Below are positions 1 to 64,000 of a stretch of DNA of 64,000 nt, one piece after another. Under the pieces are notes generated by a model. It was not told the DNA's origin. It worked only from the letters and a program-made list of their open reading frames with translations, and did no database searches. The stretch's first letter is position 1. Each line of letters opens with the position of its first letter. The position numbers were made by a program, and so were the translations under genes. Source of the stretch: Novakomyces olei (lineage: Eukaryota); contig JADEYG010000007.1 of the NCBI GenBank assembly GCA_016906335.1, forward strand, positions 1,488,001 to 1,552,000, written 5' to 3'.

Positions 1-338
1 CTGCGGATACTGAGGGCAGAAGTACTAACAAGCGAAAACAGCACATAGATCAAGCACACAGCCAGTATGAACCGTTTGATTGGCGTTTTAGGCAGCCGTT
101 CTGCTAAAGCAGCACCCTTCACGTAAGCCCTGGATAAACCATTGAATGTTAAATTCGCAGCTTTATGAAGTCGGCTCGCGCCGCCTGCAGCCGCCAATCG
201 CACTTTTTGCAAGGCAGCCATGCTTTTACTCCCGTTTATTGAATGGCCATTCTCAGACAGTTTTCCATCACCGCTTTTGGCTCCCTGAGCGAACGGCAAT
301 TTGAAACCTTTTCGGGGCTGCCATTCGTTTGCAGACAT
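1..338 (-). CDS. 5' part of a probable type II membrane protein; runs off the window start
   Basis: ATG at 338 (GCCATG, in-frame TAA just upstream) opens a stop-free frame to position 1: MSANEWQPRKGF...KTPIKRFILAVCLIYVLFSLVSTSALSIR. Basic residues precede a hydrophobic helix. Confidence 0.6.
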   Translation of the reverse strand, partial: MSANEWQPRKGFKLPFAQGAKSGDGKLSENGHSINGSKSMAALQKVRLAAAGGASRLHKAANLTFNGLSRAYVKGAALAERLPKTPIKRFILAVCLIYVLFSLVSTSALSIR

Positions 339-550
339 GGCTCCTTATACAGAGCCGCGTCCTCCTGGAAAGGCCAATTGTGGCCTCCGCCGTTTTCTTG
401 TATTGGAGTATACGTTTCGCGTGTATAGTCAGTTCATCTATATATTTATGAGCAATCCTCATGTATAGCGTAGACTCGGATATTCTACGTTCAAGTTAGT
501 GAATGTTATAGTTATAACGTTAATGTGTATAGTACAGCTATAAAGTTATT

Positions 551-666
551 GCTGTATATTATATTTATGCTGTATATTATATTTATGCTGTATATTATAT
601 TTATGCTGTATATTATATTTATGCTGTATATTATATTTATGCTGTATATTATATTTATGCTGTATA
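551..666. repeat. 18-bp minisatellite (GCTGTATATTATATTTAT) x6 plus a partial copy
   Basis: Direct reading; lies upstream of the gene starting at 338. Confidence 0.95.
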
Positions 667-1680
667 GTAAGTATATCGAGTACGAGTTGTTTTGTATGAT
701 AATGCTCTAATGTTGCTTGCTGCATTAGCAGACCTAAAACTTGTGCGGCACTCTCCTTTTGGCTTAAACCCTACTGTTTCGACAATATACGAGACATTTG
801 CGGCGGAGCACAGTATTTATGTATCTTTACACAAGTCTAGTATGTACAACCTGCCCGCGTGTGCTCGTCTACCGGGTAAAAATAGCAACAGCAAATGAAT
901 ACAATGAATAGCACAGTGCTAAATGACTGGTTATGCGGCGAAAAAGTCTGGAGCTATAAACTTGGACGCAGGAAATAATTCCAACTTTTGCCCACGTACC
1001 CATTTCGAGATAGTGTGTGTACTGTAATTATGTTATTGCACGTTTCCAGGCAATCAGGCACGCAGTGTAAGAAAAGTGTGTCACAACAAATTAGATGAGC
1101 AGTAACCTCAAACCTGAAATTGCACTGCGCCGTTTATACAGCCGCACTCCTTTCTGGTCGTAAAATTTGATCGGTCGTTGTTGGAGGGCAAACGAGATAT
1201 AGAGCGAGTGTATGTTTAAACAGTAGGATAGCCACAGCCAATACTCCATTGAGCTTTATGTATGTACGTGTGAGTGTGTATGTGTACCGATACTTTGTTC
1301 CACACTTTGCCAATTAAACTTTTCAAGCAAAAGTCTGGGCCAAACTTGGGGTAAGACAAACGGCGTTAGCGACCACTATAGTATAGCAAAAGTTATACCA
1401 AGAGTTATAGCCCTATCGCCACCCTCACTTTGTGCAAAAATGTACTTCTACAAAGTCTGGACAGACCCATAAGCTCAGCGAGAGCCTGAAAAGGTAGAGG
1501 GCCCGTTGGCCCGTACCAGCGCAGGCACAACGTGGAGTGTTTGAGAAAACTTTTGGGATACGCTATACATGTGGTGAAGATGACCGTGGACCTAAACACG
1601 GTGAAAAGTACGTAAATGTAAAAACTTATATATTTAAAACGATATGCACACGCATACAGCCCTGATGTATATACACAACC

Positions 1681-4600
1681 TCATTTGTATAGACCCTCGT
1701 ACCCTCCATTAGCGTCTGCCCTATATGCAATGTGTAAAATATCCAGTACAGACTTTATGCCCGGCTCCGTGATCGGCCGCGGCATTATAGCATCAAAGCA
1801 GTGACTTTTGTCATCGTGTCCCGCCACTGAAGTTGAAGATTGATCAGCGATGGCAACGATAGGCGTGCCCTGGTTCTCACAAACAAGGCTACGGATCATT
1901 TTCACTGCGTCTGCTCCAGATAATCGAGGCATATTGACGGCAGTGAAGATTGCTTGAAACGGCTTTTCCGACATTGCAAGCCGCAGCATCTCTGACCCGG
2001 TTGAGGCTATTACTACACTGAACCCGAGCCGGGTGAGGTACAGTCTCATAATCTCTGTGGCCACACGATTATCATCGGCCACGAGTATACTGGGCCCAGC
2101 ACTTTCAGCAGCAGCAGGTGAACCTCTTTCGCCTGCTCCAGAGGCAGCTGCTGCAGTAGAAGGCCGACGTGCGTGTACGACAGAAACGCGTCTCAAGATA
2201 TGGAAAGGTTTGCCACTCGGCGAAGAGTTTCTGTGCCGAACAAGAACAGGTGCATCTTCAGAATCAGACGCTGAAGATGAGGCAGTGGCTGCCGTCTCCT
2301 CAATCACATCGCTGTTGGCTCTTTTATGTTGCTGCTGAGCACGGAAGGCATCGAGAACCGTGGGCCTTTCAAACTCTGATCCCGTAGTGGCCGACCGTTT
2401 CCTCGATGCCGTATTTACTCTTAATTTTGCTATAGGCGAACCAGTAGCATTAGCATTAGCATTAGCATTAGCATTTGTATTTGCACTAGTACTAGTACTA
2501 ATACCAAGACTTGTACCAAGACTTGTACCAGTACTGGCAGTATTACTACCCGTACTCGACCCGTTCAGAGCTTCGAGGGCAAGAGCCCTCTGATCCTCCT
2601 TGGCCACTGCCCTTCGCTGTAATGGCGAAAAAGTACCTGTTGACCTGTTGGTGACGGCCGTCGTTGGCGGCGAGTGTGGTGGAAAGTAAGACGAGGCAAT
2701 ATTCGTTGGAGAATTGCTGGCAATACTTGAATTCGTAGAGGGCGAGGACGCTTGCCGCAGGGACGACGATGTCATTGTCATCCGTCTCTGCATTGTGTCG
2801 GGACTGGCAGCCGATGTAATACTGCCGTGCCGGACTCGCAGTTTCTGAATTGCCTCCTTGTTTGCTCGGTCCAGAACGCCTAAATTTTTGTATGAAAACG
2901 ATCCAAAATCATCGGAAATGGAGGCGTCTGTTGACCTCCGATGCCGATGAGAAGAGTGCACTCCGACTCCGATATTATTATTATTATTATTGTTGTTATT
3001 GCTGTTGTTGCTGCCGCTGTTATTGCTGCCATTACTATTGTTGCTATTGTTGCTATTAGCCGTACTGCCGCCGGTGCTAAAAGAATAATGGAGGAAATTG
3101 TTGCTAAAACTGCCGCCCTCCCGCATATGCGGTGGAATGTGCAGAGGCATTGTCCGCTTTGACGCTGGTCTGCCTTCAACTGCCTCACTGGCAGGACCAA
3201 GGCTCAGCTTTGAGATTGCAGACTCTGGCCGGACGGGAGGCGAGTCCATTGCCTCGGGCGCCTGGCAAGTTGCAGTATTGTCAAAGAAAAGGTCCTGTAG
3301 CCCTTCGCTCTCGTGGATGCCGCGTGGATCAAAGTACTCTACGGATTCGGCTGCGTCTATCTGAGGCACAAACGGAGCGGCATCGTGTCTCAGTGTTTCC
3401 CAGTCTACATCCTTGAAAAACGCATGCGATTTGACTGCATCAACACTCTGACGGCCGAGTCTTTTACTCGAGTCCAGCGTCAGTAATCGCTTTATCAGAT
3501 CAACTGCCGCTGCAGAAACTTGGGGTGAACAAGTATCGCTATCGCCAGGATCGCCACCCCCTTCTGGCCACTCAATAACACCCGAAAGAATCCGCTCAAA
3601 GACCTTTTCCGGTGTAGTGTCGTGGAAGGGAGGGTAGCCGTAGCAAAATTCAAACAGTATACAGCCCAAAGACCACCAATCACCAGCATCGTCCTGGCTA
3701 GTGCCGTTTATTGTTTCCGGAGCCAAATAATCCGGAGTCCCCAGGAACCGTTTAGCACCTTCTTTAGCGTCAAAAAGGGCCATTGGTGGAGGAGGCATAA
3801 CGACAGAAGAGTTCCGTCTTTTCAACGTGGGCGGCAGTAGCGGAGCTGCCGATAGCGCTGGCAGCTGAGATTGGCTCTGCAGTGAGCTCGAGCTGGAAGA
3901 GACACTGGCCGCGTCATCGTCTACTGTGTGATGATGGCCGTTTTGGTAAAAGGCACTACTGCTCGTGGTCGGCGGACTAAACGCACTTGGCGGACTAGTA
4001 TGGTAGTGGCCCAGCCGATTAGCGCTGGTGGGAGCTCCAGTGCCGGCAGTATGAGGATGCTGAGGCTGCTGAAGGGCGAGATTGCTAAAGTAGTTAGTTA
4101 GTGAGGCATCAATCTTGGAAACAGGATCAGTCTTGGAAACAGGAGGACTGCCTTGGGCAACGGGCCGGGCGGCAGAGGTACTGCTCTCGGGTTTAGGCAG
4201 ATTGAAATAAGAGCTGTTAATTGCAGAGCCGCCTGCTGAAGCTACGGGCGAGTCTGTTTGCCCGAGCGGAGTGCTCGTTGCTGAGAAGCTGTCAAGAGAA
4301 CCTGATCTCTGTGAGCTCTGTGACGTCGTCCGCGGCCGATGATTGTCAAACGAGGCAAAATGGAGACTTTCATCACTAAAACCCATGGCTGAAAACTGCT
4401 GTTGTTGTTGCTGGTGCTGTTGCTGTTGTTGGTGTAGTCTAGTTTGCCGGCCAACGAGTCCCATTCGTGATAGACCAAAGTCGGTCAGTTTTAGATGGCC
4501 ATCAGCGTCAATAAGAAGATTGTCAGGCTTCAAGTCACGGTGGATAATACCCCTAGAGTGCAGATCTTCTAGGGCCAGTACTATCTCTGCCACGTACTTG

Positions 4601-7324
4601 ACTGCCCAGTCTTCGGGCAGAGGGCCCATCGTCTTCAATAGCGCTGCACAATCACCCCCACACAGGTACTCGTTCACGAGGTAGAGATAGTTTTGGTTTT
4701 GGAACGTGTAGTACAATTTAGCAACGTAATCGGACTCCTCTTGTGCCATCAGAATTGCTCTCTCCGCTCGCACATTCGTAACCTGATTCTTTGCAATCAT
4801 ATCCGCTTTTTTCAGTACTTTTATTGCGTAATAGTCGCCCGTAGATTTTTTCTTGGTCAGGTAGACACTGCCAAAGGCGCCTTTGCTTATAGGCTTGACT
4901 ACCTCAAAGTCTTTAATACTCGCCGTTGTCGGCCGGAGCGAGGGCGCCATTGAGGACAGCCGGGGTGAGACTGTAGGCTTGAGCAGATCTAGACTGCTTC
5001 CTGAAGCCAGACGTCGGTGCGTGGACGAGGATGCGGCAGTAGCGGTAGGAGCAGCAGCAGCAGCAGAAGAAGAAGAAGAAGAGCCGGCATTGAAATTACC
5101 AGTTGTTGAGGGGTCAGTAGGGTCAAGTCGGGGCGACTGGTTAGGGGACACGTAACCTTCAAAGGCAGACATGACCCTTTGCCGAGCCATTTTGGCTGGC
5201 GAAGTAGAGTATACACGTGAAGGCGATTGGCCCCTCGAGCCAGGCGACGGGCTCCGTCTGTTTATGCCATAGACTCCACGCTTTTTCTCCATCGGAATAT
5301 CCCAGCCTGGAGGCTGTGGCTGCGGAAAGAGTCGGAGATCCGTGTGGGAAATTGACCCCTCTGCCTTTAAATTGCCAAACGGCTTTGCTGCGGCCAGTCC
5401 ACTACCAGTAGCTTTTGCTTCTTCCACAGGTGGGGAAGCGATGGCAGAGTCTGCGGCCGTAACAAGCGGCGAAGAAAGATCAATGTGGGGTCCCGCTTCA
5501 CTACTAGTTCTGGACGACGTCGGGACCTGCAGGAAAGATCGGCCCCGGCTTTGCTGGTCCAGGCCTGGGTCATCCATGACCTCAGAATCGGCCAAAAGTG
5601 TCCTTGACAGTGGGCTTTTAGGAGTATTACTTCCAGAACTACCATGGCTAGCGTGCCTATGCTCCCTCAGCGACTCGTCCCTCTTAATATTGGACACGAA
5701 TTTACGGTCTTCTGCAAATTTGAGAGCGTCGTTCTCCTCAATCTCTGCTCGCTCGAGCTCTTTTATCGTCTCTGCAATAACCTGCTGTACCTGCTCATCA
5801 ATCTCTGCGCGTATCGTCTCTGCATAAGTGATAATGTTTCTCAATCGAACGATTGCCGAGACCTTGGCCGTCACTAGAGTCCATGTATCCTCAATTGCAG
5901 CCGACGCCGCAGGATCTTCGGATACAGGTGCAGACCACTGTGAAATTGCTTGCAGGGATAATTCGCTGTCGGGCGATAAAAGCCGATTGCTCACGACAGC
6001 TGTTAGATTTTTATTATTACTGCTATTACCGTTTTCATTGTCAGTCGCGCTTGAATCCAGGTACGTAAACTCTTTAATACTCGGGGCGCCAATATCGATC
6101 GCAGTATCACAATGCTCCAAAAGTTCAGACCAAACCTGCTCGTCATGGTTGTTGAGTTCCAAAAGATTAGCAGTTGAATGGCTTTGTCGAAGATATTTAG
6201 ACATTTCGTGCTTTTGATAGGGCGAAGAAGGGTTTGAGGATACTCGCAGTGGGATTCCTCTATAGTTTATGCTCTCTGTTGTGCTCACCTCCGCCGTGTC
6301 AGCACTACCGGCACCACCGCATTTCTGCCTTTTAAGCTGTTCAAGTAGGAGCGACAGCGTCGCCCTATGCTCTCGCAAGTTGTCCTGACACTCTTGCAAA
6401 GAGCTTTCCGCCCGGTGGCTTATCAGGCACAGTTCCGAGTGCTTTTCAAAGAACCAAGGCTGAACCATTCGCTCACAGATACGGCAGAGCATCTGTGGTG
6501 GTACTTGGTGCTCCTCGGCCAGTCCATCGTTAGTCAGTGATTCGAGATACTGTACGAGCACCTGTGCACCAATGCCTAGAGTCTTTGACAAGTTTTCGTC
6601 CAGCGTAATTGATAATATTTGTTCCACGTACGGTCTAAGGATCCACATAGTCTAAAGCGATCAATTAGCACAGCGTCTCTTTTGGAATTTGAAGAGTAAA
6701 GAAAATAGATAAAGTACGTACATGCGAGACCTGCCCGGAGGATAAATCCCGAATTACGATGCCGACGCCTTCCATATCCAAAAGCGTAGTCTCGTCCTCA
6801 TCACTGGTAAAAACCAGCTCCCTTGAAACATTCCCACAGGCATTGCTAATCATGGTAAAACGCACACGACAACTACGCTCGTCGTCCGCCAAAAGCCGGT
6901 TTGTAGCTTCAACAAAAATCTCCTTGTCATCTTGCACACAAAACTCTGAGATTTTGCGGCCCACCACCTCTGACCGATCTGATCTACACCGAGTCAGTAA
7001 TGAAAAAAAAATCATTTATATATAAAAAGACAAAAAAGTTGAAGCCAATCGATATAATTTTATAAAGAGGCAATGAAAAGATCGGTTCCCCAACAAGACT
7101 TGGCAACGGTAAATCTATGAATCTAGAGCGCCATACCCCTGTACAGACTGCCAAGATTGGGACACCCATTTTATACAGCCGTCTTTAGCCAATTCTGCCA
7201 CGATAACGTCATCGATACTCTGTGCTTCCGCCGAGTCGGAGAGCCTCGGTGCACATTCACCGCCATTGCTTTCAGATCCGCCTGTTTCGTGCTCAGTTAC
7301 TGGCTGTGCAGCAGACTGACTCAT
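1681..7324 (-). CDS. RIM15: Rim15/Cek1-type Greatwall-family kinase: PAS domain, C2HC finger, split kinase domain, C-terminal receiver domain; 2 introns
   Basis: KPISKGAFGSVYL, IAKNQVTNVRAERAIL, HRDLKPDNLL, DFGLS, long insert, then GTPDYLAPE; CRICE...HSELC finger; ILVADDN receiver. GT-AG introns near 6652-6720 and 6986-7134. Confidence 0.93.
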
Positions 7325-7848
7325 TTTCACAGCCGCAGCAACAAAAAGCCGCTAGCCGCCTGACTGCGGCGACGTAGTCACAGCATTCACCGCTGCAGCG
7401 CCGTGTTTCCCAGTTTGCGAGTCTATAAAACACAAAGGTGTGGAGGCCGTTCACATATCAGGGAACAATGATGTATACAATTCTACTTGTCAGTACCGAC
7501 AAAGTGTGGGTTAAACAAGTAAAGTAGGAATCTGCTTGTTACAGCTACAGGGTAACGTAACTTAAACGTAACTTATCGTAACTTTAACGTAACTTGTGTC
7601 CTCGGGACAGTGGGACAGCACCTATTCAGTGGTGATTAAACTTTGATTCGCAAGTATTGCGGCACGTAAAGTGCGTCTATAACATAATGTACACAGAATG
7701 TACACATTAATGTGTACATTGTGTACATTATTTGTACACGTTACTTGCAAAGTGTAACATTTCGGGTACCTTGAGCCGACGCTCGCCGACAGTTCAACTG
7801 TCGTGGGTACTTCCATCGCAAAAGTACGACGGCAATGGCATAAGGAAA

Positions 7849-9295
7849 ATGGTAAGACTTTGCCCCAACACTGCTAACGACATAGGCTCGCTGGTGCGGA
7901 TTTGGGCTCAGTGAGAGTGTGTCTTACACTAACCTGACTGCCTATTATACGTTTTGCGCAGCGACAGTATGCATTCTCGTGTTTGTCAGTGCCACTCAGG
8001 CCTTTGTGCTTACCGACGCGATCGGCCTGGACCACAATATCGGCGCGGCCGTTGGCGTTTTGACGGTTGCCGATGAGTCTGTGTCTATGGTTTTAACACT
8101 CGTTTGGGGGCTCTTGGCAGACCGCGTCGGACCGGCTCGAGTGGCCACCTTTGGCTTTCTTATAATATCTGTATCTCTCTGGTTCTTCCCCACTGCCAAA
8201 TCTGTGTACCCTCAGCTGCTACTGCTCCGGGCCTGTTTTGCGTGTGGAGCAAGTGCCGCGTCCACCATGATCAGCACCTGCCTTCGTGAATTATCCATAC
8301 AACAAGACCCCACGTCTGGCCGCCGAGTTAATGGCCGATTAGCGGGTCTAGTCGGCGTCTTTTCCGGCATTGGTGCCATTCTTTCCCTCACCGTCCTGCT
8401 GCCTTTGCCAACACGTCTCGCCCAAGGCCGAACTCGGTTTGGTGCAGTGCAGTTGTCTTTTCAAATTGTAGCTGTTGCCGCATTGTGCATTGCTTGCCTG
8501 TGCTACTTTGGACTGGGCAGTGGACCGGGCAGGCAAGGACGATTGACGTCGACGTCGACGCCGACACATTCACGGCTTTTTAATTTACAGGGGTTTCGAG
8601 CAGCTGCACATGACAAGAGAATTGCTGTCTCCTTTGTTGGAGGCTTTGTAGCAAGGGCGGCAAGTGTTACAATCTCTGCTTTTATCCCCGTCTTTGTTGT
8701 ACACTATTTCCTTCGCCAAGGACTATGCGATATTGATCCAGGCGCTCCGGCTTCCGAGGTCAAATTACGCTGCCATCATGCTTACGCAGAGTCTGCTTCC
8801 CTTACAGGTACAACTCAACTCACTGGCTTGATTGCTTCGTGGTTGGTGGGCAGGGTCTCTGATGCGATTGATCCCTGCTTGACACTACTACTCTCCTGCG
8901 TACTGGGTGTGGCTGGTTTCACTGCTTTTTCCCTCGTCCAGGACCCACAGCAGGTGATGGCCTATATTGCCAGTGTCCTTATGGGCCTCGCTCAGATTGG
9001 GTGCATCGTAACCTCACTAAACCTTTGCACGGGCGACTATGTGAGTGTAGATACCAGTGGATCTATAACGGGAATTTACTCTTTCTTTGGGGGGCTGGGC
9101 ATAATAACCGTTTCCCTTGCTGCCGGCCAGTTTATGGAGCGATTTTCTCTCCCGTCTCTGCCTTTCTACGTTATGGCGGGTCTCTCTGGACTCGCTGCGG
9201 TTGTTATATCGGCAATATTGCTTGCAAGATTTCTTGGGCAAGAAAACGACACAGAGGAGCGGGCTGCTCTTATTGCTCACAATGATTCCCTATAG
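7849..9295 (+). CDS. Major facilitator superfamily transporter; the first coding exon is the ATG alone
   Basis: About 12 hydrophobic segments and motif GLLADRVG. ATG|GTAAGA...GCTAACGACATAG intron 7852-7885 joins in frame to ARWCGFGLSESVSY. Confidence 0.85.
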
Positions 9296-9412
9296 TACTT
9301 GTGACCCTGCCCGGCATTTGTGTCGAACAACGGCCATGTTTATTTAAAGTAATCTCTTATTAATGCATTGGACTTGGCAGTCAAGATTGATCGTGTACTA
9401 TCTATTCATCCC

Positions 9413-10887
9413 TTAGTCCAATTTGAGGAAATCCTGATCGCCAAAGGCTTCACTTTCCTCGGCATCACTTTCCAACGCATCACTTTCAAACTCGTCATCA
9501 TCGTCATCCTTGCCATCATCTTCATCATCATCTTCGCTTTCGTCATCTTCGCTTTCGTCATCTTCGCTTTCGTCGTCTTCGCTTTCGTCATCTTCGCTTT
9601 CGTTTTCTCCGCTTTCATCATCTTTCTCTTCTCGTCCTGCTCGCTCTGCAATAGTATTCTTTTCCCGTTCAGCTGTATTTTTTGCTATTGCTTTTTCTCT
9701 GCGCAAACTCTGCCGTGATACGTGCCGTTGATGGCACTCGGGACCACGAGGACAATAACCGTTCTTACTAAAGTCCGCGCAAATTTCTCCCGCCTCGTCC
9801 ACGCCGACATGTGGGTACCGGCAGTCTGGCTTCGTACAAATGCCTTTTAGAAAATGAGAACAGTGTGGTGCGTTGTAAGCAGTAGGGTTGTGTGAAAGTG
9901 GGCAAGCTTCAGAGTCAAGCGGACACGAATGATTGAGGTATTTCGGGCATGCCGTAAGGTGATCCGGATTATGTACATACGGACAGTCCAATCCTTTGCG
10001 ACATTTTCCTGGACTTTAGTATCACAAAATCAAGTAAATAAATAAATAAATAAAATTTTCTCTTTTCTTCTTCATACCTGTCGTGTCATAGTATCGACAA
10101 TCCTTTTGTTTCATTGATCTATGGATTAGAAATGTGCAAATAAAGACTGATGCTCGAAAGCGTAAAACAATGCAGTGCAATAGAATACATACTTTCGACG
10201 CTTCACATAAGCAGCACGCCATAAATGCCCATTTTTGCTACGGATATAGGGCACTCCGTCAATATTGACCCGTGATTTCAAATTTGCCGATGAAGAATCC
10301 TCACGCTGAAGCCGTTTCCCTCCTCGCTCCACGCGATACCGCACTCCACCAATAGTAACAACGCCTCCACTTTGTTTTCGCTTCTCCAGTAATAACTGGG
10401 TCAACCTTCTGCGCGCCTCTACTCTTTCCTTTAATTTTTGTTTGCGCTCCCGATTTTCACGTATTGCCTTTGTGCGGGCAGTAACCTCGTTGTCGTACAC
10501 GTTTTGAGCAATCAGCTGTCTGTGCCGATCTTGCTTGTTGACAAACCGCTGTTGACTCGGTTCGTCTTCTTCAGCGTTTTTGCCCTTTGATAAAACTAGT
10601 TTTCGATTCCGAGAGTTTACACTCTTCGTAGACGCCTGTCGTTTCCGTTCCTCGTCGTCCTCGCGACTCCATGTCAAATGACGCTTCCACGACGGCCGAG
10701 GCTTTATGACATCCTCCTTCCCAACTGTCACTTTAGAATATCATTCAACAGCGAATAAAATTAAAAAAAAAAAATAACAAAAAATGAAAATAAATAAAAG
10801 CAGGCACTTACACTGAGTCGAACGGTGCCGATTAATAGCTCCAGCGTAAGCGGCAATCTGCCGCAGCAGTTCGTCCTCGCTAGGCAT
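9413..10887 (-). CDS. red5: Multi-CCCH zinc-finger protein, Red5/ZC3H3-like, with acidic tail; 3 introns
   Basis: N-terminus MPSEDELLRQIAAYAGAINRH; tandem CCCH fingers (CSHFLKGICTKPDCRYPH, CADFSKNGYCPRGPECHQRH); canonical introns keep frame. Confidence 0.72.
9525..9612. repeat. Coding 15-bp tandem repeat encoding (ESEDD)n
   Basis: TCTTCGCTTTCGTCA units on the + strand. Confidence 0.9.
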
Positions 10888-11046
10888 AGTTGTTGATTTG
10901 CGTGCAATAGAATATACGAGTTTATGACTGTAAAAATATATATTGTACTATTATATATTATTATATGTTATCATATATTTGTTAATGGTAAATGGGTGAA
11001 AGAATAAATAAATTTATTTCATATTAATCCTTTATCGATCACAGCC

Positions 11047-12435
11047 ATGACGCGGTGGCAGCGAGCTTACTCGACGGTAAAGCCGAGCCCGGCAGTCAAT
11101 GCTTACGTCCCTCACACGGGAAAGTACCCCCGAGGCTTTGAGCTTGGAGCAGTTCATGCCGGCATCAAGCCTGGATCCAAAAAGCTGGATCTAGCGCTGA
11201 TCGCTTCAAATCCCCAGTGCCATGCTGGAGCAGTTTACACTACGAATGCCTTCCAGGCTGCACCAGTGCAGGTGAGCAAAATGGTGCAGGAGAGCACAGG
11301 TGGTGCTCGTATTACGGGGATCGTAGTCAATTCAGGCTGTGCTAATGCTGTAACTGGGAAACGAGGATTAGAAGACGCTCGCTGGATGTCCACAGCGACA
11401 GATCAGCTGTGTGGCAATCACCATGCAAAGCACGATGCACCGCGTACCCTTGTCATGTCCACCGGCGTGATTGGGCAGTTGTTGCCGATGGATAAGATAA
11501 GAGCAGTCTTTACGCATTTGAAACGGCACTTGGGGGCCGATCATGAGCACTGGCTCCAAGTAGCAAAGGCCTTCATGACAACGGATACTTTTCCCAAACT
11601 TTATTCGCAGCAAATAACGCTGAATGGCCACACATACACCATCGCTGGCATTGCTAAAGGCGCTGGTATGATCAACCCAAACATGGCTACACTGTTGGGG
11701 GTTATTGCTACGGACGCTCCATTAGACGCCAAGGCGACTCAAGATATTGTGCGCTATGCCGCAGACCGGTCATTCAACCGTATCACCATCGACGGTGACA
11801 CTTCTACCAACGATACTATAGCATTGCTTGCGAACGGAGCCGCAGGCGGGGATGAAATTCATCATGAACGGCACCAAGAAGCCTACACGGAGATTCGAGA
11901 CGCGGTAACCCAGGTGGCCCAGCACCTGGCACAGCTCGTTGTTCGTGACGGCGAGGGTGCTACAAAATTTGTGACTATTGACGTGGAGGTGAGTGCGGTA
12001 TCGTCTTTTTTTACCCCGTTTTTTTTTGCCTATATTCGTTTCCGAATGGATGGCTAATTTCAGGATGCTACCTCGGAAGAGCAGGCTACTGTTGTAGCCA
12101 AGACTATTGCCAATTCGGCTCTGGTTAAAACGGCACTCTTTGGCCAGGACGCTAATTGGGGCCGTGTTTTGTGTGCCATTGGGTACAGCGGGGTCACTAT
12201 TGTCCCCAACCTTGTCAATGTGGCCTTTGTACCCTCTGATGGGTCACCAGTTCTGCAACTCGTGAAACATGGGGAACCTCAGCCCGTTGATGAAGACCGT
12301 GCGGCTCAAGTGCTTGCGCTGTCTGAAATCCAAATTAGCGTCAACCTTGGTCTTGGAGGTGGCGCATCCAGCCGTGTTTGGACGTGTGATTTGAGCCATG
12401 AGTATATTAGCATCAATGCGGATTATAGGTCTTGA
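11047..12435 (+). CDS. ARG7: Mitochondrial ornithine acetyltransferase (ArgJ family); 1 intron
   Basis: NSGCANA, MTTDT, KGAGMINPNMATLL, DGDTSTND, DGEGATK, ANWGRV, WTCDLSHEYISINADYRS; intron about 11989-12063. Confidence 0.97.
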
Positions 12436-13136
12436 GCTGATTGGTGTATTTATAAAACAATGTGTTGATACAGATAAATATGTTTTACGTGCGTCTAGTT
12501 TGTTGTAAGAGCACTATTTAGATGTTTAGTGGGGTTTTACAGTTGCAGGCTGCCGTTTACGCATGTCTACTCTGGCCTCCAATGGCACATGCGTTTGTCC
12601 AGCAGACCTATGGTTTGATATATAAAAGTACGTTTTAATTTGCTTATTGCCCTCCTCGATACAAGATAGTTTGGAGGCCGGCATGATGATCTGCTATCTA
12701 CAAAAAGATCTTCAGACACGCTAGACTGTGGATTTATAGTTGAACACTTTGTGAAAAAGATAGATTTCACAAAGCTCATTTGGCTCTCCAGAATATAATG
12801 CAAGCTGCTGTAATGACATAAATCTGAATATTAAGGCTAGGGTTAGGGTTAATGTACATTAATCACTCTACAAAAACTTAAACTTTCAATGTAACGCAGA
12901 CATAATATACTGTTGGCTCTATAATATTCGCATTTAATTATCTAATTTATTCGTTACAACGGTACTATTTACACAATAATTTATTTGTTTATCTTCGGCA
13001 ACTACACAGCAACGGTTGTTTATTGCTAGGGCGACAACGGAACTTTACAAAGTCGGCTCCACTACAGTTTTAGCATTGCTTGCGCAAAGAGCAAAAAGGT
13101 CTTTTGCTCTTTAAATTTCGTTTCCCAATTGCTGCA

Positions 13137-13570
13137 ATGGCGCCCAAAAAGCCGGCGGGTATCACGAGCCATACAATGAAAGAGGATGCGTTGTCTTTAA
13201 AACGCGCAGACGGCACACAGATTCCGCGGCAAGTATCGCAGCTGCTCCAGTCGACAAATCTGACTGCTCAAGACAAGCTGGAAATTATTGAAACATTACG
13301 GCTAGAAAGTATGCCCTTTTATTTTGTATTTATTGGTGCTTACAAGCAGTGTGCGATAGACTAGAGCGACTCAATTCGCATCGTGAAATCTTACTTTCGA
13401 CTCTAACTTTGCGGGGCGAAATGAGGCTAAATGCCGTTCCAAGAGCCCTGCGGACCGTGAAAATGGGACAATTGCGATCGGAAATAGACCGGATTGAAAA
13501 ACATGGTCGGCCTGGCCGTAAACTCAGTTTGTTTGGCACACGGCTTTCTCAGATACCCCACGATACTTGA
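13137..13570 (+). CDS. nbl1: Borealin/Nbl1 N-terminal-domain protein (chromosomal passenger complex); 1 intron
   Basis: After intron 13309-13349: LTAQDKLEIIETLRLEMCDRLERL...LRGEMRLNAVPRALRTVKMGQL, matching the Nbl1/Borealin-N pattern. Confidence 0.7.
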
Positions 13571-14095
13571 CGGTTGGGATCGATATCCTCCTCTGTATCT
13601 TTTCGCGATTCATTATTGTTGTTTAATATCAGATGGCAAAATTCAGCATTTACATTAACCTTTTTTCATTTCCTCTACAATCATGTAAATACAAAAGTTT
13701 ACAAACACTGGAGGACAGTCCATTTGAACCGCGACATATAAGGCCTATAGTCCTCTGTGAATTGGGTTTGCATAATCTATTTGTAAGGCAAGCAAACCTC
13801 CATCTGGCAGCATCCCATATCAAATGAATTCAGGTCCATTTCTCAAAGCTAAATATAGGCGCCAGTAAATTGGCTTGTTGAAGGGCTTTTAACAGATAAA
13901 AAAAAGTTGCCACTCGATTTCCTACAAGGGCAGAAAAACTTGGACCGGTAAGAAATGCCTATTTTGTGCGTTTTGCCCTTCTTTAAAGATCGTTGCCGGC
14001 ATTCCCATATCGTGTGTTGAGTATGCCATAGTCCCAAAATACAAAAAGCTCAACCCGCCCAACCAGCCGAATGTCTGAGGAAATACACAAGTTTT

Positions 14096-14713
14096 CTAGC
14101 GCTGAAATTTACGGAGACTCGATAATTCATCGAGAACTTGCTGCAGCCGGGCATCGTCTATACGATCGGCAAGACTTGGGATAAGTGTCTTTGCTTCTTC
14201 CGCTTCTTCACAGCATAAAGTGCCAAGTTGACCTCGCTCGAACGGCCTTAACTGGGGTATCGATTTTAATAAGCTGTTTGTGTCAGAAAAAGTCTGCTAC
14301 TGAATCATTACCGCTCAGCTGCCTGTGCAGACTCGGGCGACGTGAATCTTGCGAACGCATTCGCATAATCAATCGTTTTCCGCATTACACTGATCATTAA
14401 ACAAAGACTCTAGCAGCTTTGATCCATACTCTGTAATGGGAACATCTGCGCCATTCATGGCTTCTTGCCGCTTTGCCAAAACGGCCTCGATCAAGATTTT
14501 TGCTTCGGATACAGTGAGGTTTTGCACGTTTTCAAAGTCTAGAAAATGTTTAATAGTCGTGCGCCGGAACGAAGAGTCGGCTGATTTTGGGGAAAAGCCA
14601 CGAAATAGGGTTTGAAATTGTAGACTGATATTACCATCTGTAAGTTTCAGCTGAGTCGCATCTTCTTCTTGTTGGGGCCGCGATCTGGCAAGTCGTCGTT
14701 CTCTCACCGACAT
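14096..14713 (-). CDS. RPB4: RNA polymerase II subunit Rpb4; 3 introns
   Basis: Spliced product EEDATQLKL...FENVQNLTVSEAKILIEAVL...FERGQLGTLCCEEAEEAKTLIPSLADRIDDARLQQVLDELSSLRKFQR. Confidence 0.93.
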
Positions 14714-14777
14714 GTTTGTGATCCTTTGCAATAAGATTATTGCATTTTATTTATACCGAAAATCACAGTCTGTATGG

Positions 14778-14780
<3 letters not shown>

Positions 14781-14864
<84 letters not shown>
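14781..14864. repeat. (TAA)28 microsatellite in the RPB4/TRS23 divergent intergenic region
   Basis: Direct reading. Confidence 0.97.
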
Positions 14865-14865
<1 letters not shown>

Positions 14866-14930
14866 GTTCAAGACTAGGCCGTTTGTTACCTTTTGTTGAA
14901 CCCTGTTGTTTCAACACTTTAGCAAACAGA

Positions 14931-15335
14931 ATGGCAGTTTTTGCCAGTCTTATAATTAACAAAGCTGGTGGTCTCGTTCACAATCGTTCATATAGCAATG
15001 ATTTACAACAACTTTCTTCCAACGATCTGCTGATTATCGCGGGTACTTTTCACGGCATTCACGCAATCGCGTCGCAAGTCTCACCGGCGGGAAAATCGTC
15101 AGGCATTGAAGTAGTTGAGGCAGACCGCTTTAAACTATTTTGCTTTCAAACTAAGACAGGCACAAAATTTATTGTTTTAACAAGCACATCTGAGCAGGGC
15201 GGACCCGCAATTTTAAACAAGATCTATGTGCTCTATGCGGATTACGTTATGAAGAATCCATTTTACCAGCTCGAAATGCCTATTCGATGTGCCGAGTTTG
15301 ATAAGCATTTAGATTCATTACTGAAGACTATATGA
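14931..15335 (+). CDS. TRS23: TRAPP complex subunit Trs23 (sybindin-like)
   Basis: IINKAGGL, SSNDLLIIAGTFHGIHAI, CFQTKTGTKF, YADYVMKNPFYQLEMPIRC. Confidence 0.95.
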   Translation: MAVFASLIINKAGGLVHNRSYSNDLQQLSSNDLLIIAGTFHGIHAIASQVSPAGKSSGIEVVEADRFKLFCFQTKTGTKFIVLTSTSEQGGPAILNKIYVLYADYVMKNPFYQLEMPIRCAEFDKHLDSLLKTI

Positions 15336-15398
15336 CATTCTTTACTTTATCAATATTACTATTCCACGATGCAAAAGGGTACAGGCTGTCTATTGTGT

Positions 15399-18300
15399 TT
15401 AGATCTGCCAGGAGGCGGCCTCGTCAGCTGGGGTATCATCAGCAAAGCCTGCGGTAATACTGTCAATCATAATATCGCCACAAAGAATACACTCTTCAGA
15501 AATGATATTCTCTAATTGCTCACGTTTCCGCAATTGGCCCTTGGCAATATCTGCCTGCAGTTCTTTGATCTTGCGCCGAGTCCATGCGTTTGACATTTGA
15601 GCCTTCCGTTCCAGGAGGCAATCTGCATGAAACGCGTGTTGGCATGGGAAAACATACATTGGATCTGGCAGCAGTGGAAGCATACATATTCGACAGCGTT
15701 CTCCAGGTTCAATGATAGCAAACCGGTCGTTCAGCTCTTCAATCTTGGTCTTCATTGTGTCCGTGGATATTGCAAACATATCCATCTCGCGATGCAGTGA
15801 ATCAATTTGTCGGCTGTAGTCTTCTAATATTTCGCATATTTCGTCTTTGAACTCGGCAATCGCCAATGTGTCCGGAAGAATTGGGATCAAATCATCAATT
15901 CTGACGTTTTCATTGCTTTTAAGAAGTTCCAGACATCTAGATGCGTTTAGCGGGAATTGAGCAAAATCAAGCGATTGCTTGATGATACAGTATTTATTAA
16001 AAATTGAGTAAATTAAATTAAATAAACAAACAAAATCGAATGAATAACAACAACACGACATGACGTATTTTACCAACAAGTTAGGACAGAAGAAGACCAT
16101 TTGCATTACCTTGGGACTTGATTAGGATCTTTTAGCATTTCTTTCACGACCCTTATCCATAATTGTTTCTTTTGAGTCTCATTTCCACCGCACTGAAGGA
16201 CAACATTGACAGCGAGATCTAGTTCGCCTTTGCTTAGTGAATAATCCACCGCACTGTCGTACTTTTCTTGGGAACAAAAGATGTGTACCGCTGCACGAAA
16301 CAGTTCGTTTTCAACGCATTTGCTCAAGGCAATGTTATAATCAATACTGTGCTTTGATTGCTGTGCAAAGTCGAGATAGTTCAGTATTTGCTCCTCTTGT
16401 TCTTTTCCATACGAAGTAACTAGATTGAAATAGCAATCGTGAACGTCGGTATCTTCAATCTGTTTCTGGAAAATAGCAAATCTCAGAAACCGTATGGCTT
16501 GATTACCGCGAAAAGGTCGGCCTGCAACTGCGTAATGATATGCCAAAAGCGACGGGAGCAGTTGAGAGACATCGACGAGTCCAACAATTCTCATCCATAC
16601 ATCAACAGTCTCATTGGGCATATTTAACATTAACGAGCTCGCGTGCCTGTACAGCACGGGCGAGGAAACACTGTTTCCCAGGGTATCTATAGCGTTTCGC
16701 CACTCAGAGTTCTCAATGTGATAAGAAAATATAAAATCATAGTCCGCAAAGCTCTCTGCCAATTCAATGAGCTCCTTGTCCCGACCATGGCTAACGATTA
16801 ATTGATACGCTGTGCCTTTATGCAAGTCTGCCTTGTGCGCCTTGATAAAGGCCGAGTACGTTAAGGAGACAGTTTGTCTTTCGCCGACCAAGTCCTTTGT
16901 TCCCTCGGGATCAACACTTGTCTTGGACAGAATTTCATTGTCCAGTCCGCACAAGGATGATATCAACAATTCCAGAACCCAAGTTGAAAGCATTACTCGT
17001 TGCATGTATAACTGTAAACATTAGTATTGGCAATATTACATTACGAAGCAATTCAAGGCGCAGCAATTATGACAGGGAAGACTTTTAAACCAAATTTCAA
17101 TAACACAACTTGTTGATGCCGAAAAAAAATGCTGAAAAGTAGCTTGAAACATCAGGGAAATGGATGAATAGAAATTAAAAATTTTAGAAATAAAAACGCC
17201 AATAAAACCAAATGCATACCGCTGCTTTGGGTAACCGTTTTAATCTCAAGAGCAAGTATCGCAACAAAGCTTTCTGTTGATCGTGTTCCATGAATTGTAA
17301 TCCAACATCATGCACAGGTTTGTTGCTTTTCGCAAAATATTCGGCAGCAGCCATATAATCCTTCTTTTCAAAAAGATGCTCCCCATAGGCAATTAATATT
17401 ATGTCCGTCTGAACTGCATCTTTTGCATTGGCCAGAGCCTTTTCAAACTCCCCATTATCCAAGTATAACAAGGGCATAGACCGATCTTCATCTGTAATTA
17501 CAAGCTCCAGTAAAGTTTCGCGCGAACAGATCCAATATGTGTTTCTAACCGGGTCAGATGCAAGCGCTAGAACTTGCTCATGCCCCTCGGAAAAGACATG
17601 TTGCCGATATGCAGAGCTGCTGGAGTACAAATTGATCGCCACAATTTCATTCCCATTCAATATTATCAAATGATAATGCGTGAGCGTTATCAAAAGTGGG
17701 TCCAGGGGAGACGAAATACTGAAATTGTTAGATATCAAGTTTGTAAAAGGGAAGACTGAAATAAAATAATTTATTCATGAAAGAGAGAAATCCAAAAATA
17801 ACAGTATTGTCTAGGCATTTCAAGTCAAACAAATTCTAAATTATTCGTTTTTAGTCCTTATATACCTGTAGTGTGATGTTATTTCCGAAAGCTGCTTTTG
17901 GCCATTCACGCAATCTCTTAAAGAGCCATACAACACCTGACTATTGTGTAACCACGCAAAATTGCTTGTCATCGTCTCCGAGTCCAAGTAAACGCTCAAC
18001 ATGCGCTCCTGCGACTGCTCAACCGTGATAATACCAGTCTTGTTCTCGTTAGTTATGACGGTCCCGAGTCCAGCTGAGCTGGGCGTGTCAATATCGGTGT
18101 AAAGCGATAATTGTGTCCTTGTACAAAACAAAACCCAATTCTTTGCATGTAAATCGTCCTTGTAGCCCTGGAATATAGAAGCTATGGCTTCTCGGTCTTC
18201 CGATTGGTAAACCTAGATGTCAATAGTCTGCTCAGTCGTTCGGTCAATAATTGGATAGATCTCAGACAAACGAATTATTTCCAAAAAAAAAATATTATTA

Positions 18301-19032
18301 TTAATTGCTCGATTGATTAATTTATTATAATAATTTGAAGAGAACTGTGGTCAAACCTTTTTCATTGTCTTGTCTTCCCATTTAAATATCTCACTTGACG
18401 CGTCTAACGCAGTTTCATAAATAGACCCGTCAGAAAGACCAAGCAAAATCTCGCGAGTACTATTATGAGAAGAATTTTGGTTCCATGCAATGCACTCAAT
18501 AGATAGCCCCTTTAAACGCTGAACATGCTTCACCTTGTACTGAATTTCGTTCGGAATAGTTTCGCAATCTATCGTTACGTAAAACACGTCGCGCTGTTTC
18601 GTCATTATAATCAGATGCCGTCCGGTCGGATCGAGATACGCTTTCCATAGCTGAACAGTATCGTTGCGTTTACGGGTAAGACTGATAGCTATAGTAATTG
18701 TCAGCATCAGCATATACTGCACCGACAAAGGACAGCGTCATACTTTCCACGACCGTAGGATTCGACAGATTTGTTACGATAATAGAGCCGGATACTTGGG
18801 GTAAAACAAGAACATCGTTTGCAATGCACATATCGGCATTGGAGAGATCGAATTGCGGTTGCACTTGTTCAATTTTGAATAAGGGGAGCAATTGTCGATC
18901 CACCCCCGTTGAGATGAACGGCTCATCAATCTGTATATATTGTTAGTCACGCACAAACCAGCCAGAAAAACGTACCGGCGCAATTAATGAGCCTTCGGCA
19001 TTCGGCCGAATGCCGCCTTCAAGAGCCGCCAT
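15399..19032 (-). CDS. VPS18: HOPS/CORVET core subunit Vps18/Pep3; 6 introns
   Basis: LDPTGRHLII, LTHYHLIIL, IDDLIPILPD...FKDEIC, RING-H2 FPCQHAFHADCL...CILCGDIMI; canonical introns keep frame. Confidence 0.92.
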
Positions 19033-19280
19033 GGCTCAGAGCCAGCTGTATCACGCTTTAATCCAAGGAAAGTTGCGACAAGTGTATTGGTGTCATTATA
19101 TATATACCGCTCAATAGCCCTACCATATCTATCAATCAACTTTTAACATTTATTTAGCAATTAGTTATCTGTTTATAATTTATTTATTTATCTAATTAAA
19201 AAACCAAAATTATTTACAATTAATTTATTTCAAGTCTCCCCTAAAAATAATAGTCAAGAAGCTGCAAAGCAGATGGTGCA

Positions 19281-20869
19281 ATGGACGAATCGCAGTTAGA
19301 AATGTTTAAACCACCAATTCATCGTTGTATGAAGTCTTTGGAACGAAATGCTTTTACAAAGACCGTGAACTTGTTAGCTGCCCGTGTCCCGGACAAGCTT
19401 ATTGGCATTTTTCAAAAGCAATGTCGAAGGTATGATCTTACAGATAAGATTCAAAAGATACGTTTTAGATAAAGAACAATTAAACAAAATTTAAGATGAA
19501 TCAAAAACATTGAATCTATCTTATTTATGTCACAGTGACTTTATGATGCTGCCTCGTCTGCGTCGAGTAATACAAACGCCGCGTGGCAAAATGATCTGTC
19601 TCGGTCCTGCTTCGCTGGACAGGAGCCGGCTCAGTTTAAAAACTCAGAATTTTATAGAGGCCAATGGCATCACTTTACACGAAATGCCTGTTACATTAGA
19701 CTACAATTATTGGCACGTGGGTGAGTTATCAATCGTGGAAAGACTTTGGAATATACAAACATCAAAACAATTAATTTCTCTAACACTTGGATTGAACAGA
19801 CGACATCTTGGATGCGATTTTGCCGACTGGACCTGATAGTCAGCGACCTTCGGGGTACACTATAGTGGGCCATATTGCACATTTGAATTTACGGGATGAA
19901 TGGCTCCCTTACAAAAAATTAATAGGTGAAGTAGTGATGGACAAGAACCCAACTGTACGTACGGTCGTTAACAAGACGGACACGATTGATACGACGTTTC
20001 GCACATTTAAAATGGAAGTACTGGCTGGTGAGCCGAATTTTATGGTGCGCCACAAGGAGACAGACTGCATTTTTGAGTTTGATTTCTCCACTGTTTACTG
20101 GAATTCGAGACTTCACACGGAACATGAACGATTTGTTGAGTTATTTAAAGAAGGCGATGCCGTATGCGATGTGTTTGCAGGTGTGGGACCTTTTGTCTGC
20201 CCTGCTGGCAAAAAAGAGGTTTTTTGCTTAGCAAATGACCTAAACCCACAGTCTTACAAATACTTGTGCCATAATATCGAACTGAACAAAGTAGGGTCCT
20301 TCGTTAAGCCTTACTGTCTGGATGGCAGGGATTTTATTAGGAGGTCAACCCGGGAACTGCTGGATTGGTCGGCCTCTAAAAAATTTGTAACTATTGGGCC
20401 TAAATCAAGAAGACTGGCAAAACATCCTGAACTAAACAACAACAGCAAAATTAAAGACGGAAAATCCAAAAGAACAGCCATACCCATACCTTCTCGCTTT
20501 GATCATTATGTCATGAATCTTCCTGCCTCTGCTGTCGAGTTTCTCGATGCTTTTCGTGGGATTTACAATCAGCCAGAATATGTGAAGGGCATGACAAAAT
20601 TGCCAAAAATTCATGTGCACAGTTTTTCCAAAGAGGAAGATGCAAAGGGCGATCTTCATACGCGGATATGCAAATATTTAGGTTATGATTTGAATATAGA
20701 CGACTTGTCAGTGCGATGGGTCCGCAAGGTTGCTCCAAACAAGGTGAGTTTTGCAACAAACAAATACATTGAAATTATGATACTCGAAGGAAAGCGGCTA
20801 ACACGCGTTTAGGATCTCTATTGTTGTACTTTTCAATTACCCACAGAAGTAGCGTTTGCAGAGGATTGA
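19281..20869 (+). CDS. TRM5: tRNA (guanine37-N1)-methyltransferase; 3 introns
   Basis: GHIAHLNLR, VYWNSRLHTEHER, DVFAGVGPF, ANDLNP, VMNLPASAVEFL, VRKVAPNK. Confidence 0.96.
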
Positions 20870-21119
20870 TGGCGGCATTTGTACGTATGTTTTATTAATA
20901 GACAGTTTGGAAGTGAAAGAAACAATAATATTCGTCGTATTGAAGTGCGAAAAGCATTAGCGTAGTGCAGTCTCAGTGTATATTGCATTTCTAGTATTCA
21001 AACGTGCTTACAACAGCACGTTTAAACTTTTACCCGCTCTATAAAACTTATAAATGCACTTTGAATTAAATAAACCTTATTAAACTGGGTAAAACCCAAT
21101 CATTTAACGACTACACTGC

Positions 21120-22871
21120 TTAAATTTGCTCCTGTGCCTCTTCCTCTAGAGCACCTTGCTCTTCGTCTTCATCAAAAGCATCCATAGGGCAGCTATAGAA
21201 TCGCAAGATCGGCTTGTTGGGATCCTTGACAAGGACGTATTTGCCATCAGGCTGAGCCAGACACATATCGGCAATTGTTCGGATAACACCCCAGCCATTA
21301 GAGATGCTATGGTTCATCTGAGAGGCAAAGTCCCGTGGATTGTATCCAAAAACACCGAGAACCGAATGCTTTGAGGCATCTCTAGCATTCACACGGGTCA
21401 CAAATCCGAGCTTTATAGTATCACAGCCGGCTAAAACTGCCTGTGATACCCATCGAGCCAGTTTGCAAGAGTTATTCTTCATCTCTGTGGCCACAACACT
21501 TCCTCTCTGTGCGTCTAACTTGCTCCGCCAATCAACGGAATTTCCTCCCGAGCCTTGAGCCTTTGAGTCAAATTCGTTCAGGGCCTTTATGGTGAGGTAC
21601 TGGGTTTCACCACCGGCAGTCCGCAAGAACCCGTCCACTTCTGTGCGTACAATCAGGGAAACAGGAGCCTCAGATGAGGTGGATATATCAAATTTGCGGT
21701 AACGGTAGCCCCTTCCAGAGCAAGGCTCGGTCTCCTCCTCTGCGTTATAAAAAGGGTTGGCATTATCAAACTCCAACCGGTTCTCATCGCTCTCCATAAT
21801 GACCTGCTGGCTGAAATTTTGATTGATAAAAGTAGCCTCCAGGGCAAGAGCCTGCGGGGAATTAATTGTCTCCTTTGACCCCTCGGCCGGCTCCATTGGA
21901 GGATCAGGAGCATTTTCGTTAACGCTCACATAGTCAAACGGGTTCATATAGTTATCGCGCTTATCGAAGTAGAGTTTATTGCCCTCGCGCGTTACTACAA
22001 TGTCCCACGGGTGGGCACTGCGAGTCGCACACATGAGCAGGCTCAGGATATTGTCGGTAGCAAAGATCTGAGCTTGATCGGAGACAGCCAATTCCTGAAT
22101 AATCGGGTCATCTGTAGTCGTAGTGTTATAATGCACACGGTCGATGGTCTGCAGCGGCCGCTCTGTGCGGACGGATAACTTATCGTAAGACTTGTCGTAT
22201 GCGTATATAAAGCCATAAGTGCCCACATCCTGGCCTTCTCCAATATCCAAGTTCAATTTTTGTAGTCGGCTGTACTCAATCTCCTCAAGCATAATCCAAT
22301 CGTGCTGCACCGTGACGCTTGCATCACGCAGCCGCTGTGGTTTCTCAAAATCCTTCCAGCCAAACCGACGGCCACGGCCCCCACCTTGACCCCCACCTTG
22401 GCCCCCACCGTTAGCGTAACCCCCACGGCGCCCACCAAAATCAGCACGCTGCCCAAAACGGCCAGTTCCGCCTCGACCACGAGCAGCAGCTCCTCCACGT
22501 CCACGCGGCTTTAACAGTGTGCCTCCAGTCCTCGAAGCCAGTCGTGACCGAACAGACGCGTTTCGATCGACCACGGAAAAGGAAGACTCGTCTTCCATAT
22601 GTTGGTAGGCAAACATAGACGTCGCCCCAGAGCCGTAGACCTGATTTTCACGGAACCTGGATCCGTACCAGCCCGGCCGTGCTCGCGTGTCGCCAGCACG
22701 AGCAGCGTCCTTGGGGAACTCTGCTGTCCAATCAGCTGCCCGGCCCAGCCGATCGCTCTTGCTGAACGGAGCAAGAGGCATATCCTGCGTCGTGGTAGTG
22801 TCCACCGTATCGCCCGGTCCCCATCTGTCGGGGGATTGGGCCACGTGCGGCAGCTTGAACGCGGCCACCAT
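21120..22871 (-). CDS. EIF3D: Translation initiation factor eIF3 subunit D (Moe1)
   Basis: PFSKSDRLGRAADW, TTTDDPII, DWRSKLDAQRGSVVATEMKNNSCKLARW, GKYVLVKDPNKP; intronless. Confidence 0.97.
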   Translation of the reverse strand: MVAAFKLPHVAQSPDRWGPGDTVDTTTTQDMPLAPFSKSDRLGRAADWTAEFPKDAARAGDTRARPGWYGSRFRENQVYGSGATSMFAYQHMEDESSFSVVDRNASVRSRLASRTGGTLLKPRGRGGAAARGRGGTGRFGQRADFGGRRGGYANGGGQGGGQGGGRGRRFGWKDFEKPQRLRDASVTVQHDWIMLEEIEYSRLQKLNLDIGEGQDVGTYGFIYAYDKSYDKLSVRTERPLQTIDRVHYNTTTTDDPIIQELAVSDQAQIFATDNILSLLMCATRSAHPWDIVVTREGNKLYFDKRDNYMNPFDYVSVNENAPDPPMEPAEGSKETINSPQALALEATFINQNFSQQVIMESDENRLEFDNANPFYNAEEETEPCSGRGYRYRKFDISTSSEAPVSLIVRTEVDGFLRTAGGETQYLTIKALNEFDSKAQGSGGNSVDWRSKLDAQRGSVVATEMKNNSCKLARWVSQAVLAGCDTIKLGFVTRVNARDASKHSVLGVFGYNPRDFASQMNHSISNGWGVIRTIADMCLAQPDGKYVLVKDPNKPILRFYSCPMDAFDEDEEQGALEEEAQEQI

Positions 22872-23002
22872 TGCTCTGAAATTTTTTGCTGTCTTGATTA
22901 TTTCTTTTATTTATTTATTTTTTTTTAAATAATATTCGTGCAGAATAATAATGTAAGTCGGTTAAGTGTAGTAGCATGAGGAGACCTGTACTATAAGAAG
23001 CA

Positions 23003-23082
23003 TTAGGGTTTGTTAGGGTTTACTAAGGTTAATTAAAAATCATTAGGGTTAATGAGGCCAGTTTCAAGTTTGTTAGGGTTAG
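23003..23082. promoter_or_regulatory. Cluster of four TTAGGGTT motifs in the eIF3d/PSF2 divergent promoter (putative Tbf1/Teb1-type sites)
   Basis: TTAGGG at 23003, 23013, 23043 and 23073; the same motif recurs in four other intergenic regions. Confidence 0.6.
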
Positions 23083-23241
23083 CTTTGCTTGTAATTTATA
23101 ACGATTTACTAATATTAGTTGCTTAATTATTGTGAAATTCGCGCCATTCGGTAGATATCTTATATATATATTCATTCGTTTGTATCACAAAGTCCAAATC
23201 CAAGACTTGATTAGTCATTCGTTCTCTGTCCGTTTAAACAG

Positions 23242-23970
23242 ATGGCGCTGCCGGCGCATCTGCAGGCGTCGCTTTCCCCTGCAGAAGTCGTGTTTGCCGC
23301 CGGATTCGAACGTGTCGTTGTCGTTCCACGAGCGCGTATTGCTGGTTTTAGGCTGATTGGTGTAATTATTCTTGTTTTTTGCTGCAACGATTTTACGCGT
23401 ATATTAACCATCTAGGGCCAAGTACCGGATCTACGACCGCCGTACAAGTGCCAGCTTCCAATCTGGCTGGCATTGATGCTAAAACGGCAACAAAAAGTGC
23501 AAATAGAACCTCCCAAATGGCTGCAGACTGATGCGCTACAGCAGTTGCTCTCAGAAGAAACTGCGTCTCGCGAGCAGTTTTCCGCTCTGCCTTACAATTG
23601 GTTGGAGATTTCTACTACGCTTCTAGAACAGTGAGTCTTTTGATTTTGGTTGCTAATGCATCTGCTCACGACCAGGGCAACCGAAGACGTACCAGAAGCT
23701 GATAAAATACGATCGCTTATTCGCGATCTTGTCGAAGTCCGTGAAAGCAAAGCACGTGACGGGCTAGCACAGTTGAATGAAGACTACTTACAGGTCGACA
23801 ACCTTGGTGCAATGGAGCTCAACGAAATTCGGCCTGTTTTTTGTGCGACGATGGACAATATACGCAGCATAACTGCCACTGCTGTTCCGGAAGAAGAGGA
23901 AAACGAGCAGGAGAACAATGCTCTAGACGACCAAGACGATTTTGGTGCTAGGCCTTCGTCTAATGTATAG
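23242..23970 (+). CDS. PSF2: GINS complex subunit Psf2; 2 introns
   Basis: MALPAHLQASLSPAEV, LPIWLALMLKRQQK...PPKWL, FSALPYNWLEIS, IRSLIRDLVEVRESKARDGL, NLGAMELNEIRP. Confidence 0.95.
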
Positions 23971-24405
23971 GCTTGGAATTGTTATGATACCCGTTGTGAT
24001 TCCAAATGATTCCGATTAAATGATACCCATCTCGAATTACAGTTTGTGAGCATAGAATGGCTTCTACTGATTCTCAATATTACAGGACCATGAGCGCGCT
24101 CTGAGTTTATGTTTAGAGCTTGTACAATAATGCAATTGTGTTTGCAAATTAATTCTTTATGCTGTTTAGTCGTTGTTTGCGTATTCTCGCCTTGCGAGTC
24201 GAACAGAGCAAACGAAAAGCCATATTATTATTTCGGTAAACCCTAACCCTTAATATATTATTATTAAAATTATAGTAAGGGCACGGAGCAATATTTACGT
24301 AAATAATTAGAATTGTGAATCTTTAGGGGTTTATATAATCCACTCGAAGCATTGGCAGTTGACGGCAATAATTCACAATGTCTTGACAGCACTATTGCCG
24401 ATAGT

Positions 24406-26354
24406 ATGGCGATTCCCGCACAACAGCGCAAAAGCGCTCGCCTTGCAAAACTCGAAATTGATACTCAGTCACCGCCAGAAAGCAGTGATGAGGGAACACC
24501 GAGTAAGTCTTCCTTTGGTGTTGCGGCCGGACGCGTCTCCCTAACGGACCGGTTGGTCCGGCCGTTGGCGATCCCGCTCTTAAAACAAAAAGCCAAAGAG
24601 CCGCCTCATGTGCAAATCCCACCCCCACCGCCTGCTATGGTGGGAGCAATGCAGCCGGCACTCGACGCGGATGGACCAATATCCTTCTCCCATTGGCTGC
24701 GACTATACGCCTCACGATCTGTGTCCTTTATATGCTCATTTTCCTTTTTATCTGCTGTGCTAGTGGCCGCTAGTGTTCGCGCTATTATTCCGAGCTTTTT
24801 GCGCCTGTTTTCACGTATCGCGTTACGCGATCCAGATCGTAATCGGCCACTACGTCAGCGTGAACGTACTCTGGATCAGCAGCATTCTTACGACGCGACG
24901 AGGTTAGTTTGCAGTGTGGAATATTACGCAAGGTTGCAAGAAATCAAGGCTACGCCTCACCTGGTAGAGACGGCCGACGGATTCTTGTTGGAGCTGTACC
25001 ACTTGGAGGCCATCGACAGCATCCCGGAGGGGAATAAAGGTGGGTTTGCTAGCGCTTATATTTGACTAATAATAAGAAAAAATTCCTGTTTTGTTAATGC
25101 ACGGGCTGCTACAGTCTTCAGGTGCATTCTGCGTTAACGACAGCGATTCCTTGGCGTTTTATCTTTGCAAAAGGTAAGTTGGATCTTCGTGGGACGATAC
25201 TGGTACACATTTATGTCGGCTTTATCCACCCGTTTTATAATCTCAAAGCCTCAATAATTTAGTTGGTTCCAAGATATATTGAGGATTGAGGGGTTTTTAG
25301 CGTCTGCAAGATGGCCCAGAATTAAATTATTGAATGCTAAACCCGACATCGTTTTTGTTTAATTATGAAATGATTTAACATGAGCAGAGGATTCGATGTT
25401 TGGCTCGGAAACAATCGGTGCTGGTTCAAGCCGCGGCACCGCCGTTACTCTTACAATGATCCACGGATGTGGGCATGGAACGTGCGTGATATGGGCACAC
25501 AGGATTTGCCTGCTCTAGTTGATTACGTTTTGGAAACAACGGGAAATATAAAAGTATAATAATTATTTTGATTTATTTGATACATTTCTAACTTTTCAAG
25601 CTTGCTCTTGTTGCACATAGTCAAGGTACAACGCAAACATTTATGGCACTTTCTCGGGGTCAAGTTCCGGAATTGGGAGAAAAGCTTTCATGTTTTTGTG
25701 CATTGGCGCCGGCTGTGTTTGCCGGCCCGTTAATCAATCACTTTACGTTCAAATTCATGAAGAAAATTGGAACCCATGGATTTCGTATATTTTTTGGCGT
25801 TCATGCCTTTATCCCTTTTATGCTGGTAAGTAAAAGATATCATTTTTTTTTCGAGCCATAGATGCTAGTTTATTAATAAAGCAGTCAGCTAACTCTTAAA
25901 GTTTATGCATAGAATTTTGCCGGGCAAAATCTACGGCAAACTGGGCTATATGGTTCTGTCTTACTTGTTTGGGTGGAACGATTTGCTGTGGGACAGACGC
26001 CTTCGTGACCGCTTTTTTCAATTCTCGCCAACGTACGTGTCGGCGGAATCTATGCGATGGTGGATGAGGGAATTTGCCGTAAAGCAATGTATATTGGAGG
26101 ATAAAGATGAGCCATGGTACGATGAGCGTTTGCCCCCCATAGCTCTCTGGATTGGGGGTCAAGACGAGCTGGTGGATGGATCAAGGCTGCTTGATCGTTT
26201 GGAAAATCGCGAGCCCCAGGTTCGGTTGGCTTACACGTCCAGGATCCCAGATTATTCGCATCTAGACGTGCTATGGGCAATGGACGCTATGGAGCAAGTA
26301 AACATACCCTTGAGCAAGATATTACTGGAGACGTGGACGGGAAATGATGATTAG
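24406..26354 (+). CDS. AB-hydrolase lipase/steryl esterase (Tgl1/Yeh-like); 4 introns
   Basis: ETADGFLLELYH, LLMHGLLQSSG, GFDVWLGNNR, nucleophile elbow AHSQG, DYSHLDVLWA. Confidence 0.9.
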
Positions 26355-26554
26355 ATGTGGCCTTTTGCAGCTATGAAAGGGTTGATAGAAAATCTAGCAG
26401 CACTGGACGTGTGTACTTGTACTATACAAAACTTTATAGACTAATAAAGGGGTAAATATTATGCAGAAACGAAATTCTTTAAAAGAAAAAATGGCAGGCA
26501 GCACTATTGCTAGTTACTATAGATAAACGACTTTGTCACAATTAAAGTCAAGAT

Positions 26555-27291
26555 TTAATTTCCGCTGCTTGCACGGCGGCGATCGGCCACGTTCAGCTTC
26601 ACTACGCCTGCGTTCAAGTACGTTGCGTACGTGAGCCATCCGAGGTAAGGAGCCAGCAAGTACCCTGCACGTGGATCGAGATCGTAAAAAGTCTTGGCTG
26701 TCCAAGCAACATCGAGCCAGAGCGTCACAATATCAGCCAGGGCGAGCACAGGACGCCGGAAGCTGAAGAAAGTGGGCATCCACGCGAAATTGAGCAAGAG
26801 CGATACCGAATACAATGCCTTGGCAAGACGGCCTTGTTCAGGCTGGAAAGTTGATGCTTTTACGGCTAAATGCGACGCATAACCCATTGATGCATACAAC
26901 GCTGATGTATTGTTAGATGTGGATTGTTCAACAGCGTTTACGTACCCGTCCATACGGGACCAAAGGCCTTTACACATTAGTGTTGTCATAAAAAGAGGGA
27001 AAAAAGAGATAAAATAAAAGCAAAAAACGTACCCATCGTGGAGGTTCACCCGGAGGCTGTTTCAGAGAAGGGTAATATTCTATTTATCATTAGTATTCCA
27101 ATTGCATCAGGCAACTGGCCGTACCTCGGACAGATTCTAAGAGGTTAGAGATACGTTAATGCAGCTTCTGCCTTACTTTGAGTCAAGAACCCAACTGCTC
27201 CGCCAACAGCGACAGGGAACAAGACAGCAATAGCCGGCTGTTCAAAGAAAATATGCGGCAATGAAAGCCCGGAAAGTCCGACGGCAACCAT
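26555..27291 (-). CDS. TspO/MBR translocator protein; 4 introns with two micro-exons
   Basis: Spliced product [34 protein letters not shown]...LNFAWMPTFF...LLAPYLGWLTYATYLN. Confidence 0.92.
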
Positions 27292-28125
27292 GACTGGGAT
27301 AGATAGTGTTTGATGCTCAGTGAAGTGTGAACCGGTAACCGACGTTTTATAAAGGCACCGTCTGGCAATGACGTCAGTCTCCACAAAAGCCGGGTGTATT
27401 ATTTCTCCAGATTCGTGTTTAATGGATAAGGCACAGCCTATATATATATATATATATTTGCGATTTAACACGGTTTCCAGTAGTATGAATCGAGGGTTTA
27501 TTTTAAATGATGATGTGGGGCGATCTTATAGCGTGATATTTATGTGTGGAGGCTGATCGGCGTGTTTTCCGAACCGAGAATCGGTCGAACCGGTTTCCGG
27601 CGACGGGTTTTAATTGGTTCCCGATGGCATAGTGTAATTTTATCCATACCCGCATATGATCCGTGTGCATTGGCGTGCGAGTTGCGTATCGAACAGTAAT
27701 TTATTACTATCCTGGTTATTTTATAATTATTGAGTTTAGCTTGAACAGTAATTATTACTACCCTCCCTATATTATAATCATCGAGTCTAGTAAGAGAAGA
27801 CAATTGCTGTTTGTATATATGGCTTGATGGGTATTGCAGAAGACACAAAGACGTGATCCAATGGACTCTTTTTTTTTTTGTCACAGCCTATTTTTGGGTT
27901 GTGCGCCATTAGTTTCCGGCACTCGGTCAGATCCACGTGAGACAAACGCTGCACAGTGCCAAAAATATTAAAAATAGTATATAATAAACGCTATTATTAT
28001 ATACAGGGTTTTCTGGACTGTTGCTGCGACAACAATTGTTTATACCACAAACAACAAAATCATCGAGTCTGCCAGTCTTCAAATTAACTTGCACCGTAAA
28101 AGGCATTGCCAAAGGCATTGCAGTC

Positions 28126-30917
28126 ATGAAACTGGACGGGTACAGACGTGGATTAGATCCGCGACCGCCGATACCAACTGCAGAAGCTCTAAATACGAAG
28201 GCGGCCGATAAGGAGAACGTCAATCCTGTTTTAAAGAGTGGAAAAGGACCTTCTGCCGCTATTGAAAACAATCTAGTAAAGAAGAAACGTCGCGGACCCG
28301 TGCTCTGTGATACGCCACCTAATAACTTGAGTGATCTCCGACACCGCAATGAATACTTCCGAGGCGATTGTATCGGAGAGGTACGCTATTCTTGAGTGCT
28401 ATGACTTTGATATTCATCTTTGTATACTGACAATTTTGGTTTAGGGCGGGTTTGCTCGATGTTTCCAAGTGACTGATCGCTATGGCCATAAGTTTGCCGC
28501 TAAGGTTATTGCCAAAAAGTCTTTAGATTCAGAAAAGACTAAAGCCAAGGTACGGTGTTTCAAAGTATTCGATTTGGGCTCTCGCATTTCTGTGCAATTT
28601 TTGATCAGTAACTAACACACATTTGTAAGCTGTTTGGTGAGATTAAAGTCCACCAGAGCATGAGACATAAGCATATTGTCAATTATATCGATTGCTTTGA
28701 AGATCAAGCAAACGTATATCTAGTATTGGAGCTATGTGAAAACAAGGTAAGCACAAGCCAACGGCAATTGCAAAAACTTGTTCCGACTAACCATCAAACA
28801 ATATAGTCGTTATCGGATCTCTTGCGTAGGCGGAAACGGTTAACGGAACCAGAAGTCCGACTCTACCTTCTCCAAATCCTTGGGGCTTTGAAGTATATGC
28901 ATTCAAAACGCGTTATCCATCGCGATTTAAAGCTCGGAAATCTCTTACTCGACGGCTCTATGAACATTAAAATCAGCGACTTTGGTCTGGCCGCTTTGCT
29001 TGCCAGCGAAACTGAGCGCAAGATGACTATCTGCGGTACTCCCAATTATATTGCGCCCGAGATATTGTATGGAAAAGAAGCTGGCCATTCATTTGAAGTA
29101 GACCTTTGGAGTACCGGAATTGTTATGTACGCCATGATATACGGGAAACCTCCTTTTCAGGACAAGGACGTCAAAGTCATATACAAGTAAGTACTATTAT
29201 TCACTTGCTCTTGAAACCACTCGCTAACCTTTGTGTGTTTTCTTGCCGTGAAAGAAAAATCAGGCATGGATTATTAACGTTCCCTGATTCTGTCCCTGTC
29301 TCTGACGAGGCCAAAGATCTAATCCAACAGCTTCTTCACCAAGATCCCCTGTCTCGACCGTCTATGGACGCTATTGCACAGCACGCCTTTTTCTACAGCG
29401 GCCCGGTCTTCAAACGGGTCCCCCTCACAGCTCTTACTGTCGCTCCTCCCTGTCCATTCTATACGGGTCCGCATATCCAGCGAAAAGAAATCGAACTCAT
29501 TTGCAACGAGGCTGGAATAGGACCGGGAAACAATAGGGGCTTTGCATCAGGATCCGCCTTGCAAGCCATCGTGCAGCCTTCAGTCCCCAAGGCAGACACA
29601 CGAGCTTCTTCTCTTTCATCGTCAGCGTCGATGTCTAGGCCACTTGTCCAAACTGCCGCCTTTAGAGTCGCTCAAACCGATCGCATCTTGCCCGAGGCAA
29701 TCAGCCCTCGAGATAAACCGGTGTCGGTAATGCAGACAAAAGCCAGGGGACCGCCAAAGACTTCCATTAGCAGCAAATTGAAGGCTTGCCATGACGAGCA
29801 AGTTGCAACCAGTGCTAACACTAGCACTAATATGAATACAGTAAATGTCAAGTACAGTAAATCCCCCGAGACAACTTGGCAGACTGCCAACGAAGTCGAC
29901 CCTTCAGCGCTTGGAAGCACGGCCACCTCGAAGCAGCCGCACTCTGCCAAGAATCTGACTGGAGGCCGTCCTGCTGATTACAATACGCGAACGAGTGGGA
30001 GTAAACCTGCAGTTATACCCACGGAGCCGGGGCCGAAAAGCCGCGGTCCTACTCTAGCACACGGCTCTTATCCGAGTGCGAGCAAGCGTGAAGCAGAAAC
30101 AGTTAATCAAACTAGAGAAAACGAGACAAAAAGTGGGCTAAAAAGCAAAGAGACCAGCGAAAGCGCAGGACAGGAACAGGACGATGGCCAGCATCGTCGT
30201 ATATCCACACGGTACCCGTACATTGTGAATAGTGCCACTCGCGACAGCATTAGAGATATTGTAAATAGAATAATGCGGGTTACAGCAAACGGCACACAGC
30301 CCCTCTACTCTACTACAAGAGTCGTGCAGCGGCCTTTCCTTAACAAATGGGTCGATTACTCTCACCGCTACGGACTGGGCTATGAATTAAACAATGGATC
30401 TGTCGGTGTTTATTTCAATGACGACACGACGCTTTTGCTCTTTGCTAATCAGACTGATATTGCTTACTTGACTCCGGCAACTGCCAATGGCACCGCACAA
30501 GGAATACTGCGTGCCACTGTGCTCGAGTACCCGAGCCATCTGAAGAAAAAAGTATACCTGCTAAACAGTTTTCGGTCGTTTATGCAAAGCCGATTGGATT
30601 CGACTGCTTGTGGAGGGAAAGGTGATAGTAAGGAGGTCACGTATGATCAGCAATTACCTCTACATTTATCTCATTTTATACGTGATCCACAAGTTACACT
30701 GTTTCGGTTTAGCGATGGCAGTGTGCAAGCAAACTTTACGGATCATCGTAAAGTCTCCATTTACGCGCCAACAGGGATGCAATTAATTACTGAAGAAAAA
30801 AGGTCGTTTTATTACAGCCGTGACTCACGTATTTCCCCGACCGATTTGAGCATTGACGGATTCGATATGCGTCTTGGGAAAGTATGTGAACTCGTTGAAA
30901 ACTGGTTGCGGCATTAG
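28126..30917 (+). CDS. plo1: Polo-like kinase (Plo1/Cdc5); 4 introns
   Basis: [35 protein letters not shown]; polo boxes [13 protein letters not shown] and QANFTDHRK. Confidence 0.97.
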
Positions 30918-31687
30918 TGGAGCCTTGCGGCATTATACCCAATTATTTTATAATGAATCTGGCATACATTCAGGCATTGTTTTGTTTTTTATCATTTTAT
31001 TTTAGCCATGGTCTAGTCAATTTAGTCTTGTCAATTATATTGGCGGTTCCCTTGAATAGTGGTGCATCAATCATATTATGTTGGCGATAGATAGGGTGAA
31101 AGCCTTCTTTCATATCAACTTTGAACGCCAGAGACGTGCTTTAAAACGGTCTTACAGAGACGAACAAGAATAATCAAATGGTTCATGAAGCATACCGTGA
31201 ATGGAATGTATGTCTGTCTATCCCAAAACTAATTTGCTTGTCAACAGCCCTACATTATACAAGCTTCTGCATTACTCGAGCTGAGAATGAATAACTCAAC
31301 CCCCACGCAGAGCACAGCACATTAAGAAGACACACAAAAGACAAGACAAGATGCGACAATATTAATATTAGCTTTAAAAATTTTAAGAGTCTGCAAAACT
31401 GTTTTCCTCTTGGCACTTGAAGCGTGACAGAGAGTGTATGATAAAACACAAATTATTTGGTACAAAAACATAATAGATAATTAGCACAAACAACTTATTA
31501 AATCCAAAAAATAAAAATGGAAGATGCGACTCGAGGAGACAATGAGCTTGCCCTTCTAGTCTCGTGCAAATCTTGTTCATTCCCTCTTCAATTCTATCGA
31601 TGCACCATATTTTTAAACATGTCTTTTTAAGAGATATGAAAACGGCAGGCAGCAATAAAACAATAAAGGCAAAAACGATCCTGCGTT

Positions 31688-33151
31688 TTACTTTTTCACT
31701 TCATAAGAGCGCCTAAACATATCGTCAATCTTGGTAAGATAAAACGTTCCAGCGGCAATACGTTCAACGTCGCCCTGTGGAGTGTAGTTCTTGGCCAAAT
31801 GGGCATTATGGCGTAACTCTACAGCCTTTTCATATTCCTCCGGAGAAAGAACAAGACGGCTGTCCAATCGAGCCTTGAGGTCGGCACAACGTGCCAATTT
31901 GGTCACGTCGCCTTTGACATGAATGGCAAAGACACTAGCAGCCAATCCAGACCCGTAGGAAAAAACGCCGATACGCTTTCCCTGCAAGTCTCCAGCACTG
32001 ATCTGGCTCAGCAGGCTCAGCAGGCAAGTATAAACGCAAGCAGAGTAAGAGTTCCCAATATTTTCCGGGGCCAGAATAGTAGGCGAAACGCGTGCCTTGT
32101 ATTTCTCCTTGGACAGCGTAATGAGAGCCTTTTCAATGTTTTTGTCCGACAAAGTTGTTTCATAGTTCATGCTGCCAAACTGCTTTTTAAACTCGGCAAA
32201 CTGTGGAGCGGAAGGATCAGCCAAGAAATCTGAGTAGGCAAGACGGCCATAGGCCTTGGCTGTCTGCTTACAGGTTGGAGCATGGAAACAGAAATAGTCA
32301 AACCGGTCGAGGCCAGATGCATCGGACGCGGAGAGAGTATTACCATTATTCAGCCTGGCCTTTGACTTTTTGTTATAAGCTTGGTAGGCCTTGTCAAGGG
32401 CGCGCAGGTAGCACGATACAGAGTAATGCCCGTCCACGACGGGGTACTCGCTAGTGAAATCTGGTTTGTAGAAATCGTACGCGTGCTGCATAAAAGTACC
32501 GTGCACAGGTTCCACTACCAATGGAGCATCCGGACCAATCAGCATCGCTACAATTCCAGCTCCGCCAGTGGGACGAGCGTTACCCTTGGCGTAAAGCGCA
32601 ATGTCTCCACTGACGACAATAGCATCGCGTCCGTCCCACGACGAAGATTCGACCCAATTGATCGCGTTAAATAGAGCACTTGTGCCTCCATAACACGCGT
32701 TTATGGTATCGACACCCTCAATATCTGTATTGTCTCCAAAGAGCTGCATAAGAACCGTCTTGACAGATTTGGATTTGTCGATAATTGTCTCGGTACCGAC
32801 CTCGAGGCGGCCGATACTGCGCGTATCAATGTCATTATTCTTCAATAATCGCGAGAGAACAGTAAGCGCCATAGAGTATATATCCTCGCGGTCGTCACAG
32901 TAGCCCATCTTGTTAAGGCCGAGGCCGATAGTGTACTTTCCAGCCGCGATACCATCAAACTTTTCCAGTTCGGACTGCTCAACGCACTATAATTGTCAGT
33001 TCCTTTCTCTTTTCCTTGGGTGTTTGGTCTTGGTTTCATAATTTGGTTTTCATATTTGTTTTCGTAAACGTGACGGATTGTTTAGTCTGCCTACCTGGTT
33101 CGGGAAGTAGATATCGATGGCTTTGATGCCGATATTTTGTGGGCGAGTCAT
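31688..33151 (-). CDS. ERG13: HMG-CoA synthase; 1 intron
   Basis: MTRPQNIGIKAIDIYFP, GRLEVGTETIIDKSKSVK, active site NACYGGT, YDFYKP. Confidence 0.98.
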
Positions 33152-33985
33152 TTCAGAAGAATTGTACGTATAAAGCTGTGATGGCTTTGGTCGGACTCTT
33201 GCAAACCTGGTTTATAAAGCGTCCTCGCCTATTATTTATTCCCAAATATACGATCTAGATGTGGGCCTAGTTACCACTTCACTAGTACACTGGTAATAAA
33301 TACACTGGTAATACTTTGGCGCTATATTAATTTATTGGCGACACGAGTCGGGCATACAAATAATAGTACATTGATTAAACTTTTAAGAATTAAATGTCTA
33401 CATTCGGGTCGTATGTGTCTATTTGAGGTACAGAAAAGCAAAAGTTTCGGTAGTGCTATAAAAGTATGTGTAGTACGCGACTTTTTACACCAAACGCAGT
33501 CGGCTATGGTGCAACTTAGAGTCTTGCCGAGCATGAAGGCGATAATTATGAATGGCGCAGGCACTGAATTGCCGCCATACAGATGCGCGTACCTTACCGG
33601 ACTGCGTAACGTGTCTCCACTCTGCATGCTAGTTCAAATAATTAATATTAGTATTATAAAATCACGTTGAAACTTTATGTTGTAAGACAAGAGTGTCAAA
33701 ATTAAAGTATAGCATAAATTATTTGAATGTCATATACGTCGTCTGTTTATGCCTGTTTATATTCATAAGTAATAATGTAATTTATTAAAGCCGAATACAA
33801 AACTTTTCTAGATTCGATTACTTGGAATTACGAGGGCTCCGTAGAATTCGAAAAGATACGGGTGCCCGTGACTTTATATATATATCAGTATATTTATGTA
33901 TATATGTCTATTATACATTATAAATAAATATAAAACTAGTTCTCGCAACTTCATCGAGTTCGAACAACCAAATCTGCCCTTCGTA

Positions 33986-34639
33986 ATGGCCTCGCATTTG
34001 GCATCGATTTATGGCACAGAGCACGATAAAGTAAACTGCTCTTTCTACAACAAAATTGGCGCCTGCCGGCACGGAGATAAATGCAGCCGAAAGCACGTGC
34101 ATCCCTCTTATTCACAAACGATACTTTGTCCAAACTTGTACAGAAACCCTACTCAGCAGCCTGAAAATGCTGGCAAACGGTTCTCCGCAGAGACAGTACA
34201 GAAGGATTTCGATCAATTTTACACAGACATATATTGCGAATTGGCGAAATACGGCGAACTAGAAGAGCTCGTTGTATGCGACAATATTGGCGATCATTTG
34301 ATTGGAAACGTCTATGCTCGATACGCTCTCGAGGAAGAGGCTCAGAGGGCCGTTGACGCTTTAAATGCGCGGTGGTTTGCAAGTCGTCCGGTCTATGCTG
34401 AGCTTTCGCCGGTCACAGATTTTCATGAGGCTTGTTGCCGGCAGAACGAGACTGGCGACTGCCGTCGCGGCGGAGTCTGTAACTTTATGCATACGAAAAA
34501 GCCCACACCCTCACTTGAAAACGATTTAGAGTTATCACAGCGGAAGAGTATTTTTGTTCGCACTGGAAAAGTGTCATCCGCACGTTCGTCTTCGCCCTCA
34601 CCGCCTCCAAGGGGGCGTATGGCTTATCGGTACGGTTAG
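33986..34639 (+). CDS. uaf2: U2AF small subunit (U2AF35/U2AF23)
   Basis: MASHLASIYGTEHDKVNCSFYNKIGACRHGDKCSRKH, DHLIGNVY, ELSPVTDFHEACCRQ; intronless. Confidence 0.97.
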   Translation: MASHLASIYGTEHDKVNCSFYNKIGACRHGDKCSRKHVHPSYSQTILCPNLYRNPTQQPENAGKRFSAETVQKDFDQFYTDIYCELAKYGELEELVVCDNIGDHLIGNVYARYALEEEAQRAVDALNARWFASRPVYAELSPVTDFHEACCRQNETGDCRRGGVCNFMHTKKPTPSLENDLELSQRKSIFVRTGKVSSARSSSPSPPPRGRMAYRYG

Positions 34640-35059
34640 AGCAATGACGATTGTATTTGATTTGATATTTATGGGATACCTGAATGACTCATTTTATTGC
34701 TCGAAATTGTGGCGTTAGGATTGGTGGAGTGCGAAGATAGAGCAGTTTTCTTTGGCATAAAATAGCCATACTGTCGTTTATTTAGCGTAATATCATTGTG
34801 TCCATGCATCATGCTCATTGTGCAATAGGAGAGACATAGAGTAAAGGCCTGTTGGAATCGGAAATGATAAAGAAATTAAAGAAAACAAGATAAAAGTGAT
34901 AACAGTGGATAATGCAAAACCTGAAGCAAAACACGAATCAAGCCTACCATCTAATCCTACAATTACATATCTGCTCCGGATAATCCAGTGTAAAATCTAC
35001 TGATCCCAATTTGAAACTAAAGTAGAATCTAGAGAAAAAAAATCAAGTATTAATGACAT

Positions 35060-36040
35060 CTACAGACGCTGCTCAAAGTCAAAATAGTTTTTGTCAAAGT
35101 ACTGCACTCGGATAAGACCATCCTCGCCACCCGAAGCGTACCCACTACCGTCCGGGTGAACAGAAATAGTATTTAGAGGCCCGAAATGGCCACGGACGCG
35201 TCCCAGTTCCTCTTCAAAGATAATATGATAAATTCTGGCCTCAAACCGTCCCTGGCGAGCAGCGGTTGTTGTAACATCACGGGCTTCCTGACCACCACCA
35301 AGGATCACAAAATCCTTGTGTGGTGTGAACGCAGCACTATTGAGCGGAGTATCAGTCTGGAAAGTTTTGATGCATTGCAAAGTCTCCACGTCCAAAATCC
35401 GTGCAGTTTTATCCTTGGATGAAGTAATGAAATAAGTCCGGTCTGAAGAAAATTGGATATCCGTAACCGCGGCCTCGTGCACCCGCTCTCGCTTATTAAT
35501 TTCCCCAGTTTTTGCGTCGTACTGGGAAACACTGCCGTCTTCGTGTCCCGTGATAATGTACTTGTTTATAATACTCCATCCGGCAACCGTCGCCTTTGAG
35601 CCCGAAGTCGGGATAACCAGAGCGGGCTCTGATGCTTGCTCGGCCTCGGTGGAGTTTACAATAGGGAAAACGGTTACCGTACCCACGTGGCCCATACGTT
35701 CCTCCGTTACGGCAAGAACAGCTGTGTCGTCCTCATTGAACTCGACGCGCTTGACTGCGGTAGAAAACTCCCAGACCATTAAGCATTCGCCTGTTTGGAC
35801 GTTCCAGAGCCTCATAGAATTGTCAGCGGCCCCAGAAGCCAACAGCTGTGAATCTGCAGTCACGTCTATCGTCCACAGGGCTCCGTTGTGACCTTCAAAC
35901 GTACCCAGCCGTTCGCCATTGTGTGAGAACCATGCATTAATAACGTGGTCCTTGGACACAGAGAACAGCAAGTCTCCGTCCACGTTAAATTTTATCTGCG
36001 TTAGCGACCGCGTATGGCCCTGCAGGACAATCGGCCTCAT
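35060..36040 (-). CDS. TIF34: eIF3 subunit I (WD40)
   Basis: [54 protein letters not shown] at 36040. Confidence 0.98.
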
Positions 36041-36807
36041 AGTGTGGTGTTGAAATCTTTTTTCCCTGCCAAATTTTGGTGTATTATACAGATCAAAGAC
36101 ACAATATTGTACTGGTATTCTATGGGGAATAGAGACGTTCTTGCGTACTATAATTTGTATATTTTGAGTATAATTTGAGTATAATTTGAGTTTAATATGC
36201 CCAATGGTTTGCCCTTCCAAGTGTACTTGTAGACTCGTATATTCGTTCAAGTAACCCAACTATTGTATGGCGTTGAAGTGTATTATTTTATGCTCTACTT
36301 TATGTAAATGTAACCAGTAGCAGACAAGTAAGCTTGAACGCTCTACAAAATTGAAATCTGGTATGCTACCGCGTAAAATTGCTATAATTCAAACCGCTCG
36401 TTTCCCATTACTTGGTAACTTACATATGAAATATTGATCCGGGTTTTCTTTCCCTCGAATCACATGCGACTAGATTAGGTAATGTAGGCGACCTCAAATT
36501 GCTGTTTGTAAACCGCGACATGGTACATTGTCCGACATGAACCTGCAAGAATGCTGCGTTTCTTTGACACGGGGGCTTCAAATTACAATGAAACCCTTCA
36601 GTATCTAATTGAAAAAAAAATGAATTCAATTTGGGCCTGATTTAGTGCCAGAATTGGCCAAGATTTTTGAAACACTAATGCCAGCCTCCTCAGTGCCGAA
36701 TCGTTTATTATTAAAAGCGACGAGGGGAGCATTGGGAAAAATGGAAAAAAGTGTACCGCGAAGCGCAGCTCAAAGCCTTCTGGCAAAGTTCGTTCTTTAC
36801 CATTGTA

Positions 36808-38580
36808 ATGAAACGGCACGTTCTTTTGTTGCTTTGGCTGCTGCCGGCGGCAGCTAATGCTTTTTTTCGCGTCTACTGCCAAAAACCTCTGGTGCTCGAA
36901 CGAATTGACCCTATTGTCTCGCCCGACTTGATTTCAAGTCATGTTCATACGGTTGTGGGTGCTCAGAATGTGAATTTTAGCAGCACTTATGACGAGCTAC
37001 TAGAGTCACAGTGTTCGACGTGTCAGCTTAAAGAAGACAAGAGTGTCTATTGGGCTCCCAGTTTATACTACTACAATCGGTCGTCCGAAGATTTCATAAA
37101 TGTGCCGTCTGTTGGTGGTGCTACAATTTATTACATTCAGCGGACGGAATCGTATCTGCCCTCAACGGAGGTTATTCACCCTTTTCCCCCAGGATTTCGT
37201 ATGCTAGCGGGTAACATGATGAAGAGGTCTTATGCCGGCAACATGGAAGCCCAAGCAGTAGCTTTTACTTGCCTCAATTATTCTGGGCAAGCACAGCATT
37301 TTCAAAGCATGCCAAATATCAATTGCCCAAACGGTCTGAGGGCAGAAGTACGATTCCCAAATTGCTGGGACGGTGTAAACTTGGACTCGGCCGATCACAA
37401 GTCCCATGTTACGTATCCTTCTCAGCAGGATAATTTTGGAGTCTGTCCTCAGTCCCATCCTTATCGAATAATGACTCTACTGTACGAGTTTATTTTCGAT
37501 ACGAACCAGTTCAAGGACGAATGGTACGGGGGCACACACCCTTTTGTTTTTTCCATGGGTGACCCGACTGGTTACGGGTTTCATGGAGACTTTTTGAATG
37601 GATGGGAGCAGGAGACGCTTCAACGGGCTATAACTAACTGCACACAAGACTCGGGGTTAGTTCATTTCGTTCATATATATCGGCTTTTGTTTTCTCATTT
37701 ACCTCTTCTTCATTCTTTATGCCTCAATTATAAATATGCCTTATTCAAATTTATAATTAAAGTTCTATTTCAATCTGGTTTTGTCTTGTGTCTTTAAACC
37801 AATACTAACCCCAACAGAGACTTGAAAGATTGCCCCGGAACTCTGGAATTGGGCACAGATATTTTGGATTTGTGGACACCTCCCGTGTCAACATGCTCAA
37901 GACAATCTGCGCTGGACGAGGTGGTCACCGGAAACGTTGGCAAAAAACTGCCTGGTAATAATCCTGTTCAAAGCGGACCAGAAGACGCGACAATAGGATC
38001 TTTTAATTCCATTTTACCTTGGAACAGGCCGAGAACGGTTTCAGTCGCGACTCCATCTACTACTTTACAGGCCTCTTCGACTGTTGCCCAAGATGGAGTT
38101 TCCACTTCTTCTCCCTCTTCTCCCTCTTCTCCCTCTTCTCCCTCTTCTCCCTCTTCTCCCTCTTCTCCCTCTTCTCCCTCTTCTCCCTCTTCTCCCTCTT
38201 CTCCCTCTTCTCCCTCTTCTCCCTCTTCTCCCTCTTCTCCCTCTTCTCCCTCTTCTCCCTCTTCTCCCTCTTCCTCTTCTCCCTCTTCTCCCTCTTCCTC
38301 TTCTCCCTCTTCCTCTTCTCCCTCTTCTCCCTCTTCTCCCTCTTCTCCCTCTTCTTCTTCGTCCTACACCCCACCAAGAACGGAACCAGCCAGTGTCACT
38401 TCCAATACTATCGCACAATCGTCAACGGCTTCACCCACTACATCTTTAACTTCAGCTAGTGCGGCAATTACTACCTCAAGCTCACAAACTACTCTAAATT
38501 TAACGAATCTTGATTACACGTTATTTCCGCCAATTTTTTACACGACATCCTCCGGAGTTTTTAATACGGTTCTGCCATGA
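36808..38580 (+). CDS. Secreted DUF1996-family protein with Ser/Pro/Thr-rich tail; 1 intron
   Basis: Signal peptide MKRHVLLLLWLLPAAANA; RIDPIVSP, DKSVYWAP, FPNCWDGVNLDSADHKSHV, GDPTGYGFHGDFLNGW; GTTAGT...CAG intron joins DSG|DLKDCP. Confidence 0.92.
38105..38358. repeat. Coding 9-bp tandem repeat (CCCTCTTCT)n encoding (PSS)n; polypyrimidine on +
   Basis: Direct reading; about 250 nt containing only C and T. Confidence 0.97.
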
Positions 38581-38912
38581 TCAATTTTAATGATGATTCG
38601 CGTTTTAGTTCAGATTGTATTTGTCGTCATACAACGTTTTACGTCGCCCCGGTATGGCAACTTGTACTAGTCTATCCTTAGGGCCAGGGCCGACTTGGGT
38701 TATGGCAAAAGGCCAAATTTTATGGTGATGTGGAAAAACAAAAATAGATAGATATTAATTAATCAATTGAATATAATAAATAGTGAAGCACAGCAAGATC
38801 CAAAGACATACCCAGTCCAGCAATCTTTTGTGATCATTCATTTTCAACGTGCATCGCATATTTTATTACACATATCTACATGTAATCGCTTGTAAATTTT
38901 CTAATTTCAACT

Positions 38913-40507
38913 CTAATAAAACGCCAGGTTATCACGGTGTGCAACATATTCCGTATCACTGTAGCCAATAATCGACTCCATCTCTGTACTGCGAGATCCC
39001 TTTATCCGATCAATTTCCATACTGGAATAGTTTACAACTGCCTTGCCAATAATACGCGGGGTTCCCCCATCTTTTCCTGCAACAGATAGCAAAACAGCTT
39101 CTTGAGCAGCAAAATGGCCTTGAACCTCAACGATTCCTACGGGAAGTAACCCCGCCCTGTTTTGCCGAGTCAGGGCCTTGTAAGCACCGAAATCAACAAC
39201 AATTTGACCTGAAGCTGGAATTGTATGCAAAAGCCAAAACGTTCTATCGCTCACACGGTGCTCTTTTGCCAGGAAGCGTGTATGCAGAGGACATTCTCCG
39301 CCGTACTTGTTACTAGTTGCCGTAGAACCGGGTATACTTGGCTGGGGCACAGTCGCACTTTTCGTTTCCTCCGACACACCCGTAGGGTCATGGGTACTAC
39401 TGATACACGATTTTTCCAGCTTTTCTTCCAACTCGCCCTTATCTACTTGTGCTTCCTCTTCGCGTTGAATATGGTGGACAATACGGAAAATGTTTGAGGG
39501 GGACGATCCGTTAAGAATGATCGTAGTGACTCCCGCTGACGTAGCAAGTTCAGCGGCAACTAGTTTAGTCGACATCCCACCGGTGCCGACACTGCTGCCT
39601 ACTGTGGAGACTAGTAGGATAGTTAGAGAGGAGAAGACATAAATATACAAAGCAAATACCATTTGCCTTGTCTTTAATAGCTCGAATATCGGCAACAATG
39701 CGAATAGGCGTTGCCTCTGGATGCGTCCTTGGATTGTCCGTGTAGAGGCAGTCTACGTCTGTCATTAAGAAGAGATAATCTGCTCCAACCATTGCCGCAG
39801 TAATGGCGGAGAGTGTGTCGTTGTCACCAAACCGAATTTCTTGGATTGCCAGAGTATCATTCTCATTAACAATAGGGATAACTCCGGCAGATAGTAATTC
39901 GGAAAACGTATTTGCCGCATTCAAATATTGTGAGCGCTGTCATTAGCTACAAAATCACAAGAATCTGACTTGATTTTACGACCGTCCTTACATCAGCAAC
40001 ATCGTGTCTTGTTAATAGTATTTGAGCAATTGGCTGCCGTAATTGGTCGAAAAGATCGTCCCACAGCCGGATTAGCCGGCATTGGCCTACTGCCGATAAC
40101 GCCTGTTCATTAGCAATTTTGCATTTTTTATTCTTCTATATTGACTGTTTGCTTTTTCTCATTATCAACTGCTAATTCTTGTGTTCCATGTTTTATATTA
40201 TATATCCCATTGTTGGATCAGCCTCCACGCAAGCTTACCTGAACTGCTGCAATCTTTTTCGGTCTTTTGGGCTTATCCAGCCGCCGTAATCCCATAGCAA
40301 TCCCGCCAGAGGAGACAATAACGACCCTATGACCATCGCGCTTAAGCTGCACGGCCGTTTCCACTAAAAGCGACAAGTTTGAGATCAATGGCTCCCGCGT
40401 TCGTTCATCGCAGATGGAAGAAGTGCCTTTGAATTAGAATTATACGATCTGTTTGGCTTACCCAGTTTAATTACAATCGTATAGCACTTTAGTTTGCGGT
40501 CCACCAT
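38913..40507 (-). CDS. PRO1: Glutamate 5-kinase with C-terminal PUA domain; 4 introns
   Basis: [62 protein letters not shown]. Confidence 0.96.
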
Positions 40508-41080
40508 GACAAGATGGAAATCAATGTGTGATCTTGTGATAATCGAGCGATGACATTGGGCATTTTTTAAAAATCATTAAATTAATAATATATTGGTTTT
40601 TCTAATTGATTAATTGTTAATTAATTAAGTGCAGTTTTATCGAGTCCAAAACATTGTCTACCGAATACTTTATTGCTCCCATATTAACTGCGATAAATAA
40701 GAGGCATAACGCCAAAATGTTTCGCTCAACGTTTTATCATTTTGTATATTAATTGGCAGAGCGTAATACTATATTAATATATGTACGGGCATAAAGCTAA
40801 ACAAAGTAACATTGTAAGCTGACAGTTTATTCCAACATAAAACTCGATAAGCGATGGTGATGTGTCTCGTTAATATCGAAATTTCCGATTTAAGAATAAT
40901 CCGATAATTAGACCGTTGAGTTCACATCGCTGTGTCGCAACGTCATATATGATGTGGAGACTTTTTGTTTATTTAAATTCAAAGATAATGGCCCGGTCTA
41001 ATAGATTTAAATTTTGATAGAAATTGGGGTTTCAATCGGTTGCTGTTTGACGGAAAGTTGAGGCCGAGCGACGCACAGAA

Positions 41081-41203
<123 letters not shown>

Positions 41204-41432
41204 TAAAAAAATAAATAAATAATTGGTAAGCAAAAAATCTATATTGTTCGGCAATTTTTGAAGCAAGAGGTCACAAGATACAAAGGAAAATCTTTTGTTG
41301 AACAACAAAACTTTAAATTGCAATTGGCTTTCAATCGTTCAGAGTATAAACTGACTATAGTAAAAGGATTATTTAATAATTTATATACCAGGCTGCTCTA
41401 CGCGATAAACGCATATTCATTAATTCTTCATC

Positions 41433-43461
41433 ATGGGCGGAAACACTGAATGCCGCGTCCTTTACTGGTTTCGAACGGATTTGCGAGTGCACGACTCGCC
41501 CGCACTAAATCGAGCTTTGTCACTAAAACCAACAGCTCTTTTCCCTGTATGGACATGGGACCCACACTACGTTTACCGCGCTCGTGTTGGCCCGAATCGG
41601 TGGAGGTTTCTTCTTGAATCCCAGCAGGACTTGTCGGATTCCCTAAAGGCCATTAATCCGCGACAAAAATTGTTGGTAGTAAGGGAGGGCCCTACAACAG
41701 TACTGCCCAAGTTGTTTAAAAAATGGAAAATAACACATCTCGTGTTTGAAAAGGACACAGATTCGTATGCTCTAGAGCGGGATAATCAAGTAATGCAGCT
41801 AGCAAAAGACGCTGGTGTTCATGTTGAACGTGTCGTGGGCCGAACCTTGTTTGATCCGGAAACGGTAGTGCAAAAGAATGGCGGCAAGCCCACGCTGAGC
41901 GCGGGCCAGCTGCATTCGGCAATTGCGCAGATCGACAATGGAGTGCCCACGAAATGCGTGGGCACTCCTGAATCATTGCCGGACCCTGGCAGTGAACAAG
42001 AATTGGATCTCAGCAGCTTGGATCACAAAGTACCGAACCCTTCACCGGACCTGAACAAGGCCAACAGATCGCAGGATAAGCAATACTCCCCCCTTGCTGG
42101 GCCAAAGGGCGATTATGCTATTGTTACGTTGGAAGAAATGGGTATTTTAAATGGCCAATCGCCCCATCGTGGAGGCGAGCATGAGGCATTAGCATTGCTT
42201 GAAAAGTATGCAAAAGACGAAGAGTATGTAGCGCTTTTTGAGAAGCCAAAAACTGCTCCGACTGATTTCGAGCCGCAGTCAACTACTCTGCTGAGTCCGC
42301 ATCTACACTTTGGCACTTTATCCGTGCGGAAATTTTGGTGGATGATAAGAGACATATTCCAAGCAAGGGAGAAAGCCGGTAAGAAGCACGCAGCTGAGCC
42401 GATGAATTTACTCGGCCAATTACTTTTCCGTGAAATGTTTTTTGCGGCCCAATGTGCCGTCGGACCTCAGTATGGCCAAAGCCTGGGTAACAGTATCTGT
42501 CGATTTGTTCCCTGGCATTTGCAGAGCAATTATTCCATAAAAGACGGGGGAAAACAACTGTCTGATCATACATATGAGGTAGATGATGAAAAGGCCGAAG
42601 AGTATTTCCAGCGTTGGAAACATGGTCAAACCGGATTTCCTTGGATCGATGCTCTTATGCGACAGCTGAGAAGTGAAGGGTGGATCCATCATTTAGGTAG
42701 ACATGCAGTTGCCTGCTTTCTGACTCGTGGAGGCTGTTATGTCAGCTGGGAACGAGGTGCTGAAGTTTTCGAAGAGCTTTTAATCGACCATGAACCGGCC
42801 TCCAATGCAGGTAATTGGATGTGGTATGGATATATTTTATATATGTAAAGCACTAACCTTCAGGCTGAGTTGCACCGCGTTTTTTAGCCAATTTTATCGG
42901 TGTTATAGTCCCGTCAGTTTTCCAAAGAAATGGGACCCAGAGGGAAAATTTGTTCGAAAGTATGTCCCAGAACTGAGAAAATTTGATAAAAAGTACATTT
43001 ATGAGCCTCATAAAGCTCCAAAATCAGACCAAAAAGTTTGGGGTTGTGAGATAGTGGAGGATTATACCAAAGCCCAAGGCGGTAAATCGTCAACGTACCC
43101 AGCACCAATGCTTGATTTCAATGAGTGCCGTCAATTTTGTTTGGATAAAATGAAAGAGGCATACGATGCGGGACTGCACGGTGATGATGAAAAAGTGCTG
43201 AGCGGAGAATGGAAAAAACTATTTGGTTATGGGACCAACATAAAATCAGAATCTAAGCAAAAACCAAAACGAAAGGCGATGCATGATGAAAATGGAGAAG
43301 AGCGAAAGGCAAATGAAAACCGGACTTATGGGCACAAGGATCAAAATGCTTCAACTGATGGTGAAGAGTCTCCTGAAGATTCGGGCAAAAGCCGGGCCAA
43401 ACAGATAAGTTCAAACAAACGCTCCAAGTCAACACGCACTTCCAAGACAAAAAACTCATGA
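41433..43461 (+). CDS. (6-4) photolyase / animal-type cryptochrome family protein; 1 intron
   Basis: YWFRTDLRVHDSPAL, LSPHLHFG, TGFPWIDALMRQL, GWIHHLGRHAVACFLTRG, NAGNWMWLS; Lys-rich C-terminal tail. Confidence 0.95.
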
Positions 43462-45137
43462 AAATTTGATACTTAGACGAAGACTAATTGGAAGCCGTGC
43501 ATCTGTCACAGCTATTTCTTCTCCATTAGAAACAAGACTGGAAAGTGTCTTTTCGAGATTAGGTCTAGTAGAACGCTCCAGCTGAGGTGGAGCTTGCAAA
43601 TATAATGATTTTGTAGACGTCCGTAGGCTGGGGGCCTTGAGTTGCCTGAACGAATCAGTATTTTAATGATATATTTGTAGATGCGTGCTGAATTTTGAAA
43701 GATAATTAATAAAAATAAAGGAACATCAAAGAACGATAAAATTTGAAACAACTTTGTATGTAAAAGAGAAAAGCTGAACGTTTTTGAGACGCTATAGCTC
43801 AATGAAAACAAATAATGTACTTTTCAGGGTCGTCTTGCAGACGGTCGATTAAATCCTGTAATGTCCAAAGAGAATTTGCTGTTATTGACTGAGTTATATC
43901 CCCACATACGGGGCAATCTGATCGTTTCTGGTGTTCAAAAGTATAAGTATAGACTCCGTTCTCTCCAGTATACATCATATAATTCTCCAGATAAGGATTG
44001 CAAGACGTTGCTATCTTGAAAGCCTCGTTACAGCAGGCAGCTAACGACACATTAACATATGAACCGACCTTATACACTCTTTTTGTTTCTTTTTCTCTAT
44101 CATTTTCTCTATTTTGCGCTTTTGATTGAAAACATACCTGCAATTATAGCATTTGTTGAGGCAATAGCAGGAATGATGTTCTTTACGACGCCTTGAGTAA
44201 GCGAGTAAGTAACACCGGTAATGTTAAACTCCTTTGCTCGAGCAGCTGCAGTAGCCCGCAGCCATTCAATGTGCTCAGGATCGTCAGTGTCTAAACGCGA
44301 ATCACTGCCATGCTTTCTCGGCCATTCTAGCACTGACGCCCATTCAATACAATGCTCTGGAAGACGCGGTGTATTGGCAATGGTGCATATAGGGTATTTT
44401 ACAATCTGGCCCAGCATATCCAAGGAACACTCGTAGCAGGACGTTATTGTCGGAAGGATGACTCGTGCCTGCCCCTTAAAACCTTTTCTGAATAAGCACG
44501 AATGGAAAAGGTTGGATTTAAAAAAAAAACAGTAATAACCCATATTTTGTAATCAACAACTGGAAAACGAATAAAGTACAATAGCAATCTATTGAAACAA
44601 ACACTGTCGCGCAACCATACCCTCTGTACCGCCGTCTACAAGAGGCTTCAAAGATTCCGGACTTTCGGGATCTACCATCCCCACTAGTGTAGCATTAATC
44701 CAGCGCCTTGCCTCGACACTATCGAGCCCGCAGATAACAATACCAAACTGCATGTAGAAAGATTCATCAAAATCCTGGATTTTATTGTGATGAGGTGTGA
44801 CAACCACACCAGGAACTCGATGGTTGACAAAGGCAGCGGCCACTTGTGCTTTAGGTTTGCCAACATCACTGGCACGGAAGAGAAATTGTCTGTTCAAATT
44901 GCTCAGATCAATCGTGTCCATGTCAATCACATGAATATCCGTGAATCCCGAAAGTGCTAAGTTTTTAAGGATCTCGCATCCCAGTCCGCCGGCCCCAATA
45001 ACCAGTACCTTGCACGACCGTAAGAAATTACCGACCTCTGGTGATGGGGAGAACCCGATTCCATCGGAAAAAGGCCCTTGTCGTGAGAGCACATTGGCGA
45101 CACCACACAATTGCCGTTCAAATACCCGCTCACTCAT
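43456..45137 (-). CDS. UBA3: NEDD8-activating enzyme E1 catalytic subunit; 3 introns
   Basis: [63 protein letters not shown]2-binding domain PSLRT...[14 protein letters not shown] ending LSIKFS*. Confidence 0.96.
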
Positions 45138-45758
45138 GCCGCCAACCAGTCCACCAATGACTGAGGCTAAACTGCTGAGCCGAATGTACGTCAAATAAGC
45201 CCAATTTGAAATAGACTTCCTAATAGCTGTCTCCTATTAGCTCACTACCTGACTGAAACCTATCAGTATTCGAATTCAGGTCTAATTCCATAAAGTCAGT
45301 ACCGCTTTAACGGACCATTTCTTGGCTGATTGTCCTTTCCCGTCCAATCGTCCGCGCGACTGTGTTAGGCAAAAGTTACTCTGCGTTGTGCTTAAAACTA
45401 TAGTGCCCAGACTGACACTGAGCACGGAATATCGCAATATCAGTCAAGCTTCTACTGTTAGGGCTAATATAAACCCTAATCCTAATTATTTGAGGATATA
45501 ACATCTTTCTCTTTGCGAATCCTCTCTTTTCGCAGCGAATAGGATAGTTTACGCAGCGGTCTTGATTTAAAAATTATTTGGACCAAAAAAATCTCTGAAA
45601 ACCAGTGCGCGTGCTCAAAGCATTCGGCACCGGCTTTAGCAATCTTTAGACGGACTGCAATCGATCGCAGCTAATTTCGATTTCCCTTTGCTTGGAGCTT
45701 TTGAGTGACGGAAAGCGTCCGGTGTAACTGTGATAGTCGTGTTTGAGCAACAAGCGTA

Positions 45759-46412
45759 ATGGCACACGCTGATCATTCACGAGATCCTTGCCCCTATGTG
45801 GTAAAGACTACAAGCCGTGCCTTGATCCATTTTACTAAGACTCTAGATCCTTTCTGATTTTGGAGCCGCATTTTCCATGGGCGCTATTGGTGGGAGTATA
45901 TGGCACGCAGTCAAAGGTTTTCGCAACAGTCCTGCTGTAAGTCTAATGAAGCAAGGTGAAAATAAAAAAAAAAATTAAATTAAATTAAAAGCAAAGAATT
46001 GAATCATTAAGAACAGTTAAAGAAAAGTCGTCTAACTGATTTAGGGTGAAAAACGGATATCTGCCATTACAGCTGTAAAGGCACGTGCGCCCGTAATTGG
46101 TGGCAATTTTGGTGCTTGGGGCGGACTCTTTTCTACTTACGATTGTATGGTCAAAGGCGTGCGTAGAAAAGAAGATCCTTGGTACGTTTTGATTCTGTCT
46201 CTAGTTAAAGACTTATGTACAGGAACGCAATCATCGCAGGATTCTTTACTGGCGGATCTTTAGCCATCCGTGGCGGCTGGCGGTCAGCGCGTAACTCGGC
46301 TATCGGCTGCGCGTGTTTGCTCGCATGTTTCGAAGGTATCGGTATTGCTTTTAATCGGATTATGGCCGACTATAATCGCCCTGTGGCCCCAGCATTACCG
46401 GAAACCAAGTGA
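45759..46412 (+). CDS. TIM17: Mitochondrial inner membrane translocase subunit Tim17; 3 introns
   Basis: [59 protein letters not shown]. Confidence 0.96.
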
Positions 46413-46781
46413 TTCCATCCTACACTTCCCCGTCTGCCTACACTGTTTATAATTATTTATGATTTATTTTGCAGAGTATTTGTTATTTAATTCTTTTTGA
46501 ACGTCTACCCTTCTTCTACACCAGCCACACACTCTCAAACCTTGTGCACCTCAGGTTTTACAACGTGAATGAAACCTAAAGACACTGGCTAAGCTTTGCC
46601 TTCCAAGATACCACTTCAGTCTGGGTATAATGACTTTATGGGCGTAGCAGCACATCTTCCACCCCTTAACCTTTATCACAGTGCCCTAAAAATTACATGA
46701 ATAATATCAAATTTGAAAAAAAAGAATTATATAAATCATTGCTTTCCGTTTAAATCATTATGATATAATTCTTGAAACCTT

Positions 46782-49417
46782 CTAGTCCCTGTCTTCCTGC
46801 TGCTGCTGTTCCCGAAACCCAGCTGCCCTCTGGGTATAATGCATAACTTTGTTACCATCTACAATATGCGTGGTGAATATCAGTATCTTCTTGCCCAAGC
46901 TTTTCCCAACGAATCGAAGTGCTGAGACCTCTGCGGCTGTTATTCCTCCAATGTACATTACAGCTATCGTACTACCCGTCGAAGCAACTGGCCGCTTAAC
47001 AGGAAAAGAGACTGGGGTTGTTGCTGTGACTGTTGCCCCAGGAATCATGCGCAAAACTTCTTGTGAGCCCTCCCAAAATGTTCGGCTCTGTAAAACTTGC
47101 GTTGAAGGTTTTCCTGTAATAACATGAGGCTGCAAGGCACACTGGAGTATCCGCACTGAAAGTGGTGCGTAACCTTCAAAAACATAAGCAATATCTTTGG
47201 GTTCTGAATCGTTATTTGAGGTTTCTTCTACCAGACGGAATGATCGACGTATGTGCGAAAATGGGGAGCGGCCAAAAATGTTTGATGCGGACAGTGAGGA
47301 AGACGAAGCTCGAAGTGTAAAGAGGCCCCAGCTGTTTAAGACTGTAAGCATAGCCAAACTTTGTATACCGTAGGTCTTAACGCAGGGTGTTAGTCCGGAA
47401 TTAAAAATATATTATAAATAAAATAAAAGATTTGATGCTTTGAAGGTAAACGAGACACGAATGAAAAGATCGAAATGTAACCAGGCAAACTTACTTGCAC
47501 TAGTTGGAGTCGCATTGAATCGTAGTCTTTTTGCTTCAAACCCGCAAAAACGGAGCTATACAAGCACAATATCCGAAGCACTTGATCCAGCGGGACCGAC
47601 TGGCCAATAAGGTCTTCAATACCGCGCAAAACAGCGCTTGAGTCAACACCTTCAATTATGTCTGCATGTTAGTATGGATGATAAAGATAACGACAATTAT
47701 ATAGGCAATAAACAACAAATAAATGAAAACAAATGAGCATTTTCGCAGTGCAGTTTAGATTACTTTGCTGAAGCTCAAGAGATGAGACGAATACATCGTC
47801 TTTTGTTTGTGCAAACAAATATTCGGTTATATTCGTAAATAGACGCAGTGAAGAATGCATTTGCTGCAAACTTCCTAGCCTTGAAATAAACGATTTGATC
47901 TCGGAAATACTTTTGGCATTGTGCCGGTCCTTTGAATGTTAGCGCCGATTCAGGGGGTTATTAGTTTTTGAATAAATAATTTAGCAACAAATAAAGAGCG
48001 CTTGACAAAAGAAATGAATGAAGCGAAAAATAAACAAAACAAAACAAATGAAATTCATAGTTTCTATTACCTCATAGTCACTGTTTAATTGTCGTGCAAA
48101 CGTGTTGAGTATTTTACCAACATTTGCGATATTTTCGTCCTGCAGACGAGCATACAACGGATCTTCCGAAGACACATTTACCATCTTCACTCTATGTTTT
48201 CCAGTAGATGACCCAACTACATGGGCCCCATTAGTAGCGTCCCCTGACGAATCGCCAGAATTGTTTGCAACAAGTTTCTCTGGGACTTCAATCTTTCCTA
48301 TACAACGTTAGACCGCAATATAGATTTGCTTTCATCTTGGATAATATTTTTCCATTTGAAGGAACAATTTTCAAAACTAATCTAATACTACAAAGACAAT
48401 ATTGGTATGACATGAAACAGAATAAACGAATTTGATTAAACGATAAAACGATAAACAGAAAGAAAAATAAAATAAAATAAAAGGATACCATTTGTCCATT
48501 TAAAATTCTCCATTAGCATCCCCTCAAACGTTAGTTGAGTTAGGAGCACGGAAACCATATCTGAGCTTCTGTCAAATATATAGAGCGAATCAAAAATATT
48601 GCTCGGCATTAAAGGCGCTTTAGATGCGAGCCCCGAACCGCCAGCGCTTGATATGGATTCTTTGCACAGCCTGTCAAGTACATTGGCGAGAATGGCTGCC
48701 TTGTCTCCCTTACCAAAGACAAAAGGGAATGCTCCATATTGCTCTTGTAATCGCACTAATGCCTGTGCCGTAGTAAGCAGTAACGAATCGTTATGATCAC
48801 GGTATAATTCAGTAAAAGACGAATCTCGCTGAAGGGATAATACGTCATTTGCAATGGGGATGAAATTGATAGAAAGGTTCTTAATTGTGACATCGCCGAT
48901 AACAGCTTCACGATCAAGCGTATTCTCAAAAACCCAATTGCTCTCAGGGACCAAAAGTATTGTCGTATTAAAATTTTCATTGTTTTGAACACGTTTTTTA
49001 ACGTGTTCTATTGTTGTTTTAGCAAATTCCAGAATACTGAATAACAAAAACATACGAGCAATTCTTTGTGCCGACTCGATAGTTGGGCGGACAATGTAAA
49101 TGGTATTGTTGTATTTTGGAGCTGAAGTACTGGAATCAAGCCAGAATATTTCACTGCATCCATGTGACTATGAATAAGCAGGCGCAGACCCTTTGAATCT
49201 ATACCTGGAGCGTTGAGAATTTCGTTAATCCATTAACGATTGCATTCAACTCGCGTTCAAGCACAACTGCTTTCTTGCCTAAAACCTGTGGCTTTTAGAA
49301 ATTTAAATAATAGTTTAAAAAAATTACGCTATCAATCTGGTCGTAGAACAAGGCAATTGCATCCTGCTTGAGACGGGCCGTGTCCACCTCTAGCGCTGCC
49401 GTGGCCAAGGCGCCCAT
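46782..49417 (-). CDS. VPS33: Sec1/Munc18-family HOPS subunit Vps33; 7 introns
   Basis: FDRSSDMVSVLLTQLTFEG, DIAYVFEGYAPLSVRILQ, YIGGITAAEVSALRF; seven canonical introns keep frame. Confidence 0.92.
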
Positions 49418-49438
49418 GGAGCTAGAACGATTGGATAC

Positions 49439-49684
<246 letters not shown>

Positions 49685-49721
49685 TTATTGCGATAATGCG
49701 CACGAAGTATCGGCTCCGTCC

Positions 49722-51376
49722 ATGGATGTAAATACGATTCAATCATGGCTGGGTCGAGTATTGCAGACGGTAAAAAAGTTTACTCTACTCTTGTCTAAAT
49801 CAGCAGGATTATTTATACCCCGAGGCCGTGTATCAGCAAGTCATGCAGCTGCTTTCGGCATTTAATTCCTTGTCTCCTCGAACACAGGTTTACAGTGCGT
49901 CAATCATGATCAAACAAGATAAATAATAAATACTGCTGCCTATTCGTATGATTAACCATTTAAGCTCATGAATCCGGACTTGACGAGCTTTTACTCGTCC
50001 TCAATGGCACGATCAAAATGCAGTTTAGAGGAGCCTATTATAATGTACCTATTTCGCTTTGGATTCCACATGAATACCCCACAGTGCCGCCACACGGGTA
50101 CGTGACGGCGACGGCCAGTATCGCGGTACGACCTGGCAACTATGTGGATCCAAGTGGAAGGATTTACCACCCATACTTGGCTCATTGGGCGGGAGGTGTA
50201 CGCTTTTATTTATAATCAAATCTGTAAATCATTATTGGCTGATTTTCTAGGACACACTGGTCAGACTCTGTCAGCAGTTGGCGGAAGCTTTTTCTCAAGA
50301 ACCGCCAGTAGCACAGAGACGGCCCCCACCCCCGCCTCCTCCTCCACCTCAAACTGGGTCTCCACTGGGCCAGGATCGACCAGCGCAGGGCTCGTCTTTG
50401 TCACCATCGCCCTCGGTCATGGTTGCTGGTCCTCCTCCACTACCACCAAAAGCAAGTGCTGATTTTTACGCGGCAGCAAACGGACCGTCTTCACGAGGGT
50501 CTCCGGTTCAGCGGCACATTGACCAGGACAAGTCTTATTTGCCGTACAGGCCTACTCCTCCTTTACCCCCTAAACCGGTGCACAGTCCGTCTCTTTCACT
50601 TAATGCAGCGCCCTCATATTACGCTTCACAGTACGTTTCTCAACGCTCATCGCCTTTTGCGACACAGGTTCATGAGGATCGTGGTGGATTGCACACAAAA
50701 CAATCGAGCTTAGAGACATCAAATTCGTCTTCTTCGATGAATTTGATGGATGCGGCAGACTCTGTTGTACCTGCACGCATTGACCAGGAGTCTGGCGACC
50801 GCAAAGTGCTATTACAATCCCTCGAATCTGCTCTCACGCAGGTCCACCGCAAACACGTGGAAGAGCTTGAAGGGTCGTACTCTCGAGAGCGATCAGCGCT
50901 GAGAGATTTGTTTAATTTACGGGGCAGTTTAAACGCCGATCTGGCTAAAATTGATAATTTTGAGAATTTGTGTAAATATGACGCTGGCATTTTAGCGGAG
51001 AAGACGGAGCAGGTTGATGACATAATAGTACAAAGCAGTGAGATGGATGAGCCGGATATTGATGAATTGATAATTGCTCCGGATGTCAATTCGAACCAGT
51101 ATGAGTTTTCTCTCTTTAGTCTGACTTTGGCTGACATCAATTGAAGACTGTATGATCTAGTTGCGGACGACAGAGCGATTGAAGATACTATATATACAAT
51201 AGCAAAAGCCCTAGACAACGAGCTGATAAACGTCGATGCTTTTTTAAAGGTAAATAAATACATTAAACTCTATGTATTTCTACTAATTCGGCAAGATGAC
51301 ACGGAACCTCGCTCGGGAGCAGTTTCTAAAGAAAGCGCTTGCAAAGAAAATTACAGATATTTTGAGTAAATCTTGA
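49722..51376 (+). CDS. STP22: ESCRT-I subunit Vps23/Stp22/TSG101; 5 introns
   Basis: UEV domain LNGTIKMQFRGAYYNVPISLWIPHEYP...GRIYHPYLAHW, Pro-rich linker, steadiness box QLYDLVADDRAIEDTIY...FLKMTRNLAREQF. Confidence 0.94.
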
Positions 51377-51560
51377 TGGAAATAAGCTTAATTTATAGAT
51401 ATCTTATGTGCTCATCAAGCTCCATAAATGTCGCGTTTGCTCCTATTGATTCAACGGTTATATATAGTCTAGATTTTGCTCTCTTTTTCTGCCATTAATT
51501 CCCTTTATCTTTCCCTTCCCTAGTCCAATAGGCATATCTGTGCCCAAATGTTTCCCTGAA

Positions 51561-52826
51561 CTATTGTGTCGTGGCAGATTGCGTTTCGAGCCGCTTATTG
51601 ACATTCTCCAAGAACTCTGACCATTTTGCAATATCCTTCTCGATACGATCACTCCCCATTTCCAGCATTTTCAAAGAGTCTAGAGAGTTTATCACATCCG
51701 CATGAATGCCGTGGAGTAATTTTAATCGGGCTACAACTGGTGGCATTCGATCAGAGAGTCTTTTGTTCTCAGCTAAGTTCGCGTAAATCGCTTGTACCCG
51801 GGTATAATGCTGCGCTACATTAGCACTATTCCCCCCTACCCAGCCCTGATAAACGCCGGGCCGGGTACCTGCCTCTTCTAATTCACGCATTTTTTGAGCC
51901 ACTGGTTCAAGCTTGGAGCGAAGAGCTTCCAAATCCGCCGGGGACGCTCTTAAAGCTGCTAAAGCTGCACTCAAAGTGTCCACATGCTCACCAATATTTT
52001 CAGGGTATCCGATAAATTGCTGTTCCAGTGAGGCCACACGTTTCTCCAGCTCAATAGCAGCCGATAAATCTTGTTTGCTGGGTTCTACCAGGCTCGCTTT
52101 GTTATCCATATCTGTGTTTTGCTTGGTAGGTTCAATAGGCATTGATGTAACAGGCTTGTCTGCAGTAGCCTTGCCTCGTGTTAAAGGCTGAAGCGACGAG
52201 ATAAAAAGTTCTCGCAATTGTTCTGCGTCTGATAGGCCGTTACCATTGCGATCGTCTTCGTCACGAAGCTCCAGTATTTCACGGCGTAACCTTGCTATTT
52301 TCTCAGGCCTTGATTCGGGCTGCGCTTCGGCTCGGTAAACTTTGTAAGACCGTTTAACAGTCTGTGAAAGTTCATCAGAGAAATCTCTTGATTAGCATTT
52401 TCTCCTTTATTTTTATTTATTTAAATATTTATATATATTTTCTTTTCAACGTACCTGCACCAGATGCATCGAAATAATACGGCTTCATAAATCGCGACCG
52501 CGAAATTGCCGCGTTTATTGCAAGAGCGTCAATATCCTCATTCTCTGTCTCGGTTGGCTCAGGCGAAGGAAGTGCCTTTGTGTTTAGTAACAATGAGCCA
52601 GTCTGGGTAGGCAAAACCATTCAAAGAAAAACACGAAAAAAAAAAAGCAAAATAAGCAGGTGAAAATAATAAGCAGACAGACGGACAAGGCATCATAAAA
52701 GAATCGGACAATACAAAGACCAAACTCTGAATTATAGGGTTAATCTCCTACCGTCTCTTGTGTACCGCCCGCCTCAAACACATCGGGCTCCTGTGAAATG
52801 TCCGGTAAATCTGCGTATTTCGACAT
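51561..52826 (-). CDS. DCTN2: Dynamitin (dynactin p50); 2 introns
   Basis: MSKYADLPDISQEPDVFE, DFSD, ESRPEKIARLRREILEL, LEKRVASLE, PPVVARLKLLHGIHAD. Confidence 0.8.
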
Positions 52827-53027
52827 TTTCACAATCAATTTAATAGCCGTCCGGACAGCGGACCAACGTCAAATTTGTTGGATATGTGAATCATTGATCG
52901 TAATTGCGCTGCGTCTTTGCGTAAACGCGCAAACATGAATGGTTGCGCGTAATTAATATAATATTAATTGTATACTTTGAATTATTTATTATTTAGCGCA
53001 ATAAATTCATATTCATTGCTTGATTCT

Positions 53028-53177
53028 TTTATATTTATATTTATATTTATATTTATATTTATATTTATATTTATATTTATATTTATATTTATATTTATAT
53101 TTATATTTATATTTATATTTATATTTATATTTATATTTATATTTATATTTATATTTATATTTATATTTATATTTATA
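53028..53177. repeat. (TTTATA)25 microsatellite, i.e. (TATAAA)25 on the minus strand
   Basis: Direct reading; ends 40 nt before the TAF12 ATG. Confidence 0.97.
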
Positions 53178-53217
53178 TGATATTGCTGTCTTCAGAACGA
53201 CACAGATCAATCAAAGC

Positions 53218-55062
53218 ATGTCGAATCAGCCTCCGCGCCCGAGGCCTGCTCGTCCGCCTTCAGGAGCACAATCGAATATGCCAATTACTGGCGGCAATAA
53301 TAACGCTGGCGGCAGCTCTTCACCTGTTCCCGGGCTCGATATTTCTCAACAAAATGCGATCCGTGCTCAAATGGCGCAATTAGCGGCGCAAATGAACAGT
53401 CTACGTCAGCAGGCGCAGGTAAGTCCTGTTTCTGGTTGCGGTAGACCCGTGATCATTAGCCCTATTTACTTTTCTCGTTTATTTAAACGATTATTGACTC
53501 GAATATTTGTATTTCCTTTTACCTCTGTGGCCTACTTTTACGCTCGTTTCTTTAGACATCCTTAGCCTTGCTTGATCGTCTCATCCTGCACTACTCTACT
53601 CTTCCTCTATCACGTCTAACGGCAGGCGGCTCCACAAGAACGACTCTATATACAACAATTCCAGGCGGCAAAGCATCAGTTTGAAACTCTGTCTCAGCAA
53701 CTACAAGCTAGCGGCAGCGCTCTGCCCTCCAGCAATGCTACAAGAATCCGCCCACCACGGCCGGCGCCGCCGACCCCCACTCACACTGGTGGGGCAAGCC
53801 CCACTTCGGCCCCCACTTCGGCCCCCACTTCGGCCCCTACCTCGGCCCCCACTCCGTCGAGTATGAGTGCAGGCGGGAACGGATCGACGCCTCGGCCAGC
53901 GACTCCACAGCGCAACCCTCTGCTCCAGCAGCGACGGGTCCAGCAGATATGGCAAACGCTGCAAGAATGGTCACGGCGTGTCCAGCAGATCCGGGCCGAG
54001 CTGGCTCGGCCTGGAATTGCACGTGACCGGCAGGAAGCCTTACAGAGGGAAGACGTAGAAATATCGACACGTATCAACCAAACAAAGGAAGCCATGCAAA
54101 ACTTGATGCGACAGTATCAGCAGCAAAACCCACAGAATAATGCTGCAGCTGCCTCTGCTGGAGAAGGACAAGGCCAATCATCGCCTCAGGCTTCAGCTGC
54201 TGCTGCTCAAGCAAGATTAATGCAGCAATTACAACAGAATTCTTCCTCACAGGACCAAGGCAGTCCGGCGGCAATGGCAGGCGCAGCAAGGCCCCCGCGG
54301 CCGCCCCAGCAGGTTCGGCCTCAGGCTCAGTCGGCTGCTCAGTTTGCACAGCAGTATCAGCAAAAGATTGCGAGTCCAGTTCAGTCGAGAGGCGGCACTC
54401 CAGTAAGGCAAACGGGTTCGCCTGTGCCACAGCCAAATGCTCTGGCTGCCCGTCCGGGTTCGACTCCAGCCGGAATCTCGGCTTCGGGTTCAGCAGGCAA
54501 TATGGCCTCGGGTATAGTTGCAGGATCGGGGTCAGGATCTGCTGTAGGAGGTCCCGTTTTGTCAGCGACTTCACCAATGGCCACGGACCAGAGCTTGGAT
54601 ATTAAATCTGAACAGGCTGTCAATGCAGTACCTTCAAGGCCCACTCTAACCGGAGGATTCGCCACTGGCAGTTCGTTAACAGGAACACCCTCGATTCAAA
54701 GGCCTCCACCTTTTGAGCTACAGAGTAATAATCGGCTAGTAAGCAAGCGCAAGCTGCAGGAGCTAGTAAAGCAAATTGACCCTAACGAAAAATTGGATGC
54801 GGAAGTGGAAGAGCTGATGCTCGAAGTGGCCGATGAATTCGTCGAGTCAGTCACACACTTTGCGTGCAGACTGGCAAAGCACAGGAAATCTGACCGGTTA
54901 GAGGTTAAAGATGTGATTTTACATTTAGAACGGAATTGGAACCTTCGAATACCAGGGTTTTCCAGCGAAGACGCACGGGCAGTCCGGAAAACAAATCCTT
55001 CAAATGCGTTTATTGCAAAGCAGAATGCGATAAATACCGCCAAAGCTTTGAGCAAGGAGTAG
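53218..55062 (+). CDS. TAF12: TFIID/SAGA subunit Taf12; 1 intron
   Basis: Gln/Pro-rich N-terminus; histone fold SKRKLQELV...DEFVESVTHFACRLAKHRKSDRLEVKDVILHLERNWNLRIPGF; intron 53419-53625. Confidence 0.95.
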
Positions 55063-55514
55063 ATGCGCTGTCCGTGCAGCGTATCTTTTAATAAATTGCT
55101 CATTTAACGGGGGAGGAGGTGTATTTCATAGACGAGTCCAAGTACAGTGTAGATATTAATTCTTATTTTGATATATACATTCATAATATAAATAAATAAT
55201 ATAAATAAATTATAAAAATAAATAATACAAATAAATAGAGCCTTCGTTTGCTTTTTTCTTTTTGTATGTTCATTATGAATTCCATTCATGCTCGTCTCCA
55301 TTAATAAAGGAGAGTTTCTTTTCTATTCCAAGTCTATAATCAAAGCTGAAATCAAGTTGAATTTTCATTCATTAAAGTAGTGACAGTAATTTGTTACGCT
55401 AAAATCAAAGAATCAATACCTTCATTTAGCGAACGCGATATTTACATTCATAAATCATCCACCAAACAATACCAAATTGCTCCTATAAATTCCAAAGAAA
55501 TTATTCCCTGCGGT

Positions 55515-57004
55515 CTATGCCAACGACTGTCCCGGACTCTCCCTGACCTGTGTCGTCTTTATTTCATTCGCAGTTTTCGTTTCGTTCACAGTTTTTGTTT
55601 CATTCACAGTTTTTGTTTCGTTCACAGTTTTTGTTTCGTTCGCTGCTTTTGTTTCATTCGCAGTTTTTGTTTCAATTGAAGTTTTAGCTTCATTTGCCGT
55701 CTTCATTTCATTCATTTTCGCCCGAACAACTTCTGCAAACTGGGCAGCATGAGTTCCGCTCTTTGATCTTGAACGCGATCTAGAGACACTAGAGTTTCCT
55801 GAGGCATTTGCAGAAGAAGACTGGTTATTTACAGAGAGAAACCCTGAAGCAGCTTTAACGTTTTCACCACCACTGTCCTGCGCCTTGAGTAGATCTGTCT
55901 GTGCGGATTGAACCAGAGGCGACTCATCTTCAGAAGAGGAATCCGAATCTCCAGAAATTCCCTCCATTTCAAGAGCACGGAGCCTGTTAGCAAGACGCAC
56001 CGCTTCAATAGCGCGTCGAAACTTTTGACGGGCGTCAAAAGCAGGAGCAAGATTGGGCAAAAGATCTGGTTTGCTTTCATCTTTGGCTCGTAAACAAGAT
56101 TTGGCAATCCAATCGTGCCTCAGGGCCTGAGAGCTCGTCATACGCGTGTACGGGTCTGGGTCCAGGAGCCGGGCAATAAAGTCTTTCGCCTCGTTTGAAA
56201 TATTGTGCCAGTAGCGCTCATGGAACCTGTACCTGGCCTGCACAGTGAGCTGAGTGAGCTTTTGCTTGTCCTCCGAGTTGAAAGGCTGATACCCACAGAG
56301 CAGAGTGTATGTAACAACACCGATAGCCCACATGTCCACGGGTTTACTGTGCGCCTTATGGAGTAACAGTTCTGGAGCAGCGTACCCATAAGACCCCGCA
56401 ATGTTTGATATTTCGCTATCGTCAAACTCAAGGCGCTTTGCAATCCCAAAATCTGCCAAGACAAGGGGCGAATCCTCGCTCGGAGTAAGGTAGAGCAAGT
56501 TCTCTGGTTTAATATCGCGGTGCACTATATTGCGGCTGTGCAAGTAGTCCACTGCGCAAAGAGTCTCGTTTATAATACGGCCCGCATCCTGCTCCGTGAA
56601 AGAGCCCTTTTCACAGATCCGATCAAACAGCTCGCCGCCCGTTGCCAGCTGGGTGGCTATATAAAACTTGGACGAAGATTCAAAGGCTTCAAACAGCCTA
56701 ACAATGTGTGGGTGCGTTACACTGGCAAGCAGACTGATCTCTTCTTTCACAGACTGACTGTCGACGTCTTTAAGGTTCTTTTTGTGTATGATTTTCACCG
56801 CACACTCTCCGTACTGCTTGTGCCGCGCCTCTTTTACGATCCCAAACGATCCGGAGCCGAGAACGCGTCCAAACGTATACTGCCGCTAGCAGATAAGTAT
56901 GCGCCCATAGATTATATAGTGACTTGCTGCCCCAACAATAATAACCTTACCTTCTTCTCATAGCCCTTGGGCGTCAGCCCGCCGAGAAGTCTGCTCAGCG
57001 GCAT
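55515..57004 (-). CDS. CMK1: Ca2+/calmodulin-dependent protein kinase (Cmk1/Cmk2 type); 1 intron
   Basis: YTFGRVLGSGSFG, QLATGGELFDRI, HRDIKPENLLY, GSYGYAAPE, CaM-binding FDARQKFRRAIEAVRLANRL. Confidence 0.92.
55561..55705. repeat. Coding 18-bp tandem repeat encoding (A/V)NETKT, about 8 copies
   Basis: C-terminal KTANEAKTSIETKTANETKAANETKTVNETKTVNETKTVNETKTANEIKT. Confidence 0.9.
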
Positions 57005-57602
57005 CTGTGGGCGAAGCGCATGGCTAAGCCTTGGCCGCTTGTGAATTTACTTTTATTCGGTAATACGCAGTGGCTATATTATGCGGCCAAATCTGTAATC
57101 GTACGTACTGTATCATTATTAATATTATTGGCAATTAATATTATTGTCAATTAATGATATTCTAGTAGCATTCTCGTCGTCCATTAGGAATAATTGCCAC
57201 TTTCCTGCTCTGTAAGCTGCATCGTATAATGTATATTTTTTTGGTTTACAATACTACCGATTGACCGACAGATTATACGACAACTTGTTCTCTTTAGCAC
57301 GTAATCTGTCTAGTGTATAATAATTACAATCTCGCGACAGTATATGGTCACAATCACAGTCTCGCGACACTGCGAACAATTTAATAATTAAATAGAGATT
57401 TTTATTATATACAAAATATTATTATACACAATTAAATTATTCATACAATTTATTATATTAAACAAATAAATTAAACTAATAAATTATTATACACAATTTA
57501 TTATCAATTATTATTATATTCAACTATTATACAATCGGAGAGTGACGTTCGCCGACCGTGGGATGGAGACCGACAGTTTCAGCGTTGCTTTCTGAACAAT
57601 AT

Positions 57603-58757
57603 ATGGATCGACTCGATGCTGATTGCTGGCGTCTGGTTGTTCAAGATCTGGAGGCGCATGATGTGGCACAGCTGCAAGCGGTGAGTCGGAGTGTGCGCAG
57701 CGTGCTAGTGTCTCTGCCCTTACGAAGGGTCAATTTCACTAAACAGAGCCTTGCCGGTTTACTGGACAGTAGTGGACTTTTGGCCTGTGATGATCGGCCT
57801 CTGCCTTACCCTCGCAGTCTGCTTATCCTCCCTGAACCAGAATGGCAGCTGCTGCAACGGGAACGTGGCCGCAAGGCACCCTTTTGGCCTGGCCTACATG
57901 ATATTGATTTAATGTCGTTTCTAAAGTCTCGGCCTCTCGCGGCTATTGAATCTGTTGTGCTCGACGGGAGCGGCATTACTATGGAAACTGTACGCTGGCT
58001 CATGGCAAACTGCCCACGGCTTCAGTTTCTCTCTGTTCGATGGTGCAGTGGCTTTACCAAATTGCAGTTGGAGAGTAACATAGACGTCTTTCGAAATACC
58101 CGGGTTAAGCGTGTCGACGTCCTCGGAATTACGGGCCTCGATTTCTTCCGTCCAGAGGATAATGGCATGGAGTACGATTACGATGATTATTGGCGTGAAG
58201 CCGTCTTTGATCTCTACCTCGCCTTTGGCTCTCTACGTAATAATGGGCAGGAAGTATACTTTGACGCTCATCGGTGTACCGGTGTTTCTGGCTGCAGAGA
58301 GGAAAAGGACTCGGATGAACTTGCTCTGCCTTTACACTTGCCCCCCTGCATATGCTGCGATCGGGTTTGGCCTGAGGAAATTTGTAGGTATTGTCTGTAC
58401 ATGAGACAGTGCCAACTTTGCCGCGCCTGGGTCTGTCCGAGATGTTACCCGGCCGTGCAAATGCGCAACGATCACGCTTTGGTTGCTTACACGCGTCAGA
58501 ATATGACTATTACAGGGCTCCGCGAGCTTGGCAAGCTCAAGGCACAGACTCTTGGGCTAAAGCCAAGGGCAGTTTCTGCCGGGGGTAACATGCAAACTCG
58601 TCCTGATTCCGCTTCTACTTGCTGGCATCAGGCATCTCGAATCCGCAGTGGCGCACTCGGGCCACGGTCTGCAATTTTTCAGTTTCACGCTATTAACCAA
58701 GTGTTTTGGGAGGAGACTATTAACGATATCCTGATTAACGGTTTTCGGTGGCTATAA
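57603..58757 (+). CDS. Putative F-box protein with LRR-like segment and Cys-rich region
   Basis: MDRLDADCWRLVVQDLEAHDVAQLQAVSRSVR (F-box-like); VVLDGSGIT...CPRLQFLSVRWC (LRR-like); CICC...CRYC...CQLC...CPRC; intronless. Confidence 0.7.
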   Translation: MDRLDADCWRLVVQDLEAHDVAQLQAVSRSVRSVLVSLPLRRVNFTKQSLAGLLDSSGLLACDDRPLPYPRSLLILPEPEWQLLQRERGRKAPFWPGLHDIDLMSFLKSRPLAAIESVVLDGSGITMETVRWLMANCPRLQFLSVRWCSGFTKLQLESNIDVFRNTRVKRVDVLGITGLDFFRPEDNGMEYDYDDYWREAVFDLYLAFGSLRNNGQEVYFDAHRCTGVSGCREEKDSDELALPLHLPPCICCDRVWPEEICRYCLYMRQCQLCRAWVCPRCYPAVQMRNDHALVAYTRQNMTITGLRELGKLKAQTLGLKPRAVSAGGNMQTRPDSASTCWHQASRIRSGALGPRSAIFQFHAINQVFWEETINDILINGFRWL

Positions 58758-59271
58758 CGTGGGCCACAAAGCCAGCGGGGCATTTATCTCCTCGCTCTTG
58801 ACCTTGTGTAGGCACTCGGCCCGCTCAGAATGGTCTGTAAATTGTTTGGCCACTGTGCATTGTTTATAGCGTCTATAATTTGTTGTAGTTTACATCTCAA
58901 ATTATATTCTATCTTTAACTTTATCATTTCATCTCCCTACCCGGTCCCATGATTTAGCTGCGAGTACTCACCGCCATAGTGCCTACGGGCAATGACTCTG
59001 GCTATTCTAAAGACGACCACATTAGAGTCAGATCGGCTCCGGTGCATTATCAATTACTGCGCAAGCTATCTATCTATAATATTGATTATTACGAGTACAA
59101 AAGTACTTACTTACTGAACTAATATAACGAAATATATATAAACTAATTAGTTAATTAAGACGCGCTAAATAGTTATCTGATGGGATAATCTGATAATCTA
59201 TTTCGTACGATTATTATATCGTCATATGACGCTGACGCCGGCAACCTGGGGATCCTAAAGGCAATTTTGAG

Positions 59272-59976
59272 ATGCTCGCTCTGCCACAGCCGCCACCGAT
59301 AATACAGGCGGTTTCTCGACGGCCGTTTAGCCTGAACGAAGCGCCGACGATCCCGGTGAAACAGTTTGGCGAAGAGGCATTTATGGATGGTAATATAATA
59401 CCAATTGTTGGGGGAGAGTACAGCAACGAAGGCGTCCTACAGTACCGCGACCTGTGCCACCGTATCAAATCACTGCCGATAGAGTTGCAAAACGAGATTT
59501 TTGGCTGGACTGACTTCCACTTGGCGGCAGGACTGGGCTATTATGGTGCTGCGCTTAGATTAGTGCCGGAGGGACGGTGCGCCCCTGCTGATCTGGCCTC
59601 TTCTTGCGGCTATGTGGGCTTTTTACAGTACTTGAACAGCCACGATGCACTTGTCTATAGCTGCTCTGCAATTGACTCTGCCAGTAAGTGTGGGAATGTG
59701 GCGGTCCTGGACTGGTGGCTCCACAGTAAAAAGCCCCTGAAATATTCCACACATGCTTTTGTGGGGATAAGGCTGCCGTACCGTAAAGCTGTACACGAAT
59801 GGTGGGCTCGTAGCGGGCTTAAATTGCCCCGTGTTGGGAACGTACCTCTGGCACCACACGAGATGATTACGTATACTGAACTGCGAATTTCAATGCGCAG
59901 TATAGAGAATCGGATTGATGAGTTGGTCGCACAAAACAAAATTGCCCGGCGTTACAAGCGGCAGGCGGGCCTGTAG
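59272..59976 (+). CDS. Small protein with F-box-like motif and ankyrin-like repeats
   Basis: SLPIELQNEIFGW; DLASSCGYVGFLQYL; YSCSAIDSASKCGNVAVLDWW; intronless. Confidence 0.65.
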   Translation: MLALPQPPPIIQAVSRRPFSLNEAPTIPVKQFGEEAFMDGNIIPIVGGEYSNEGVLQYRDLCHRIKSLPIELQNEIFGWTDFHLAAGLGYYGAALRLVPEGRCAPADLASSCGYVGFLQYLNSHDALVYSCSAIDSASKCGNVAVLDWWLHSKKPLKYSTHAFVGIRLPYRKAVHEWWARSGLKLPRVGNVPLAPHEMITYTELRISMRSIENRIDELVAQNKIARRYKRQAGL

Positions 59977-60116
59977 CATATTTGTAGCAAGCAAGCCTGT
60001 TTAATTGATGCTATATTAACGTATTACTACGTATTACTACGTAATTGTACAAGATGAGGTATAGTCTGCATGTAGTCTTCTACATGCAGAGCCTTTCTAG
60101 ATGCAGTGTCATAGCC

Positions 60117-61108
60117 CTACCTCGACCACAGGCACACGCGTTTATCGTAGAAAGAGCAAGTAGCAAACAAATCGCCTCCAGCAGCCGCACCGCCATAGCA
60201 CATACTCTGATGCCGCTCAAACTTGTCGGTGATTGTAAAATTTTGCAGTGTTGGAGAGTACCGGCCGAGTCGGGCGCCAGCATGCATGGCACAAACGAGC
60301 ATTTCATGTGGCTCATACTCCTGAATACGCCAGACTCCGCCACCAACAGCAGTGCTCGATTTCCCTCTCTGTACTTGTCTGCGGTCGATTACGTGTAGTG
60401 TATCGTTATACTCGCCCGTTATGAGACTCCATTCATCAGCGGCTGGAACGAGTACGCTAACGACTCCGCTCGAATGCGTCCGCTTGTTTCGCCAAGCTAC
60501 AGAGGCACTTCGTGCATCCGACATGGCCAAAGTGCAATCGTCGCCTCCGGAAAAGAAACTGTTTGTGCTCCTTGTGTCCTGAATAGCCGTCCAGGCTTCA
60601 TAGTCATGCACTGGCCAATCTGCTACACTCTGTCCAGTCTCCAAGTCATGCACTGCAAGGTGGCCGTTAGACAGGGAGCACAGAGCATGGTTTTCCTCAG
60701 GAATCGGGGCCACACTCAGAATTAGGGTGGATAGATCTGCGCAGGTTTGGTGGGAAATAAGTCGCAAAGCAAACGAGTCCAGATCCAATTCATAGATCGA
60801 TAGCGATCCCGTTGAGTGGGCAACAAGCAGTCGCATAGGGTCTTCGTGAAGCCATTTTATGTCGAGTATGGCGCAGCAGTCAACGACACAGTGTTCCTGT
60901 CTAGTATTATTTAGTATCCACAATGCTCAAGGCGAACGTACAATTTTGTATTCGCAACGCTGTACACGATAAGTTTGCCTTTTCGCGATTGCACGGAGCC
61001 GTCCTCGAGCAAGTAAGTTCCTACTATAAGCACATTTTGTAGTATAGGCGAAAAGATGCACACATCAGCTGGGTACTCGGTGAAAGCCTCGTGTAACAGC
61101 TGTGGCAT
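60117..61108 (-). CDS. DPH7: Diphthine methylesterase-like WD40 protein; 1 intron
   Basis: YPAD, VGTYLLE...RKGKL, AILDIKW, HDYEAW, SGGDD, GGGVWRI, CAMHAG, HQSMCYG, TCSFYDK. Confidence 0.9.
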
Positions 61109-61155
61109 TATCTACATACTATGAAAATGGCTTTTAATTCGAATATATATATATT

Positions 61156-61193
61156 TATTTATTTTATTTTATTTTATTTTATTTTATTTTATT
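61156..61193. repeat. (ATTTT)n tract in the DPH7/OST2 divergent intergenic region
   Basis: Direct reading. Confidence 0.85.
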
Positions 61194-61484
61194 ATGGAGT
61201 TAATTCGTTTATTTAATTCTGTTTTGTTGTATTTAATTGTATTTCCGTCTGTTTTCGACTCCACATACTGGATGAGTTAAATTCGCCGGCAATTCTGTTT
61301 GACCATTCACTAATTTATTATGCACGCATAATATCAGTCTCAACATTGATACGCGTTGTACTCATATAAATATGAAATAAATACTAATTTATATATAAAA
61401 ATAATTTATATATATAAATGTTTGCTGTCTATAAGATATATTCATATCATTATTTTCTTTCACAGGGTTCGAACAACCATCGAG

Positions 61485-61961
61485 ATGCCTCCCAAAAAGA
61501 GTGCAGCGGCTAATCGCCGGTCAGCGCCGTCTGCCGAGAAAGAATCTGTGGCAGCGCGGATAGTAAACACAAAGGAGTCGCCATTGGTTTCATTGCAGGA
61601 CTTGTTCGAGTCGTACAAGAACAATACTGAACAGAGACTCAAATTGATCGATGCATTTCTGCTGTTCAACGTCATTGTTGCAGTCTTGCAATTTGTGTAC
61701 GTTTTCGCTGTTACCGCTTACCCCTTTAATGCGTTTCTCGCCGGGTTTGCAAGCTGCGTGGGGCAGTTTGTGCTTTTAGTGAATTTACGTATGCAAGCAA
61801 ATACTGCAAACACGGGTCTGTTTACTACGTCTAAGGCACATCCAATTTCTCAAGAAAGGTATTTGTAATAATTGGTACTAGTACTGATACGCAGGGCTTT
61901 TGCCGACTTTATTTTTGCAAGCTTAATTTTGCATGCGTTTGCCGTCAACTTTTTAGGATGA
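61485..61961 (+). CDS. OST2: Oligosaccharyltransferase subunit Ost2/DAD1; 1 intron
   Basis: RLKLIDAF, YPFNAFLAGFASCVGQFVL, ISQERAFADFIFASLILH...NFLG; 36-nt intron 61859-61894. Confidence 0.96.
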
Positions 61962-62116
61962 CGGGGTTGAGATTGCAAGCACGAAATATACAAAAGTGCT
62001 CTTGAAAAACATTAAATTATCATTTCGGTTCTATTCATACATGAATATAAAACTATATTAAGCATAATAAGTTGCTTCTATCTAGTTGTCCAGCTGTACA
62101 TCTATGCTTCTATTCC

Positions 62117-62849
62117 TCAGTCATTTTTTGATTGAAATAAATGACTTTGTTCAAATGCCTTATAGGCGGGCCGGTCGAGGCTCTTCTTGGCGACGTCGAT
62201 ATCGGTTCGTATATCCCGTATTAAAGCTTCCTTTGACACATAATCATACTCTGGTCTAATATAACCTAAAAACAATACGCGTATCGTGGAACCATAAAAG
62301 TCCTTTTCGAAAGATTTCATTATATGAATTTCCTTGACGTAAGAGAAGAATACAGAAATGTTTAAACCCAAAAAAAATAAAAAGATAGAAAAAAAAATAG
62401 GGCAGAGAAAAGAGTTAAACAAAGGCAAAACCAGTTAAAGAGAAAAGCTCCTTAAACTCCAAAGGCAATACACCAAAACGTAATGGGAATAGACTTGATT
62501 TAACGAATAATTACCACTGCGCGTTTCTCATTATGGTAGAAAGGATTCCATCCACAGCTGGCGACGTAAACAAAGTCAGTAAAAATACTCAGAGTAGCTA
62601 ACATATCATTGGGAGCACAGGACCGTCTGCAATCTGTGCAAAGCCATAGTAAACGCCGCTCGGCTGTTGTGCTAAAACCGCAGGTATATCATCATCGCTA
62701 ATATTCGCAGTCGGAATCCCTAATTCTTTCGAGCCACGGCCAAATCCGTGCACCACTGTGCCTTGGATGCTTATAGGAAAAGGCTCATTTGGATTTTCAG
62801 GGCCGGCAATTGAAGGCCGGTCCTTTGCGTCTAGAGGCGGTACTCCCAT
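62117..62849 (-). CDS. FMN1: Riboflavin kinase; 2 introns, the first apparently AT-AC (another in-frame ATG lies at 62906)
   Basis: [61 protein letters not shown]. Confidence 0.95.
62566..62606 (-). other. 41-nt AT-AC intron with U2-type signals
   Basis: ATATGTTAGCTACTCTGAGTATTTTTACTGACTTTGTTTAC; it is the only excision I found that restores PMVxSxGWNPFY. Confidence 0.85.
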
Positions 62850-63199
62850 ACTACTCTGTCCGCCGCCTTTTCTATAATGTTGGAGTATATTTGTTATATG
62901 CTCCATATTACTTGATCCAGAAATTAGGGTTAGGGTTAACCTTCCGTATATTACGGTCTAACCTCTTCATAGTGTATCGAGCCTTGGTAACATGGTATAA
63001 ACCTTGTACAAAAATAAGGTTACTTGATGTGTAAAACTGGCGAAACTTCGAATTGTATACATTATACATTGCTTAGTATGTGAACAAGTATAACTGTGTA
63101 ATTGCTAAACTCCAAGTATGCTCAGAGCACATACATCATACGAAGAATTAACGTGCCAATACCTCAGATCTAGAGCCAAGCGAGCCAAGCAAAGCAAGC

Positions 63200-63931
63200 A
63201 TGAAAGCATCAACGACGTTCTTTGTATTGGGCCTTTTCGGTATTGTATCTGCGCAGCTTATTGTTCCAAACGTCTATGGCGAGCACGAGCACCGTCCTGA
63301 GCCGGAGCAGTTGAGAGCCTTAGACAAACTCGCCCAGCTGAGAGAAGCCGCAGTGCAGGAAGAAGCTAGCCGTGGGAAGGACGATTATCGAATTCTGCCC
63401 ATGGACGGATCTACGCCTTCGGGCGCGAATGCAAATCGTTTGCTATGTGACGTACTGCCTTCAGAGCGATCTGTATCTATCTACTTTGATCTTCTCATGT
63501 CGGAGTACAATCTGGTAAGTGCTCCAATTTAACTGTACGATTAACGTAAATCCTAGGCGGATCGCATCCGTAACCAAAAGCAAAATAGCACGTTACTGGT
63601 TCCCAGCAATTTAGCGATTCAATCATTGGGATATAAGCCGTGGCAACCTCCCCAGACGGGAAACTCTATTGGGCAGGATCGGGAGAATGTATTATCCGAG
63701 GACGAAGCTCAGTCCAATATTCGGGAGTTTGTTTCGCGTCACATTGTCCCGGTGTCTCCTCTTTTGGAAGGTCGGCAATATCCTTCAATGAGTCAGTCTT
63801 CGCGCCAAATTTCTTTTGCAAGGACCGATGATGGCTCCATATACGTCAACCCGGGAAGTCGTAAAATGCTCAAGAAGCTGGCGACTTCAAACGGAGAGGT
63901 GTGGATTATTGATGGCGTACTTGACGTTTAA
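63200..63931 (+). CDS. Secreted FAS1/fasciclin-domain protein (Mug57-like); 1 intron
   Basis: Signal peptide; STLLVPSNLAIQSLGYKPW, NIREFVSRHIV, NGEVWIIDGVL; intron 63515-63556. Confidence 0.88.
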
Positions 63932-64000
63932 ATAATTTCGGGAATGGTGGGTTACGGTGGCTTTCGTTTATTCGATTATATAGTTTTTGTGCGTTCTTGT

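Follow-up and report, generated by a model that had tools for sequence, protein, structure and literature searches.

Introns that carry AT-AC termini on otherwise U2-type signals ('AT-AC type II') were defined as a class by Sheth et al. 2006, with 24 examples in five animal and plant genomes (PMC1557818). Human SCN4A and SCN5A supplied the founding cases and, as relayed by the papers that cite Wu and Krainer 1997, such introns are removed by the major spliceosome. AT-AC is a rare combination in fungi according to an annotation survey (PMC7072748), and in the accessible part of a further study (PMC10639083), neither Ascomycota nor Basidiomycota have convincing minor introns or minor snRNAs. In Schizosaccharomyces pombe, which has no minor spliceosome, a previously misannotated AT-AC intron of lea1 came to light in spliceosome profiling and was verified by RT-PCR, according to the available portion of the preprint (bioRxiv 10.1101/226894). 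For S. cerevisiae, the available text of PMC5029451 cites an engineered AT-AC intron that splices (Parker and Siliciano 1993) and describes a nested, low-level AT-AC intron in RPL30, used in 1–2% of transcripts.

Here we describe a candidate of the same kind, the first intron of a riboflavin kinase gene (FMN1) on the minus strand of the 64-kb stretch of DNA that was analysed, which as a whole we call the window. The U2-type AT-AC class is already established, and the FMN1 intron would be an additional example of it, unreported in the literature that we searched. This search returned no paper linking AT-AC introns with riboflavin kinase, and none under the systematic name of S. pombe fmn1 (SPCC18.16c). 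An earlier note on this DNA had pointed to the intron; it made no mention of lea1 in S. pombe, where a U2-type AT-AC intron had already been documented for a fungus lacking the minor spliceosome.

The FMN1 gene and its surroundings

The FMN1 gene spans positions 62849–62117 of the minus strand and is modelled with three exons: exon 1 (62607..62849), with 81 codons from the ATG at 62849; exon 2 (62515..62565), with 17 codons that include the GWNP motif; and exon 3 (62117..62332), with 71 codons and a TGA stop. Intron 1 (62566..62606, minus strand) is 41 nt long with AT...AC ends, and splits the PMVxS motif in phase 0, after the Met codon and before the Val codon. Intron 2 (62333..62514, minus strand) is 182 nt long, T-rich and in phase 0, and runs GTAATT...CAAG; the homologue alignment has no gap at its junction. 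The donor of intron 2 is unusual, with the T at +5 present in 1 of the 14 window donors described below, and this very T-rich intron has no YTRAY branch motif in the last 45 nt before its 3' end.

Exon 1 alone matched the Pfam Flavokinase profile (PF01687) over profile positions 3–54 with 47.6 bits, and exon 3 alone (62120–62326) over profile positions 76–124 with 43.9 bits (cutoff 19.6 in both cases). Exon 2 is below the length for a separate Pfam scan, and the gap between the two profile matches was filled in the homologue alignment. In this alignment, the 169-residue product left after excision of both introns (41 nt and 182 nt) was gap-free at both junctions against nine riboflavin kinases. 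The invariant columns are retained in exon 1, and the Ser, Gly, Asn and Pro of PMVxSxGWNP are all present once the 41 nt are excised. The closest named proteins to exon 1 are the Fmn1 proteins of Schizosaccharomyces japonicus (61% identity), S. pombe (58%) and S. cryophilus (56%). Judged by its sequence, the gene is a riboflavin kinase (FMN1/RFK), as the earlier note had named it, an assignment that is carried by the two Pfam matches and the gap-free alignment. Protein searches returned no entry for this FMN1, neither at full length nor for exon 1 alone.

The start at ATG 62849 agrees with the homologues; a second in-frame ATG lies upstream at 62906 and could serve as an alternative start. The FMN1 ATG is preceded, at a distance of some 75 nt, by a telomere-like repeat, (CCCTAA)2, at 62924–62935 of the minus strand, in the divergent promoter common to FMN1 and a plus-strand gene at 63152–63928. 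No other copy is present in the window, and a match occurred in 1 of 100 shuffles; the repeat may be a binding site for a TTAGGG-binding factor.

An assembly error at the ends of intron 1, for which the earlier note had allowed, did not appear. A 544-nt contig (depth 4.8) from a second study (X2), which carries another organism label, spans 62213–62756 with 0 differences and identical intron ends. Because this contig is identical, the A and C at the intron ends are not assembly errors, as far as the second data set shows. The DNA of another data set (X1) is also identical over the locus and may be the assembly's own source. In X2–X4, pieces of 31–36 nt that are less than 90% alike also fall over 62568–62616, some with a depth of up to 205, and continue into unlike sequence; these were treated as an unrelated AT-rich repeat of another organism in the samples.

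The lineage of the host was judged from two genes. eIF3d (21123–22910, minus strand) is full-length and single-exon, and its best named relatives, from Morchella, Schizosaccharomyces, Pneumocystis, Lipomyces and many Pezizomycotina, are 55–61% identical, with a top match of 69%. Both eIF3d and Fmn1 are nearest to ascomycete proteins and, since the named relatives of eIF3d reach only 55–61% identity, the host is an ascomycete without a close annotated relative.

The window also contains a DNA photolyase gene (41424–43458, plus strand; PF00875 and PF03441), with a predicted 40-nt GT-AG intron at 42824–42863 that agrees with Pfam profile coordinates 116/117. To our knowledge, fission yeast has no photolyase, so the presence of this gene speaks against the window being from Schizosaccharomyces. 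A 1656-codon open frame (1684–6651, minus strand) encodes a protein kinase domain and, at its C terminus, a receiver domain of the response-regulator type. The first two ORF pieces of a ThiF-family gene (44112–45233, minus strand) are joined in frame by no convincing short GT-AG, GC-AG or AT-AC intron; the in-frame GT-AG candidates are all at least 111 nt long and lack branch motifs, and the gene may include a small exon. The other genes of the window include eIF3d, eIF3i, HMG-CoA synthase, ArgJ, TYW2/Trm5 and a polo-box kinase, and also Vps18, TspO, the TFIID 20-kDa subunit, a DUF1996 gene and an MFS transporter.

Junction and signals of intron 1

On the minus strand, the sequence across intron 1 reads CCA ATG/ATATGT...TACTGAC...TTTAC/GTC GCC AGC, with slashes at the proposed junctions. 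If the intron is retained, a TAG (62600–62598) is reached after two codons. We enumerated junctions with any terminal dinucleotides, letting exon 1 end at 62680–62598 and exon 2 start as far down as 62530, for introns of 20 nt or more. This gave 2448 in-frame, stop-free pairs, among which GT-AG occurred 2 times, AT-AC 11, GC-AG 11, AT-AG 2 and GT-AC 9. Both in-frame GT-AG pairs (20 nt and 26 nt) were rejected as too short and without a branch site. Other candidates were set aside for their effect on the product: the 44-nt AT-AC excision loses the Met, the 47-nt AT-AG excision leaves a product two residues shorter, and the 59-nt GC-AG and 53-nt GT-AC excisions cause deletions. In the case of the 32-nt AT-AC excision, the intron end would coincide with the branch motif.

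Eight junctions were scored with a hidden Markov model (HMM) built on 114 of 120 homologues, the six excluded having lengths outside 150–270 residues. The 41-nt AT-AC junction scored highest, at 249.2 bits, followed by GT-AG of 26 nt (243.6 bits), AT-AC of 32 nt (242.2 bits), GC-AG of 41 nt (242.0 bits), AT-AC of 44 nt (240.7 bits), GT-AC of 53 nt (239.9 bits), AT-AG of 47 nt (237.8 bits) and GC-AG of 59 nt (234.8 bits); the margin over the best three rivals is modest, at 5.6–7.2 bits. In the PMVxSxGWNP motif of the homologues, Val is conserved in 110/114 and Ser in 114/114. Val and Ser are kept only by excisions that end at the AC of 62566, and their spacing and the Pro-Met are kept as well only by the 41-nt excision. 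These comparisons support the view that only the 41-nt AT...AC excision would yield the conserved motif without a gap. On re-reading the minus strand, the coordinates that the earlier note had given for intron 1 and for an overlapping GT...CAG pair were all correct. The note had also proposed that removal of the 41 nt restores the riboflavin kinase motif, which the gap-free alignment and the best HMM score bear out, and that retention runs into a TAG, which is the one at 62600–62598.

The 5' splice site ATATGT (62601..62606, minus strand, with the initial AT at 62606–62605) is GTATGT with A at +1. We compared it with the donors of 14 predicted GT-AG introns that connect ORF pieces within recognisable genes of the window: five in the Vps18-like gene, one (40 nt) in the DNA photolyase gene, FMN1 intron 2, and a further seven. 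Checks were made on five of these introns, namely Vps18 introns 1–3 and the photolyase intron by Pfam profile coordinates and FMN1 intron 2 by the homologue alignment, and the remaining nine are based on frame and signals alone. The set was limited to ORF-piece junctions of recognisable genes because motif and ORF scans were not discriminative. A loose scan for motifs in ORF-bridging introns gave 590 GT-AG against 716 AT-AC candidates, a strict scan gave 23 GTWNGT-AG candidates against 15–38 for seven control end combinations, and a scan of ORF pairs was also noisy. Among the 14 donors, the bases of ATATGT recur as A at +3 in 11/14, T at +4 in 5/14, G at +5 in 12/14 and T at +6 in 8/14, so that ATATGT has the most frequent window base at +3, +5 and +6 and the runner-up at +4.

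The branch-site motif TACTGAC (62575..62581, minus strand) places the presumed branch A at 62576, 10 nt before the last intron base; in 12 of the 13 window introns with a recognisable YTRAY motif, the branch A lies 5–14 nt from the 3' end. The window also has introns of 40 and 42 nt, close to the 41 nt of FMN1 intron 1. The intron closes with AC (62566..62567, minus strand), and there is no AG immediately 5' of the GTC codon required to open exon 2. When the 41-mer was shuffled, an NTA[AT]GT start and a CTRAC motif with its A 5–15 nt from the end occurred jointly in 17 of 200000 sequences, and a scan of the 64 kb found the same joint donor and branch pattern in 1 of 127918 segments of 41 nt. 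By the definition in PMC1557818, intron 1 would belong with the U2-type AT-AC introns, as its 5' splice site is the U2 consensus except at +1. It also has a U2-type branch site at a normal distance, with neither ATATCC nor TCCTTAAC.

Rival readings of intron 1

Intron 1 of FMN1 is quite likely a U2-type ('type II') AT-AC intron, that is, an ordinary short fungal intron in which the first G has changed to A and the last G to C. An earlier proposal was that its signals are U2-like rather than U12-like, and this agrees with the match of donor and branch site to the window introns and with the lack of U12 motifs. It is scarcely credible that the intron is of the U12 type, removed by the minor spliceosome, or was recently converted from one. 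Such an origin would account for the AT-AC ends and for a start, ATAT, that is shared with U12 donors. However, a U12 intron would have the donor ATATCCTT and the branch TCCTTAAC 10–15 nt from the 3' end, whereas intron 1 has the donor ATATGTTA and the branch region TTTTACTGAC; measured against the U12 consensus in the accessible part of PMC5029451, positions +5 to +8 read GTTA and not CCTT, and TCCTTAAC is missing from the branch region. The available text of PMC10639083, with no convincing minor introns or snRNAs in Ascomycota, also argues against it, as does the one relative whose gene has an intron at the FMN1 position, an intron that reads GTAAGT...TAG.

This relative came from a set of 80 metagenome loci that encode proteins related to FMN1 (all at most 62% identical). 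In 75 of them the motif is uninterrupted in one frame, 4 contigs end earlier, and 1, L078 (3171–4628, animal-like), has an intron of ∼1.45 kb at the position and phase of FMN1 intron 1, reading ATG/GTAAGT...TATAG/GTA and canonical for U2. The shared site could reflect common ancestry or parallel gain; both are possible because the Met-Val boundary (ATG/GT) is a natural proto-splice site. Whichever is the case, nothing in these sequences suggests a U12 past, and the canonical GTAAGT...TAG at the identical position in L078 is slight evidence against the idea, also put forward in the earlier note, of a former minor intron converted to the U2 type. A near-length protein search for the tails of the relatives' exon-1 ORFs, whose last residues would show the first intron bases, found nothing close. 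Nine other ORF junctions in the window yielded no convincing candidate for AT-AC or GC-AG, while the FMN1 control was recovered.

The remaining alternatives concern which ends are used and whether the gene works. A GT with the donor sequence GTTAGC (62601..62602, minus strand) lies 4 nt inside the AT-AC intron, and a CAG in exon 2 (62558..62560, minus strand) is the first AG past the branch site, 18 nt from the branch A. The GT at 62602–62601 and the AG at 62559–62558 together delimit 45 nt, and their excision shifts the frame and leads to two stops three codons into exon 3, in keeping with the early stop in the last exon that had been predicted for this pair. In all likelihood the pair goes unused or yields a minor by-product, although the GT 4 nt downstream might draw some transcripts into the 45-nt frameshifted product with the AG at 62558. 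A stronger version, which the earlier note had put forward and which is unlikely in our view, presupposes a real AT-AC intron and holds that the productive AT-AC and the frameshifting 45-nt GT-AG registers compete, with their ratio acting as a throttle or switch on FMN/FAD synthesis. Both registers are indeed present and overlap by 4 nt, and the 45-nt product would end at the stops in exon 3. GTTAGC is also fairly close to the loose local donor set (A at +4 in 8/14 and G at +5 in 12/14, with a GTTAGT-type donor probably present in the predicted DUF1996 intron of the window), and the CAG has the position of a first AG. On the other hand, the T at +3 (2/14) and the C at +6 (1/14) are rare, and the distance of 18 nt from the branch A to the CAG is beyond the 5–14 nt of 12/13 window introns. 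Furthermore, cryptic GT and AG dinucleotides are common around real splice sites, and there is no evident riboflavin-sensing element, with an Rfam scan of the 64-kb window giving no match.

The same CAG would also serve an in-frame GC-AG intron at 62598–62558, an alternative absent from the earlier note, which at 41 nt equals the AT-AC intron in length and leaves a stop-free frame. That this is the intron really excised is very improbable, even though its AG is standard and the first past the branch site, and GC-AG is the commonest non-canonical intron class. The donor, GCTACT, has a C at +5 that is found in 0/14 window donors and a T at +3 found in 2/14, with A at +4 and T at +6 each in 8/14. 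In the product, Ile-Cys-Tyr would replace Val-Ala-Ser where homologues have Val-x-Ser, putting Tyr in place of the Ser kept in 114/114 homologues and Ile in place of the Val kept in 110/114, and the HMM score is 242.0 bits against 249.2 bits for AT-AC. It is decidedly unlikely, too, that the locus is a pseudogene, or a gene that cannot be spliced, in which a GT-AG intron has decayed and whose function another copy has taken over. Such a reading is in keeping with the fact that one change, at either end, is enough to disable a GT-AG intron. However, the A and the C are precisely the pair of changes that compensate each other, the signals inside the intron are intact, the three exons are all open, and residues that are invariant or near-invariant in homologues are retained.

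Proposed mechanism and comparison with known systems

The excision of intron 1, and its removal by the major spliceosome, are predicted from protein homology and motifs, and the host presumably lacks both a minor spliceosome and an FMN1 paralogue. As a U2-type AT-AC intron, it would have ATATGT read by U1 and U6 in the normal register and TACTGAC paired by U2, with the branch formed at A62576. The first and last intron bases would need to be compatible, G with G or A with C. Because the A at the 5' end has C as its compatible partner, ligation would take the AC 10 nt past the branch and not an AG. Such compensation was demonstrated with the engineered budding-yeast intron (Parker and Siliciano 1993, cited in PMC5029451), and the U2-type AT-AC class is built on it (Wu and Krainer 1997, as cited; PMC1557818). 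The outcome would be a constitutive, productive FMN1 mRNA. It is unlikely that FMN1 is instead gated by two overlapping registers on one branch site, with the GT-AG donor displaced by 4 nt and its acceptor by 8 nt and with kinetics or regulation deciding, through the 5' end that is chosen, how much of the mRNA is productive, or that this deep-branching lineage is unusually rich in U2-type AT-AC introns.

FMN1 is essential in budding and fission yeast. Gene finders that accept only GT-AG introns would truncate or frameshift it, which makes the locus an annotation trap. The intron would be a second instance, from a coding gene of a distantly related ascomycete, in which the major spliceosome copes with a compensated A...C intron, and the case supports the idea that such introns arise sporadically out of GT-AG introns rather than surviving from minor ones. 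A new question would be raised only if the overlapping register that shifts the frame turns out to be in use.

With the U2-type AT-AC class, the FMN1 intron shares its AT/AC ends, a U2 consensus except at +1, and the lack of a U12 donor or branch motif. The animal members have a strong ATAAGT consensus, as given in the accessible part of PMC5029451, whereas the ATATGT of FMN1 has the flavour of the fungal GTATGT. Relative to the animal cases, the FMN1 intron is also set apart by its length of 41 nt and its yeast-like TACTGAC near the 3' end, and its splicing is predicted. U12-type AT-AC introns share the terminal dinucleotides; the ATATCCTT donor and TCCTTAAC branch are missing in FMN1, and the available text of PMC10639083 gives no known U12 machinery in the host lineage.

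The S. cerevisiae introns with a first A and a last C, as described in the available text of PMC5029451, resemble FMN1 in that the major spliceosome ligates an intron with these terminal bases, as it presumably does in FMN1. By that account, the RPL30 intron is used in 1–2% of transcripts, with an atypical donor and in a non-coding context, whereas excision of the AT-AC intron would be the sole route to the enzyme in FMN1. Intron 1 of S. pombe lea1 (SPBC1861.08c), as far as the available portion of bioRxiv 10.1101/226894 describes it, is like FMN1 intron 1 in having an ascomycete host, a position in the coding region and otherwise strong U2 signals, and it was missed by the original annotation, as was FMN1. 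The two differ in gene and in organism, which are distant (55–61% protein identity), and in that splicing of the lea1 intron is proven by RT-PCR and spliceosome profiling, whereas that of FMN1 is predicted.
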